From Desulfatiglandales bacterium (lineage in GTDB: Bacteria; Desulfobacterota; DSM-4660; Desulfatiglandales; Desulfatiglandaceae), in NCBI GenBank assembly GCA_963662465.1, contig OY759599.1, positions 3,520,001 to 3,584,000 of the forward strand: DNA of 64,000 bases, written 5' to 3'. The notes beneath the pieces were generated by a model that saw only the letters and a program-made list of their open reading frames with translations, was not told where the DNA came from and ran no database searches. Shown piece by piece: positions 1 to 64,000 of this stretch. Position 1 is the stretch's first letter. Each line of letters begins with the position of its first letter. The translations under genes were made by a program, and so were the position numbers.

Positions 1-65
1 GCAATGAGGGCATAAAAGCTGCCCCATTGAAGGGCGTTAACCAGATTCTGGAAAAAGAAGATCAT
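1..65 (-). CDS. livH: Branched-chain amino acid ABC transporter permease, N-terminus only (runs off window)
   Basis: Manual translation from ATG at 65: MIFFFQNLVNALQWGSFYALIA, typical LivH start; downstream of the LivK-like gene. Confidence 0.8.
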   Translation of the reverse strand, partial: MIFFFQNLVNALQWGSFYALI

Positions 66-156
66 TCAAGTCATCCTCATAAAGAAAAGGCGGGCGTGGG
101 TGTTTTACCCGACCCGCCTTATCACCAAAAACCTAAAGCCTAAAGCCTAATACCGG

Positions 157-1329
157 TCACGGACACACGGACTTGTAGAATTCAAACGTCCCGGAATCGC
201 TGATCCGCACAATGACGGCGCATTTGACCGGGTCTCCGTCTTCCGTAAACGTCATGTTCCCCGTAATGCCCTTGAATTCCTTGATGCCCGCAATGGCATC
301 GCGAACGCATTTTCGATCCTTTTCCGGGTTACCGGTGATTTTTCCGCAGGAGCGAATCGCCTCCTGCATAATGCCCAGTGAGTCCCATGTGAGGGCAGCC
401 ACATCATCCGGCACATACCCGTATTTCTTTTGATAACGCTCGATAAACGCTTTGGTGGCGCCCCTGGCGCCGGCTGCCGCATAATGGCTGCTGAAAAAAA
501 GCCCGTAGCAATCCTTGCCGCAAAGTTTCACCGTTTCAGCGGAACCCCAGCTATCACTGCCCACAATGGGTTTGTTCCACCCCAGCTCATGGGCCTGTTG
601 CACGATCAGGGCCACCTCATTATAGTATTGGGGTGTAAACAGGAACTGGGCGCCCGACTGAATGATATTGGTCAGCTGGGAACTGAAATCCGGATCCCTG
701 GTGGTAAAACTCTCAAAGGCCATCACAGAACCGGGCCCATGAAGTTTTTCCCACGCCTTTTTGAAATATTCCGCCATACCTTTGGAATAGTCGCTGGCCA
801 CATCGTACAGCACCGCCGCTTTTTTAAATCCAAATTCCTCGGTGATGAAATTGGCCACTACGGGGCCTTGGAAGAGATCCAGAAAGCACCCCCTGAAAAC
901 ATAGGGTCTGCCCCTGGTGGTGTTGGGATTCGTGGACCAGGGACTGATCATGGGGGTCTCCCAGTTGTTGGCCACTTCACCGGCCGGAACGGCCTGAGCA
1001 GAGGCCTGGGGTCCCACTATGACCAGAACCTCGTCTTCGGTAATCATTTTGGTATTGGCTTTGACCGCTGATTCGGCTTTGGACTCGTTGTCCTCGATCA
1101 CCAGTTCCACAGGATATTTTTTGCCGCCCACATCCATTCCCCCGGCGGCGTTAAGGTCTTCCATCCACATTTGAGCCACAAATTTCGTACCCTCACCCAC
1201 TTTGGGAATGTCGCCGGTCAAAGGCGCATTAATACCGATCTTAATGTTGTTGCTCTTGCTCCAGGCAGTGGACGCAAACATCAAGATGGTGATAAAAAAC
1301 AACCCGGTTAAAAGCCATCCCTTACGCAT
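157..1329 (-). CDS. Branched-chain amino acid ABC transporter substrate-binding protein (LivK/LivJ family)
   Basis: Signal peptide, IKIGINAPLTG motif, GITGNMTF C-terminus; start MRKGW after an AGAGGA RBS. Confidence 0.9.
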   Translation of the reverse strand: MRKGWLLTGLFFITILMFASTAWSKSNNIKIGINAPLTGDIPKVGEGTKFVAQMWMEDLNAAGGMDVGGKKYPVELVIEDNESKAESAVKANTKMITEDEVLVIVGPQASAQAVPAGEVANNWETPMISPWSTNPNTTRGRPYVFRGCFLDLFQGPVVANFITEEFGFKKAAVLYDVASDYSKGMAEYFKKAWEKLHGPGSVMAFESFTTRDPDFSSQLTNIIQSGAQFLFTPQYYNEVALIVQQAHELGWNKPIVGSDSWGSAETVKLCGKDCYGLFFSSHYAAAGARGATKAFIERYQKKYGYVPDDVAALTWDSLGIMQEAIRSCGKITGNPEKDRKCVRDAIAGIKEFKGITGNMTFTEDGDPVKCAVIVRISDSGTFEFYKSVCP

Positions 1330-1492
1330 GTAATCCTCTTTTTTTTCCATTCCAAACGCAACACAGACGATTCACAATCTTGAATTTTCTATAGTGGTAT
1401 CCATTGAGAAGAGAATCAAGGAAAAAAAGCAGGTTCCCATGAAATATCACGAGATTCTTTTGTTACATCCCGAAAGTAATTGTTTTCAGGAG

Positions 1493-2746
1493 CTATATCG
1501 TTCTGTCCGGTCCCGAAATTCGAGATTGTTCGGCAAAGGACCTGAATCGACGAGCTTCGTCTTCATTTCCATTCAGGTCATAAATCATACTGATTTTTTG
1601 ATAATAATCCGTACGATTTTCCGGAACTTCCTGTACCAGGCCGAGGTACAGCTCCAGAATGCTTATGGAATGATCGCCTGTTTCCAAGCTTATATCCGCA
1701 TATTTTTGTTTGATAAGCGGATCAATTCGGCTTCCGCAGCCCTGGCATCTGTTTATAATTTCAGCGTATTGCTTTAGGGCCTTCTCTTTTGACCCGAGTG
1801 CTTCGAATGTCCTTGCAAGGGCTAAGACAATGGCCTCATCCCAACCATGAGCATCGAGGGAATTCAAGTAATGGGACTCAGCATCATGATACCGACCGGC
1901 ATGGAACAGCGTCTCTCCGATCAGCAAATGAATTACCGGAGAATCGCTGAGCGGCTCGGGGCAATTCATGAGCAATTGTTGCGCCTTGTCAAACTGTTCG
2001 TTTTGCCAGTAGCTTTCACACAACGGCGGGTAGGCTCTGAGTGATTCGGGATAATCGTTCAAAAAACCTTCCAGCAAAGAACAACCTTCGGAATCATTGC
2101 CAAGATTCAAATGGGCGGTCGCGAGTTCGAGTCGAATAAAGCCTTCGGATGAAGAATTGGCTTCCAGGGCCTGGGACAATAGCGTGACGGCATCTTCAAA
2201 ACGACCCTGATTCAGCTTGACATACCCTTCCCTGAACAAATCTCCATAGCCAAGATAGAGTTCCTGCTCCGTCTTGGGCAATGCATTGATGAGCGCTGTG
2301 AAATACTCCTCTCCGGACGCTTGATAACCGAATTCCCTTTCGTCTTCCGAAGCTTCATCAGAAATAGATATTCCTGACGCTCCATGGGGAATAGAATGCG
2401 TTTTTACGACCTTCAGCCGTTCCTCAATCTCCACGGCAAGCTGTTTGTCCCGAACCAGTTCAAGCGCAAGCCGCAGAAGATCTTCGGCCTCTTCGTGGAG
2501 CCCGGCCTCAATTAAATTATCCGCGGCCTTCCTATGTTCAAGGGCAAGGGCATCTTTGCATTTGGCGATTTTCATCTCTATGTGATCGCCGGCCTCAGAC
2601 GGTTCCGGGGTTTTCTTCGCCAATTTATGCAAGGCCTTTTCATATTCAAGTTTGGCGGCGCCATATTCGCCCACCTGGAAAAGTGCATCTGCGTTCTTTT
2701 CGATCTCACGATACGGTTTGCCGGTAAAGAGATGTGAAAATTTCAT
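1493..2746 (-). CDS. Tetratricopeptide repeat protein
   Basis: 417 aa with repeated TPR-like helical pairs and a CQGC motif; overlaps upstream gene stop (ATGA). Confidence 0.8.
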   Translation of the reverse strand: MKFSHLFTGKPYREIEKNADALFQVGEYGAAKLEYEKALHKLAKKTPEPSEAGDHIEMKIAKCKDALALEHRKAADNLIEAGLHEEAEDLLRLALELVRDKQLAVEIEERLKVVKTHSIPHGASGISISDEASEDEREFGYQASGEEYFTALINALPKTEQELYLGYGDLFREGYVKLNQGRFEDAVTLLSQALEANSSSEGFIRLELATAHLNLGNDSEGCSLLEGFLNDYPESLRAYPPLCESYWQNEQFDKAQQLLMNCPEPLSDSPVIHLLIGETLFHAGRYHDAESHYLNSLDAHGWDEAIVLALARTFEALGSKEKALKQYAEIINRCQGCGSRIDPLIKQKYADISLETGDHSISILELYLGLVQEVPENRTDYYQKISMIYDLNGNEDEARRFRSFAEQSRISGPDRTI

Positions 2747-3270
2747 GGAATAATCTCGCTCTTCGATTTCAAACGCGGGGTCACATTGGTAAAAACCCCC
2801 AGTTCATGCCCGGTTCGGTCATTAATGAACCGGGCTGCCTCAACCATCCTCACCCGGTAGGTCATCCTGAGGGGCCAGGGATTATTCATGCGAATGGTGA
2901 CATAGATCTTTTGCCCTGCTGATCTTTCGATCAACCCCTGAATCACCTTCCCACCGACGCCCATGCCTCGGAATTCCCGATCCACCGCCGTATACCCCCG
3001 CTCCAGAAAGCCTGAAAGATCAAGCCCGGTTTCAGCTTCGATCTTTTTCCGGTAATCCTCTTTCGGGTATTTGTGGGTGGAAGTGCCCACCACCCGACCA
3101 TCGCAAACGGCATATCCGATGAGGAAGGCCTTTTTCAGGTTCTCTCTCAGCCAGGATGTGCCCACACCGTCGCCGGATGCGACGAGATCACAGATCTGGT
3201 CCAAAATAGGTGCGATCGTTTTATCTGGGCTGGTGTAAAAATAACGGACATCCATATTAAACAGCGTCAC
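2743..3270 (-). CDS. GNAT-family N-acetyltransferase-like protein
   Basis: Motif A-like AVDREFRGMGVGGKVI; start uncertain. Confidence 0.7.
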   Translation of the reverse strand: MTLFNMDVRYFYTSPDKTIAPILDQICDLVASGDGVGTSWLRENLKKAFLIGYAVCDGRVVGTSTHKYPKEDYRKKIEAETGLDLSGFLERGYTAVDREFRGMGVGGKVIQGLIERSAGQKIYVTIRMNNPWPLRMTYRVRMVEAARFINDRTGHELGVFTNVTPRLKSKSEIIP

Positions 3271-3448
3271 ACTTGAATCGAAAAAATCGGTCGGAAAAAC
3301 AATCTATATCCATGTATCGCTCTCTTTTTCGTTTGTGCTTGAAAAGCGTTAGCAGCGGTCTCAGGCGGTACAAAAGAGAACCAGCATGCCGGCGTCAGGT
3401 CGCTTCGTTTAGAAAAAGAAAAGCGTACCTGTTTTAGTACGCTTCCAG

Positions 3449-3472
3449 CTCGTTCAGCGCTCTGCGTGGAAA
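3449..3472. repeat. Degenerate REP palindrome (CTCGTTCCC..GGGAAC family)
   Basis: CTCGTTCAGCGCTCTGCGTGGAAA resembles copies at 10170 and 54314/54435; a second hairpin AAGCGTAC-N8-GTACGCTT lies at 3421-3444. Confidence 0.55.
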
Positions 3473-3494
3473 GGCATACAACCCGTGGAAAAAC

Positions 3495-3812
3495 TCAAAC
3501 GATTGGCAATCCTTCATTCTTTATTTGTCGTACAAAGGGATCATCATCATTGAAACTATCAAGATTGAACGGCAGAGGTTCAAGCCGATCATCGACAGAG
3601 ATTGCCATCTCGGTCAATCTTATTCGTTCTTCAAAATGGGCGTTGCTTATTTGGGGAGAAACAATTGCTACATCAATGTCGCTCCATTTATCTACTTGTC
3701 CCCTGGCATAGGAGCCAAAAATATAGGCTTTTGAAATATGGAATCCAGCTCGACGGAGTTTATCTAAAAATAATCGCACATTTTTTAAAACTATAGATTC
3801 GATTTCAGCCAT
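3495..3812 (-). CDS. Minimal nucleotidyltransferase (MNT) antitoxin
   Basis: FGSYARG...WSDIDVAIVS motif; ATG at 3812 overlaps the end of a HEPN remnant. Confidence 0.85.
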   Translation of the reverse strand: MAEIESIVLKNVRLFLDKLRRAGFHISKAYIFGSYARGQVDKWSDIDVAIVSPQISNAHFEERIRLTEMAISVDDRLEPLPFNLDSFNDDDPFVRQIKNEGLPIV

Positions 3813-3927
3813 GCGAAAACCTCTTTGATCTTTTCCAGTTCCGTTGCGGTGAACTGCAATGTACATTTTTTTCTGAACTCTTTTTTGTAGTCAGGGTATC
3901 GAGATTCAAGGTTAAATGCTGTAATCC
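3791..3927 (-). pseudogene. C-terminal remnant of HEPN toxin gene
   Basis: Manual translation RITAFNLESRYPDYKKEFRKKCTLQFTATELEKIKEVFAWLKSNL*, a typical HEPN C-terminus; in-frame stop upstream and no N-terminus. Confidence 0.7.
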
Positions 3928-4125
3928 TTTAGACTATCCATGCTTGGTGCAACTTTACCCGAAGTAAAAAGAAATTCCAATGCCGAATTATGGTTTGGAG
4001 AATTTAATGCGGAACCCATCTATGAGCGTAGCAACAAAAAATATAGCCTACAGTGTTTTATGACTATTGTTCTCAGATTTAATGGAGTGCCGGATATGGA
4101 AAAATCTAAAGTTCTAAAAATCGTA

Positions 4126-4155
4126 ACCGTTCACGGGCAACCACCCGTGAACGGT
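4126..4155. terminator. Perfect 12-bp hairpin downstream of hdrA (terminator or REP-like)
   Basis: ACCGTTCACGGG-caacca-CCCGTGAACGGT, 20 nt after the hdrA stop. Confidence 0.6.
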
Positions 4156-4174
4156 CATAAAATTCAGATCTGAA

Positions 4175-7100
4175 TCATCCCACGCAGTCAATCATCTGCA
4201 TGATCTGCGCGGTTTCAAAGCCTTTGAGATGAAGGGCCCCGGAGCGGCAGGAAGAAACGCAGAGGCCACACCCCTTGCACAGGGTGGATTCGATCATGGC
4301 CTTTCCGGATTTTTCATCGAATCTGGGGGCCGAGTAGGGACAGATAGACACACAAACCCCGCAACTGCTGCATTTGATCGGGTTCACCTGTGCCACGGTA
4401 CCACTGACGGCCAGGCTCTTGGCCGAAAGCAGCGTCACAGCCCTGGCGGATGCCGCCTGGGCCTGGGCGATGCTTTCATCGATGGGTTTGGGCGAGTGGG
4501 CCAGACCGCACACAAAAATGCCGTCGGTGGCAAAATCCACGGGCCGCAGCTTAACGTGGGCTTCCGCGAAGAAACCATCCTCGTTCTGGGCCACCTTGTA
4601 AAACTGGGACAGGGGATTTGCTTTTTCGACAACAATGGCGGAGGCCAGCACCAGAAGATCCGAATGAATGATCATCTCTTTTCGGAAAACCGTGTCCGTA
4701 AACCCGATCTCCACTTCCTGGTCCCGGGGCTCTATCCTGAGCCCCTTTTCAAAGTTGTAACGCACAAAAGAAATCCCCTGGGTTCTCGCTTCCCGGTACA
4801 GGTCTTCTCTGAGGCCATAGGGCCTCATGTCCCGGTAAACCACATAGATGTGCATCTTGGGATTTCTCTTTTTCAGTTCCAGGGCACTCTTGATGGACTG
4901 GGTGCAACAGACTTTGGAACAGTAGGGCCGCTCCTTGACACGAGATCCGTAACACTGAAGGAAAACCGCCGTATTGAGGCCATTGAGTTGACTATCCCCT
5001 TTGACAAACCCCTGCTGCAACTGAAGGCCGGTCATCACCCGGGAAGACGCAATCAAGGCCGGATCTTCAGGGCTATGTTCCGTCGCCCCCGTGGCAAAGA
5101 TGGTGACGCCGTGTTCCAGGGTTCGGCTTTCCTGCCCCTGGGAAATCGTCGTTTGGAAATTCCCCACAAAGCCGTCCACCGCGGTAATTTCAGCGCCCAG
5201 GCAGACCTCAACCTTGTCCGCCGCTTCCACCTCCCGAATCAGATCTTTCAGGTAACCCTGAATATCTTCCCCCCGCCAGGTTTCATGCAGGGACTGGGCG
5301 TTCCCTCCCAGTTTTCCTTCCCGCTCCACCAAATAAGTGAAATATCCCTGCTGTGACAGGTTTTTGGCGGCCTCCATGCCGGCCACTCCGCCGCCGATAA
5401 CCACCGCGTTCTGGTTGATGTTGAGTACGGGCTCGGGCAGGGGTTCCAGGAATCCCGCCTTGGCCACACCCATCCGCACCAGGTCTTTGGCCTTGGTGGT
5501 AGCGGCTTCGGGATCATCCTTATGAACCCAGGAACACTGATTTCGAATGTTGACCATCTCAAAGAGATATTTGTTAATGCCCGCGCTGGTGAGGGTCTCC
5601 TGAAAAAGGGGTTCATGGGTTTTGGGCGTACAGGCCGCCACCACCACCCGGTTAAGGGCCTGCTCCTGGATCACCTGGCTCATCTTGTCCTGGGTATCCT
5701 GAGAGCAACTGAACATGTTCTGCTCGGAAAACACCACGCCGGGCAGTCCCTTTGCAAACTCCACCACGGCCGGCACATCCACGACGCCGGCGATATTGGT
5801 GCCGCAACAGCAGACAAAAACGCCGATACGCACGGAATCCCCTCTGATGTTGCGCTCCTCCGGAATCTTAGCCGTCTTGGTCAAAGACCACCGGGCATCG
5901 GCCAGAAAACTTCCGGCCACCCCTGCCGCGGCACTGGAATCCACCACCGACGAGGGGATATCCTTCGGCGCCTGACAGGCGCCGCAAACAAAGATACCGG
6001 GCGTCGCGGTCTCTACGGGCGTGAAGCTGTCGGTACTCACATAATTGTAATGATCCAGGGGAAGGCCCAATTTTTCAGCCAGAGCCCGTCCCTCGGCGGA
6101 CGCGCCCAGGCCCACGGACAAGACCACAATGTCAAAGCCCTCTTCCACTTTTTGGCCTTGTTCATCGATGTAGCGGATCATGCTCATACCGGAATCATTA
6201 TCCGGAACAATATTCGTCACCCGAGACTTCACAAACCGAACCCCTGCCTCATCCTTGGCCCGGTTGTAGTACCGCTCGAAGTCTTTTCCATTGGTGCGGA
6301 TATCCATATAAAAAATGGCCGCGTCCAGATCTCCGGGTGCATGCTCCTTGGCCAGCATGGCTTCCTTGACGGCATAGGTACAGCAAACCCCGGAGCAATA
6401 TCCGCGCCCTCCCAGATGCTCATCTCGACTTCCGATGCACTGCAACCAGGCGATTTTCTTTGGTTCCTTTTTGTCCGATGGGCGCACCATGTGCCCCCCA
6501 TAGGGACCGGAAGCGGACAGGATACGCTCAAACTCAAGGCTGGTAACCACATTCTTGTTTTTGACGTAACCATAGGTATCGTGGTTCGCGGGGTTATAGG
6601 TTTCGCCACCGCCTGCAACAATCACCGCGCCCACGTTCAGGTTGATGCGCCGCTCTTTATCGTCATAGTTGATGGCGCCCGCGGGACAGACTTTTTCGCA
6701 GTTTCCGCATTTCCCCTTGGTTAATTTGAGGCAATATTCAGGATCAATGGCATATTTCAGGGGAACGGCCTGAGCGTATTTCACGTAGATGGCCTTTCGT
6801 TTGACCAAGCCCGCGTCATACTCGTTGGGGACCTTTTTGGGACATTTTTCCGCGCAGAGCCCGCAAGCGATACATTTATCCACATCCACATAGCGGGGAT
6901 GTTGCAGAATGCTCGCCTCAAAATTGCCCGCCTCGCCCTTAAGCGCCGTGACCTCTGAAAGTGTGAGTAACTCGATATTGATGTGCCGGCCGACCTCGAC
7001 CAGTTTCGGTGAGATAATTCACATGGCACAGTCATTTGTGGGAAAGGTTTTGTCCAATTGGCTCATCATACCGCCAATGGAACTGGTCCTTTCCACAAGG

Positions 7101-7198
7101 TAGACGTAATATCCGGAATTGGCCATATCCAGAGCGGCCTGCATGCCGGTAATGCCGCCGCCCACAACCAGGACGGAACCAAGCTTTTTCGTCGACAT
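4175..7198 (-). CDS. hdrA: Heterodisulfide reductase subunit A-like flavoprotein, double-HdrA type, selenoprotein (U60), 1007 aa
   Basis: ATG 7198 with [28 protein letters not shown](TGA)[12 protein letters not shown] continues in frame into the 904-aa ORF; two FAD motifs, CIGSR/CYGSR, ferredoxin motifs. Confidence 0.92.
6986..7003 (-). promoter_or_regulatory. Bacterial SECIS-like hairpin
   Basis: CUGGUCG-AGGU-CGGCCGG stem-loop starting 16 nt after the UGA at 7021-7019. Confidence 0.75.
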
Positions 7199-7201
7199 AA
7201 A

Positions 7202-8077
7202 CTACTCCTGCGTTATAAAAGAGGTGACATTATCCATCGCCACTTGGTTTTTCTTAAGACCCAAATCTTTTTCATCGACCCCCATGCACAACCCCAGCAA
7301 CTGGGCATAGAGTATGGAGGGCAGAGAATCGCCGGGTACGCCGTCGGATGTCATCATGCTTTGAACCTGATCAAACTGAAGCTGACAATAAGGGCAGGCG
7401 GTACACAAAAAATCCGCCCCGGATTCGCGCCCGCTGTCCAGTTTCCTGCGGGTCAAATTCATGGAAATCCGGTCATTGACGCCCATCAGGGGAGCGCCGC
7501 AGCAATTGAGTTTTTCGCTCCATTCCACGCTTGTTGCACCCGTCGCCTTTACCAGTTCATCGAACAGTGTCGGCGCCACCGGGTCATCGAACTGGGTAAC
7601 CTTGCTGGGACGCAAGGCATGACACCCATAATGGGTGGCAATTTTGAGGTCCTTCATTTTGAGGGTCATCTTCTGTTTCAGCGCGCTCAATCCCACATCA
7701 TGATACAGAACCGAAAGGAAATGTTTGACCTCCACCTGGCCCTGATATGCCAAACCTCTCGGTTTCAACAGATCATTGATCTCTCGGCGCAGCGTCTCAC
7801 TGCGCCCAAGGACATACTGGGCCTCTTTCAAAGTACCGAAACAGCATTTACAGAGGGACATGATATTGACGCCGTCCCGTTCAGCCAGGGCAAGATTCCC
7901 GGCCGCAGAGAGAAGATAAGCTTTCCGGTCCACATTCCGCAGCGGGTAACCACAGCAAGTGAAATCGCGGTAATCAATCAGGCCTACGCCCAGGCGGGAC
8001 ATCACCGCACGAGACGCGGTCTCATATTGTTCAAGTCGGGCAGGGATATTACAGCCCAGAAAAAAAGCATATTTCAT
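7202..8077 (-). CDS. hdrB: Heterodisulfide reductase subunit B (CCG domains)
   Basis: YAFFLGC, TCCG, CKCC, HYGCH, NCCG, ACPYCQLQFD. Confidence 0.9.
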   Translation of the reverse strand: MKYAFFLGCNIPARLEQYETASRAVMSRLGVGLIDYRDFTCCGYPLRNVDRKAYLLSAAGNLALAERDGVNIMSLCKCCFGTLKEAQYVLGRSETLRREINDLLKPRGLAYQGQVEVKHFLSVLYHDVGLSALKQKMTLKMKDLKIATHYGCHALRPSKVTQFDDPVAPTLFDELVKATGATSVEWSEKLNCCGAPLMGVNDRISMNLTRRKLDSGRESGADFLCTACPYCQLQFDQVQSMMTSDGVPGDSLPSILYAQLLGLCMGVDEKDLGLKKNQVAMDNVTSFITQE

Positions 8078-8132
8078 CGGTTTGCCTCAATTTCCTAGAA
8101 GCGCAGAGCGCATGGTCTTGTTCAGCGGCCCC

Positions 8133-9869
8133 CTATTGGGGCCCCTTGATCGCTATATTTTTCAGCTGATAGAGGATATCGGTTACTTCAACCAGCTGGG
8201 GGCAATGTTCCTGGCACTGATAACATGTCGCACAATCCCAAATCATTTTTGCGCCACAGGCCATATCCGTCAGGCCTAAGCCCAGGCAGTACATGATCTG
8301 GTGGGGCAGCAGCCCCAATGTTTCTTCGGGGTTGTCGCAGGCCGCCACCACCGGACAAACGGTGGTACAATTCTGACAGCCGAAACAAGCTCTAAAGGTT
8401 TCAGCGTCGAAAGGCAACACCGCGTGGTGGGAGCCCTCATCGCCGTTAAAGCTCAGGGGACCGGACTCCGCGGCAACAGGCCATCCCTTAGCCACCTCGC
8501 GCCGGGCCATTTCAAGGGATTTCACATAACCCCCGGGCGTCAAATTAGATCGATTCAAGCCCCGCACAAATGAAAAACCGCTGAGTATCAAGGGTTCCCC
8601 CATGGCGCCGGTCTGAATGAGTCCTTCCCGCACATTGAGCCAGAGATCCCTCAGGTTAATGCCCGAAGGGCACACCACCGTACATCGATCACAATTGGTG
8701 CAGATATAGACGCCTTCTCGAAGGGCCTGTCGTTCCGCCGGCGCAAGCATTTTTCCGGCGGCCAGTTTTCGAATGGATTGCAGCTTTTCCGAGGGAAGGA
8801 TGCAATCATTTCCCAGGGCTTCGAATGCGGGATACGACGAACACCTGAGACTGCACGTGCCGCAATGGGTACAAGCATCCAGTTCCAACATCTGGCGCGT
8901 CAGGATATTGGCCGGATGGGAGCGTTCCTTATCCATGACCGCATTGGCCATAAGACTTAAGGGCGTTGTAATAATGTGGAACATCTTGCTGAAAGGGAGG
9001 TAGGCCAATCCAATAAAACAAGCCAGGATATGGATAATCCAGAAAAAGTATGTCGCCTCGGAATCCTCAAGGAATTGCGCCATGGGCCGCATCCCCTTGG
9101 CAAGGTTGACGCTGATAAACGCCCATTGCGGCACGGCATGGCAGCTCTGACAGCTCATTTCATGCAGTTCCCGACCCTGGGTCAACAGTTCCATTTCAAA
9201 GGGACCCGCGACCTTTGGCGAAACCACCCCGAATTCCTGGACCCAAAAGGCCTCCAACGCTTTCAACTCTTGTGGATCATCCGTATCCGAGTACTCTTCC
9301 ACCATGCGCTGAAAAGCGCCATGGCTTATAATCTTAGCCCCTTCCAGAAAAAAACCGGTAAACATGATAACCGCCACAATGATAATGGCATAAACGTCCA
9401 TACCGTTGGTGCGCAGCCGGGGAACCTTGAGAATACGCCGGCGATAAATGGCAATGGCCACACCCGCAAAAACCATCAGCCCAAAAAGGTTCCTGAGGAA
9501 AAGGTAGGGCTGTCCGGTGGAGGCATAGCCCTCAAAGAGGTTGCTGCTGGTCCAGCTTTCAAAGGCATGCATAAAGAGAAGCAGCATGAACCCCACAAAG
9601 ATGAGCATATGCATGACCCAGCGCAGCGCATCTTCCTTCAGGATTCGGCGTTGCAGGATAACATCCAGGATCAGGACTTTCACCAGGACCACGATCCGAC
9701 CGCTGAAAACAACGCTCAGAATGCCCTTTATGGCCTGAGAAATTCTCTGTCCCGTTGAATAGGGAAGTTCTTGCCCTGTGATCTGCCTGGAAACCCAAGT
9801 GTAGGACTTATAAACAGATCCAATAATAAAGATTAAGAGAGACCCGTACAGAAGCGAATCAAAAAACAT
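8133..9869 (-). CDS. NarI-like membrane protein with CxxCH loop fused to two HdrC-like 4Fe-4S diclusters
   Basis: TM helices with WVMHMLIF, MHAF, IIHILAC, FSKMFHII; SCQSCH between helices; four CxxCxxCxxxC motifs; GAGGAG RBS before ATG 9869. Confidence 0.85.
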   Translation of the reverse strand: MFFDSLLYGSLLIFIIGSVYKSYTWVSRQITGQELPYSTGQRISQAIKGILSVVFSGRIVVLVKVLILDVILQRRILKEDALRWVMHMLIFVGFMLLLFMHAFESWTSSNLFEGYASTGQPYLFLRNLFGLMVFAGVAIAIYRRRILKVPRLRTNGMDVYAIIIVAVIMFTGFFLEGAKIISHGAFQRMVEEYSDTDDPQELKALEAFWVQEFGVVSPKVAGPFEMELLTQGRELHEMSCQSCHAVPQWAFISVNLAKGMRPMAQFLEDSEATYFFWIIHILACFIGLAYLPFSKMFHIITTPLSLMANAVMDKERSHPANILTRQMLELDACTHCGTCSLRCSSYPAFEALGNDCILPSEKLQSIRKLAAGKMLAPAERQALREGVYICTNCDRCTVVCPSGINLRDLWLNVREGLIQTGAMGEPLILSGFSFVRGLNRSNLTPGGYVKSLEMARREVAKGWPVAAESGPLSFNGDEGSHHAVLPFDAETFRACFGCQNCTTVCPVVAACDNPEETLGLLPHQIMYCLGLGLTDMACGAKMIWDCATCYQCQEHCPQLVEVTDILYQLKNIAIKGPQ

Positions 9870-10169
9870 GAACGTACTCCTCACTGACCCAAACATCAAT
9901 AAAAGCGGCAGACCCCCCAAACACTATTTCGGTCGGCCTCGTTAGTGCGCCGGAAAAACCTAACGCCATTTTCAAATCCTCACCATATAGAGGCTCGATT
10001 TATACAGGACCCATGGGTTTGTCAAGAGAAAAGTTTCACAAAACCTCATTAGGCGTACTCTTCGGGCTTACTGTAAACCTCTTAAGCCGCCCCCTTTAAA
10101 GGAAAAAACCGGAAGGGATGTTAAACTAGTACTCCTAAATTCAGATAATTGCCAATATCAAATTTTCAC

Positions 10170-10197
10170 CTCGTTCCCAAGCTCCAGATTGGGAACG
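10170..10197. repeat. REP palindrome (CTCGTTCCC..GGGAAC family)
   Basis: CTCGTTCCCAAGCTCCAGATTGGGAACG. Confidence 0.7.
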
Positions 10198-10244
10198 TAT
10201 TGCCTGGAGCCCCAACTTCCATAGCTCTTCCAAAGTCCAATGAC

Positions 10245-10445
10245 TTTTGCTGCCGCTAAGCCATTCTTACGGGCGCACAGAGATGCTTCCACCAGCCAGG
10301 CAATGAGCCTGGAGTCTTGAATCGAATATTGATTTCCTTGGGCATAAACCCCTTTGTCTTTTGTCTCGTTCATAACACCCCAATCGATGAATGATCGGAG
10401 TACCCGTTGAGCAGCCCGTGATGCTGTTTCGCGCCCCCCGTATTG
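10245..10445 (-). pseudogene. Internal remnant of BREX type 3 BrxA-like gene
   Basis: QYGGRETASRAAQRVLRSFIDWGVMNETKDKGVYAQG...LIAWLVEASL resembles the YGERETVSRAARRVLRSFIDWGV motif as recalled. Confidence 0.65.
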
Positions 10446-10455
10446 TTAAACGATA

Positions 10456-10539
10456 ACCGCCGACCTGCCTGATGATAAGAGGCGCTATTTTCGGGTAGAT
10501 CTGAGCCGGCAGCCTCGGAGTCATCTGCTCGGTGTTCAT
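10456..10539 (-). pseudogene. Possible C-terminal scrap of BREX type 3 helicase (BrxHII)
   Basis: AQIYPKIAPLIIRQVGG resembles the helicase C-terminus as recalled; position fits the gene order. Confidence 0.35.
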
Positions 10540-10543
10540 TGAA

Positions 10544-10861
10544 CTATATCATTCCTGCAAGGTGTCTGATTCCGTGACGAAACACCTGAAAGCTTTTCGA
10601 GTGATTGGTATCTACATTGATATAAGGGGATATTTTTTCCGCCCATTCGCATTTTGCTTTTCCGGTATGAGGCCAGCCCAATTGTTTCAATTTTTGCGAT
10701 CCTCCTGGATAGACGGCATCGGCCAGTTTCTCCCAGGTTCCGCAAATACTATCTTGCACATAATTGTTCAAAACCTGACCGTTTGGACCAAGAATTTTTT
10801 CTATAATATGCGCCAACGCAATTTTCCCAGACGCATCTTCAACAAGTACCTCAAAATGCAT
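10544..10861 (-). pseudogene. DUF4276-like (TOPRIM-related) protein with in-frame internal deletion
   Basis: MHFEVLVEDASGK..ILGPNGQ joined directly to VLNNYVQDSICGTWEKLADAV; 105 aa; central DxD and IEExEAW region absent. Confidence 0.7.
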
Positions 10862-10865
10862 CACT

Positions 10866-12158
10866 TCACCTCGCATCCAGATAGTCGCTGTACCAAAGGC
10901 CGCCAAGTGGCAGCCCCTCCTCCACCATCGCTTTGACGGTCGCGTCATCGCTTGCCCTATGGATACTTGAAAAGCCATCAGGACCTTTTTCAAGAATCCA
11001 TGTTTCTGCAGGCGAGAGTGCATCGACAAAATAGGGTTGATGTGTTGTGATGAAGAGTTGAGGTGCGTTCTTCTTGCCTGTTGCATGTTCGCGGAATTCA
11101 TTTACAAGTGTTTCCAGCAGCTTATGATATAGACCGTTTTCAGGCTCTTCAACGCAAATGAAGGGCGGAGGCACCGGGTCTTCCAATAAAAGCAGATAGG
11201 CAAATACTTTCAGCGTGCCGTCAGACATTTGCTGCGCATAAAACGGATCATCAAATCCTTTGTCGTTAAATCGAAGAAGCAAACGCTTATCCGGGCTTTC
11301 TTCCGTATCAATTTTGTCGATTCCGGGGATTTTTTTTGCGATACGATTAAGGAGACTCTTAAACCGTTTAGGATGTTCACGCTCCATGAACTGAACGACA
11401 TTTCCGAGATTGTCTCCGTGTATATTCAAGTGTTTTTGTGGACCGGCCAGTGGCAGGCTGCGGGCGGCATCCGGTGTAAAGTAACTTAAATACCATCCTT
11501 CGATGAACTGTCGAAAGGCGGATATGCGGGGATGTTGTTTCAGGGCGCCAAGGGTTGCGATGCCAAGTTTACGCTTGTCTTGCAGTTCAATGATTTCTGT
11601 TTCTTTGCTTTCTTCTTTTCGAGGGATTGCCTCAATTTCCTCAATTAATTTGAATAAATCAAAACCGGCATTACCTTCATCAATCTGCTGCCCCTGTTCG
11701 TCTCCTTTCCATACAACCCCTTTGCCTTCATTCAGCATAAGAAACGAGAAAGGCCAACCATGAGTTTGCCCTTTGCGCCGCTGGCGAAGACGTTCCAGTT
11801 TTACATAGGGACGACCGGTTCTATCCGTGTCAATTGAAAGTTCATAAGTGATCGGCCGGGAATTCCCATCTTGTTTATAATAAACCTGGAATTCAATCGG
11901 GTCATTCATCCCCTGAGAACGAATGCGGTCAAATCCACCCCTTCCTCTTGCATCACAAGCTTCTTCAACACCCAATTTCAGGCAATCAGCAAGAAATCCG
12001 AATGCATCGAACAAAGAACTCTTACCGACCCCGTTTTTACCGATCACAGCAGTCATGGGTGTTAGTGACTGCGCTTGCTGCATATTCCATAGTTTTCCAA
12101 GTGTTACGTCTTTTAATACACGGTAATTTTTTATCCTGAATCCTTCTATTTTTGCCAT
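10866..12158 (-). CDS. AAA_21/AbiEii-like ABC-type ATPase
   Basis: Walker A GKNGVGKS, signature MSDGT, Walker B ICVEEPENGL, ITTHQP; start MAKIEG after AGGAG. Confidence 0.9.
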   Translation of the reverse strand: MAKIEGFRIKNYRVLKDVTLGKLWNMQQAQSLTPMTAVIGKNGVGKSSLFDAFGFLADCLKLGVEEACDARGRGGFDRIRSQGMNDPIEFQVYYKQDGNSRPITYELSIDTDRTGRPYVKLERLRQRRKGQTHGWPFSFLMLNEGKGVVWKGDEQGQQIDEGNAGFDLFKLIEEIEAIPRKEESKETEIIELQDKRKLGIATLGALKQHPRISAFRQFIEGWYLSYFTPDAARSLPLAGPQKHLNIHGDNLGNVVQFMEREHPKRFKSLLNRIAKKIPGIDKIDTEESPDKRLLLRFNDKGFDDPFYAQQMSDGTLKVFAYLLLLEDPVPPPFICVEEPENGLYHKLLETLVNEFREHATGKKNAPQLFITTHQPYFVDALSPAETWILEKGPDGFSSIHRASDDATVKAMVEEGLPLGGLWYSDYLDAR

Positions 12159-12188
12159 AATCACTTTTCTCCTGTTCTCGTTACCGCA

Positions 12189-12239
12189 TTCCTCGAATTC
12201 GCGCATCAGGGGCCGCTCGCGCAGCTTTTCCAGGTCACC
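12189..12239 (-). pseudogene. Scrap of BREX type 3 methyltransferase (PglXI) C-terminal region
   Basis: GDLEKLRERPLMREFEE resembles GDLEKLRE(K/R)ALL(K/R)EFEEY as recalled. Confidence 0.55.
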
Positions 12240-12545
12240 AGTGGTAAGCCGGTGAACCTACAGGGCATGAATGATCCAAAGCGCCATGGGTTCGTAAGCC
12301 GGACGCGTAAAGGCCTTTTGAATGCGGGATTCCAGCACCTGGCTGCAGTCGATGACCACCTTAATATCGGGCGCCGCCCGGAAGGACGGGTTCTCACGGA
12401 GATTGGTCCAGCATGTGTCGTAGGCAATGAGACCGGACTGATTCTCGGGCAGGTCTTGATCAAGCATCTTCTTCATGTCCAAAGACAGCGTCTTCAGCAC
12501 CTCGCGCTTCTCCACCGCAGTCACCCGCTCAAAGGTATCAATCAC
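12234..12545 (-). pseudogene. Internal remnant of BREX type 3 BrxC/PglY-like ATPase (DUF6079)
   Basis: [20 protein letters not shown]...[39 protein letters not shown], with a nonsense codon at 12258-12260. Confidence 0.75.
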
Positions 12546-12706
12546 ATCGGCATTTCCGACGATTTCCCAAAGAAGACTGAGCAGTTGTCCACTGGCGCGC
12601 TGTCAAATCCAGCATCCGACGCGACCACCAACATCAGCCGGTCATAAAACTCAACAATCTGCTTGTACTTTCCTATGATCTGATCAACGAGAGATACCGC
12701 CCTCAT
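12543..12706 (-). pseudogene. Remnant of BREX type 3 BrxF P-loop protein
   Basis: Three frames give LVDQIIGKYKQIVEFYDRLMLVVA / RMLDLTARQ / [17 protein letters not shown]-loop deleted. Confidence 0.6.
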
Positions 12707-13118
12707 TGTTATCTTCCTGCATTTCGGTTAAAATTCTATGTGGGCAAACAATTTAGACATTTTGGAAACTTGCTTGGAATATTGATTTTTAAAAATCGAA
12801 CAGATCAATTTACCTACGGACAATATTCAATGTATACAACATCATTTATGCCAAAAAAGTCAATGGGAATGCAAAACATGGCTGCAAAACTGATAGATTC
12901 AATGCACCTCTTTCTACAAAACAGGCATTATTCAATACGCACCGGACGAAGCTACTGCATGTGGGTGAAACAGTCCATAAAATTTCACAAGAGGCTCGCA
13001 TGAAAAATAAATACCTCCCGGCAGCCAAGCGCAAACATATGGGGGTTGAAAAAAAAATCTCCAATTCCTATATTGTCGAAACCGGATTCATAGAGCCCTT
13101 ACAGAGGAGTTTACCATT

Positions 13119-14855
13119 TTGAGCTGCAAAATTACGTTGAAGGATGCATACAAGGGTTATACTTTTGACCAGGACAAAATTGTAACACCCGAAGAAACCG
13201 TCAGGCGTTTCAAAAACAAACTCAAAAAGATGGATCTGGATATCCTGGAAGAAACCGTTCGCATCGATAACGGCAGACTGGATATCCCTGTTTACTTCAG
13301 TGTTTGCGGGCGTGACGCCCTAGACATCATTGGAACCAAAAAACAGATGGGCAAGGGAGGGACTCCCAGCCAGTCCGAAGCCAGTGCGATAATGGAACTG
13401 GCGGAACGGTTCAGTTTTTTCAGTTTTTCGAAAAACCCCGCCAATTTCCGGGTAGATACTTATCGAAATGTGAAAAATACGGCCCTCCCCTTTGAAACCA
13501 TCGCCAAATCCGTGCATGATGATTTCCATGAACTGGACAGGGCCCGGGAAATATTTGAAGAACTCCCCCTCAAATGGACCCTTGGCTGCAACATGACAAA
13601 AGATCAGGAAGTTCTGATCCCTTTTGACTGGTTTTTTGCCATTAATGAATTCAATGGGCCGTCAGCCGGAAACTGCGTCGAGGAAGCCATGAGCCAGGGG
13701 ATCTGCGAACTGGTGGAGCGGCATGTATCCTCCATTATCAGCCGGGAACATCTGAACGTACCGGCCATTGATCTGGGGACGGTCTCGGATGCACTCACAT
13801 GCGAACTGATTTCAAAATTCCGGAAAGCCGGCGTTCAACTCTTTGCATCGGATTTTTCCCTGAACACCGGCATTCCGTCCGTAGGGGTGCTGGCCTACGA
13901 CCCCACCACCTTCCCTGAGAAAAGTGAAATCGTATGGACGGCAGGCACAACCCCCGATCCCCAGAAATCCTTGAGCCGGGCGCTAACCGAGGTGGCCCAA
14001 CTGGCCGGGGATTTCAACTCCGGTTCCAACTACGTAGCCAGCGGCCTTCCCAAATTCCGGGATCTTGCGGACGCCGATTTTATCCTGAACCCGGATCACA
14101 CGGTTCCCATTTCAAACCTTCCTTCTTTAGGCAACAATAACATCAAGATGGAGGTGCAAAACTGCATCGCGGCGCTAAATACCATGGCCATGGAGGTATT
14201 TGCCATCGATGTAATGCACCCAGGTCTTGAAATTCCGGCGTTTTATTCCATAATTCCGGGTGCCCATTTCAGGGAACGGGCTGTGGGAACCAGCGTGGGC
14301 ATGTTTTGCGCAAAGCTGATTTCCCAGGCAGACAGTACCTCATGGGCCATCGACCAATTGAACAAAATGGACCGGTTGCTGCCCGATAAATACTATGTTA
14401 AATTTTTCCTGGGATTGGCCCATATTTCTCTAAACAACCCCCGAAAAGCCCTTGAATTTTTGGAAGAAGCCCTGAAGTTAAACCCCAAACGGGAGGACCT
14501 ACCAAGCATCTATTCCTATATGGGGGTTTGCCTGAGGGATATGGAACAGTACCCTAAAGCCCTCATTGCCCTTGAAAAAGGGGTGGCCATCGACCCGGAA
14601 CGAACGGACATTCACAATCTCATGGGGTTTTGCTACTTCAAGCTGAAGGAGCATATCAAAGCCATAGAGGCGTTTCACAAAGTCCTGGAACTGGACCCCG
14701 CATCCGCCATCGATTACGCCAACATCGCATCCAATTATCGGGACATGGGCAATAAAGACATGGCCGTCCGTTTTTATAAATTCGCGCTGGAACTGGACGA
14801 ATCCATTGATTTTGCCAGGGACAATTTAAAGAAACTGGAAGGAAAACAGGGATGA
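13119..14855 (+). CDS. YcaO-family protein with C-terminal TPR repeats
   Basis: MGKG..SAIMELAERFS, NGPSAGN..ELVERH, RALTEVAQ motifs; about 4 TPRs; TTG start after GAGGAG. Confidence 0.9.
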   Translation: MSCKITLKDAYKGYTFDQDKIVTPEETVRRFKNKLKKMDLDILEETVRIDNGRLDIPVYFSVCGRDALDIIGTKKQMGKGGTPSQSEASAIMELAERFSFFSFSKNPANFRVDTYRNVKNTALPFETIAKSVHDDFHELDRAREIFEELPLKWTLGCNMTKDQEVLIPFDWFFAINEFNGPSAGNCVEEAMSQGICELVERHVSSIISREHLNVPAIDLGTVSDALTCELISKFRKAGVQLFASDFSLNTGIPSVGVLAYDPTTFPEKSEIVWTAGTTPDPQKSLSRALTEVAQLAGDFNSGSNYVASGLPKFRDLADADFILNPDHTVPISNLPSLGNNNIKMEVQNCIAALNTMAMEVFAIDVMHPGLEIPAFYSIIPGAHFRERAVGTSVGMFCAKLISQADSTSWAIDQLNKMDRLLPDKYYVKFFLGLAHISLNNPRKALEFLEEALKLNPKREDLPSIYSYMGVCLRDMEQYPKALIALEKGVAIDPERTDIHNLMGFCYFKLKEHIKAIEAFHKVLELDPASAIDYANIASNYRDMGNKDMAVRFYKFALELDESIDFARDNLKKLEGKQG

Positions 14856-14908
14856 GGCGAAAGCCCGACATCCGCATACAAAAAAACAATTCAACAGGAA
14901 GGAAACGC

Positions 14909-15859
14909 ATGATCGAGGTCAAACATCTCACCAAATGTTTCGGAGAAAAGGTGGCGGTAAATGACATCGCTTTTACCGTGAGCCGGGGAGAAGTGCTGGG
15001 CTTCTTAGGACCCAACGCCGCGGGAAAATCAACCACCATGCGGATGATTACCGGTTTTCTCCCCCCCACCTCGGGAACGGCCATCATCGGGGGAAACGAT
15101 ATCATCCAAGACTCATTGAAGGCACGGAAAAAAATCGGATACCTCCCCGAGAATGCCCCGGCCTACCCGGATATGACGGTGGTGGGTTTTCTGGAATTTA
15201 TCGCCGGCATCAGGGGCTTTTCAGGGGCTTCAAAAAAAGCAAGAATCGAAGACACCCTGACCCGATGCTTTCTCACGGAAGTTCGGTTTCAGACCATCAA
15301 CACCCTGAGCAAGGGGTTCAAGCAGCGGGTCTGTTTTGCACAGAGCATCCTTCATGATCCCGAATATCTGATCATGGACGAACCCACGGATGGTCTCGAT
15401 CCCAACCAGAAGCACGAAGTGCGAACCATGATTCAAGAAATGGCGAGGGATAAAACCATCATTTTGTCAACGCATATTCTCGAAGAAGTGGATGCCCTCT
15501 GTTCGCGGGTGATTATCATCGCCAACGGCCGGATTGTGGCGGACGACACCCCGCTGAACTTAAAAGCCAATTCACCCCTTCATGGGGCGCTCTGCTTTAC
15601 AGTGCGAAAAGCGGGTGAAAAAAGTGCCGTGGATTTGATGGAACGGTTGACGGCAGTTCAAAAAGCGACCATTGTCAGCGAAAACGCAACCCAAATCACA
15701 ATCCGCGTGTTTCCCGCTGCATCATCCCCTGCCAACGCCGTCATGGGCGCTCTCATTGAAAACGGGTTTGCCATTGATACTTTTTCCGTTGAAACCGGAC
15801 GTTTGGACGAGGTGTTTCGAAGGTTCACAAAACCTGATGCCGGGGAGGTGGACAGATGA
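14909..15859 (+). CDS. ABC transporter ATP-binding protein (GldA-like)
   Basis: GPNAAGKST, LSKGFKQR, MDEPTDGLDP. Confidence 0.9.
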   Translation: MIEVKHLTKCFGEKVAVNDIAFTVSRGEVLGFLGPNAAGKSTTMRMITGFLPPTSGTAIIGGNDIIQDSLKARKKIGYLPENAPAYPDMTVVGFLEFIAGIRGFSGASKKARIEDTLTRCFLTEVRFQTINTLSKGFKQRVCFAQSILHDPEYLIMDEPTDGLDPNQKHEVRTMIQEMARDKTIILSTHILEEVDALCSRVIIIANGRIVADDTPLNLKANSPLHGALCFTVRKAGEKSAVDLMERLTAVQKATIVSENATQITIRVFPAASSPANAVMGALIENGFAIDTFSVETGRLDEVFRRFTKPDAGEVDR

Positions 15860-16602
15860 ACGATTTTTTGAGAAATACGACAGGCATTTTAAAAAGGGAA
15901 TTCGCCGGATATTTCGGAAGTCCGGTGGCCTACGTTTTTATTGTTATTTTTCTTCTGCTGAACGGATTTTTCACCTTTTCCCTCAGTAATTTCTATGAAA
16001 TGGGGCAGGCGGATCTTCGGGCGTTTTTTGGATGGCACCCCTGGATTTTCCTCTTTTTAATCCCCGCCGTGGCCATGCGGCTCTGGGCCGAAGAGCGGCG
16101 GACCGGCACCATCGAGCTGATCCTGACCCTGCCGGTCACCCTGCCACAGGTCATCCTGGGGAAGTTTCTGGCAGCCTGGTTGTTTACAGGCGTTGCCCTG
16201 TTCCTCACCTTCCCCATGGTATTGACCGTGAATTATCTGGGGAACCCTGATCTGGGCGCCATCTTCTGCGCCTATTGCGGCAGCTTTCTCATGGCGGGCG
16301 CCTACCTGAGTGTGGGAAACATGACGTCTGCCCTGACCCGGAACCAGGTCATCAGCTTCATCCTGTCCGTGGTCATCTGTCTTTTTCTGGTGCTGGCCGG
16401 CTGGCCGCCCATTACCAATATCCTGTCGGGCTGGGCCCCGGCATGGCTGGTGGATGTGGTGGCGGGTTTCAGCTTCATGCCCCATTTTACCGCCATGGAA
16501 CGGGGCGTGATCGATTTGAGGGATCTTTGTTATTATTTTTCCGTCATCTTCTTTATGCTCTTTGCAGGTGGCGTGGTCCTTCAAAACCGCAGGGCATCTT
16601 AA
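15856..16602 (+). CDS. ABC-2 permease (GldF-like)
   Basis: SPVAYVF, MRLWAEERRTGTIE, six TM segments. Confidence 0.9.
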   Translation: MNDFLRNTTGILKREFAGYFGSPVAYVFIVIFLLLNGFFTFSLSNFYEMGQADLRAFFGWHPWIFLFLIPAVAMRLWAEERRTGTIELILTLPVTLPQVILGKFLAAWLFTGVALFLTFPMVLTVNYLGNPDLGAIFCAYCGSFLMAGAYLSVGNMTSALTRNQVISFILSVVICLFLVLAGWPPITNILSGWAPAWLVDVVAGFSFMPHFTAMERGVIDLRDLCYYFSVIFFMLFAGGVVLQNRRAS

Positions 16603-16825
16603 AAATAATTCTACTTTGTCACTCTCCATTTGAGGGTTATTTTCAATATATGCTATTGATTTAATTTATATTTTTCTCTTGACATGGTCAGAATAACATG
16701 TTAGTTTCGACCCATGAAAAAACGAAATCAATGGGGCGTTGGTATGAGTACCAACAGCCCACCAGAACAATCGTAGTCTTGATAAAGGAGCGACCCATGC
16801 CAACAGCCCCCTCGGGGGCATAGAT

Positions 16826-18151
16826 GTGTATTTTGGTGAGTTCCACGATAGATATTCTCCGTTATTTCAAACACATAGCAGAGTAGCGGCAAGAAAGTCT
16901 CTTCAATATTTTAAAGGCTTGGTCCAAGCAAAGAAAAAGAACATGGAGCGGATGGCCGAGGCTGTTCCTTTTTCAGATGATCAAGCTCTTCAACATTTTT
17001 TGACAAATTCTCGGTGGGATGAACAACTGATTGTCGACCAAATTGCGGCAGACGCAAACAATCATATTGGGGGAAAACAAGACAGCTGTTTGATCATTGA
17101 TGAAACGGGGTTCCCCAAGAAAGGAGATAAGTCGGTTGGGGTTAAAAGGCAGTGGTGTGGGCAACTTGGGAAGGTAGACAATTGTCAGGTAGGCGTTTTT
17201 TCAGCGCTTGGGTGCAGGGAACACGCTACTCCTGTTGGCTTCAAATTGTACCTTCCGGAAGACTGGACTGATGATAAGGAAAGATGTAAAGCTGCTGGTA
17301 TTCCAGATGAATCCATTGTTTTTTACAGCAAGCATGACCTTGCTTTCCAGCTGGTCCTTGAGGCCCGGAAACAGGGCATTCAATTCGGCTGGGTCGGTGC
17401 AGATGGTTTCTACGGGGAAAGCCCTGCCTTTTTACGGTCTTTGGATCAAATCAATGAAACCTTCATGATTGACGTTCATAAGAATCAACGTATTTATCTC
17501 GAAAACCCGGAGCCGGTAGTTCCACAGAGAAGATCAAATAAAGGTCCAGAGCCGAAAAAGGCAAAAGCCCAAACAGAACCTGTCAGGGTCGATAAGTGGT
17601 CAGAACAACAGCCGGAAGATGCTTGGCAGAGAACGAATGTAAGAGACACGACCAAGGGAAAGCTTCAGGTCGACGTTCTGCATAGACGTGTATGGCTTTG
17701 GGACGGGGAGGAACTGGAGGCACATTGTTGGCACCTGATTGTTCGGAGGGAGGTTGCTGGAAATAAAGTAAAATTTACTTTGAGCAATGCTCCAGAGAAC
17801 ACTTCGCTGGAACGTTTGATATTTATGCAGGCACAGCGCTACTGGATAGAGCGTTCATTTCAAGACGCAAAGGTTGAATGTGGTTTAGGGGAGTACCAGG
17901 TGCGAAAGTGGCGGAGTTGGCATCACCACATGGCAATGGTCATGATGGCAATGCTATTTTTATTAGAGCAACGCCTTTTATATAAAAGGGATATCCCCTT
18001 ATTGAGTTGTTTTGACATTGTTTGCATTCTTTCATTTCTTTTACCCCAAAGAGCCTTCACAACGGATGAAGTTTTTCGGCAAATGGAAATTCGCCACAAA
18101 AAGCGTCAATCTGCAATTGACTCAGCATATCGTAAACAGCTCGCAGAATAA
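16826..18151 (+). CDS. IS701-family DDE transposase
   Basis: IIDETGFPKKGDKSVGVKRQWCGQLGKVDNCQ, ADGFYG, RYWIERSFQDAK, WHHHMAM. Confidence 0.93.
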   Translation: MYFGEFHDRYSPLFQTHSRVAARKSLQYFKGLVQAKKKNMERMAEAVPFSDDQALQHFLTNSRWDEQLIVDQIAADANNHIGGKQDSCLIIDETGFPKKGDKSVGVKRQWCGQLGKVDNCQVGVFSALGCREHATPVGFKLYLPEDWTDDKERCKAAGIPDESIVFYSKHDLAFQLVLEARKQGIQFGWVGADGFYGESPAFLRSLDQINETFMIDVHKNQRIYLENPEPVVPQRRSNKGPEPKKAKAQTEPVRVDKWSEQQPEDAWQRTNVRDTTKGKLQVDVLHRRVWLWDGEELEAHCWHLIVRREVAGNKVKFTLSNAPENTSLERLIFMQAQRYWIERSFQDAKVECGLGEYQVRKWRSWHHHMAMVMMAMLFLLEQRLLYKRDIPLLSCFDIVCILSFLLPQRAFTTDEVFRQMEIRHKKRQSAIDSAYRKQLAE

Positions 18152-18308
18152 GCGGAAGGTTGGTTGTGGGAAAGCAGCAATTCTAATTACGGCTTTTGAG
18201 TTAAGCCGCAGTTTGTTTTTTTTGTTGCCATTCACGGGTAGCGAATTCACCTTATTCCCAGATTCTGTTCAGGAATAAGGGAAAAAACATTAGGCGCTGG
18301 ATGTTATT

Positions 18309-18399
18309 GTAGGGGCAAGCCCCTGTGCCTGCCCTGCTGATGCTGTCCAAACGCCTTAATAGAGGACAAGCAGGGTAACCACGGGGGGATTGCCCCTAC
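18309..18399. repeat. REPIN-like inverted pair of GTAG REPs inside the IS701 element
   Basis: GTAGGGGCAAGCCCCTGTGCCTGCCCT ... AGGGTAACCACGGGGGGATTGCCCCTAC. Confidence 0.75.
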
Positions 18400-18565
18400 G
18401 GCACGACATAAAACTGGATGTGTAATGAGATGTGTTTGTGGGAGCAACTTTCAGAACTACGAGAAATTGTGGAGGAATGCCGTCTGTACTGCGTTTTGCG
18501 ATTAAACGACATCATAATGAGAATTGCTGGTGGGAAAGTGACAAAGTAGAAATAAGGAGGATTTC

Positions 18566-20476
18566 ATGACAACCCCAAAAGACAAGACCCTCAAGAAAAC
18601 CTTCCTCTCCATAACGGGGCTGGTAGTACTGTTTCTGATTTTAATCCTGGTAAACATCATCGCCTCTTATGCCAATGTACGCTGGGACGCCACCGAAGAC
18701 CAAAGCTATTCCCTGTCCAGGGGCACTCAAAACATCCTGTCTTCCATGACACAACCGGTCAACATCAAATTTTTCTACTCCGGGAGTAATCCGAATATAC
18801 CTGTCAACATCAAACGATATGCGCGCCAGGTGCAGGATTTTCTCTCCGAATACCAGAATGAAAGCAAGGGAATGATCAAGGTTGAGATGCTGGATCCCAA
18901 GCCGGATTCGGACGAGGAGGAATGGGCTGAAAGATATGGCATTCAGCCCATTCAGGCCCCGGGTGGGGAAAAATTATTCAGCGGACTGGTTTTCACATGC
19001 GCCGACCAGGAAGACACCATCGACTGGCTCGATCCCTCCAAGGAACAGACCCTGGAATATGACCTCACCAGCATCATTTTGGGATTGCAGAATCCGGCAA
19101 AAAAGAGTGTCGGCATCATCAGCGCCCTTCCGGTTTTCGGCTCCCGGGGCAGATCCCCCGGACCTGGGCAGCCCCCAACTCCCCCATGGATTTTCGTCAC
19201 GGAAATGAAAAAGAGTTATGACGTTCAGGAAATCAAATCCTCGGTTCGGTTGATCAATCCGAAGCTCGACCTGCTCATGGTGGTATTTCCCAAAGACCTG
19301 GACCCCCAGTTGGAATACGCCATCGACCAGTATGTTCTCTCCGGCGGCCATGCGTTAATTTTCCTGGATCCCCTGTGCGTTTCCTACAGAACGGGAGGAC
19401 AACAGGATTTCATGCGATCCTCCGGCAACGCCCTGAGCAGACTATTGACGGCATGGGGCATCAGGATGGATGCCGCAAAGGCCATCGCGGACTTCGGACA
19501 AGCCACCCAGGTTCGAACCGCCAACGCAGGCGTGGAGGAAAATCCCCTGATGATTTCCGCCAGAGGAGAAGCCTTCAACCGGAAAGAGGTGATCACCGCG
19601 GGTCTTGAAAACATGCTTTTTCCAGTGGCCGGCGGCATCATGAGGGTGAACGGAACGGATAAAGAGGCACCCGCCGACGGTTACGCATTTGAACCCCTGG
19701 TAACCTCCAGCAAAGATGCGGCCATGACCGATGCCTTCAAGGCCTTCTTAGGGCTTGATGCCGTCAAAAAAGACTTTATCCCGGCGGAAAAGCGGTTCAA
19801 TATTATCGTTCGGGTTCAAGGCCGTTTTAAAACCGCTTTTCCCGAAGGCCCCCCAAAGCCGGATGATCCGGACACGCCGCCCGTGGATGAAGCCCAATAC
19901 CCCCAACTGAAAGAAGGGAAAAAACCGGCAGCCCTTGTGATCGTCTCCGATGCGGATATGCTGGCGGATAACTTTTATGTCCAGCGGCGCAATTTTTTCG
20001 GTGTCGCCGTATCTGAGATGTTCAACGATAACCTGAATTTTCTATCCAATTCTTCCGAATTGCTCACCGGTTCGGACGACCTGATCGGGCTAAGGTCCCG
20101 GGGGAAACTTGAACGGCCCTTTACCGTGGTGCTGGAACTGAAAAAACGCGCCAAAGCCCAGTGGCTCAGCAAAGAAAAAGAGTTGGTGCAACAGATCGAG
20201 GAGACCAACCGGAAACTTCAGCAGCTGGAGACGGAAAAGGACGCATCCCAAAAAATGATTATCAGTCCGCAACAGGAAGCGGAAATCGCAAAGTTCAAGG
20301 AACAGAAACAGCAGATCAGCCGGGAATTGAAACAGGTTCGAAAAAACCTGCGCGCGGATATCGAAACCCTTGGAACATCCCTAAAGGGGCTCAACATATT
20401 TCTGATGCCGCTGCTGGTCAGCCTTGTGGGCATCTGTTTTGCCGTTTACAAACGCAGAAAATTGAGGAGAAGATGA
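18566..20476 (+). CDS. GldG-like ABC transporter auxiliary component
   Basis: N-terminal TM, WDATEDQSYSLS, LEYDLT, AIDQYVLSGG, coiled coil, C-terminal TM. Confidence 0.9.
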   Translation: MTTPKDKTLKKTFLSITGLVVLFLILILVNIIASYANVRWDATEDQSYSLSRGTQNILSSMTQPVNIKFFYSGSNPNIPVNIKRYARQVQDFLSEYQNESKGMIKVEMLDPKPDSDEEEWAERYGIQPIQAPGGEKLFSGLVFTCADQEDTIDWLDPSKEQTLEYDLTSIILGLQNPAKKSVGIISALPVFGSRGRSPGPGQPPTPPWIFVTEMKKSYDVQEIKSSVRLINPKLDLLMVVFPKDLDPQLEYAIDQYVLSGGHALIFLDPLCVSYRTGGQQDFMRSSGNALSRLLTAWGIRMDAAKAIADFGQATQVRTANAGVEENPLMISARGEAFNRKEVITAGLENMLFPVAGGIMRVNGTDKEAPADGYAFEPLVTSSKDAAMTDAFKAFLGLDAVKKDFIPAEKRFNIIVRVQGRFKTAFPEGPPKPDDPDTPPVDEAQYPQLKEGKKPAALVIVSDADMLADNFYVQRRNFFGVAVSEMFNDNLNFLSNSSELLTGSDDLIGLRSRGKLERPFTVVLELKKRAKAQWLSKEKELVQQIEETNRKLQQLETEKDASQKMIISPQQEAEIAKFKEQKQQISRELKQVRKNLRADIETLGTSLKGLNIFLMPLLVSLVGICFAVYKRRKLRRR

Positions 20477-21618
20477 AAACCAAAACGTTTATCATATTAG
20501 TGGTGATACTGGCGGTTCTCGTGGGTATCGGCATTGCCCTGTTTCCATCGTCTGAAACTCCGGTGGGCAATGAAACCATGGGAACCTTGATCTTCGAGAA
20601 TCTGCCGGCCAATGAGATTACAAGCATCATCATCGATCGACCCGATGATTCGGTAACAATGGTGAAAGAACAAGACGAATGGGTGGTGAAAAATCGCTTT
20701 GGTTACCCGGCGGATTTTTCCAAGATAACGGATCTTATCAGGAAGCTGAAACAGACCAAGGCAGGCCGAAAATTTCCAGAATCCGCATCGGTTAAAAAAC
20801 GTCTTTCGCTGATATCCCCCGAGGATAAAGACGCCGCAAAAGAGGATAAAGCCACGAGAATTCTAATGAAAAACCAGAGCGAAACTGTTGTGGCTGATAT
20901 TCTCCTGGGCAGCACGCGAAAAAAAGATGAGAAAGGCATACCCGATTCCCAGTATGTCATGCTGGCCGGGGGCACGGACATTTACCTGGTGGACCGGATT
21001 TTTTCCTCCTTTGAAACCGCCGCCCCCTCATGGCTCGACAAAAGCCCCGTCAAAGTTGTGGCGGAAGATATTCAAAGAATTGCCTGTATGGGACCTGACG
21101 GAAACATGCGTTACACCTTTGAACGACCGGAAAAAGGAAAAGCGTTGGCTCTCGTGAGTCCACCGACATCCGGGAAAATAAAGCCATCCGCCGTAAACCG
21201 CCTTGCCGGCGCTTTGAAGGGGCTTGAAATTGAAGATGTGGCTGATCCCTCAAGTCCACCTGAATCCCTGTCCGCCGGCATCTCACCCCGGATTGATTAC
21301 ACGCTTTTTAACGGCATCACCTATCATGTTTTTCCCGGGATAACCTGCTCTCCCGGAATTCCCTGTTATTTGAGACTTCAGGTGGCGTATAGTGTTCCGG
21401 CGGAACCCAAAGAAACCGATACCCTCAAGACGGTACCCGAGAAGAAAGAATCCGCTCCGGACGAAAATCAAGGCCAATGGGTTATGAAGGCCAAAGAATT
21501 GAATGCGCATCTGAGCCCCTGGGTTTTCATTGTTCCCCAATGGCAACATCAGGCTTTTTTCATTGCGCTGGATGAAATGCTGGAAAAGGAAAAGACAAAG
21601 GATGCCCCCCAAACATAA
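20473..21618 (+). CDS. DUF4340 domain protein
   Basis: ATGA overlap with gldG-like gene; N-terminal TM; WVV..GYPAD motif; usual fourth gene of this operon type. Confidence 0.8.
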
Positions 21619-21670
21619 TCCGGAACAGAGCGAAAACCTAATCGATGCCAACATAAAATGGAGCGCTGAT

Positions 21671-23389
21671 ATGAATGAAATCACCCCCCCCCGTCATAAA
21701 GACTTTATCCGCCAGATCATTGCCGAAAACGTGGCCGCGAACAAAAATGAGGGCATGGTGGTAACCCGTTTCCCCCCTGAACCCAATGGTTACCTCCACA
21801 TCGGCCATGCCAAATCCATATGTCTTAATTTCGGCATTGCCGGGGAAAACCCGAGAGGCGTCTGCCATCTGCGGTTTGATGACACCAATCCCAGCAAAGA
21901 GGAGAGGGAATACGTTGAATCCATAAAGCGTGATGTGCGGTGGCTTGGGTTCGACTGGGGCGAACATCTGTACTATGCCTCCGACTATTTTGACAAACTG
22001 TACCAATATGCGGTTCAATTAATTAAAGACGGCAAGGCCTATGTATGCAGCGTACCCCCCGACAAAATCAGGGAATATCGCGGCACTTTGACCGAGCCCG
22101 GAAAAGACAGTCCTTACCGAAACCGAAATGTGGAAGAAAACCTGGATCTTTTTGAACGGATGAGAAAGGGCGAATTCGAAGACGGCGCCCATGTGCTTCG
22201 CGCCAAAATCGACATGGCCTCTCCCAACATGAACATGCGGGATCCCGTCATCTATCGTATTTTAAAGAAATCGCACCACCGAACGGGGGATAAATGGTGT
22301 ATTTACCCCATGTACGACTTTACCCATTGCCTGTCCGATTCCCTGGAAGGGATCACCCATTCCCTCTGCACCCTTGAATTCGAAGACCACCGCCCCCTGT
22401 ACGACTGGTTCCTCGACCAGTTGCCGGTGGATTGTCATCCTCAGCAGATCGAATTTGCCCGCCTCAACATCAGCAATACCATGCTGAGCAAACGAAAACT
22501 GCTGCAACTGGTGAAAGAAGGGGTTGTGGACGGATGGGATGATCCCCGTATGCCCACCCTTTCGGGGCTTCGCAGGCGTGGTTATACGCCCGAATCCATC
22601 AAAACTTTCTGTGATCGCATCGGATTGGCCAAAAAGGACAGCGAGGTGGATATGGCCCTGCTGGAACACTGCCTCAGAGAGGACCTGAATGAACGAGCGC
22701 CGCGGGTCATGGGGGTATTGCATCCCCTCAAAGTAATCATCGATAATTACCCGGAAAACCAGACCGAAGATCTTGAGTTTCAGAACCATCCGGGAGATGC
22801 CGCCATGGGGACCCGCATGGTTCCCTTTTCCCGCGTTCTATACATTGAACAAAATGACTTTCGGGAAGAGGCGCCCAAAAAATTCTTTCGCCTGGCCCCC
22901 GGACGCGAAGTTCGTCTCCGGTATGCCTACTACATCACCTGTGTGGGAATGGAAAAAGATGAGAAAACCGGTGAAATCACGACCCTTCACTGCACCTACG
23001 ACCCCGCAACAAAGGGCGGCGATTCTCCTGACGGACGCAAAGTCAAGGGGACCATTCACTGGGTCTCGGCCGCCCACGCCCTTGAAACTCAAGTACGCCT
23101 TTACGATCACCTCATGCTGACGCCCGATGAAAATCAAAAGGCGCCAACCGACTTCACCGATCTTTTGAACCCGAAATCCCTCGAAGTATTGACCTCATGT
23201 CGGCTGGAACCGGGCCTGAAAAACGCCGCCCCCGGAAGCCGGTATCAGTTCGAAAGACTGGGCTATTTCTGCGTAGATCCGGTGGATTCTTCCCCGGGGA
23301 AACCCGTTTTCAACAGAACCGTTTCACTCCGGGACACCTGGGCCAAGATCGAGAAGGCACAAGGAATTATGCGAACGTCTGTCCCGTAG
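21671..23389 (+). CDS. glnS: Glutamine--tRNA ligase
   Basis: [18 protein letters not shown] (HIGH), [12 protein letters not shown]. Confidence 0.97.
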
Positions 23390-23485
23390 AACCTAGCCAA
23401 AGATAAGGGAAATCGGGATGGGATTTTACTCAAAAATATCTATTGCAAGAAAGCATGGAGAAGGAGTGGCCTCGCAGTGCATGGA

Positions 23486-23539
23486 GGGGTGGGTGTCGTA
23501 GATGTTCCGCAAATCCTTTTTGAACCACTGGTCGATCAT
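23486..23539 (-). pseudogene. N-terminal scrap of BREX type 1 PglZ-like gene
   Basis: GAGG RBS then MIDQWFKKDLRNIYDTHP, resembling the recalled PglZ N-terminus; similarity stops abruptly. Confidence 0.55.
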
Positions 23540-23644
23540 AGGGCGGAACCTCGAATGCACAATAATTTTAATTGAATATCCTTCTCCAGTTGATCAGCGA
23601 TGTAACCGAGATATGCCTGCTCGTAATCAAAATGGCGCCACTCA

Positions 23645-25324
23645 TCACTTCTCCTCCTTTAACATTTCGAGCAAATCACCACGACGGAAAGTTGCGGAAA
23701 GCTGCTGTAATGAAATACGCCGGTTTCCATAACATGCGCAGAGGGCCTTCTGAATACTTTCGCACGCCTGCGTATGAAATTTTGCCGCGTTTGTTTCCAG
23801 TCGTTTCTTTACCTGCTTAAAGTTACGATGAGATAATTCAGGCAAACCGATGCTCTGTTCTTTCAGCAACTGACGTCCCATCACCATAGCAATGTAATGA
23901 GATGCATAAGGCAAAAAATCCGGCGGATTATCGACTGAGGGGCGCTTTCGTTCATTTTCAACCATCCTGAAAATGAGTATGCCGATAACAGCCTGGGCCG
24001 CATTCAGATTTTCAAATATCTCTTCATAGAGTTTCCCGAAGTGCTCTTTACGTCTGAATTTGGCATGATGGGGTTTCTCACGCCAGATGGCCAACACGCC
24101 TTCAGCAGTGGTCAAGCTGGTTACAACAGCAGGTCCGGTGCCCCCTTCTTCTCGTTGCCGTTTGTATTTGTAGCCAAGGTCAGACATGCCTATTTCCAGT
24201 TTTCTCTGAATCTCATCGTTTGATCGAAGATCCCTCAAATCCACCGGGTTCTGACTGTTGGTTGCATAGGTAATATCCTGAACAAAGTCCTTGTTTTGTT
24301 CCGGCATCTGGTAAATCCGAATCATGACATAAGCGGATTGCCCCGTCATGCCCGGAAACGTTGATTTCAGCGTTTCATGAATCGTTTTGCAGGTTTGCCC
24401 TCCGTTAATAACCTGCATGTTTTTCACCTGTACCTGATGATCGTTTTTCTGAAATGCATTGTAATCAAACCGGTCGCATACGACCGTTATGCCATTGTTA
24501 AAGAAGTAAAATTTATCGGATTTATCAGAAGCAAGGGTTTCATGGATCGCCCTGTTGACACGATTGCTGTGTAGACCGAGGTAACGACGGATATTGCGCT
24601 GCAACAACCTGTCGCCATGCTGCTCGAAAAGTTGTGATATCTCCTGAGCGGAGATGCGGCCCACCAAGACCCTCATGAAGTTCATGTCTTCCACGATCAA
24701 CTGCCCGTTAAGCTGCAAAACGGCGTCAACTTTTTCAGGCTTTTGCAGGATGTTGACGATGGAATCGTGGTTGAAATAAAAAAAATCCACCTTGGCCGGA
24801 TATTCCTTTTTGAGCCCATCAATCCACTGTTCCCCGTCTTCATGCCATTGTGCGCCATTGTTGCAAAGTATGACGCGAACTTTTGGAATATAGGCATCCC
24901 GGATTAAGGATCGTATCTCCTCAATTTTCGGGGCAAGTCTTTTATTCAGCGTCAGTTTTCGGAACGGATCAAACAGCACCTGCACCGTATTTGCAGCCTT
25001 TTGAACGCCGTTTCCCGGGAAGTTGGCGGTTCCAGTCAGGTCTTTCATTTTGTATTTACCCTGAAAGATGGTGACCAAAAACTCGCCGTCTTCCACTTCG
25101 CCGATGTGCAGGCCGTCAACGCCTGCATCATTACCGCCTTCGGTGAGCAGATCCAGGCTCTCGTCAAGGGGAATATCGAGGCTGTTCGCCATGCACAGTA
25201 AAACAAAAGCCGCTGATCGTTTTTTGTTATTATCGTTTCCAAACTGTTCGAACCAGTCGGCATTTTTTTCCAGTATTCCGGTTATCTGTTGATCGATGAT
25301 ACTCGCATTAATATTCATATGCAC
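23645..25324 (-). CDS. AIPR (abortive infection phage resistance) family protein
   Basis: DAGVDG, QGKY, NIRRYLG, FYFFNNGITVVC, INGGQT, TNSQNPV..DLRSND. Confidence 0.9.
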   Translation of the reverse strand: MHMNINASIIDQQITGILEKNADWFEQFGNDNNKKRSAAFVLLCMANSLDIPLDESLDLLTEGGNDAGVDGLHIGEVEDGEFLVTIFQGKYKMKDLTGTANFPGNGVQKAANTVQVLFDPFRKLTLNKRLAPKIEEIRSLIRDAYIPKVRVILCNNGAQWHEDGEQWIDGLKKEYPAKVDFFYFNHDSIVNILQKPEKVDAVLQLNGQLIVEDMNFMRVLVGRISAQEISQLFEQHGDRLLQRNIRRYLGLHSNRVNRAIHETLASDKSDKFYFFNNGITVVCDRFDYNAFQKNDHQVQVKNMQVINGGQTCKTIHETLKSTFPGMTGQSAYVMIRIYQMPEQNKDFVQDITYATNSQNPVDLRDLRSNDEIQRKLEIGMSDLGYKYKRQREEGGTGPAVVTSLTTAEGVLAIWREKPHHAKFRRKEHFGKLYEEIFENLNAAQAVIGILIFRMVENERKRPSVDNPPDFLPYASHYIAMVMGRQLLKEQSIGLPELSHRNFKQVKKRLETNAAKFHTQACESIQKALCACYGNRRISLQQLSATFRRGDLLEMLKEEK

Positions 25325-25368
25325 AACCCCTATTCATAAACGATCGTGTTTGTTCGTGTTTTCCCACC

Positions 25369-25440
25369 CTACCCATCCGCGTTTAGGTACTTCTTCAATT
25401 GATCTTTATTGAGCACCTCATAAGGAATCATTTTCTTTTG
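25369..25440 (-). pseudogene. C-terminal scrap of BREX type 1 PglX-like methyltransferase
   Basis: QKKMIPYEVLNKDQLKKYLNADG* resembles the recalled C-terminus ..YEVLNxGQLKKYLNADW*. Confidence 0.55.
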
Positions 25441-25568
25441 CTATACCTTCAACGCTTTCATTTCTTATCATTTTTTTCAGAAAAAATGCCATATGATTCT
25501 ATGAAGAATCACCGTTTGTGACACAAGGCATGTGGAAGGGATTTCATATCTTACGGGATGGGCTTATC

Positions 25569-25895
25569 TTACTCCCCGTACATTTCCGTGATGAGGCGCC
25601 GCAGTTGGGCCGCATTTTCCGACGAGATTTGATCAATTTTCTGTTTAAAACGCTGTTTACTTAAGGTCCGTATTTGATCTACAGCAATCTCTGCTTCCCG
25701 GCCGGCACAGGTAATTTGCAGACGCGAACGCCACGAAGGGTGCAGTTTCGTGGTCAAAGGGCATATCACAACGGTCTCAAGATAGCGGTTCATCTCATTT
25801 TGGCTGACAATCACGACGGGTCGGATCTTTCTGATTTCGCTTCCAGGGGTCGGGTTCAGATCCGCCGTGTAGATTTCATATTGTTTCGGCGTCAA
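25569..25895 (-). CDS. mazF: PemK/MazF family toxin
   Basis: ADLNPTPGSEIRKIRPVVIVS..CPLTT..DQIRTLSKQR; TTG start overlapping the antitoxin end. Confidence 0.9.
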   Translation of the reverse strand: MTPKQYEIYTADLNPTPGSEIRKIRPVVIVSQNEMNRYLETVVICPLTTKLHPSWRSRLQITCAGREAEIAVDQIRTLSKQRFKQKIDQISSENAAQLRRLITEMYGE

Positions 25896-26157
25896 AGGGG
25901 TCTTCCTCCAGCCCGTCCAGCAAGGCATCGTCAAAATCTTCCCAGCTCTCTTTTTCTCCTGCCATGGCCTTGAACGTTTCTTCCCACGACAACTTGTATT
26001 CGTCCTTTTGACGAAGCAGGATGCCCCTTTCCGTCTCTTCCATGCAAAGTCTGTTTTGAAACCCGTATTTTTCGATAATGGCTTTCGGTATTCGGATGCC
26101 TTTGGAATTCCCGATGGCAATGAGCCGAACATCCAGAGTGCGTAACTGTTTTTCCAT
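25876..26157 (-). CDS. mazE: AbrB/MazE family antitoxin
   Basis: IGNSKGIRIPK motif; acidic C-terminus. Confidence 0.9.
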   Translation of the reverse strand: MEKQLRTLDVRLIAIGNSKGIRIPKAIIEKYGFQNRLCMEETERGILLRQKDEYKLSWEETFKAMAGEKESWEDFDDALLDGLEEDPFDAETI

Positions 26158-26186
26158 ATTATTCCCTTTTGAGATCAGCGATGTTG

Positions 26187-26221
26187 GTAATTACCGTAAT
26201 TACAAAAAATGAGCATGTCAA
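26187..26221 (-). promoter_or_regulatory. mazEF promoter with tandem palindromic operator
   Basis: TTGACA (26221-26216) and GTAATTAC-C-GTAATTAC (26187-26203) over the -10 region. Confidence 0.65.
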
Positions 26222-26236
26222 CAAAAAACAAAAAAC

Positions 26237-26409
26237 GCGGAAGATATTAGAAGAATTGCCTGTATGGGGCCTGATGGAACCATGCGTTACACCTTTGAAC
26301 GACCGGAAAATTGTCGGATATGGCCTTACGGGAACACCACCTCAGAGAGGACCTGAATGAACGAGCGCCGCGGGTCATGGGGGTACTGCATCCCCTGAAA
26401 GTAATCATC
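26237..26409 (+). repeat. Fused diverged copies of 21061-21134 (DUF4340 gene) and 22648-22741 (glnS)
   Basis: Manual alignment: 69/74 and 87/94 identical, joined by TTGTC. Confidence 0.9.
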
Positions 26410-26523
26410 TCCACCGGGGGAAGGAGCAGGAGCGATGTCTTTTTCACACCAGGAATCCTCTTTCTTTTTCACCCCGCCTGTTTTCCATTGACGCTTCCGC
26501 TTTCAAACCACTATATTCGCGCC

Positions 26524-28461
26524 ATGATTCCAACATCTCTTACCAGTGAAGATATTCTGGGGGCAAACGGTCTGTTGCGCAAAAACCTCAACGGTTTCGA
26601 AGCCCGTTCCTCTCAACTTGACATGGCGCTTCTCATTCAGAAAGCCATCCATGAGCGATTGTCCGCCATCGTGGAGGCGGGAACCGGCACGGGGAAAACC
26701 TTTGGTTATCTCGTGCCTGTTTTACTGAGCGGAAAAAAGGCCGTTATCTCCACCGGCACTAAAAACCTTCAAGAGCAGATCTATAAAAAGGACATCCCCC
26801 TTCTCAAAAAGGCCACGGGCCTGAATATAGATGCCATGATCATGAAGGGCAGAAAAAACTACCTCTGTCTGCATAAATATCACCAGCATTTTCTGCAACA
26901 ATCCCTCCCGGATATGGTACATGCGAAAATCCAGCAAAAGCTTGAAGCATGGCTCAAAACAACCCTCTTCGGAGATCGCGGAGAATTGGGCTGGCTGGCC
27001 GATGATGATCCGCTCTGGGATGCCCTTTCCGCCTCATCTGAGCAATGCATCGGCATGGAATGCATGTTTCTGGAAGACTGCTTTCTGGCAAAACTACGCA
27101 GCAGAGCCGCCAGAGCCAGAATCATCATCGTGAATCATCATCTGTTTTTTGCCGACATGAAAGTCAAAAAAGGAGGCTTTGGCGAAATTATCCCCCGATT
27201 TCAGGTGGCGGTTTTCGATGAGGCCCATACCATTGAGGAGATTGCCACCACCCATTTTGGAGAAAGCATCAGCACTCGCCGGCTCACCGAATTCATCAAC
27301 GAAATGGAAAAGGAAATAAAGCAGCGCCCCTCCGAAGAAAGAACTGAAGCCAAAAAACCATTGGATAACATCAGAGGGGCATCGGCGCTCCTGAAAGACT
27401 TCTTCAATTCATCTGAGGATAAGGGACGAATTGATCCGGAAACCTTGTCCCGCATCAGAAATGGTCCGGCCCGTGATATTCACCAAAGCCTGACCGCCGT
27501 TTTGAACTCGCCGATGGAAAAACCCAACGCCCAAGGGACGCTGATTCTGGAACGCGCCAAAGAACTGGATCACCAACTCTCTGAAATCACCCAAAAAAGA
27601 GACGCCACCTGGTTGAACTGGTATGAAAAAAGAAAACGAAGCCTGGTCCTCCATGCATCTCCCCTCGATGTATCGGAAGCCATGAACAAACTTCTCTATG
27701 AAAAAGTGCATTCCGTGGTATTGACGTCCGCTACCCTGTCCACCAACAACACCTTTGCGTACATCCGCGGCCGCCTGGGACTTCCGGAAGAAACCCTTGA
27801 GGGCCTTCATGCATCACATTTCGATTTTAAAACCCAGACCCTGTTGTATTTGCCCAAACATCTCCCGCTCCCCAATGACCCCCGCTTCGCCGCTGAAGCC
27901 GCCGCCGAGATCATGCGAATTCTCCTTAGAACAAAAGGCCGGGCCCTGGTCCTGTTTACCAGCTATTTCAATCTTCATCGGGTTCACGAGATCATCGACG
28001 GTCAACTTCCCTACACGGTTTTTAAACAGGGAGACGCTCCCAGATCCACCCTGCTTGAAAAATTCATGGGAGATGTTCATTCCGTTCTTCTGGCCACGGG
28101 ATCCTTCTGGCAGGGAGTAGACGTACCGGGGGAGGCCTTAAGCTGTCTCATCATTGACAAACTCCCCTTTGCCTCGCCCGGAGATCCCCTGGTGGCTGCC
28201 AGGATCGAGGCCATCCGCGCCAGTGGGGGAAACCCCTTTATGGATTACCAAATTCCCTCGGCCATTATTTCCCTGAAACAGGGTTTGGGTAGATTAATTC
28301 GAAAGGCATCCGACCAGGGGGTCATGGCAATCCTGGACAAAAGAATACTAACCAGCCGCTATGGCGGCATATTTCTGAAAAGTCTGCCCCACATCCCCAT
28401 CATCCATGACAGGGTGGAAATCGACCGGTTTTTCGAATCTCAAAAAGGAGTGGCAAAATGA
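26524..28461 (+). CDS. ATP-dependent DNA helicase, DinG/YoaA family
   Basis: EAGTGTGKT, KGRKNYLC, Fe-S cysteines, DEAH, QGLGRLIR. Confidence 0.93.
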   Translation: MIPTSLTSEDILGANGLLRKNLNGFEARSSQLDMALLIQKAIHERLSAIVEAGTGTGKTFGYLVPVLLSGKKAVISTGTKNLQEQIYKKDIPLLKKATGLNIDAMIMKGRKNYLCLHKYHQHFLQQSLPDMVHAKIQQKLEAWLKTTLFGDRGELGWLADDDPLWDALSASSEQCIGMECMFLEDCFLAKLRSRAARARIIIVNHHLFFADMKVKKGGFGEIIPRFQVAVFDEAHTIEEIATTHFGESISTRRLTEFINEMEKEIKQRPSEERTEAKKPLDNIRGASALLKDFFNSSEDKGRIDPETLSRIRNGPARDIHQSLTAVLNSPMEKPNAQGTLILERAKELDHQLSEITQKRDATWLNWYEKRKRSLVLHASPLDVSEAMNKLLYEKVHSVVLTSATLSTNNTFAYIRGRLGLPEETLEGLHASHFDFKTQTLLYLPKHLPLPNDPRFAAEAAAEIMRILLRTKGRALVLFTSYFNLHRVHEIIDGQLPYTVFKQGDAPRSTLLEKFMGDVHSVLLATGSFWQGVDVPGEALSCLIIDKLPFASPGDPLVAARIEAIRASGGNPFMDYQIPSAIISLKQGLGRLIRKASDQGVMAILDKRILTSRYGGIFLKSLPHIPIIHDRVEIDRFFESQKGVAK

Positions 28462-29018
28462 GTCCAAAACCATGGAAAATCATAAACAGCACCAAAGACC
28501 GCAGCTATCGCGTTTTCAATCTGAGAACCGATCTGGCCATATCACCCCGCACGGGAAAGGAACATCATTTTTTTATCCTGGAATCTTCGTCCTGGGTAAA
28601 CGTTATTCCCCTGACCCCTCAAAATGAAGTGGTTCTGGTCAAACAGTACCGCCACGGCACACAGGATGTCACCCTGGAAATCCCCGGCGGCCTCGTGGAA
28701 GCGTCCGACTCCCCGGAAGGAGCCGCGAAACGAGAATTGCTGGAAGAAACCGGCTACAGCGCCTCAAAAACTATTCTTCTGGGAAGCGTTCACCCCAACC
28801 CCGCCATACAGAACAACGCCTGCTACACCTTCCTGGCGAAGGATGTGTTTCTCTCCGGCAAACAACAACAGGATGATAAGGAAGACATCCAGGTGGTCCT
28901 TCGACCCCTTGCCGAAATCCCCGGGCTGATTCAACGGGGAGAAATCACCCACGCCCTGGTCCTGGCGGCCTTTTACCGCTATTTTATGGAGTATGCGCCG
29001 GCATTCGGGAACCCTTGA
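28458..29018 (+). CDS. NUDIX hydrolase (ADP-ribose pyrophosphatase-like)
   Basis: EIPGG..AKRELLEETGY Nudix box. Confidence 0.9.
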   Translation: MSPKPWKIINSTKDRSYRVFNLRTDLAISPRTGKEHHFFILESSSWVNVIPLTPQNEVVLVKQYRHGTQDVTLEIPGGLVEASDSPEGAAKRELLEETGYSASKTILLGSVHPNPAIQNNACYTFLAKDVFLSGKQQQDDKEDIQVVLRPLAEIPGLIQRGEITHALVLAAFYRYFMEYAPAFGNP

Positions 29019-29149
29019 CGACCCAAACCGCGATTCTTATCTTTTTGCACCAATCACAGGGGGCAGTTGTCAGGGGGCAGCACAAAATTCGAAACTGATT
29101 TTTCTGCACCCTGCACCCTGTCGCAACCAAAAAAGGAGGACTAAAAAAT

Positions 29150-30094
29150 ATGGGCAACTGGGCAAAAACGACCCTTTTACTCGGTCTCATGACGGCCCTG
29201 ATCGTGTTTATCGGCGGCCTTTTCGGCGGTAGACAAGGGATGATACTGGCCTTTGTGCTGGCCATGGGCATGAATTTTTTCAGCTACTGGTATTCAGACA
29301 AACTGGTACTCCGCATGTACCATGCCACGGAGGTAAATCCTCATGACTTTCCAACCCTGTTCCATGCGGTCAGTCGGCTGGCCCAAAACGCGGGGCTCCC
29401 CATGCCGCGCGTTTACATTATTCCCGATGCGTCTCCCAACGCCTTTGCCACGGGCCGGGATCCGGAACATGCGGTTATTGCCGTCACCGAAGGCCTGCTC
29501 CGAACCATGAACAATGAGGAGGCCACAGGCGTTCTGGCCCATGAAATGAGCCACATCAAAAACAGGGACATCCTCATCGGCTCCATCGCCGCCACCATGG
29601 CGGGGGCCATTATGATCCTGGCAAGCATGGCCCGATGGTCCGCCATTTTCGGGGGCGGAAACCGGGATGAGGAAGGGGGCGGCGGCATGGGGATGATCGG
29701 TCTAATTGCCATGTCCATCCTGGCGCCCATGGCGGCCATGCTGATCCAGATGGCCATCAGCCGGTCTCGGGAGTACCTGGCCGATGCGACGGGGGCACAA
29801 CTGGCGGGAAACCCCGAAGGACTCGCAAGCGCCCTCGACAAACTGGGCGCTTATTCCCAACAGATCCCCATGAAGGCCGAACCCGCCACTGCACACATGT
29901 TTATCGTCAATCCCCTGACGGGCCGGAAAATGATGAATCTGTTTTCCACTCACCCGCCCCTTGAGGATCGAATCGCCCGTTTGAGGGGAAGCCGGGGACA
30001 AATGCCCCCAATGGAAAAATTCGAACAGGGTCGACCCAGCGAAGACAGAGGGCGGCAGGCGGCTCAGTCCATGTGGGACCGATTGTCAAAATAA
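29150..30094 (+). CDS. htpX: Zinc metalloprotease HtpX
   Basis: [26 protein letters not shown]. Confidence 0.95.
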
Positions 30095-30112
30095 AACGTC
30101 CAAGGCCCGGTA

Positions 30113-30161
30113 TGACCTCCGACCTCCGACCTCTGACTTCTGACTTCTGACTTCTGACCTC
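30113..30161. repeat. Heptamer tandem repeat (YGACYTC)x7
   Basis: Seven units read directly, between convergent genes. Confidence 0.9.
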
Positions 30162-30165
30162 CCCG

Positions 30166-30753
30166 TCAAAGAGAAAAATCCAGGCCCCGAAGCAGAATAC
30201 AGCGGCTCGCGTCAATCTTTTCTTTCATGGAAAGAACATGATCCGGCCGCTCTTCATCCCGCCACCTGGGATATCCCCCCTGCCACACATACCGAATCAA
30301 CGCCTGAAATGAAGCCCGGGTGAACCGGTAAACACCGATTGCCACCTCATTTTGGGCTTTATCCATGGTGAAGGGCGCCTCAAAAGGTGTTCCGTATTTC
30401 CCCATAATGGCCTCAACAACCTCCCGTGCCCCCGTCCCCTCGGGCTTCTGTTTAAAGTCCGCCTCTTCTTGAGGGAAGGGATATTTTTGATACACCTCCC
30501 CAATAAAACCACTGAAATGAACCCCATGAATGGCGCCCATGAGGTCCCCCACATCCGCAGGATTCGGAATATGGTAAACGGGCCAGGACATGGCCAGGGG
30601 TTCATCCGGGCCACACTCGGCGATTTCCTCAATATACCGACAAAATTCCGTTGAAAAAAAGAAATATCGATCCAGCAGCAGCATATCCGAATCAATATTA
30701 AAAAAGCCAAAGGCGATGGTGCCGTGGCTGATGGATTCAAAAGCTAAAGGCAT
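30166..30753 (-). CDS. Conserved hypothetical protein
   Basis: 195-aa ORF after a GAGGAG RBS; HGTIAFGFFNIDSD and GGYPRW motifs. Confidence 0.7.
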   Translation of the reverse strand: MPLAFESISHGTIAFGFFNIDSDMLLLDRYFFFSTEFCRYIEEIAECGPDEPLAMSWPVYHIPNPADVGDLMGAIHGVHFSGFIGEVYQKYPFPQEEADFKQKPEGTGAREVVEAIMGKYGTPFEAPFTMDKAQNEVAIGVYRFTRASFQALIRYVWQGGYPRWRDEERPDHVLSMKEKIDASRCILLRGLDFSL

Positions 30754-30884
30754 AGGTGATCTCCTCTTGTTGGATGCACTTTTTAAATAAATGATGTTGA
30801 CCGGCCTCCAAAAGTGCTTAGGTTTTAGAATCGTGTTTTTGAGGTTGGGCCATCAGGCCCCGCTCTCATCATTGAAGGTCGCCA

Positions 30885-31790
30885 ATGTTTGACAGAATTT
30901 ATGAAAAAATCCCGTTTTTATCAAGGAGCAAAAGCATGCAACCAGAAAACAGCGCACAGCAGAAATTTGCCGGCGCCACCAAATATGTCCTCGATGAAGA
31001 ATTAGCCCAGATCGTCAATATCTCCATGGCCCTTGAGATGCCGCTTTTGCTCAAGGGTGAGCCCGGCACCGGCAAGACCATGCTGGCGCACGCCATCAGT
31101 CAGGCACTCAACATGAAACTTATTGTTTTAAATGTAAAATCCAGCATGAAACTCATCGAGGCCCTGTACCAGTACGATACGCTCACCCGGTTAAACGACA
31201 GCCGTTTCGGAGATTCAAAGCGGGATGTGAGCGACATTGAAGCATACATCAAAATGGGGAAAATCGGCCAATCGTTCAATGCCGATGAAAAAGTGATCTT
31301 GCTCATCGATGAAATCGACAAAGCGGATACCGACTTCCAGGATGACATGCTGGACGTTCTGGACCAGATGGAATTTGACATCATCGAGATCGATAAAACC
31401 GTAAAAGCCAGGAACAGACCGGTTATCATCATCACGAGCAACGCCAAAAAAGACCTCTCCGACCCGTTTCTGGGACGCTGCAACTTTCATCACATTGCCT
31501 TTCCCGATGCCGATATGATGCACAAAATCCTTCAGGTCCATTTTCCTGAAATCGGCAAGGAACTTCTCGAAAGCTCCATTCGCGCCTTTTACAAGGTACG
31601 GGATTTCAGGGGAATTGAGAAAAAACCGGCGACCCGGGAGCTGATCAACTGGATTCGCGCCCTGCAGGCGGACCCCGATTTCAAGGCCAAGGATCTGGTG
31701 AAGGGCGATCTCCCCTACCTGGGCGTTCTATTTAAGAAAAGCCCGGACTACGCCATCGCCAAAAATGCCTCCGCTCGCATGAGGATTTAA
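30885..31790 (+). CDS. MoxR-family AAA+ ATPase
   Basis: KGEPGTGKT, LIDEIDKAD, ITSN; start could be 30936. Confidence 0.9.
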   Translation: MFDRIYEKIPFLSRSKSMQPENSAQQKFAGATKYVLDEELAQIVNISMALEMPLLLKGEPGTGKTMLAHAISQALNMKLIVLNVKSSMKLIEALYQYDTLTRLNDSRFGDSKRDVSDIEAYIKMGKIGQSFNADEKVILLIDEIDKADTDFQDDMLDVLDQMEFDIIEIDKTVKARNRPVIIITSNAKKDLSDPFLGRCNFHHIAFPDADMMHKILQVHFPEIGKELLESSIRAFYKVRDFRGIEKKPATRELINWIRALQADPDFKAKDLVKGDLPYLGVLFKKSPDYAIAKNASARMRI

Positions 31791-31791
31791 A

Positions 31792-31836
31792 GCGGCAAGC
31801 CGCAGTTTTAAGTTTTAAGTTTTTCTGCCAATGAAT
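31792..31836. repeat. Dispersed element GCGGCAAGCCGC-(AGTTTTA)n-CTGYCAATGAAT, copy 1 (3 units)
   Basis: Matches 42399-42450. Confidence 0.85.
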
Positions 31837-31851
31837 GCTTAAGGAAATACA

Positions 31852-33045
31852 ATGTTTACCAGTTTTTTCTACCTGCTCAGAAAAGTGGGCATTCCGGTAT
31901 CGCCCACCAGCTTCCTGCGCCTTCAAAAGGCCTTGGGCATGGGGCTGATCACCTCCCTTGACGATTTCTATACCGCGGCCAGGTCCATCCTTGTCAAGAG
32001 CGAAAAATACTTCGACCTCTACGATCAGGTCTTTGCCCATCGCTTTCAGGGTGCAGAGTTAAAAGATCCCGAAGAATTCGAAATCAGCCAGGTGGCCCAG
32101 GCCATGCTGGAAGAATGGCTGAAGGATCCCAAGGGCATCGCCGACGCATTGGGGATCGATGAGAAAACCCTCAATAAAATGAAGCCGGAAGAACTGCTTC
32201 AATACTTCCTGGACCGCCTGAAAGAACAAACGGAAGAACATCACGGGGGCGCCAAATGGATTGGTACGGGGGGTACCTCCCCGGTGGGCCATTCGGGTTA
32301 TCACCCGGGGGGTATGCGGGTGGGCGGGGTTTCCCGCAACAAGTCCGCCGTGAAGGTGGCCATGGACAGGCGATACAAAGACTATTCCCAGGACGGTCCC
32401 CTGACCCAGTCCCAAATCGGCGAAGCCCTGAAACGACTGCGGAATATGGTGCCCAGCGGACCCAAGGATGTGGTCAATGTTGACGAGACCATCTACCAGA
32501 CCATGAAAAACGCAGGGGAAATAGAGATCATTTTCGAACGGAGCCTAAAGGATCGCCTGAAAATCGTCCTGGCCATCGATAACGGGGGATGGTCCATGGA
32601 CCCCTACATTGAAATGGTGCAGACCCTTTTCTACTACGCACGGGCCCAGTTCAAGGAAGTGAAGACGTACTTTTTCCACAACACCATTTACGACCAGATC
32701 TGGCAGGATCCGTCCCGTTATCAAAAACCATACCGCATTGATGATCTGATTCGAAGGGATCCGGAGACCCGAGTGGTCATCGTGGGCGATGCCAGCATGG
32801 CCCCCTATGAATTGATGGCCTCGGATGGCAGCATTCATATCGAGGAAAGATCCGGCAGGCCCAGTTATGAAAGGCTCCGGTTTATCGCCGAAACCTTTCC
32901 CCACTCCGTCTGGATCAACCCGAAAATGGCGGCAGAATGGCCCTATAGCCGGACCATCAATATGATTCGAGAGATATTTCCCATGTTTGAGCTGACCATC
33001 GACGGCCTGGAAAAGGCCGTGGGCCATCTCATGAGCGATAATTGA
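31852..33045 (+). CDS. VWA-domain partner of MoxR ATPase
   Basis: HHGGAKWIGTGGTSP, DNGGWSMDPY, YFFHN, VGDASMAPYEL. Confidence 0.85.
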   Translation: MFTSFFYLLRKVGIPVSPTSFLRLQKALGMGLITSLDDFYTAARSILVKSEKYFDLYDQVFAHRFQGAELKDPEEFEISQVAQAMLEEWLKDPKGIADALGIDEKTLNKMKPEELLQYFLDRLKEQTEEHHGGAKWIGTGGTSPVGHSGYHPGGMRVGGVSRNKSAVKVAMDRRYKDYSQDGPLTQSQIGEALKRLRNMVPSGPKDVVNVDETIYQTMKNAGEIEIIFERSLKDRLKIVLAIDNGGWSMDPYIEMVQTLFYYARAQFKEVKTYFFHNTIYDQIWQDPSRYQKPYRIDDLIRRDPETRVVIVGDASMAPYELMASDGSIHIEERSGRPSYERLRFIAETFPHSVWINPKMAAEWPYSRTINMIREIFPMFELTIDGLEKAVGHLMSDN

Positions 33046-33104
33046 GTGCTATTTTGATCACTTCGTTCGTTACTCTGAAAAATTGAGAAGCGAAATGGTT
33101 TTGA

Positions 33105-33413
33105 TTAATATTTTACCTTATCGAGACCTTTCAGACCCAAAATAGTTCGCGCTTCATCGGGGGTGGCGGGTTCCAGGCCCAGTTCTCTGCCGATTCGAAT
33201 AATCTTTTCCACCTGCTCCCCGTTGCTTTTGGCTTTGACCCCCTTTTCCAGGTACAGATTGTCCTCCAGACCCACACGGGTATTCCCTCCCATAAGCAGT
33301 GCGAGATTGCACATGCGAAACTGCTCACGCCCGGCCGCGCAAACCGACCACACAAACCCATCTCCGAACATCTCTTTCGCGGTATTCAGCAGAAAGATAA
33401 ATTTATTTTGCAT
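33105..33413 (-). pseudogene. C-terminal fragment of beta-keto acid cleavage enzyme (Kce/DUF849)
   Basis: GGNTRVGLEDNLY..ATPDEARTILGL; about 100 aa, N-terminal portion absent. Confidence 0.8.
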
Positions 33414-33502
33414 TTTCTTAAACCCCTTATCAATTCAGGTAAAAATAATGGGTAAACCCTCATGAATCACGCGGGCATTCACCCCCAAGCATGTAAATGA
33501 CA

Positions 33503-33555
33503 TCTACCGCTTTTAAGCTAACGGCTAACAGCTAACGGCTGCATTTTCATGGTAA
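33503..33555 (-). repeat. Dispersed element TGAAAATGCAG-(CBGTTAG)n-CTTAAAAGCGGTAGA, copy 1 (3 units)
   Basis: Reverse complement matches 36590-36663. Confidence 0.88.
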
Positions 33556-33566
33556 AAAAATCAGTT

Positions 33567-34202
33567 CTACAGCTCAATAACCCTTCCGACGCCCCCTTCC
33601 AAAAATTTTTCAGGATAAAGCGCCTTAATCTCCGCCTGATACTGGGTGCAATGGGTGGGGCAGATCCAATCCAGACCCTGGACCGATCCGAAATCATCGA
33701 ACCCGTGCAACCCACCCATGAGCGCCGTCACCTTACCCAATGACGACGCACTCTCAAGAATACAGGCAACGCCGGGATGGGAACATCCGGCAAGCACCAC
33801 CAGGCCCCGGGATGTCCTGACCACCAGAGACTGCTCAAAATCGTCGAGTTCACCCGTAGAAAAGATATTCTCATGCATCTGCATCGGTTCATCAACGCGA
33901 ATCACGCGGGTCGCCCCACTGGGGTCCTGACAGGAGACGGGCACATAAACATCGCACGGGTTTATTTTCAAAAAATCCGCCAATCCGCCCGTATGATCCC
34001 AGTGTGAATGGGAAATAAAGACTTCGTCAATTTCCATCGGATCGATACTGAGAGATGCCATATTCCGAAGCAGAATATCCCCTTTGGCGCCCGTATCAAA
34101 TAAAATCTTTCTCCCATCTATTTCGATTAAGCAGGAAAAGCCCCAGTCTGCAACGCAATTATCTTCAGCGGTCTCATTATCATAAAGAATCGTCGTTTTC
34201 AT
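33567..34202 (-). CDS. MBL-fold metallo-hydrolase
   Basis: LFDTG, SHSHWDHTGG, GCSHPG, GGLH, PTHCT. Confidence 0.9.
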   Translation of the reverse strand: MKTTILYDNETAEDNCVADWGFSCLIEIDGRKILFDTGAKGDILLRNMASLSIDPMEIDEVFISHSHWDHTGGLADFLKINPCDVYVPVSCQDPSGATRVIRVDEPMQMHENIFSTGELDDFEQSLVVRTSRGLVVLAGCSHPGVACILESASSLGKVTALMGGLHGFDDFGSVQGLDWICPTHCTQYQAEIKALYPEKFLEGGVGRVIEL

Positions 34203-34313
34203 TTTCAGTTAAACCCTCCCGAAAAATGGGTGCCATTTCAAAATTACTGTGCTATTGTTAAGTGAATAAATTCACAACAACCTGAAAATAGAATAGGAGA
34301 GGAGGAAAAATCA

Positions 34314-34658
34314 ATGAAAAAAGTAGCAATCGTGGGATGCGGCGCCTATATGGACAGCGGATATGGATGCCCCGGGGAGTGGCGTTGCCTGAAGGCGGCA
34401 GCCCTGGGTGAAGGCCTGTTTGATGAGCCCTCTCAGGTGATGGCCTTTGTAAAATGCGAGTGCCCGGGACGAACCCTTGTCACCAACATGGGCATGGCCA
34501 TGAAGCTATCTGAAATAAAACCCGACGTGATCCATCTGAGTTCCTGTCTCGTCAACGCAAAACCGGGGTGTCCCTATGGCGCCGCCGAAGAATTTGCCCA
34601 ACTCCTTGAAAGCAAAACCGGAATCAAGGTGATTTCCGGAACCCACGACTATCATTAA
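34314..34658 (+). CDS. CGGC-domain Cys-rich protein
   Basis: CPGEWRC..CECPGR..HLSSC..CP..GTH pattern. Confidence 0.75.
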   Translation: MKKVAIVGCGAYMDSGYGCPGEWRCLKAAALGEGLFDEPSQVMAFVKCECPGRTLVTNMGMAMKLSEIKPDVIHLSSCLVNAKPGCPYGAAEEFAQLLESKTGIKVISGTHDYH

Positions 34659-34741
34659 CGGGCAAGCAAAAGCAAGCATCCAGCGCCTTCAAATGGACAC
34701 GCTGAAGGCGCTGATGCGTGGATAAATCCCCATTGCCCTTG

Positions 34742-35518
34742 TTACTTCTCTTTCCACACCGGTTTTCGCTTCTCCAAAAATGCGTTGATGCCTTCTGCGG
34801 CATCCTCGGTAACGCACAGAGCCGCAAACATTTCATTGGAATATTCCAGCGCCTTTCCAAACTCCATATCCAACATGCCGTAAAATGCCTGTTTTCCCAT
34901 TTGGAGGGCCAGGGGGCTTTTCCGGGCCAGCTTTTCGGCCAGTGCCATGGTGGCGGACGCCAGTTCACCGGGAGGCACCACCTGATTGACCAGGCCCCAG
35001 CGCTCCGCATCCTCGGCCGTCACCATGTCGCCGGACAGCAACATCTCAAGAGAACGTTTTTTCCCAAGGTGTCGGGCCAGAGGAACAGCGGGACCCATAC
35101 AGAAAAGGCCCACATTAATGGCCGTTGTACCGATCTTTGTCCCCTCAGCTACAATGGCCAGATCGGCGGCGGCCAGAAGACCGGCCCCGTTGGCCACGGC
35201 AAACCCATGAACGGAGGCAATCACCGGCTTCTTCATTTTGGCGATCACAAGGTTCATCTGTTCCATGATGCCGACCCATTCCCGGTATTCCTGCTGAGAT
35301 TTTCCAAAAAATTCCGACACATCAATTCCGACGCTGAACGCCTTCCCTGCCCCCTTAACCACCACAACCCGAATATCCGGGTCATTATCCAGCTGAAGTA
35401 ACGCCTGGTTTAATTCCTTCGCCATTTCCGTGCTGAATGTGTTCATGGCCTCGGGGCGATTCAAGGTAATCACCCCCACGTGTTTTTCTTGATCCACCAG
35501 CACCGTATTGTAAGCCAT
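34742..35518 (-). CDS. Enoyl-CoA hydratase/isomerase family protein
   Basis: ITLNRPEAMN, AFSVGID, KPVIASVHG, EGINAFLEKRKPVW. Confidence 0.92.
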   Translation of the reverse strand: MAYNTVLVDQEKHVGVITLNRPEAMNTFSTEMAKELNQALLQLDNDPDIRVVVVKGAGKAFSVGIDVSEFFGKSQQEYREWVGIMEQMNLVIAKMKKPVIASVHGFAVANGAGLLAAADLAIVAEGTKIGTTAINVGLFCMGPAVPLARHLGKKRSLEMLLSGDMVTAEDAERWGLVNQVVPPGELASATMALAEKLARKSPLALQMGKQAFYGMLDMEFGKALEYSNEMFAALCVTEDAAEGINAFLEKRKPVWKEK

Positions 35519-35771
35519 TATGAATCTCCTTTTGAAAAACTTCCTTTTTTTGCATCCGACGACGCTTTCCACGGAATTCAACTTATTTTTTTTACTTCGG
35601 TCTGTCAAGAAAGTACAACTTCTTGCCTCTAATCGAAAAAAGCATTGTATCAGCGGCTATTTTGGGATAACCTTAATACACTTTTTTTCTTAAAATGGAG
35701 AATGCGAAAAAAGCTATCGATGTTGAACCGAGCATCATGGTTTTTTTTATCAAATAAGGGGAGGAAACCAA

Positions 35772-36569
35772 TTGGATACAGAGATCCAAGGGATTGATGA
35801 TTTGACCGGATTTGCCATGCAAGCAATTCAAACAGCCGGTAAAGAGGCGCTTTCCTACTATGGAAAAGCCAGGCCGGGAGAAAGATTTGATGAAGAGCTA
35901 ATCACCAAAGCGGAACTCCATTTAACTGAGTTCTTCCAGGACCAACTCAGTAACCACTTTCCTGAACATCAGCTATTTTCGAACAACCAGAAAGATATCG
36001 GTTACTCCCACGAAAACAAACGGTACTTATGGGTTTTCGATGCCTTGGACGGGGTAGCCAATTTCCAGGGCGGTATCCCATTATGGGGGATGTCCTTGGC
36101 GCTGCTGGAAAACTCCTGGCCTATTTTCGGCGCATTTTATATGCCCGCAACCGGGGACCTGTTCCATGCCCGCGCGGAAGAAACAGCATTCTGGGGTGAG
36201 AAAAAAATATACGCCGTTCCCTCTTCAGAAATCAATGACGAAAGTGTTCTTCTGACCTATGCACATTTCAACCGCCATTATCGCCCCTCTTTTGCGGGCA
36301 AAATTCGAAGTTTCGGTTGCACATCCGCCCATATGTGCTATGTTGCCGCTGGTCGGGCGGAGGCCGCCATCATCGCTCGTGAGACGTTTCAGGACCTGGC
36401 CGCGACCCGGGTCATTATTGAGGCGGCAGGTCTGAAGATCTATAAAATGGATGGGTCCGGATTTTTCCTCAATGAATACCTGAACGGGAAAAAGATTGAA
36501 GAACACCTCCTGGTGGTGTCTTCCGAAGGCCGGCGCCGCATTCATGATTGTCTGAAACCAATCGTTTAG
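35772..36569 (+). CDS. Inositol monophosphatase family protein (degenerate motifs)
   Basis: WVFDALDGVANF, RSFGCTS, QDLAA. Confidence 0.8.
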   Translation: MDTEIQGIDDLTGFAMQAIQTAGKEALSYYGKARPGERFDEELITKAELHLTEFFQDQLSNHFPEHQLFSNNQKDIGYSHENKRYLWVFDALDGVANFQGGIPLWGMSLALLENSWPIFGAFYMPATGDLFHARAEETAFWGEKKIYAVPSSEINDESVLLTYAHFNRHYRPSFAGKIRSFGCTSAHMCYVAAGRAEAAIIARETFQDLAATRVIIEAAGLKIYKMDGSGFFLNEYLNGKKIEEHLLVVSSEGRRRIHDCLKPIV

Positions 36570-36589
36570 GACCTCGCTTCCAATATACT

Positions 36590-36663
36590 TTACTGTGAAA
36601 ATGCAGCGGTTAGCGGTTAGCCGTTAGCTGTTAGCTGTTAGCTGTTAGCTTAAAAGCGGTAGA
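36590..36663 (+). repeat. Dispersed heptamer element, copy 2 (6 units)
   Basis: Same flanks as 33503-33555. Confidence 0.88.
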
Positions 36664-36715
36664 CAATAGGCGTTTTACGACCACTACCGGAAAGAGTGCC
36701 AACAATGGACAGTCA

Positions 36716-36967
36716 ATGAAAAAAATCATAAAAATGAGAGAGATGCTCGACAATCAAAAAGGGATCATCAAACGGGTTTCAGCAACCGGCGATATGGGTA
36801 GAAGGATCAGGGAGATGGGTCTGGTGCCGGAAACCCCCATTCAAATTCGAGGACGCGCCCCCCTCAAAGACCCCGTGGCCGTGAAAATCAGGGACTATGT
36901 CCTGACCCTCAGAAACAATGAAGCCGCCAGCATCCTTGTAGAAGTGGAGGAAACGCAATCCAGCTAA
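36716..36967 (+). CDS. feoA: Ferrous iron transport protein A
   Basis: RRIREMGL..RAPLKDP..LRNNEA. Confidence 0.93.
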   Translation: MKKIIKMREMLDNQKGIIKRVSATGDMGRRIREMGLVPETPIQIRGRAPLKDPVAVKIRDYVLTLRNNEAASILVEVEETQSS

Positions 36968-36979
36968 AGCGTTGAACCG

Positions 36980-39184
36980 ATGGAACAAAAAATCATAATC
37001 GCCCTCTCAGGCAATCCCAATGCCGGAAAGACAACGGTGTTTAACGCCATTACCGGCGCCAGGCAGCACATTGCCAACTATCCCGGCGTAACAGTCGAAA
37101 AAAAATACGGGACCATCAAACACAAAGGGCATGAAATTGAGGTGGTGGATCTGCCGGGAACCTATTCCCTGACGGCGTACTCCATGGAAGAGATTGTGGC
37201 CAGGGATTTTGTGATCAACGAAAAACCGAGTCTCGTGGTGGATATTGTTGATGCATCTAACCTGGATCGCCACCTTTATCTGGCCGTACAGTTTAAAGAA
37301 TTGGGAGTTCCCCTGATACTGGCCCTCAACATGGTGGACGTAGCCGAAAGCCGAGGCATTAAAGTAGACCACCGACAACTGTCCGCCCAGTTCGGGGTGC
37401 CGGTGGTTCCCATGGTGGCCAGAACGGGCAAGGGCATCCAAGACCTCCTGGACAAAGTGGTGGAAGAGGCCGCCAAAAGCCCGGAGTGGATCAATGCGCC
37501 CATGAGCTACGGCATCGACATTGATTCGGCCCTGAATCAGATTTCATCCATCCTCGAAAAATCCAGTATTTTCGACAAAAAATATCCCTCCCGATGGCGT
37601 GCCCTCAAATGCCTGGAAGGAGACAGCCAGATTACGGGGTTGTTGAAAAGAGACCCGGAATCGGGGCAGTCCATAGCCGCCATCTGCGAGAATATTTTAA
37701 AGCACACCATGGATACCCTGGAGGAGGAACCGGAAGCCATCATCGCGGACCATCGGTACGGCTACATCGCGGGCATTACCAAAAAAGTCGTTAAACGAAA
37801 AATTGAAAGCCGCCTCAATCTCTCCGATCAAATGGACAAGGTCCTCACCAACCGGGCCTTCGGCCCCATCATCATGGGGTTTATTCTCTACGGCATCTAT
37901 TCCTTTACATTCTGGGCCAGCGAAATACCCCTTATTTGGTTTGAGCTGTTTTTCGATTCCCTCAAGAATCTCGCGACAGCCTATCTTCCCCCCGGAATCC
38001 TTCAGTCTTTAATTATTTCAGGCGTCATTGACGGCGTCGGAGGCGTATTGGGGTTCGTCCCCCTGATCATGTTCATGTTCTTTGCCATTGCCATCATGGA
38101 GGATTCCGGATATATGGCCCGGGTCGCCTACATGCTGGACCGGGTGTTGCGATGGTTCGGACTTCATGGAAATTCCGTAATGGCCCTGGTGGTAAGCGGC
38201 GGCATATCCGGCGGATGCGCCGTGCCGGGGGTAATGGCCACACGGATATTAAAGGACCCCAAGGAAAGGATCGCCACCCTTCTGGTCGTGCCGTTCATGA
38301 ATTGCGGCGCTAAACTGCCGGTTTACGCCATGCTCATCGGGGCCTTCTTTACAAAGGACAAGGCCCGCATGTTGTTCATTTTGACCCTTATCTCATGGGG
38401 ATTTGCGCTTTTTGCCGCCAAATTGCTCAGAGCCACGGTTCTCAGAGGCCCCACAACGCCCTTTGTGATGGAACTCCCCCCCTACCGGGCGCCCACCCTT
38501 CGCGGGCTGCTGATCCACACGTGGGAAAGAACCTGGCAGTACATCAAAAAGGCCGGCACCGTCATCCTGGCTTTTTCCGTTATCCTGTGGGCCATGATGA
38601 CCTTCCCGAGACTTTCCCAGGAACAAATCCAACCCTTTGACCAGAAACGGGAAAAGATCACAGCCGCCTTTCTGGATGAGCAGCACGCTGAAAACAGGAA
38701 ATTCCTGAAAACGGACGTCCAATACTTGGCATTTCAAAATAAAATGACCTATATTAACACCCTGCAGCAACAAACGGCTTTGAAGAGAACCATCGCGGGG
38801 TGGGTTGGCATGAAGCTGGAAGTCATTACACGCCCCTTGGGCTTTGAATACCGAACAAACATCGCACTGCTGGGCGGTTTCGCCGCCAAGGAAGTCGTTA
38901 TTTCAACCTTAGGCACCGCCTACTCCTTAAGTGATGTGAATGAAGAGGAAACAGCTCCTCTCGCCGATAAATTGAAAAATGATCCTGCCTGGAACCCGCT
39001 TCAGGCATTTACGCTGATTATTTTTATTATGCTTTACGTGCCTTGCGTGGCAACGGTGGTAGCCATCCGCAAGGAAAGTTCCTGGAAATGGGCCGGGTTT
39101 TCCATTTTCTTTAACCTGATGGTGGCCTATGGGGTGTCGCTGATCATCCGACAGGGGGGTGCATTTCTGGGGTTAGGGGGATAA
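36980..39184 (+). CDS. feoB: Ferrous iron transport protein B
   Basis: GNPNAGKTT, NYPGVTVE, DLPGTYSL, MEDSGYMAR. Confidence 0.96.
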   Translation: MEQKIIIALSGNPNAGKTTVFNAITGARQHIANYPGVTVEKKYGTIKHKGHEIEVVDLPGTYSLTAYSMEEIVARDFVINEKPSLVVDIVDASNLDRHLYLAVQFKELGVPLILALNMVDVAESRGIKVDHRQLSAQFGVPVVPMVARTGKGIQDLLDKVVEEAAKSPEWINAPMSYGIDIDSALNQISSILEKSSIFDKKYPSRWRALKCLEGDSQITGLLKRDPESGQSIAAICENILKHTMDTLEEEPEAIIADHRYGYIAGITKKVVKRKIESRLNLSDQMDKVLTNRAFGPIIMGFILYGIYSFTFWASEIPLIWFELFFDSLKNLATAYLPPGILQSLIISGVIDGVGGVLGFVPLIMFMFFAIAIMEDSGYMARVAYMLDRVLRWFGLHGNSVMALVVSGGISGGCAVPGVMATRILKDPKERIATLLVVPFMNCGAKLPVYAMLIGAFFTKDKARMLFILTLISWGFALFAAKLLRATVLRGPTTPFVMELPPYRAPTLRGLLIHTWERTWQYIKKAGTVILAFSVILWAMMTFPRLSQEQIQPFDQKREKITAAFLDEQHAENRKFLKTDVQYLAFQNKMTYINTLQQQTALKRTIAGWVGMKLEVITRPLGFEYRTNIALLGGFAAKEVVISTLGTAYSLSDVNEEETAPLADKLKNDPAWNPLQAFTLIIFIMLYVPCVATVVAIRKESSWKWAGFSIFFNLMVAYGVSLIIRQGGAFLGLGG

Positions 39185-39259
39185 TTTCCATCCCTCGGAA
39201 TGGAAAAATGGCGTCAATTGAGGAGATTTACAAACTATGATGAAACGGAGTCAGAAATA

Positions 39260-39727
39260 ATGGAAAAAATGCCGATCACAAAACAGGGTCTGGAAAAAAT
39301 CAAGGCAGAGCTGCTTCATCTGCAGAAAACAGAAAAGCCCAACAACATCAAAGCGATCGAAGAGGCTCGGGCCCATGGGGACCTCAGCGAAAACGCCGAA
39401 TATCACGCAGCGAAGGAAAAACAGGGGTTTATCGCCGGGAAAATCATCGAACTGGAAACCGCCATCAGCCAGGCGGAAGTCATTGACGTCAATGAGGGAC
39501 CCATGGACCGCGTGGTTTTTGGCCGTACCGTTCTGTTGTATGACGTTAGCGCCGATAAAGAAATCACCTATCAGCTTGTGGGACACTATGAATCGGATCC
39601 TGAAAACGGACGCATTTCCATTAAAAGTCCCCTCGGGCAAGGGATTATCGGCAGGGAAATCGGTGATGAAGTCAAAATCAAAACCCCTCGAGGCATTCAG
39701 GAATTTGAAGTGCTGGAAATCAGGTAG
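39260..39727 (+). CDS. greA: Transcription elongation factor GreA
   Basis: ARAHGDLSENAEYHAAKE, ISIKSPLG. Confidence 0.96.
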   Translation: MEKMPITKQGLEKIKAELLHLQKTEKPNNIKAIEEARAHGDLSENAEYHAAKEKQGFIAGKIIELETAISQAEVIDVNEGPMDRVVFGRTVLLYDVSADKEITYQLVGHYESDPENGRISIKSPLGQGIIGREIGDEVKIKTPRGIQEFEVLEIR

Positions 39728-39766
39728 CGCAACCATAGAGGAAAACCAGCGAAAGAGGGAAATCGG

Positions 39767-40300
39767 ATGCGGATAACGGATTCGATCAACAGAATCTTCA
39801 TTCATGGACTGGAAAGCAGCAATAAAGGGACGAAATCCGTCTTTTTCCGGGAAAAATTTCCAGACATGATCATTCCCACCTTTGTGGGAACGCTTCCCGA
39901 ACGGCTTTCAAAACTCGATGGCATTCTTTCGGGAAAATCGAACATCCATATCATCGGATCCAGTTTCGGAGGACTGATGGGCGCCCTGTTCGCCATGGCC
40001 AATGAACCCAGGGTCAAACACCTGACGCTCCTGGCGCCCGCCATTCACATCATTAGCCACGCCCCCCAAAAGCTTAAGAAGATTTCCATCCCGGTGTGCA
40101 TCTACCATGGCACGGAGGATGACGTCATTCCCCTCGGGGAGGTGGAAAAAGTTGCCGGGGAATTCTTTACAAGCCTAACCTTTCACAAAGTGAAAGACGA
40201 TCATTTCCTTCACAAAACCTTCAAGACCATTAATTGGGAAAATCTTCTTTCTCAATCCGTGATGCGTACCAGTCCATCTGGCGACAAACCCCTCGAATAA
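39767..40300 (+). CDS. YqiA-like alpha/beta hydrolase
   Basis: IHGLESS, GSSFGG, HGTEDD, DDH. Confidence 0.85.
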   Translation: MRITDSINRIFIHGLESSNKGTKSVFFREKFPDMIIPTFVGTLPERLSKLDGILSGKSNIHIIGSSFGGLMGALFAMANEPRVKHLTLLAPAIHIISHAPQKLKKISIPVCIYHGTEDDVIPLGEVEKVAGEFFTSLTFHKVKDDHFLHKTFKTINWENLLSQSVMRTSPSGDKPLE

Positions 40301-40982
40301 TACGCACTTCTCTTGCCCGCAACGGAAGCCTGGAAAGAAACCGCCGAATATTCAACATCCAGTGTTCGGGGTTCTGGGGATCCAGAAAACCGATCTTTGA
40401 AAGCACGGCACTGAGATGGTCGTACATCCCCTCCAGTTCAAAACTGTTGGCCAACCGGGGAACGGAAGCGGATTTTTGGGCGCCGGCCGTGGCCAGAAGC
40501 AATTCATAACAGACAATGACCACGGCCTGGGCCAGGTTGAGGGATGAGAAGAAGGCCGTGGGAACAGTGGCAATGGTATGGCAAAACCGGAGTTGATCGT
40601 TGGAAAGCCCCCGGTCCTCGGGTCCGAACAGAATGGCAACAAGATTATTTTGGGAGATGGGGATCAACTGTTGTGCAAGGGATCTGGGCCGGACCAGGGC
40701 GGGCCTTGAGGCCCCAATACGTGCCGTTGTGCCCACCAGATACTGAAAAGGCGCAAGCGCTTCCCTCAGGTTCTGGTAAATCTCCATTGACGCCAGCACG
40801 CTGGTGGAACTTCCCGTGGCCGTCTTTTTCATTCGATCAGGATCAGAGTTCTTGGGATCCACCAGTACCAGTCGATTTAGCCCCATGTTGTGCATGGCGC
40901 GGGCTGCCGCCCCGATATTTTCGGGGATCTGCGGTTGCACCAGTACAATGGCCACGTTTTCAAGGGAGACTTGTAAGGTCAT
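40230..40982 (-). CDS. TrmJ/LasT family SPOUT RNA methyltransferase
   Basis: ENIGAAARAM, FGPEDRGL, SLNLAQAV. Confidence 0.92.
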   Translation of the reverse strand: MTLQVSLENVAIVLVQPQIPENIGAAARAMHNMGLNRLVLVDPKNSDPDRMKKTATGSSTSVLASMEIYQNLREALAPFQYLVGTTARIGASRPALVRPRSLAQQLIPISQNNLVAILFGPEDRGLSNDQLRFCHTIATVPTAFFSSLNLAQAVVIVCYELLLATAGAQKSASVPRLANSFELEGMYDHLSAVLSKIGFLDPQNPEHWMLNIRRFLSRLPLRAREVRIIRGVCRQMDWYASRIEKEDFPN

Positions 40983-41197
40983 CGTTTTAATAACGCGAGA
41001 ATCTCATCATTGAGTTCATCGCTGTCAAAAGAAAACATCACAGTCCCATCCTTAACCTCAAAAGAAATCAGCCGGCACCGATACTGCTCCGCCACCGATT
41101 CCAGTATATCCTTGAACTGGCTCGCATAGGGGTGGTCCGTACTGTCCACTTCCGATGGAAAAAGATCCACTTCAAAACAACCCGATGAAATTTTCAT
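40979..41197 (-). CDS. Hypothetical protein
   Basis: 72-aa ORF coupled by ATGA overlaps to both neighbours. Confidence 0.7.
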   Translation of the reverse strand: MKISSGCFEVDLFPSEVDSTDHPYASQFKDILESVAEQYRCRLISFEVKDGTVMFSFDSDELNDEILALLKR

Positions 41198-42390
41198 ACC
41201 CGATACCGCCCCCAGAAAATGATTGTACCCATGGCCATGACAACGCTTCCGGAAATGAATATGGTTCCGAAATTGAAAAAGTCAAGCAACATCCCCCCCA
41301 ACAAGGGGCCCGCAAGCATCCCCACGCTGTGCCCCAGGGCGAGAAGACCCATGATGGCGCCCATTGCTCCGAGTTGCCGCCCTTCAATGACCCCGATGGC
41401 CATAACCGCCGGCAGGGAAACACCGCCGGCCAACCCCAGAATCCCATTGATCATCATCAACTGGGCAAAAGATTCAGCATGATCCAGACACAGCATGGCG
41501 ACCATTGCCAGAAATCCACCGAAAAGGGTCAAAGAACGTTTGCTGAAGCGATCAGCGGCATATCCCATGGGCGCCTGAAGTAAACCGCTGACCAGCACAT
41601 TCACCATGACCACAAGTCCAATGGCGGAACTGGAAAGTCCCAGGCGGGTGGCAGCCAGCAACGGCAAAAAGCTCCAGGTAATGCCGATGCAGGTTGTAAA
41701 ACAGGTGCGAAATACAAAAATGGAAAAGACCGACGGCATCTTAATCAAATCCAGGTATTGAACCGGTTTCCTTTCCCCGTCGGAAACACCTGTTTTTATT
41801 ATCCTCTCCGCCGGAAGCAGGACAAGGCAAAGGACAAAACCCAGAAACGTGAAGATCCCCATGCACATGAAAGACGCCTGGATATGGAACCAGTCCTTAA
41901 TCAGGCCACCCATCACGGGGCCCGCGCTCAACCCGCCAAAGAGGGAAATATTGAACAGACCCATCAGGCGGCCCTCCTGTCTGGGCGGGATCATCTCCCC
42001 CACATAGGCTTGCGCAACAGGAAGCACCATAGCCGATGCAAAGCCCTGGCCCAGCCGAAGCACAATCAGGGCCGTCACACTTTCCGACGCGGCATAAAAA
42101 AGCGAGACCAGAAAATAGAGGAAAAGCCCGGTGGTAATCAAGGGTTTTTTCCCTTTCCGATCAGATAATTTTCCAAAGTAGGGAACAAAAAGGGTCCTGG
42201 TGAGCGAAAAAGCCCCGAAAATCAAACCGATCTCAAAACCGCCGGCCCCCAGTTCATGGGCATAAATCGGCAGCAACGGCGCCACAAACCCCGCCCCCAT
42301 CGCGGTCACGAAGATGGCGATAAAAAGGGTCGCAAAGATTTTGACATTCGCCCGGTCCATAAAGCTCCCATGAATTTTGTCGGAAACCAT
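41194..42390 (-). CDS. MFS transporter
   Basis: GKLSDRKGKK motif A; about 12 TM segments. Confidence 0.92.
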   Translation of the reverse strand: MVSDKIHGSFMDRANVKIFATLFIAIFVTAMGAGFVAPLLPIYAHELGAGGFEIGLIFGAFSLTRTLFVPYFGKLSDRKGKKPLITTGLFLYFLVSLFYAASESVTALIVLRLGQGFASAMVLPVAQAYVGEMIPPRQEGRLMGLFNISLFGGLSAGPVMGGLIKDWFHIQASFMCMGIFTFLGFVLCLVLLPAERIIKTGVSDGERKPVQYLDLIKMPSVFSIFVFRTCFTTCIGITWSFLPLLAATRLGLSSSAIGLVVMVNVLVSGLLQAPMGYAADRFSKRSLTLFGGFLAMVAMLCLDHAESFAQLMMINGILGLAGGVSLPAVMAIGVIEGRQLGAMGAIMGLLALGHSVGMLAGPLLGGMLLDFFNFGTIFISGSVVMAMGTIIFWGRYRV

Positions 42391-42398
42391 CTGCTAAC

Positions 42399-42450
42399 GC
42401 GGCAAGCCGCAGTTTTAAGTTTTAAGTTTTAAGTTTTCCTGTCAATGAAT
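42399..42450. repeat. Dispersed (AGTTTTA)n element, copy 2 (4 units)
   Basis: Matches 31792-31836. Confidence 0.85.
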
Positions 42451-42696
42451 TTCTTTTTTTTGCAACAGGTTTTCAGAAAACAAGGCACTAATGGCTGTGG
42501 ACCTTCCATGTCAAGCGTAATCTCCACATTTTTACCCACGCCGGGAATAACCGCTTCCCAAAGAATCACCATAATGGTTAAAATCGACCATCAGCAGCAA
42601 CTATTTCTAAAACTTCTATTGCCTTGTTTCAAATGATAGCATAAACTTCGCGGAAATAAAAAAAACGCCTCTTTGATATCAAACGATTCAGCAATT

Positions 42697-43032
42697 ATGA
42701 CAAAACTGGACTATATTTCTCTTTTTCTGATCTTTTTTTCGGTGATTACGATCATTCTTGGCATCGTAAAAATCCATACCTACCCCGGAAAAATCGCCAA
42801 AGCACGAAACCATCCCCAGACCCAGGCCATTGAAGTCACGTCCCTTTTGGGCCTGATCATATTCCCCCTGTGGATGCTGGCGCTGGTTTGGGCCTACTCC
42901 GGCGCCGTCATCGGCGTCATGTACCCTAAAACCGATAACGAACATTCGACAGAACCTTTAAAAAATACCGATAAGCCTCCGGTTGACGCAACTGAAAATA
43001 ACGCAGCGCCGACTGAAAACAAAACGACTTGA
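42697..43032 (+). CDS. DUF3302 (YibI/YiaW-like) small membrane protein
   Basis: IHTYPGKIAKARNHPQ..WMLALVWAY. Confidence 0.8.
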   Translation: MTKLDYISLFLIFFSVITIILGIVKIHTYPGKIAKARNHPQTQAIEVTSLLGLIIFPLWMLALVWAYSGAVIGVMYPKTDNEHSTEPLKNTDKPPVDATENNAAPTENKTT

Positions 43033-43047
43033 TTTGACCGAATCTTT

Positions 43048-44178
43048 ATGGAACTTCTGATCACAATCGCCTATTTTTTTCTTGTCCGCCTGATATTCTT
43101 CGATTTCAAATTGATGAAGTTCAACCTGTTCTGGAAATTTATTGTTTTCGGACTCTGGGTGGGGGCTCTATTGACGGAAATACTCATGCTGGGTCAATTT
43201 ACCCCCTACAGCAAGGAGGCCTTCGTTCAATCCTATGTGGTACAGATGGCGCCCGAATACGGAGGCCGGGTCAAGGAAGTTTTTATTACCTCCAATACCC
43301 CCATTAAAAAAGGCGACCCGCTCTTTCAGATGGACCCGGAGCCCTGGCAGAACAGGGTCGATGAATATGAGGCGCTTCTGGCATCCGCCGGAACTACCGT
43401 TCAGCAGCTGGGTCAGCAGATTGTGGAGGCCAGGGCGAATGGGGCACGCACCCGGGCGAATCTGAAGGGGGCACTTGCAAAGCACGAGATGATTTCAAGG
43501 GCGGCGGAAAAACAAGCCGTATCCAGAATCCACCTTGAAGAAATTGAACAACGGGTGGCGGCACTCAGGGCGCAACTCCAGGCAAACAAGGCGACCCTGC
43601 AAGAGGCGCAACTGGCCTTTGACTCGGAAGTCGGAGACCAACACACTGGCATCGCGGAAGTCCTGGCCAAACTGGCCACCGCAAAATACAACCTGAAAAA
43701 TTCCATCATACGCGCCCCATCGGACGGGTATGTTTCCAACCTGCAACTCTATCCAGGCGCCTTCATCCGCATCAAAAGCCCGGTGATGACCTTTATCAAC
43801 AGCGAGCAGTACTGGATTGCGGCCAAATTGGACCAGCGGGGCATTCAGAGAGTTAGCGTGGGAGATCATGCGGAAATTGCCTTTGATATGTATCCCGGGA
43901 AGGTTTTTCCCGCAAAAGTGGTCAGCGTCATCTGGGCCAATGGCAACGCTCAGGGCGTTCCCAGTGGACGGATTCCCAGGGAAGGCACTGTTAGCGGCGG
44001 CTTTGATTTTATGGTGCGGCTTCATTTGACGGAAAATCATCCGGACTATCCGGTCCGGTTCGGGGCCAGCGGACTGGTGGCGGTATTCACCCATGAGGCC
44101 CCCGACTTTCTGGTGTTGCTGCGACAGATTGAAATCCACTCGGAAAGTTATCTTAAATATCTTTTCAACCCATTTTAA
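43048..44178 (+). CDS. HlyD-family membrane fusion protein (YibH/YiaV-like)
   Basis: KKGDPLFQMD, coiled-coil hairpin, IRAPSDGYV. Confidence 0.9.
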   Translation: MELLITIAYFFLVRLIFFDFKLMKFNLFWKFIVFGLWVGALLTEILMLGQFTPYSKEAFVQSYVVQMAPEYGGRVKEVFITSNTPIKKGDPLFQMDPEPWQNRVDEYEALLASAGTTVQQLGQQIVEARANGARTRANLKGALAKHEMISRAAEKQAVSRIHLEEIEQRVAALRAQLQANKATLQEAQLAFDSEVGDQHTGIAEVLAKLATAKYNLKNSIIRAPSDGYVSNLQLYPGAFIRIKSPVMTFINSEQYWIAAKLDQRGIQRVSVGDHAEIAFDMYPGKVFPAKVVSVIWANGNAQGVPSGRIPREGTVSGGFDFMVRLHLTENHPDYPVRFGASGLVAVFTHEAPDFLVLLRQIEIHSESYLKYLFNPF

Positions 44179-44221
44179 ATCATCATGAATTGATTTTCGG
44201 CGCAAGAAGGGTAAAACGGCA

Positions 44222-45682
44222 ATGTTCAGGGCAAGGACGACCATTCCAATTATCACATTTTTGATAGCCATCGCCTTTTCATCGAGCTGCGCGCCTGTCG
44301 GGCCCAACTACCGGAAGCCGGAAATCAAAACCCCGGATGCATGGCATGAAAAGGTGACGGAAGAGATGTCGAAACAGTCCGGCGCCTCTCTTCAAACCTG
44401 GTGGACCATTTTTGAAGACCCGCTACTAAACGATCTCATCGAGCAGGCTCGCCAATCCAACCTGAATCTGAAAATTGCCCTATCCGGCATTGCCGCATCG
44501 CGCGCCCGTCTGGGTATTGCCTCCGGCCAGGAACTGCCAGATGCCAATGCCCTGGGGTCCTTTTCCCGATTCAAGCACAGCGACAAAGGCCCACTGAAAC
44601 AACTGGCCCCCACGAACGGATTTGACGGCCAGAATATGTTTATGGTGGGAGTGGACGCATTATGGGAAGTTGATGTGTTCGGCAGAATACGACGTCAGAT
44701 CGAAGCCGCGGGCGCCCAGTATGAAGCCTCTATCGAAGACTATCGGGACGTTCTGGTAACGCTTTTTGCCGATGTGGCCCTGGCCTATGTGGAGATACGC
44801 TCCTGTCAACGTCAAATTGAATGCGCCGTAACCAATGCCGCCATTCAACGCAAAATGCTGGAGTTAACCCGGGCCCGTTACGACAGCGGCATCGCCTCCA
44901 GGCTGGATACCTCCCAGGCCATGAGCAATTTGGCCAATACGGAAGCGGCCATCCCCCCCCTGACCATCCAGCTCAATGCAGCCATCAACAGACTGGCTGT
45001 TCTAATAGGCAAGGATGCCGGCGGCCTTCAGCACAAGATGAAAAAACCCGAACGTATCCCCTTTCCAAGAACGGACATCAGCGTCGGCGTCCCGGCAGAC
45101 CTCCTGCGCCAAAGACCGGATATTCGAATAGCGGAAAAACGGCTGGCAGCTCAGACCGCGTTGATTGGCGCCGCCACGGCGGACCTCTATCCCCGATTTG
45201 CCATTTCAGGGTTTTTCGGCATGGAAACCGGAAACTTTTCAGACCTGGGAGACGGCTCAATTCTGGCGTGGGGGGTTAAAACGCCTATCAAATGGAATTT
45301 TTTCAGTGGCGGCAAAACCCGCAGTAACATCGCCCTTCAAAAGGAAATTGCTCAACAGGATCTGTTCAAATATGAAAACACGGTACTCACGGCAATAGAG
45401 GAAGTAAGAAATGCCATTGTGGCCCACGCTCAGGAGAAGATTCGGCGCAACTGGCTGCTTGCGGCAGTTACAGCAACCCGTGAAGCCGTGGATCTGGTCA
45501 TTGTGCAGTATGAAACAGGGCTAACCGATTTCAACAACGTCCTGGTGACCCAAAAAACCCTATTCAACCAGCAGGTTCAGCTGATCGCCAGCCAGGCCGG
45601 CGTGGTGCTTAACCTGATCCGTCTCTACAAAGCCCTTGGGGGCGGGTGGCCCATTAAGGATTCGCCGGAATCCAGCCCATGA
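44222..45682 (+). CDS. Outer membrane efflux lipoprotein (NodT/OprM family)
   Basis: SSC lipobox + VGPNY, WEVDVFG, LLRQRPDI, LYKALGGGW. Confidence 0.93.
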   Translation: MFRARTTIPIITFLIAIAFSSSCAPVGPNYRKPEIKTPDAWHEKVTEEMSKQSGASLQTWWTIFEDPLLNDLIEQARQSNLNLKIALSGIAASRARLGIASGQELPDANALGSFSRFKHSDKGPLKQLAPTNGFDGQNMFMVGVDALWEVDVFGRIRRQIEAAGAQYEASIEDYRDVLVTLFADVALAYVEIRSCQRQIECAVTNAAIQRKMLELTRARYDSGIASRLDTSQAMSNLANTEAAIPPLTIQLNAAINRLAVLIGKDAGGLQHKMKKPERIPFPRTDISVGVPADLLRQRPDIRIAEKRLAAQTALIGAATADLYPRFAISGFFGMETGNFSDLGDGSILAWGVKTPIKWNFFSGGKTRSNIALQKEIAQQDLFKYENTVLTAIEEVRNAIVAHAQEKIRRNWLLAAVTATREAVDLVIVQYETGLTDFNNVLVTQKTLFNQQVQLIASQAGVVLNLIRLYKALGGGWPIKDSPESSP

Positions 45683-45713
45683 AATAAACAACCATCAGGG
45701 TAGACAGCGGCGG

Positions 45714-46625
45714 CTATGGAGAAAAGTACCGAACCAGGGCACGCTTTCTACCGCTGATCCGCTGGTATTTTTCATTGGGATATCCCAGTGCGATAACCGC
45801 ATAGGGTGTCTCACCATGGGACATACCGATTCCTTCAGGAATCCGCCGGTCTCGTTTCATGGCCTCAACGGCAAATCCGATGAGACAGGCGCCAAGACCC
45901 ATAACATGGGCGGAAAGGAGGATGTTCTGGGTGGCCAGAAGAGCATCTTCGGCTGGGCAGGAGGCATCTTTTCCGGAACCCACCACAATGGCCGCCGGGG
46001 CGCCGTGAAAAAGCAGGTCCTTGCCGCCATTTTCCCATGTTTCAAGACCTTCGCGGATGGTTTCATAGTAGTTCTGAAAATAGTTTTCAAGCGCTGGCTT
46101 GCCCAATAGCCGCAACGCTTTCCTGAGACAGATATTATCAGCGGTTCGGTTCAGTTTCCTGAAAAAATCGCCGACTCTCCTGACCAAATGCAGCACCGCG
46201 GGTCGATCAGGAAGGATGGTGAAAGTCCACTGTTGGGAGTTGGTGCCCGAGGGGGCTGAAATCCCGATTTTCACCAGGTCCTCCAGGATATCCCTTGGAA
46301 CCGGGTTCGTTCGATAGTTTCTGCAGGAACGTCTCGATTGCATGAGATTGACCAGTTCCCGGATGTTTCCTTTTCCGAAGGGCAACCACGCTGACTTTCC
46401 TTCAAAAGTCTTGAAAGTGGATAAATCCGGATCAAGTGCCCCCACCCGCACCGCACTGGTGGGGCATACGGCCTGGCAATGGCCGCAATTAAGAGACAGG
46501 GCGCCCGTGACCCATGCCTTTTTTCCTTTCATGGTGATGGTGTCGGATGGGCAAACCGCCACACAGCGGCCGCATCCGTTACAGAGGATTTCATCAATCG
46601 TGGTGGTGACGCTTCTGTCCATCAT
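45714..46625 (-). CDS. Nitroreductase with N-terminal ferredoxin domain
   Basis: CNGCGRCVAVCP, RRSCRNY, APSGTNSQ, ALGYP. Confidence 0.92.
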   Translation of the reverse strand: MMDRSVTTTIDEILCNGCGRCVAVCPSDTITMKGKKAWVTGALSLNCGHCQAVCPTSAVRVGALDPDLSTFKTFEGKSAWLPFGKGNIRELVNLMQSRRSCRNYRTNPVPRDILEDLVKIGISAPSGTNSQQWTFTILPDRPAVLHLVRRVGDFFRKLNRTADNICLRKALRLLGKPALENYFQNYYETIREGLETWENGGKDLLFHGAPAAIVVGSGKDASCPAEDALLATQNILLSAHVMGLGACLIGFAVEAMKRDRRIPEGIGMSHGETPYAVIALGYPNEKYQRISGRKRALVRYFSP

Positions 46626-46714
46626 AGCAACACCTACATAACATGGCCCTGCCGCTTCAACGGCTTCACCTCGGCCTATCCTTCAGGTTTCTATCAGGGG
46701 TTGACTGACGTCAA

Positions 46715-47200
46715 CTATTTTTTCCATTCAGTGGATAATGGGGGCGTCATAACAGGGGGGGCTTGATCTTTGTGAAACCAACCGCCCATAGTCATCCGTA
46801 GCTCTTCATAATTCTTGAAATCGTGAAGATTCTGCCTTATTTCATCAACGGATTGTGCCTGTTTAAGCCCGGTTCGCCATGCCTTTTTTTCGACTGTGCC
46901 GATTATCAAGTAATTGTTGCCAACATCTTGAGGCATCCGTTGGGAAAATAATAGAGTCAAGTGATGCTCAATTTCATGTTTGTGCCCGATAAGTAGATCA
47001 CAATGAGAACAATACCGGTTGGTATAATTAAGGGATATTAAATTCATAGGATCGACATGAATGAGTAGCGGGAGCTTCCTCTGGCCTGTTTTGCTCTCAC
47101 AAATCGGGCATTTTGAGAATTTTAAATCCGGATAGGGGTTAAGGGAAAAACTATATTCAGGAGCCAATTGACCAAAGTGCTTTCGTTCCGCCTTCGCCAT
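46715..47200 (-). CDS. Hypothetical protein with CxxC pairs
   Basis: CPIC and CSHC; GAGG RBS. Confidence 0.7.
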   Translation of the reverse strand: MAKAERKHFGQLAPEYSFSLNPYPDLKFSKCPICESKTGQRKLPLLIHVDPMNLISLNYTNRYCSHCDLLIGHKHEIEHHLTLLFSQRMPQDVGNNYLIIGTVEKKAWRTGLKQAQSVDEIRQNLHDFKNYEELRMTMGGWFHKDQAPPVMTPPLSTEWKK

Positions 47201-47370
47201 AATACCTCTCTTTTACATTACTTTTTTCATTTTACGATTGCAGCGCAAACAAAACTGGAACGACTGTCCATCAGTATCCTTTTCATAACGGCATTGGTCA
47301 TAATAATTCAGTTTGCATTTGGGACAAGCAAATACAATGGATATTCTGCATATAAAACATCTCGAAAGCT

Positions 47371-48099
47371 CTATTTCGGTTTGCCGGGATATCCCAGTGT
47401 TTCCAACGCCGCATATGCCGCATCATAAATAGAATCGTAACACAGCTTAAATGATTTCATTCCGTTGCTCAGATCCCAGAGGGGCAAATAGACAACCACT
47501 GAGACCTCGTTATCTGGATTGTATGCCATCAAGGAAAGGTTTCCCACCCTGGCGCCATTGTGACCATAACCCAGATTCTCACGATATTCGCAACCCAGGG
47601 CATATGAAGGGTTGCTTTCGGAAACATCGTGCTGCATTAGATGAACGGTCTCTTCCTGAAGGACATTTTCCCCACACATTAGACTGCGGATATACCGGTT
47701 CACTTGACTCATTGTGCCATAACCGTTGCCTTCAGCCACCTGTGCACTCATATTCGCTTCGCAAACTACCCCTGTTTCGCTTCCCGCGTAAATGGTTCCG
47801 CACACATACGGCTCCGGCATAATCTGGTCTGTGGCAAGATAGGGAAAACCCATATCCAGGGGCACCGGAGAGGTTCCGCCTGTTATATTTTCATTCAGAT
47901 AGTCGGTGTAGGTCTTTGGGCTGTCAGATCGAAAAGAATAGACCCTGGCTATGATTTCACCCAGCATGGAATATCCCGTGTTACTGTAATGATAACCTTC
48001 CCCTGGAAAAAAATAAGAAAGCTGATTTATGGCTGCCTGCCCTACCAATTCATCCGCGGTAAACTGGTGATTGGGATCATTTAAAGTTACGTATTCAGT
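47371..48099 (-). pseudogene. Serine hydrolase (beta-lactamase/PBP-like), 3' part, IS-disrupted
   Basis: YSNTGY and GHNG motifs; in frame with the 5' part once the IS and one TSD are removed. Confidence 0.88.
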
Positions 48100-48283
48100 G
48101 TAAGTCCAGAGTTCCTGGTAAATGACCTTTACGCAACTTAACTGTTTGAAATCGTTATACTGGAGCTTCTCATAATTTCGTGTGCATTTCAGATTTTAGT
48201 GCAGCGTAACTAGCTGAAAATATTAGGTGGGGCAAAATATTTTTTTTATTGACAAATGAAAACTGAAAAATTATCTTCAGACC

Positions 48284-50551
48284 ATGATTGTCAAAACAGA
48301 AAAAATTAGCGACCTATCCATATGGACCGAGCGGGATTGGAAGGAAAAAATCACTGTTACGGTTTATCATGAGTATCGTCCTGTCGTCAGTTTCGATCCT
48401 GGGAAGATAAATGATAGGAGACTCGCTGCCGTACAACTTGTCGAGCTTGGTTATTGTAAAAACCGGGTTGCCGGTAAAATCTGTGGGTTTCACCGCAATA
48501 CGGTTGGCAAACTGCTTCGCACCAAAAGACTTTTAGGTGTTGAGGCCATATTTGAGGACAACCGTGGTCCCAAGGCTCCCTGGAAATATATTGGCAGCAT
48601 TCGCAAAACCATCAAAAAACTTATCCGCGAGAATCCTGACTGGACTGACCAGCAGATTGCAAATGCCGCGGAAAAGCAAACTGAAACGACTATTTCGAGA
48701 AGTGCTGTAGCTCGTATCAGAACCGCGGACCAAGATGCAGAAACTGAAAAGCCTACAAAGCATGACTTGGAGCAACTGGCTAAAATTGCGGATAGTATTG
48801 ATTTGAAGCAACACGACGAGCGACAGCTTTCTTTCAACTTTGAGGCTGATTCTGAGTTCAAAAAGAAGGTAGATGAATTTGCTGATGAGGATACACCCAA
48901 GCCACAAACCGATACAGATAAAGTATTCCTGGATTATCTTCAACAGGGACAACGCAATGTCTTTGCCGGCATGCTTCTTCACCATCTGTTTTTAGATTAT
49001 ATCAACTTCCCAAATGCCTTTGATTTGCCTTCTTATTCCAATAATATGTATGATAATTATGAAGTGATGGAAACTGTCCTTTTCGGGTTGAACATCGGGT
49101 TGCCATCTATCGAATCCCATAAGCTGGTCAACAGTAGGGACATGGGGCTTTTGCTGGGACGAACCAGTTCCCCCGATGAGACCACTATTCGGTTGCGTTT
49201 AAAACAGATGGCCGAGTTCAAGCCCTCAGAGAGCCTGATAGATTATTTCGCAAACCTGTTTCTATCGTTGGGGTTCATCAACCCAGAGGTGTTTTTTATC
49301 GATGGGCACTTCCTTCCCTATTATGGACTGAAAGTTCTATCCAAAGGCTACCATACCGTGAGACGAATTGTCATGAAAGGAAACGAGATTTATGTTGTCA
49401 GCGACCTTGACGGGAAGCCTTTCTTTTCAATTACCGAAGGGTGTGATATCGATTTCAGGCCGATCATCATAAGAGCGGCCGACAAGATAATCAGCCTGGG
49501 TGTCGACCGCCCCATTGTGGTTTTTGATCGCGGTGGTTATGGTGTTCACTTTTTCAGTCAATTATCGAAAAGGGCTGACTTTATTACGTGGGCCAGGTAT
49601 GTGAAAAAAGATGAATTGAAAGACTTGGAATATACGAGCTGCTTGATGTTTAATGGGAAAAGATATCTCATTGCCGAGAAAACAAAACTGATTCGTGAAT
49701 CGATTTCTACAGCTGCCAAAGAAGGCCGAACAGAGGCAACTTCGACAGAAGTACGTATGGTTGTTTTCAAGGAATTGGACAAGGATAGACCTGTGGCAAT
49801 ATATACCAGCAATCATCAAAAGCCTGCTCCTGATATTGCCGCATATATGCTTTCACGATGGGGAGAGTCTGAAAACTTTTTCAAAGAGATGATGTCCCTG
49901 TACAACTTCAATTATCATCCCGGTTATGATCTTAAAGAACTTGAAGAACAGCCTCTTGTAGATAATCCTGAGGTAAAAACAATCAAAAAAACGATCAAGG
50001 GAATTAAACAAAAGATGGGGCAATTGGCGCTTGCAAAACAACAAACAGAGTCCAAAATAGAAGCACGAAAAGATCTTCGTCTTAAAAAAAAGCTAAACAC
50101 GCTCCAGGAAGAGATAGAGAAATACGACAAAGAGCTTGACGGTTTTCAGGCAGCCTTAAAAGAAATGCCTGACAAAGTATCGATAATTGAAGTGCTGAAA
50201 GGCAGACCAATGAACAAGGCAGATCTGGAGAAAAAGAAGCTCTACGACCTGATACAAATGATTGCCTTTCACTCACGCGAGCATCTGGTTGGCCTGTTCC
50301 GTTCATGTTATGATGATCCGCGGGATGTGAAACAGATCCTGACAAAGGTCACAAAACTCCCTGGTTATGTGAAATTAGTCGGGAAAACACTTGTTGTGCT
50401 TTTAGATTGGATAGAGGACAAAAAGCATCGGAAGGCAGCAACAAGATTTTGCCATCTGATAAACACTATGTCGCCCAAATTGAGAGGTCGCATGGAGTTC
50501 GACCTTTATTTTCGCATCTCCTCAATCCCTCAAGTGGGTTATTGCTGTTAA
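48284..50551 (+). CDS. Large DDE transposase (755 aa)
   Basis: N-terminal HTH-like segments, FIDGH, VFDRGG, RWGESENFFK; long coiled coil. Confidence 0.85.
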   Translation: MIVKTEKISDLSIWTERDWKEKITVTVYHEYRPVVSFDPGKINDRRLAAVQLVELGYCKNRVAGKICGFHRNTVGKLLRTKRLLGVEAIFEDNRGPKAPWKYIGSIRKTIKKLIRENPDWTDQQIANAAEKQTETTISRSAVARIRTADQDAETEKPTKHDLEQLAKIADSIDLKQHDERQLSFNFEADSEFKKKVDEFADEDTPKPQTDTDKVFLDYLQQGQRNVFAGMLLHHLFLDYINFPNAFDLPSYSNNMYDNYEVMETVLFGLNIGLPSIESHKLVNSRDMGLLLGRTSSPDETTIRLRLKQMAEFKPSESLIDYFANLFLSLGFINPEVFFIDGHFLPYYGLKVLSKGYHTVRRIVMKGNEIYVVSDLDGKPFFSITEGCDIDFRPIIIRAADKIISLGVDRPIVVFDRGGYGVHFFSQLSKRADFITWARYVKKDELKDLEYTSCLMFNGKRYLIAEKTKLIRESISTAAKEGRTEATSTEVRMVVFKELDKDRPVAIYTSNHQKPAPDIAAYMLSRWGESENFFKEMMSLYNFNYHPGYDLKELEEQPLVDNPEVKTIKKTIKGIKQKMGQLALAKQQTESKIEARKDLRLKKKLNTLQEEIEKYDKELDGFQAALKEMPDKVSIIEVLKGRPMNKADLEKKKLYDLIQMIAFHSREHLVGLFRSCYDDPRDVKQILTKVTKLPGYVKLVGKTLVVLLDWIEDKKHRKAATRFCHLINTMSPKLRGRMEFDLYFRISSIPQVGYCC

Positions 50552-50605
50552 AGCCTTGCTCATCGTTTCAGCCATCCTACGCAGGGTATCGTGTTTCGAC
50601 CACAT

Positions 50606-50631
50606 GTAGGGGCGAAAAATCTTTCGCCCTA
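50606..50631. repeat. GTAG REP palindrome within the IS 3' region
   Basis: GTAGGGGCGAAAAATCTTTCGCCCTA. Confidence 0.65.
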
Positions 50632-50714
50632 ATGGCCGAAACAATGATCAAGGCCGCTGTTGAACTAAATGCACAATTTGAATTGAGAAAAAACGTCATT
50701 TACTATGATGTCTG

Positions 50715-51236
50715 GTAAGTCATGCCGTCACATCCGGGCACAACATTATTGTCTACATCGTAAACGCCGGCGCTGTGTTGCAACAGCTGTTCGATTGTGA
50801 TGTCTTCCTTGAAAGGGACATCCCAATTTGACGTATCGGGGACATAGGAAAGGTTAGTGCCGGGTATTATTTCAACAACGCGATCTTTTATGTCCAACCA
50901 TCCATCCTGATGCATCTTCAATATGGCTGCGCCTGTGAAGTTCTTGGTATTGCTTGCGAAACGAAAATACGTATCTTCTGTGATTGCCTGAGCTGGGATA
51001 TCCGAAGCAGAAACAAAAATGGTTTCATTCACAGTTTGAATAATCAGATTGAGGGAAGGAACTTTATTCCCCAAATTAGCGGCCAGACTTCCTCGGACCT
51101 CGTTCACCGCAAATAGCACCCTGGCCTGTTTTGAAGAGGAACTGGAATCAGATCCACTACATGAGTAAATCAACAGCACAGCAGCAAACAACAATACAAA
51201 ACCCAACACGCGCTTGTTTTTTGAAAGCCCACACAT
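50715..51236 (-). pseudogene. Serine hydrolase lipoprotein, 5' part
   Basis: LLIYSC lipobox, FASNTK (SxxK), LLQHSAG. Confidence 0.88.
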
Positions 51237-51300
51237 AAAATTCCTCCCTATTTTTTCGAACGTCATACAACCCAACCCGTTTTTAAAATAAGCCTTTTCC

Positions 51301-51408
51301 TCAACAACCGCCTGTTTGCCTTTTCCAGTCCGGCAACCTTGATCAGTTATGCGGCCACCTTTGCGGTTACATTTCTCATGAGTCTTTATCTACAGTTCAT
51401 CAGGGGAT
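51301..51408 (+). pseudogene. Internal scrap of a DHA2-type MFS transporter
   Basis: NNRLFAFSSPATLISYAATFAVTFLMSLYLQFIRG. Confidence 0.55.
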
Positions 51409-51522
51409 CAGGAATGAAATTCCTTCCCCCAAACCCGCTCCTCGCCGTTATTACGGGGGAGCAGGCCAGGAACCATAACCCCACCAAGGGTCATAAACGA
51501 ACGTTCCCATATTCTCCGTTTT

Positions 51523-52359
51523 TCAAAGGAATATCTTTGTAAACGGGCGTTCGTCAAACCGCTTTGCCTTGCCTCTGATAAGTTCTTCCACCGGGGAAAG
51601 ATCAGCTATGATTGCCTCTTCAGGACAATCCCGTACACATTGAAAACAGCAAATACAATTTTCACCGAATTTTGGATAAGGCGAAAGCGTAATGGCCTGA
51701 ACCGGACAAATTTCAGCACATACCCCGCACTCCGTACACAGTTCCTCGTTTATCTCCTTCTTCGGCATGTGTTCTTTGGCTTTCGCAAAAGTCACTTTTT
51801 CCATCTCGGCATGAACTTTTTCAGGCTGATACGCCAGGTCTGACAGGGACATAACTTCGGAGGATCCAGCCCCCATCTTTTTCAACACCCCGTTTACCAA
51901 CGCCTGAATTAACCGATCATCCTCCTCATCCGGATGGCCTTCACCCAAAGGATTTTGACATCGCCACATCATTGAATGAAGCGATAGTACCTTGCCCGCT
52001 CCGACAAGAGAGAAACCCTTGGCCGTCAGCGCTTTTCCCATGTCGTGAAGAGCAATGCCACTGCCGGCCCCGCCCCAGGTGACAAACGGAACGGCACGGA
52101 TATCCGCATTTTCAGGCAGGTCTGAAATAAACCGCATGATAGGCAAAACCGGACGATTCGAATATACCGGAGAGCCGACAAACAGACAAACTTTTCCGTT
52201 TTTAACCTCGTTGATAACCGAAGAACCGTCATCACCTTTTCCCAGGTCAGCAGATAAAACACTCACACCAAGATCTTCCAGTTCTTTCTCAATGACCTGA
52301 GCCACATGGCGGGTTGAGCCTCCGGGCGAGCAATAAACAACAGCAGCTTTCTCTAGCAT
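51523..52359 (-). CDS. EFR1-type flavodoxin-ferredoxin fusion
   Basis: YCSPGGST, GSPVY, CTECGVCAEICP, CICCFQCVRDCP. Confidence 0.9.
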   Translation of the reverse strand: MLEKAAVVYCSPGGSTRHVAQVIEKELEDLGVSVLSADLGKGDDGSSVINEVKNGKVCLFVGSPVYSNRPVLPIMRFISDLPENADIRAVPFVTWGGAGSGIALHDMGKALTAKGFSLVGAGKVLSLHSMMWRCQNPLGEGHPDEEDDRLIQALVNGVLKKMGAGSSEVMSLSDLAYQPEKVHAEMEKVTFAKAKEHMPKKEINEELCTECGVCAEICPVQAITLSPYPKFGENCICCFQCVRDCPEEAIIADLSPVEELIRGKAKRFDERPFTKIFL

Positions 52360-52539
52360 CCTAATCTCCTTTTTTAATTTTGATATATTAAAAAATACCG
52401 GGCAGGGCGGTGGTTCGGCGATTTTTTACTATATCGTACGTCCTCTTTTGCTCCCATATGCGAATGGGATCGCCCATTATAAGGGCCTGTCAAATAAAAA
52501 GCCACCAAAATGAACTACTCGCCGTAAGTAGGTTTCCCC

Positions 52540-52819
52540 CTATAATGCACTGCGTATTCGATTGAATTCTTCACAGGCCACGACCAGTGAATTCGGGGGC
52601 AATTCGAGTTGTATATTCTCTCTGCAATAATCTACAAGACTGTCGATAAAGGGATGTACATCCTTTAGCACAGAGATCTTGCCATACTTTTTTTTGTAGG
52701 TTTCCTTGTCCGCTTCATTAACATTCTCGCCATGCAGGTAGGCTATCCAAGTCTCAATATGCCATTTGGGTATGATGTAGGCTATTGGCTCAGTATTGTT
52801 TCTGGGATGCTTTACTCAT
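52540..52819 (-). pseudogene. Partner of AAA ATPase (TOPRIM-like), internally deleted and frameshifted
   Basis: MSKASQ, then in another frame PRNNTEPIAYIIPKWHIETWIAYL...ACEEFNRIRSAL*. Confidence 0.65.
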
Positions 52820-53486
52820 TTTCCCACCCCCTCGCCATAACTTCCGCCGTCGGCAAATCGGCTACTTTGGGGAAAGGATTTACGACAACATGCGCCCCCG
52901 CCTGTCTGGAAAACCACAGCTCCTCGCCTCTTGCCATCTTGTTTACAATTTCAGGATGATGAGATATGATCGGAGCCTGTTTGTCTTGTTCATCGCATAT
53001 GTCGTTAAGGCTTTCAAGCCAGGGTTGGATTGCTCGAATTGAAACGAAGTTGTCCGGCTCATCAAATAGCACTGTCGAAAAGGTTCCAGCGCGCAACGCT
53101 TCCAAAACCGTATAGAGAACGATCAATTGACGTTGACCGTCGGACATATTCATGAAGTCGAAGTTGCGGTCTTTGCCCCCGATGCGAAATGTCGCCGTCA
53201 ATTTTCGAGATTCGCCGATTTCTCTGAGGCTCAACTGTTCGAAACCTGGGAGAACGTCTTCCAGGAGTTGTTTTGCCCCATAACCAATAGAGGGTTGTTC
53301 CTGTAAGAGATGGCGGTACCACTGGGCAAAATTTTTTCCATGTTCCGATAGCTTGCGCGATTCGGATGCAGCGGCGTCTTTTACAACCAATGGAACCGGC
53401 TGAATCAGAAGAATCTTTTCAAGTTCTTCCCTGAACCGGATTAAAGGCTTGTTGTCGTCACGTTGTGCAATTGAAGGAGATGTCAA
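52812..53486 (-). pseudogene. AAA_21-like ATPase, 5'-truncated
   Basis: MSDGQR, FDEPDNF, ISHHPE present; no Walker A. Confidence 0.8.
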
Positions 53487-53550
53487 GACTTTTCAAGGGT
53501 ATGACAGAGGGTATCTGAGATAAGCGAAAAGTGGCGCTCATTGCACGGAT

Positions 53551-54015
53551 TCATCTGTCGCGCACCTGCCATCCATCAACCCAGGGAATTCCATAATAAC
53601 CCGGATAAACGGCCAGTTGTACCGGCAATCCGCGGGAATAATCCCCCCTTGGCCGGGAGAATTCAGCCGAAGGTTTTCCGTCCAGCATGAATACGATTTT
53701 TCGCCCTCCCCTGCCCTTGTTCAAGGTCTCCCAGACCACGGCGTCAATTTTACCGGACGCACCTTTATCCAGCCAGCCGTTTCCGAAATAACGCCAGCCG
53801 GTGACGCCAAGGCAGCATGCGGGCAAAGCAAGGACAAGAACCAAAAGAATAACGAGATGACGATCCGTGCGCGCCCTTACAAACCGCCAGGCAGCTATAC
53901 CATAGACGGCACCGCCCGAAAGACCCCACAGAAGCGCACAAAGCACCACCTGCCAAAAGACCGGAGATATCCAGATCTTCTTTGTATCATAAAACACTTT
54001 TGTATCACAAGCCAA
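53551..54015 (-). CDS. Hypothetical membrane protein (possibly partial)
   Basis: Two hydrophobic segments, GYYGIPW C-terminal motif. Confidence 0.5.
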   Translation of the reverse strand: MACDTKVFYDTKKIWISPVFWQVVLCALLWGLSGGAVYGIAAWRFVRARTDRHLVILLVLVLALPACCLGVTGWRYFGNGWLDKGASGKIDAVVWETLNKGRGGRKIVFMLDGKPSAEFSRPRGDYSRGLPVQLAVYPGYYGIPWVDGWQVRDR

Positions 54016-54264
54016 TGCGAGACAACCGGCAAGCCCACTCTTTTTGGACGATTTTTAATCATAACCTGCATGAATCTATACCTTTTATTTGAAAACCACT
54101 AACTTTCATAAAATAAGATCGATCACTTCCCTCTTCCAAATATTTTCCATAAGAGGTCACTTCCTACACAACCATATCAAAAACGAACCCATATCCCATG
54201 CTTATCTAACTTAGGCTTTCTTGAAACACGATTGTATCATAATGCCTTGTTTCCTAAAAACCTG

Positions 54265-54508
54265 GGGTCTTCGCGGATTAACGTGAAAAAGAGAATTTTG
54301 TTGTTCCCTCGGGCTGGTTCCCATGCTCTGCGTGGAAACACCTTGGACGCTCCCGCGTCCGACAATTCGTCTTTTGAACCGCTACAGGCCCATTTCTTAG
54401 GGGTCCAAACCGGGACGCAGAGCGTCCGAAAACCGTTCCCACGCAGAGCATGGGAACGAGTGCAAAAGCGAAGTCAGTAGCGATTTTCACGTTAATCCGC
54501 GATGAGCC
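54265..54508. mobile_element. 244-bp MITE-like element with 25-bp terminal IRs
   Basis: GGGTCTTCGCGGATTAACGTGAAAA vs GGCTCATCGCGGATTAACGTGAAAA (23/25). Confidence 0.75.
54314..54460. repeat. REPIN-like inverted REP pair inside the MITE
   Basis: CTGGTTCCCATGCTCTGCGTGGAAAC..GGACGCTC ... GAGCGTCC..GTTCCCACGCAGAGCATGGGAACGAG. Confidence 0.8.
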
Positions 54509-54571
54509 AATAATTTTTGGCACAAAACCTGCTCGTAGAATTTGTAATTATTTCCTTCGGAGGGTGTAAGA

Positions 54572-54784
54572 ATGAGGCCGTGTAACGAAAGTATTAAGAA
54601 TACCATCGCTATCTCAAAAACGATGCTGAAGATTGCCGATGAAGGAGATATGGTGCGTGAAGACAATGGTTGCGGCGTACTATATGGCATTCTAAGGGAT
54701 GCTGCTTTTAAGATCAGGAAATTCGCCGAAGCAGAGAAGGATGTCCATATCCGAAAAGGCTGGTGGGATATAGAAGCTGATTGA
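54572..54784 (+). CDS. Small conserved hypothetical protein
   Basis: ADEGD..REDNGCGVLYGILRDAA..H..KGWW; GGAGG upstream. Confidence 0.75.
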   Translation: MRPCNESIKNTIAISKTMLKIADEGDMVREDNGCGVLYGILRDAAFKIRKFAEAEKDVHIRKGWWDIEAD

Positions 54785-54842
54785 GAAGGGTATTTAAATA
54801 AATCAAGTTTCGAATTTTACCACTGAAAGGGGGTAAAGAACC

Positions 54843-55199
54843 ATGATGGGATTAGAGGAACTCAAGAAAAACGGACTCCTTATCGAGTCTATCGATTGGA
54901 GTATGACCCCTGAAGAGGCCGTAAGACTGTATCTTGAATGGGGCAATAACTGGAGCAGAGGATACGAAATGGTAAGATCAAAGGATGATCAATCCCATTA
55001 TTTTGTTTTGAATACATGGGACACGCCTGTGATCTATTTCATCAAAAGAGATTATGAAGGCGCGGAGGAACTTGCAAAGTTCGCGATTCCTGAATTTCTA
55101 AAAAATGAACGTCAGTATGACATTCCCATTCTCAAAGGGGTTTATGCGGTTGATGGTGAGTTACGGGACTGGCTGAAAAAAGAATTGAATGCGGCATAA
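54843..55199 (+). CDS. DVU0772-family protein
   Basis: IDWSMTPEEAVRLYLEWGNN motif. Confidence 0.75.
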   Translation: MMGLEELKKNGLLIESIDWSMTPEEAVRLYLEWGNNWSRGYEMVRSKDDQSHYFVLNTWDTPVIYFIKRDYEGAEELAKFAIPEFLKNERQYDIPILKGVYAVDGELRDWLKKELNAA

Positions 55200-55225
55200 T
55201 TCCAGATTTTAAAAGGAGCAATCAT

Positions 55226-55402
55226 ATGGAGAAAGAAATTCTTGAAGCCATGAAAAAGGCCGGGAAACCAGTTAAACCTGGAGAAGTGGCAAACATGATT
55301 GGTGAAGAAAGCAAGGATGTATCAAAGGTCATCAGCAAACTGAAAAAAGATGGTAATGTTATTTCGCCCAAAAGATGTTATTATGCTTTAGCAAACCAAT
55401 AA
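55226..55402 (+). CDS. 58-aa winged-HTH protein (absent from ORF track)
   Basis: AAGGAG RBS; MEKEILEAMKKAGKPVKPGEVANMIGEESKDVSKVISKLKKDGNVISPKRCYYALANQ. Confidence 0.85.
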   Translation: MEKEILEAMKKAGKPVKPGEVANMIGEESKDVSKVISKLKKDGNVISPKRCYYALANQ

Positions 55403-55414
55403 GGAGGCATCACA

Positions 55415-55618
55415 ATGGCAGAACCGGAAGAAATGTGGCAGTGCCAAACCACCAACTGTGGTTACATTTTTGATCCTGACAGAGGGGACCGAAAAGGCAA
55501 GATCCCCAAGGGAACCCATTTTGAGGATCTTCCCGAAGACTGGAAATGTCCTGTTTGCGGGGCCGGGAAAAAAATGTTCAAACCCCTGGCTGGTCCCGGA
55601 TCAACCCGGGACGCTTAA
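55415..55618 (+). CDS. Rubredoxin
   Basis: [26 protein letters not shown]. Confidence 0.93.
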
Positions 55619-55653
55619 TCTTGTAATTCTTGAATCAGAGGAGACATCCATTC

Positions 55654-56226
55654 ATGGACCTGAAAGGGACAAAGACGGAAAAAAATTTACTGACGGCATT
55701 TGCCGGCGAATCACAGGCAAGAAACCGTTACACCTATTTTGCGAGCAAAGCCAAAAAAGAAGGTTTTATCCAGATCTCATCTATTTTTGAAGAAACCGCA
55801 AACCAGGAAAAAGAGCATGCCAAACGGCTCTTTAAATTCCTTCAGGGGGGAGAGGTAGAAATTTCCGCCGCGTTTCCTGCCGGCGTTATCGCCGGCACCC
55901 TTGAAAACCTCAAGGCATCCGCTGCCGGAGAACATCACGAACATACTGAAATGTATCCGGAATTCGCCGTCATTGCCCGAGATGAGGGATTTGCGGTCAT
56001 TGCCGATGTTTTTATGGCCATCGCGGTCGCCGAAAAACAACATGAAAAGCGCTATAACGATCTGGCCGCGAACATCGAAGCCAATCGCGTTTTTAAACGG
56101 GACACCGAAGAAGTATGGCGATGCAGAAACTGCGGTTTTCTTTATACGGGAAAGGAAGCCCCGGAAACTTGTCCCGCATGCGCCCACCCCCAAGCCCATT
56201 TTGAACTGTTGGGAGAAAATTATTAG
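55654..56226 (+). CDS. rbr: Rubrerythrin
   Basis: AFAGESQARNRY, EKEHAK, CRNCG..CPACAHP. Confidence 0.95.
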   Translation: MDLKGTKTEKNLLTAFAGESQARNRYTYFASKAKKEGFIQISSIFEETANQEKEHAKRLFKFLQGGEVEISAAFPAGVIAGTLENLKASAAGEHHEHTEMYPEFAVIARDEGFAVIADVFMAIAVAEKQHEKRYNDLAANIEANRVFKRDTEEVWRCRNCGFLYTGKEAPETCPACAHPQAHFELLGENY

Positions 56227-56350
56227 GATTTGTCGTGTGCTTTTTTTAAAATGGTTGCACCTTCCTGTATCATAGGTGTAGAATAGCGTTGAGCATTATA
56301 AAAAGGTTTTGCGAAGCTTTAATCATAACCACAACAATAGGGAGGATTAA

Positions 56351-56725
56351 ATGGCTGAAAAATTGGAAATCTATAAATGCGAGGTGTGCGGAAATATTGT
56401 TGAGGTTCTGCACGGCGGCAAGGGAGAACTGGTCTGCTGCGGTCAACCCATGAAACTCTTTAAAGAAAATACCGTTGATGCGGCCAAGGAAAAACATGTG
56501 CCGGTCATTAATAAGTCAGCCGACGGCATCACCGTAAAGGTCGGAGAAGTAGCCCACCCCATGGAGGAAAAGCACCACATTGAATGGATCGAAATCATTG
56601 CCGACGGCGCTGTTTATCGACAGTTTTTAAAACCTGGACAAGCACCCGAAGCCACTTTCAACGTATCGGCGGATCAAGTCACCGCAAGAGAATATTGCAC
56701 CCTTCATGGCCTTTGGAAGGCTTAA
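56351..56725 (+). CDS. dfx: Desulfoferrodoxin (superoxide reductase)
   Basis: CEVCGN..CCG, EKHVP, HPM..HHI, CTLHGLW. Confidence 0.95.
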
Positions 56726-56798
56726 ATGCGTTTTTTTAAAAAATAGCACGGAAGATATCGATTATTCAAGTAAAATACTAGAATGGAAGGAGCCGATT

Positions 56799-56984
56799 AT
56801 GTCAACACCGCAGCATTGCCCAGGTTTCGAACAGGCTAAAAACTTAAAGGCGTTTACGTGTAAGTGCCCAAACTGTGGACAGGAAAAAGAAATTTTTTCA
56901 GACGAGTTTGACAAAGAGCATACCTGCTCCGGATGCGGGAAAAAAATAGACTTTACCCAATGTACCCTTGAAGGCGGCGCTTAG
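56799..56984 (+). CDS. Small Cys-rich (zinc-ribbon-like) protein
   Basis: AAGGAG RBS; HCPG..CPNCG..EIFSDE..CSGCG. Confidence 0.8.
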   Translation: MSTPQHCPGFEQAKNLKAFTCKCPNCGQEKEIFSDEFDKEHTCSGCGKKIDFTQCTLEGGA

Positions 56985-57161
56985 AAAATCTTCTGATATT
57001 TCATCATAATCCAAGCCCTCACAATAGACCCCGATTCAAGTCCTGTTGTGGGGGCTGAAGTTCCTATTTTTTTAGATACCATACTCCTTAACCCCCAATA
57101 CAAAACAACCATAAAAAAAGCGGCAATTTTCCCACAGAAACTCATCACGGGAGAAATATCC

Positions 57162-57854
57162 TTGAAAGGACGCATTCGCAAACAAAAGATTCTTGAAATT
57201 CTCGCGAAAAGCGATGTTAACCTTGGGCTGGCGGAATTGAGACGCATGCCCTCCCAAAAAGTCATCAACGCTCTTTTTTCCTTCCTTTACAGTCAGCATG
57301 AAATCATCAAGTGGCGCGCCGTTACGGCCATGGGGTCCCTTGTTCAAGATCTGGCCGGCGAAAACATGGAGCAAGCCAGGATCGTATTGCGCCGTCTCAT
57401 GTGGAATCTGAACGATGAATCCGGGGGCATTGGTTGGGGCGCCCCGGAAGCCATGGGGGAAATCCTGGCCCACCATGAAGGACTTGCCGGGGAATACGCC
57501 CCAATCTTGCTCTCCTATGCCATGAAAGACGGCAACTACCTGGAACTGCCCATGTTGCAGCGGGGGCTTCTCTGGGGAATCGCAAGGCTTTCGGAAAAAA
57601 GCCCCGAGCTTGTAAAGGATGTAACCCCCCATCTTATCCCGTACCTCAAATCGGAGGATTCGACCGTCAGGGGGCTTGCGGCGCAAATCGTGGGATTGAT
57701 GGGGTCAAAAAAAGACCGGGAACTCCTTTTGCCTCTGATGAAAGATAATGCCGCCTATACAACCTATATTGAGAACCGATGTGTAACGCGCCTCGTTGGA
57801 GAAACGGTTGCGGAAGCCCTCAAATGTCTTCAAAGAAACAAATGGGCACATTAA
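57162..57854 (+). CDS. HEAT-repeat protein (DVU0298-like)
   Basis: RRLMWNLNDESGGIGWGAPEAMGEI; start uncertain. Confidence 0.8.
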   Translation: MKGRIRKQKILEILAKSDVNLGLAELRRMPSQKVINALFSFLYSQHEIIKWRAVTAMGSLVQDLAGENMEQARIVLRRLMWNLNDESGGIGWGAPEAMGEILAHHEGLAGEYAPILLSYAMKDGNYLELPMLQRGLLWGIARLSEKSPELVKDVTPHLIPYLKSEDSTVRGLAAQIVGLMGSKKDRELLLPLMKDNAAYTTYIENRCVTRLVGETVAEALKCLQRNKWAH

Positions 57855-57882
57855 ATTGAAAAGATCAAAAAAAATCGGTTTT

Positions 57883-57898
57883 CTTGACTTAGGTCAAG
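57883..57898. promoter_or_regulatory. HcpR-type (Crp/Fnr family) binding site
   Basis: CTTGAC-TTAG-GTCAAG palindrome about 110 nt upstream of hcp. Confidence 0.75.
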
Positions 57899-58004
57899 GC
57901 AATGTTTGCGGCTGTGGTACATAGTGAAAACAAAGAAAGAACAAACTGATCCATTGGCATATAAACCTTCACAAATTTTAAACCAACTTGAAAGGAGAAA
58001 CGCC

Positions 58005-59669
58005 ATGTTTTGTTTTCAATGTCAGGAAACCGCAAAAAATCAGGGATGTACCATCAAGGGGATGTGTGGGAAACCGGAGGAAACCGCCAATCTGCAGGAC
58101 CTCCTCATCCATGTATTGAAAGGTATCGGCATCTATGGAGAAAAGGCCGCTGAATTGGGGGTCCTGGATCGAAACACCGGGAAATCTGTTTCGGAGAGCC
58201 TTTTTTCCACCATTACCAATGTCAACTGGGTTGATGATTGGTTTGTTTCCCGAATCAAAGAGGGGCTAAAGGTCAGGGAAGATATTAAGCGCAAATTTCT
58301 GGCCGCCTACCAGGAGAAAAATGGAAAAGCCTTTTCAGAGCCTTTGCCTGATGCCGCAACCTGGTCTTCACAAAAGGCGTCCACATTTCAAACGAAAGCC
58401 AAAAAAGTGGGCATTCAGGCCACTGAAAATGAAGATGTCCGGTCTCTGCGCGAACTATTAATCATCGGACTCAAGGGTGTAGCGGCGTACGCAGACCACG
58501 CCGCGATTCTAGGGTACGAAAAAGATGACATCTATCAATTCATGATGGAAGCCCTGGCCTCCACCACCAAGGACCTTACCGTTGACGAAATGGTAGGTCT
58601 CGTTCTCAAATGCGGCGAGACGGCAGTCAATACCATGGCCCTTCTGGACGAAGCCAATACCAGCACCTACGGTCATCCCGAAATCACGGTGGTAAACATC
58701 GGGGTGAGCAAAAACCCGGGCATTTTGATCAGCGGCCATGACCTGAAAGACATGGCGGAACTGTTAAAACAAACCAAAGGGACCGGCGTGGACGTGTACA
58801 CCCACGGCGAAATGCTGCCGGCCAACTATTATCCCGAGTTCAAGAAATATGACCATTTCGTGGGGAACTACGGCAGCTCCTGGTGGCGCCAGAACGATGA
58901 ATTTGAATCCTTCAACGGTCCCATCCTCATGACCACCAACTGCATTATTCCCATTAAAAAGGATAACACCTATCTGAACCGCATATTTACCACCGGCATG
59001 ACCGGTTATCCAGGGGCAAAACATATACCGGACCGGGCTCAAGGAGGTACAAAGGACTTTTCCGAAATGATCAATCTGGCCAAAACCTGCCCCTCACCCA
59101 TTGAAATTGAGACCGGGAAGATTGTGGGCGGCTTTGCCCGCAACCAGGTCCTGGCATTGGCGGACAAGGTGGTGGATGCCGTAAAAAGCGGGGCCATCAA
59201 GCGGTTTATCGTCATGGCCGGCTGCGACGGCCGCCATAAATCCCGTAAATATTTCACAGAAGTGGCCGAACAGCTGCCAAAAGATGCCGTCATTCTGACG
59301 GCGGGTTGCGCCAAATATCGTTACAACAAGCTGGATCTGGGCGATATCGGAGGAATTCCACGGGTTCTGGATGCGGGGCAGTGCAACGACTGCTATTCCC
59401 TGGCCGTCATTGCCCTCAAATTGAAAGAAGTGTTCGGGCTTGACAGCATCAATGACCTGCCCATTTCTTTTGACATCGGCTGGTATGAACAGAAGGCCGT
59501 CGCCGTTCTCCTGGCCCTGCTCTTCCTCGGCGTCAAGGGCATCCGGCTGGGGCCGACCCTTCCCGCCTTCGTATCCCCCACCGTCCTGAAAGTTCTGGTG
59601 GAGAATTTCGATATCAAACCCACCGGTGAAGTGGCAGCGGATATTGAAGCCATGATGGCGGGGAAATAG
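58005..59669 (+). CDS. hcp: Hybrid cluster protein (hydroxylamine reductase)
   Basis: [44 protein letters not shown]. Confidence 0.97.
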
Positions 59670-59679
59670 CCCAGAAAAA

Positions 59680-59739
59680 GCTGTTAGCTATTAGCGGTTA
59701 GCTGTTAGTCTCTAAGCTAACAGGCTAACAGCTAACAGC
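59680..59739. repeat. Inverted arrays of CTGTTAG heptamers forming a hairpin
   Basis: (CTGTTAG-like)x4 followed by CTAACAG-like units. Confidence 0.85.
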
Positions 59740-59754
59740 CAAAGGAGAAACACC

Positions 59755-60075
59755 ATGATGAAAAAAGTCGAAATTTTTAAGGAAAACGATTTCAATGACC
59801 TTCACATGAGCCGGCTGCTGGTGAACGACTCGCCTTACTTCAAAATTCTGAATTTCAATTTCAAGGCCGGTCAGGAGCTTCCCATTCACTCCCATGACAT
59901 CGAGGGGCAATTGAGCATCGTCGTGCTGGAAGGAGAAGGTCTCTTCCTCGCAAAGGGGGGGGAAACCATTCCTGCCAAACCGGGTGATATTCTGATCTCC
60001 GACATCAGCGAACCCCACGGCATCAGAGCGACAGGTTCAATGCGCGTTCTGGTAACCATTGCGCCTCCCATATAA
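59755..60075 (+). CDS. Cupin domain protein
   Basis: PIHSH..VLEGEG..PHGI. Confidence 0.88.
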   Translation: MMKKVEIFKENDFNDLHMSRLLVNDSPYFKILNFNFKAGQELPIHSHDIEGQLSIVVLEGEGLFLAKGGETIPAKPGDILISDISEPHGIRATGSMRVLVTIAPPI

Positions 60076-60203
60076 AAGAAGAGCTCGCCTCATAAGCATA
60101 AAAACAATTGACATGATTGTCCGATAAAACTATTTTTCAGAGCAACGTCTTGATAGGGTGCGATTTCATTCTGAGACCCTTATGGTTGTTGGAATCTATA
60201 GGC

Positions 60204-60580
60204 ATGACTGAACCGGAATCAAAAAAAGAGAATAATGAGGCCATACCAAAACAATCGGCTGAGAACCGTATTGTTTCAGACATCGAAGAAGCGCTGAACT
60301 TTCTTGATTCGGAAGAATATCAAGAGGAAAGTCAACCCGTCTCCCGCATAAAACCCTCACCCTCCAAAATTGCCCCCGTCCAATCTCCCAGGCCAACAGA
60401 TGCCACCCCCATAAGACCACAGCACAATATGGCATCTAATATCCAAAAAATTAAACAAGAACCCATAAAGAATCCATCAACCCCAACAACAGGCAAAAAA
60501 GAGTCCGGAAAGCGGTGGGTTCTTTACCTGGGAGGGATAGTGATACTTCTGGCAATTTTTATGCTTTATAAAATGGGCTA
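60204..60580 (+). pseudogene. Membrane-anchored protein, probably truncated by IS insertion
   Basis: Low-complexity linker and one TM helix, then reads into AT-rich IS-like sequence. Confidence 0.5.
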
Positions 60581-60796
60581 CAGCGTCAGGATACGGTTGG
60601 ATTCAATAAGCCATTGAATTAACGGTATTATCTTTGATATTTTTTTCATAATTGTACCACACAAACGCTGGGAAACAAACCTTATATTTCAGTAACCACT
60701 TGATTTTATTGAATTGGAGGATTGACAAGCAATTGGCATTTTGATACATTTATTTGGAAATAGCCACAGAAAACAAATAAATGTATCAGAGGTCAC

Positions 60797-61489
60797 ATGT
60801 TATCTCCTGAAGACTCCAAAAAGGCTTTACATAAATGGTTTAGGAAGAAATACATCGCAGATCTCAATCAGCTCTTCCATGTACTGAAAACAAGTTCTCG
60901 GATGAGTGTATTCCGGAGGCTTAAACTTATCGGATACTTGACAAGCTTTACGGATGCCGGTCGTTACTACACCCTTGAGGATATTCCTTCGTTTGATTCT
61001 TGGGGTTTGTGGTTTTATCGGGGAATCGGCTTTTCAAAGGCCGGCACGCTAAAAGCGACTGTGGTGGAAATTGTGCATTTATCGAATGCCGGAATGACAC
61101 CGAAAGAGCTGTTGCATTTGTTGAAGATTCGGATTCCCAACACGTTGCACAACACGCTTCATGGGCTGGTTCAATCCCAGCAGATAAGTCGGCACCGATC
61201 CGAAGGGCTTTCCTTATATACCAATGGAGATCCGGATAAAGGAAAAGTGCAAATAGCGGCGCGTCGCGTACATATACAAGAAGGGGTTCAAATTGTCGGG
61301 CCGGTCCCAATGGAAACGACCATTGCTGTTCTTGTGGAAGCGCTGAAGGCGGGCCAAGTTATTGTATCTCAATCTGAAATAGCAACCCGCCTCGCCGTTC
61401 GGGGATTGGCCGTCACTGTCGATCAGGTGAACCGGATTTTTTCAGAACATGGCATTCAAGCAGAAAAAAAAACGTCAAGATTCCGCTGA
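60797..61489 (+). CDS. IS ORF1 (putative DNA-binding part)
   Basis: YLTSFTDAGRYYTL..FSKAGTL motif; ends 17 nt after an A9 run. Confidence 0.7.
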   Translation: MLSPEDSKKALHKWFRKKYIADLNQLFHVLKTSSRMSVFRRLKLIGYLTSFTDAGRYYTLEDIPSFDSWGLWFYRGIGFSKAGTLKATVVEIVHLSNAGMTPKELLHLLKIRIPNTLHNTLHGLVQSQQISRHRSEGLSLYTNGDPDKGKVQIAARRVHIQEGVQIVGPVPMETTIAVLVEALKAGQVIVSQSEIATRLAVRGLAVTVDQVNRIFSEHGIQAEKKTSRFR

Positions 61490-62526
61490 AAACGCTGGTC
61501 TACCTAAGGCATCAGGCGCATCGTTTGAATGATAGTTGTTTTAAACAAGTGGTCGGGTTAGCGGATATCGTTGTATCTGCTAAGGATGAGGTTGGGGTAT
61601 GTGAACTCTGCAATGGACCGATGCGTGTACAAAAAACGTTTGTGCATGAAGGACGGACCATCGAGCATGGTACGTTTAATGTTAGGGAAACGGTACATGT
61701 ATGTTCGGAGCGGTGCCGTAATGATGATGGGACATTGTTTACCAAGAGAGCAGAATCGGTCGTTCGGACCATTATGCCAAACGGCATTGTCGGTTATGAC
61801 GTAATGGTTTATGTGGGTCTCAATAGGCTGCTCGGCTATAAACAGAGAGAGGAAATAAAAGCAGAATTAAAGGAAAGGCACGGCATCAAATTGTCTTGCG
61901 GTGAGGTTAGCAATCTGACACGATACTTTTTGGAATACTTGCTCAGACTTCATCACGTGCGGGCTGAGCAATTGAAAGGGGTCCTGGAGGCGGATGGGGG
62001 TTGGCCGATGCAAGTGGATGCCACTGGAGAAGCCGGTCGAGGGACCCTATTTGTTGTGATGGCTGGTTGGAGAAAATGGGTGCTTGGCGCCTGGAAAATT
62101 TCAACTGAACGAGCCGATCTTTTGTTACCCTGCATGCGGGATACGGTCAGTCGATTCGGCCCGCCTTGCGGAGCCATGCGCGACTTGGGACGCGCGGTAT
62201 CGCCGGCCATCGACGAACTCGTATCTGAGATGCAATTGGATATACCCGTGTTAGCTTGCCATCAACACTTTCTTGCCGACATTGGTAAAGACCTTATAAA
62301 ACCTGACCATTCCGCTTTGCGGGACCATTTCCGGCGTACAAAAGTACGACCTAAAATCAATAACTTAGTCCGTGAGATCGGGCGAGAGATAGGCTTTGAG
62401 ATCAATGAAACACGGCAGGCGGTTCTGGATTGGCAAGAGAGGGATGACTATCGTCTCCCACCGGGACGAGATGGCCTTGCCGTTGTACGAAACATAGCAC
62501 AGTGGATAATCGACTATAAGGCAGAT
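61465..62526 (+). pseudogene. IS ORF2, DDE transposase catalytic part, truncated
   Basis: CELC..CSERC, QVDATG, MRDLG, ACHQHF; -1 frame open from the A9 run. Confidence 0.7.
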
Positions 62527-64000
62527 CATTGCTGTCCGGTTAACTTTTGTCGACTTATCATAACTAATTGAAATATATGCTTATACAACGCAAAGATGTT
62601 TTTGGGACAAAAAATCCTGAAATAATCAAAGGCTGTCAAATTTTGGCGTAACATCATGCAATTTCTTGGTATTCTTATCATGACGAGCTCTAATTCGTCT
62701 TAAGGTATTGTCATGCTATTTGGGTTTCGTTATAATGCTCAACCGGACAGCAGTACTGCAAATCTTATATCAGAAAAAATGAGCAATGTCTGGTCGACAA
62801 TATGTATTCTCCCAATTCCTGAGTTTACTTCCGAGATACGAATTCCAGCGTATTGTAAACAAGTACAACGGCGATTATCGTACCAGGAACTTTAAATGCT
62901 GGAACCAGATGGCTTGCATGATCTTTTTGCCCACATGAGACAAGAAGATAGTTTGAGAGACATAGACATTGCCCTTAACGCTCATGCCAGCAAACTGTAC
63001 CATATGGGAATCCAACAATGTCCACGATCCACTTTGGCCGATGCAAATGAGCGCCGGGACTATCGGATCTACGAGGAATTCGCAAAATTGTTGATGCAAC
63101 GCGCCCGCCGAGAGTACGCTGGCACGAACTTGGCTGTCGATGTAGACAATGCGGTCTATGCGCTGGATGCATCGACTATCGACCTGACGTTGTCTCTGTA
63201 TCCCTGGGCGAAATTCCGTAAGACCAAAGGCGCCATTAAATTGCATACCATGATTGACCTGAGAGGCAACATCCCGGCGTTTCTGACCATTACTGATGGT
63301 AAAGTCCATGATGTCAAGGCTGCGCCTCTAATCCCAATTGAACCGGAAGGGATCTATGTGGTCGACCGTGCATATATCGACTTTGATTGGTTAAGATCCA
63401 TTGATGATATCTGCGCATTTTTTGTTACCCGCTTGAAAAGATCTATCAGATGGACCCGTGTTGTATCCCATCCGGTAGATAAATCCCTTGGCCTGAGGAG
63501 TGATCAGGAGATACTCCTATTCAGCAAAAAGTCCAAGGCGAAATATCCAAAACGTTTGCGAAGAGTAAGTTTTCGAGACGAGACCCAAAATCGAACGTTG
63601 GTGTTCCTAAGCAACAATTTTGCTTTTTCAGCAGAAACTATTGCCGCCCTGTACAAAGCTCGCTGGGAAATCGAGCTGTTTTTCAAATGGATCAAGCAAA
63701 ATCTCAGAGTGAAGAACTTCTATGGTACTTCCCCAAACGCAGTAAAGACTCAGATCTGGATCGCAATGATCGTTTATCTCATTCTGGCCATCATTAAAGA
63801 GAGATATTCGCTCCAAAACAGCTTGTCCCAGCTATTACACTTTTCGGAAGTCAATCTGTTTGAGAAAAAGGCGCTCATTTCTATTTTTTGGCCCAATCCG
63901 CGTAATATGCACAGCAGGGAAGATAATGGATATAAGCAACTGACATTATTTGATTATTTACAACCATAATATCTTGAATCCATAAGCAACCTCTCGCAAT
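62527..64000 (+). mobile_element. IS4-family element (DUF4372 type), right end outside window
   Basis: Left end CATTGCTGTCCGGTT; TTGTCA-17-TATAAT promoter at 62708-62736. Confidence 0.8.
62786..63969 (+). pseudogene. IS4-family transposase with frameshift at T5 (62924-62928)
   Basis: MSGRQYVFSQFLSLLPRYEF..CWNQMACMIF / AHMRQEDSLRDI..ALDASTI..VDRAY..YKARWEIELFFKWIKQ. Confidence 0.88.

Follow-up and report, generated by a model that had tools for sequence, protein, structure and literature searches.

A collapsed BREX type 3 operon in a Desulfatiglandales bacterium retains the intact ATPase and the broken partner of a nested HEC-01 pair

In the window analysed here (a 64,000-nucleotide stretch of a Desulfatiglandales bacterium), profile searches pick out scraps from each of the six genes that form the core of a BREX type 3 operon (brxF, brxC, pglXI, brxHII, pglZ and brxA), lying around a nested pair of genes, all of them on the minus strand. 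We consider it reasonably probable that this locus is the relic of a BREX-3 operon carrying a HEC-01 pair, that it shrank through what were likely serial and mostly microhomology-guided deletions, and that selection likely kept the pair whole until a final 339-bp deletion took the predicted catalytic core of the nuclease. About 0.85 kb of a 12.7-kb core is left (about 7%), and no core gene is whole. The order and strand of the scraps are colinear with the intact loci L157, L112/L113, L229 and L184. The first-pass annotation had read here five ordered scraps of a multi-kb system reduced to about 0.8 kb; the BREX-3 identity, the gene order and the extent of the loss are borne out, while the genes are six, the pglZ scrap having been overlooked. 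NCBIfam gave no match for any scrap, and Pfam gave none for the brxA, pglXI or HEC-01B remnants.

Upstream of the cargo, brxF is represented by two pieces rather than the single one previously proposed at 12706-12543. The first runs from the start codon to about codon 29 (12619..12706; nhmmer E 1.9e-10, profile nt 3-85) and the second covers about codons 57-84 (12543..12626; E 3.3e-10, profile nt 169-252); they are joined out of frame with the loss of about 85-90 bp, and the PADLOC BrxF match is weak on its own (E 0.033). The following scrap is internal to brxC (DUF6079), about amino acids 300-406 of about 1240 (12234..12542). It matches profile positions 300-395 (E 1e-45 with PADLOC; E 3e-36 with Pfam PF19557) and contains, as had been noticed, a nonsense codon, TAG at 12260-12258. 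At GGTGAC (12239-12234) it is joined to a scrap of pglXI (DLEKLRERxLMREFE; 12188..12239; profile nt 2588-2641, E 2e-12), with at least 5 kb lost at the join. This hexamer is present in both parent genes of real relatives and the shared tract measures 6-8 bp, so that the earlier suggestion of a microhomology deletion at this junction withstood comparison with real intact loci. A second pglXI piece can be added to the one already recognised: the last codons and stop of the gene, with a purine-rich stretch ahead of the ATPase start (12159..12187), identical to the sister allele L148. About 170 bp are missing between the two pieces, with no microhomology at the join. The methylase domain is absent from the relic.

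Downstream of the cargo, the brxHII helicase gene is reduced to a scar in which the start codon is fused to the final ~25 codons (10470..10539), the same scar being found in sister alleles. The helicase tail suspected earlier is thus real, although it ends at about 10470 and not at 10456; a separate middle helicase scrap was sought within the scar and not found, the best alignment being start codon plus tail. It is followed by a 27-nt scrap of pglZ (QAGRRLSFN, about amino acids 98-107 of PglZ; 10445..10472). The brxHII and pglZ scraps are weak alone, and 0 of 400 random genome windows matched either. Finally, the brxA-like scrap is confirmed as an internal segment, about amino acids 139-205 of about 251 (10251..10447; profile aa 139-206, E 4e-21).

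The inserted island is bracketed by a 5-bp direct repeat, TTGGC, whose left copy lies at 13024..13028 and whose right copy forms the island end at 10151..10155; the empty site of the congeners G001-G005 and G008 has a single copy. The island leader (12707..13023) also occurs in the congener G006, at 71% where the two can be aligned, and there leads at the same site, beside ycaO, into an undamaged brxF start. With the queries used, BrxC, PglZ and HEC-01B found no match in G006, whose contig stops within brxF. An island anchored in a tRNA gene was ruled out, the window being without tRNA genes. A 6069-bp contig from one public run, which may be the source sample, covers the whole stretch with 0 differences, which argues against misassembly. 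Between brxA and the island end there is a short hairpin-like repeat (10169..10220, no strand), which we take to be REP-like, present in several relatives and once more in the same genome. An Rfam search of 9900-13200 with E up to 1 returned no match, this repeat included, and a scan for promoters and terminators did not depart from chance (7 vs 4.3 +/- 1.8 and 2 vs 3.6 +/- 2.0).

The cargo consists of two genes. The first, HEC-01A, is an intact 430-aa ATPase (10866..12158; HEC-01A model PDLC04182, E 2e-197 over amino acids 1-429) with Walker A at amino acid 40, signature at 310, Walker B at 334 and H-loop at 370. It had been described as an intact AAA ATPase; the open frame stands, the class being ABC/OLD-type and not AAA+ (bioRxiv 10.1101/2024.01.29.577857). 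PDB sequence searches with the ATPase alignment found no relative at 1e-5. The second gene, HEC-01B (DUF4276, TOPRIM-like), is a remnant of 105 aa (10544..10861; PDLC04205, E 4e-36), as compared with 218 aa in L148, in agreement with the deleted DUF4276-like gene of the first-pass annotation. The deletion removed 339 bp in frame, i.e., 113 codons (amino acids 30-142) including the DxD motif, and the cut sits on a 7-bp repeat, GGTCAGG (10780-10774), exact against a 97%-identical sister allele. Of the predicted metal site, E8 is retained while D86 and D88, both invariant in 25 homologues, are gone. The nested pair was thus spared through most of the collapse but not to its end: the ATPase is whole and its partner is broken. 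The intact sister HEC-01B matches DUF4276 above cut-off, and its fold model (pLDDT 77) has OLD TOPRIM domains in the top five PDB rows, all weak (E 0.008-0.03, none <= 0.001); PDB sequence searches with HEC-01B gave chance rows only.

All these parts, and their nesting, are already known and catalogued. Relative to BREX type 3 (PMC12839542), the locus keeps the gene order of intact loci across its scraps of the six core genes but has no full-length core gene; it is predicted to be unable to methylate or restrict and, on its sequence, is to be regarded as a relic derived from BREX-3 and not as a working member. The cargo resembles HEC-01 (Hma-embedded candidate 01; Payne et al., bioRxiv 10.1101/2024.01.29.577857) in having an ABC ATPase followed, 4 nt past its stop, by a DUF4276/TOPRIM-like gene, the pair being nested in a larger same-strand defence operon. 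The PADLOC HEC-01 pair is a two-gene system, and its earlier treatment as a single nested gene does not hold. It departs from HEC-01 in that the host is BREX-3 instead of Hma, the host operon is gone, and HEC-01B lacks amino acids 30-142 with the DxD. A separate ABC ATPase and predicted TOPRIM nuclease inside BREX also recall PARIS (AriA/AriB) and the TOPRIM-linked OLD-ABC backup effectors of BREX (PMC12839542), and the fold predicted for intact HEC-01B may be nearest to OLD TOPRIM domains; however, the HEC-01A profile far exceeds the AriA profile on this ATPase (654 bits vs 164 bits, the latter with E 2e-48). Published tests of HEC-01 disagree: the first saw no defence (bioRxiv 10.1101/2024.01.29.577857), while in another it protected against one or more phages.

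The substitutions indicate that the ATPase was kept by selection. Its branch carries 11 synonymous changes over 285 sites but only 8 non-synonymous ones over 1005, a dN/dS of about 0.2 (P 0.0008 against neutrality); the ATPase evolved under purifying selection. This speaks against purely neutral decay, in which the whole island would have died at once and the ATPase would be the piece not yet hit, an explanation to which we give a small chance. It draws some credit from a genome rich in decayed elements, with another BREX-3 relic in scraps at C1:7144696-7146035 and a BREX-3 riddled with IS elements at C1:5956-5983 kb, and from the larger number of amino-acid changes on this branch than on the sister's (amino-acid to synonymous 8:11 vs 5:18; P 0.19, not significant), several of the eight falling at conserved sites. 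On the other hand, the whole ATPase survives in only 3-6 of 1549-2239 accepted neutral runs (about 0.2%) of deletion simulations that are toy models with assumed deletion sizes, and deletion ends, here and in relatives, hug the pair: 9 fall within 212 nt past the HEC-01B stop vs 5-10 inside its 660 bp (P 0.002-0.024, a hand tally of non-independent loci). Neutral decay is therefore largely refuted for the time before the HEC-01B deletion, but is probably what has gone on from then. Among loci chosen by an intact ATPase, 17 of the 18 flagged as cut keep HEC-01B whole, yet so do 88 of 108 unlinked ones, so that this count alone gives no proof of sparing. A tendency for the nuclease to be lost before the ATPase shows weakly: 1 of 19 loci with a full-length HEC-01B has no ATPase match in the 1.5-kb flank (P about 0.08 against an assumed 20%).

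Relatives preserve other states of the same process. Intact BREX-3 operons with HEC-01 in the same pglXI-brxHII slot are found at L157, L184, L046, L043 and L039, and pieces of BREX-3 adjoin 40 of 148 HEC-01 loci. In sister alleles the collapse took its own course around an intact pair: a 96% sister in run X12 keeps the two HEC-01 genes whole and carries another deletion, from 10534 to 10407, and L148/L199 lost pglXI in a different way. The helicase deletion is common to relatives with intact HEC-01B and pglZ start, which indicates a stepwise collapse. In a quick ATPase tree (54 rows at >= 81% identity, most branches open) the collapsed loci are scattered, but only two origins are forced; the repeated origin thus rests on the differing breakpoints and not on the tree.

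These alleles also bear on a chimeric origin, in which a resident BREX-3 that had already decayed received, by recombination, a trimmed HEC-01 cassette bearing short ends of pglXI and brxHII/pglZ; scraps and cargo would then differ in history. Indeed, identity to L148 ends sharply at 12187, the cargo is flanked in many loci by duplicated pglXI 3′ and brxHII 5′ ends, and an allele with an ATPase of just 73% identity (L004/L111) has the same helicase scar, from which it follows that the loci are mosaic. However, the HEC-01 pair lies on a single X12 contig together with a brxA that matches the scrap at 95% identity, run X6, which holds a sister pair, also has a brxC 93% identical to the scrap (on a separate contig), and the 170-bp deletion within pglXI accounts for the break at 12187; we regard a chimera as improbable.

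Still less probable is that the ATPase has kept a use of its own, whether or not joined by the in-frame remnant of 105 aa, e.g., in the role of orphan antitoxin or by sensing for a nuclease encoded elsewhere in the genome. Its frame and motifs are intact, as is the purine-rich stretch upstream; distant ATPase paralogues (34-44% identity) occur in the genome, and the HEC-01B deletion is in frame. Against this, a search of the genome turned up no second HEC-01B homologue (1 match only), some of the eight recent amino-acid changes hit positions that are invariant in relatives, and a deletion is in frame by chance once in three.

Most junctions show 3-8 bp of microhomology. At HEC-01B the repeat is exact over 7 bp, the parents of the brxF/brxF join share about 6 bp or more, and brxHII/pglZ and pglZ/brxA have 3 bp each; chance gives 3 bp or more with a probability of 0.057 and 7 bp or more with 0.0005; the brxF/brxC and brxA/right joins could not be read clearly. 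Since the toy simulations of ordinary deletion yield the observed 4+4 junctions at P 0.06-0.51, no special mechanism is needed. One multi-jump template switching or end-joining event producing the whole chain at once, as the short (27-310 nt), dense scraps and the same pattern at the second relic and in congener G010 might suggest, is very improbable given that sisters keep intermediate states with only some of the deletions, with nested sharing of the helicase scar, and that serial deletion reproduces junction counts and scrap sizes.

The preferred reading of serial deletion around a selected pair would proceed as follows. A BREX-3 island would have entered the spacer beside ycaO, and the helicase gene would have been lost early and in frame, giving the state common to relatives. 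Further deletions would then have trimmed brxF, brxC, pglXI, pglZ and brxA, leaving 29 nt untouched ahead of the ATPase start and about 75 nt beyond the stop of HEC-01B, and HEC-01B would have broken late. The ATPase today is an orphan open frame; neither BREX-3 nor HEC-01 is likely to defend here any longer, and the locus is probably a dead relic. Counted from the alignment, about 2-3% of sites separate what is left of HEC-01B from the sister, against about 18% for the helicase scar, which points to the late death of HEC-01B. The order of the last two steps is inferred; changes at invariant residues (brxC 3/51, HEC-01B 3′ part 3/47, brxA 1/15, ATPase 10/350) could not order the deaths of the scraps. 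By analogy with PARIS and OLD systems, the likely role of the ATPase is to hold in check, or to act as sensor for, a toxic TOPRIM nuclease. This would explain why the pair can work without BREX, and why the nuclease and not the ATPase was lost first. Eroding chromosomal toxin-antitoxin systems offer a parallel, likewise with the presumed toxic partner broken and the presumed regulator whole, for what would be a pair of that type; in them the toxin alone was lost 185 times and the antitoxin 8 times (PMC13617665).

Purifying selection maintained the pair as deletions removed the BREX host, a course for which sister alleles supply the intermediates; this argues for a HEC-01 function independent of BREX, and specific intact HEC-01 alleles can now be pointed to as candidates for testing. 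The locus is valuable as a readable record that nested defence genes can outlive their host system. More tentatively, BREX-3 operons may act as nurseries for small defence systems: cargo would be stacked at the pglXI-brxHII joint via recombination on the duplicated pglXI 3′ and brxHII 5′ ends, and the costly core would repeatedly collapse around cargo able to work alone, freeing apparently standalone systems marked only by scars of 50-200 nt. If so, such scars would offer a new route to autonomous defence genes, and HEC-01 would be a self-sufficient, addiction-like ATPase-nuclease pair. As the locus also shows, some "standalone" defence genes come from collapsed operons that they outlived, and searches that discard pseudogenised systems would miss them; the guilt-by-embedding screen filtered such systems out (bioRxiv 10.1101/2024.01.29.577857). 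No paper on a BREX-3 operon collapsing about cargo that was spared turned up in the open-access main texts searched, and such loci may be present in the neighbourhood supplements of PMC12839542. One more independent collapse is that at L049, where all core genes persist as scraps around five intact cargo frames.

The stretch between positions 10151 and 13028 is the remnant of a BREX type 3 island on the minus strand, collapsed around a HEC-01 gene pair, and not a working member of that type: the BREX-3 core genes total 12.7 kb, whereas about 0.85 kb is left in the relic. The scraps placed here by the first-pass annotation were recovered by six-frame translation and family scans, and the proposed BREX-3 gene order held, in that DNA profiles built from 12–21 full-length genes per component match colinearly on the minus strand. 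The brxF-, brxC-, pglXI- and brxA-like identities were upheld by PADLOC (BrxC, aa 300–395, E 1e-45; PglXI, aa 838–857, E 1e-3; BrxA, aa 139–206, E 4e-21; BrxF weak, E 0.033) and by DNA profile matches at brxF nt 3–85 and 169–252, brxC nt 904–1214, pglXI nt 2588–2641 and brxA nt 413–609. The suspected helicase tail belongs to a scar at 10539–10470, in which the brxHII start codon is fused to its last ~25 codons; it matches brxHII profile nt 2807–2855, and none of 400 random genome windows score as well. Five ordered gene scraps had been claimed; order and identities stand, while the count does not, as a pglZ piece newly found here (profile nt 289–318) makes a sixth core gene. By itself this piece is weak (E 0.06, DNA profile); it codes QAGRRLSFN, which 3/17 intact PglZ proteins contain unchanged and most others contain in slightly altered form, and its score is reached by 0/400 random genome windows. 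The feature is real and was correctly read in outline, but its cargo is only partly whole. The ATPase gene (12158–10866, 430 aa) matches HEC-01A (E 2e-197, PADLOC), and the gene after it (10861–10544) matches HEC-01B (E 4e-36, PADLOC), of which profile nt 1–92 and 434–669 remain after a loss of 339 bp. A single public-run contig, possibly from the source sample, covers the whole stretch with no differences. Most likely, the relic now does nothing.

The island is flanked by a ycaO-TPR gene and by a gene for an iron-sulfur membrane oxidoreductase; these two genes are directly joined in six congeners (G001–G005 and G008). TTGGC is present at both insert ends (13028–13024 and 10155–10151) and in single copy in the three empty spacers read. 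Congener G006 has the common leader, then an undamaged brxF start, then the contig end. Intact BREX-3 loci carry HEC-01 in the slot between pglXI and brxHII (e.g., L157, L184, L046, L043 and L039 among the homologous loci of relatives). A hairpin-like repeat at the right island end (10169–10220), which we take to be REP-like, has one further copy in the same genome and copies in several relatives. Elsewhere, a 441-aa transposase-like frame, presumably IS701-like, interrupts an ABC-transporter gene cluster (16826–18151, minus strand).

Compared with L148, a 97%-identical sister allele, HEC-01B has undergone an in-frame loss of 339 bp between two GGTCAGG copies, with 11/12 bases matching. The deletion takes out aa 30–142, including D86 and D88, both invariant in 25 homologues; in this the relic differs from HEC-01 of Payne et al. 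(bioRxiv 10.1101/2024.01.29.577857), being a broken member. The other junctions were estimated against more distant relatives, with parents only 75–90% identical: the microhomology suspected at the Gly-Asp codons of the brxC/pglXI join was borne out by 6–8 bases common to the parent genes (Thr-Gly-Asp vs. Ala-Gly-Asp codons), the brxF/brxF join has ~6 or more shared bases, the brxHII/pglZ and pglZ/brxA joins three each and the pglXI/pglXI-tail join none, while brxF/brxC and the right end give no clear reading. By chance, at least 3 bases are shared at 5.7% and at least 7 at 0.05%.

Sister alleles preserve other states of the same locus. L148 has the same helicase scar, an in-frame mini-frame overlapping the start of an intact pglZ, together with an intact HEC-01B; L111, a more distant allele that is 80% identical at the scar, has it around an intact pair, between two respiratory-complex-like genes. 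pglXI is broken differently in L148 and L199 than in the window. In public sequencing runs, a 96% sister (X12) keeps both HEC-01 genes whole and has its own deletion, which starts 10 nt downstream of the HEC-01B stop and ends in brxA, and three others (X4, X6 and X7) have a whole HEC-01B plus the scar, with brxA or brxC extending past the scrap limits. These intermediate states and differing breakpoints indicate a stepwise collapse that took place at least twice, starting from a single ancestral allele. The mini-frame itself (L148, 3415–3510; L111, 5743–5840; ~32–34 codons) is kept across 20% DNA divergence and, because its end overlaps the pglZ start, could preserve translational coupling to pglZ.

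On the window branch, 11 of the ATPase changes are synonymous and 8 non-synonymous (285 and 1005 sites, respectively), another 2 being unresolved; dN/dS is ~0.2, and neutrality is rejected at P 0.0008. The corresponding counts on the sister branch are 18 and 5, a difference that is not significant (P 0.19). Divergence from the sister is 2–3% in what is left of HEC-01B, as in the ATPase, against ~18% in the helicase scar (counted from the alignment), which indicates that HEC-01B was conserved until recently. In toy serial-deletion simulations the observed junction number was reached with P 0.06–0.51 per side, and the ATPase stayed whole in 4/1798, 4/1684, 3/2239 and 6/1549 accepted runs. An invariant-residue test gave no ordering of the scraps. 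The decay series is unusually well resolved and is evidence of selection on the nested pair independent of its BREX host; the parts themselves are ordinary.

Among 148 non-redundant loci, obtained from the best 80 of 573 plus the best 80 of 555 ATPase matches, 40 have the pair next to a pglXI end or to a piece of brxHII/pglZ; opposite-strand and reversed-flank controls gave no matches. Eighteen loci were flagged as cut, one of them merely a frameshift and about three possibly insertions. HEC-01B is whole in 17/18 cut, 19/22 other linked and 88/108 unlinked loci, including eight at contig edges; since it is whole in most unlinked loci too, the count alone is no proof of sparing. By hand tally, nine deletion ends fall in the 212 nt downstream of the HEC-01B stop vs. 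5 (strict, P 0.002) or 10 (loose, P 0.024) inside HEC-01B, the loci being non-independent. The clearest parallel is L049 (5901–12120), with brxF, brxC, pglXI, brxHII and brxA scraps in order and five whole cargo frames (Schlafen/AlbA, HNH, MazG-like, HEC-01A and HEC-01B). In another collapsed BREX-3 (L241, 2890–7874; G114:C147), a pglXI end is followed by whole cargo genes, helicase-like and of the DprA family, and then by scraps of brxHII and pglZ that are fused to brxA. Duplicated pglXI 3′ or brxHII 5′ ends bracket cargo in L060 (three pglXI copies), L064, L023, L151, L168, L181, L195 and L228, which suggests that cargo is stacked via recombination on conserved gene ends. Small frames, which we assume to be four-helix-bundle-like and GxxExxY-like, are inserted at BREX-3 gene joints in L025 (579–989), L050 (12885–13286) and L067 (14790–15251).

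For a model of intact HEC-01B (pLDDT 77), the five best PDB rows are OLD TOPRIM domains, each a weak match, and the ATPase carries all ABC motifs. On the pattern of PARIS (outlined in PMC12839542), the ancestral ATPase would likely restrain, or sense for, the predicted HEC-01B nuclease. Nuclease-first loss would fit this model and mirror toxin-antitoxin erosion, for which 185 losses of the toxin alone vs. 8 of the antitoxin are given in PMC13617665. With HEC-01B as query, 22 loci were found, both genes being whole in 18; the others comprise one HEC-01B without an ATPase match, one with both broken, one HEC-01B fragment only and the window.

Payne et al. described both HEC-01 and defence genes nested in BREX; in their work, HEC-01 gave no defence and pseudogene-bearing systems were filtered out. 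One HEC-01 was protective against at least one phage in a cold-seep study (10.1101/2024.09.26.614923). OLD-ABC/TOPRIM pairs are presented as common BREX backup effectors, and BrxHII as occurring in 77% of type 3 taxa (PMC12839542). A literature search confined to main text found no description of core collapse around spared cargo. Among the loci compared here, some BREX-3 loci have whole pglZ and brxA and no helicase gene: in L096, L028 and L119 the remaining core genes are all whole, and L053 has its own short helicase scar.

The window's genome holds two other BREX-3 loci. A scrap chain unrelated to the relic (L237, G000:C1:7144696–7146035) consists of brxF nt 1–50, 87–132 and 344–471, then brxC 1–120 fused in frame to 1241–2202 with two stops, and is cut off by mobile elements. 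The third locus (L238 and L239, G000:C1:5956154–5982553) is nearly full length and IS-riddled, transposase-like insertions splitting brxC, pglXI and pglZ; a profile scan found no brxA in it. Congener G010 has two largely whole BREX-3 loci and three separate brxF/brxC scrap chains (L236, L247 and L250).
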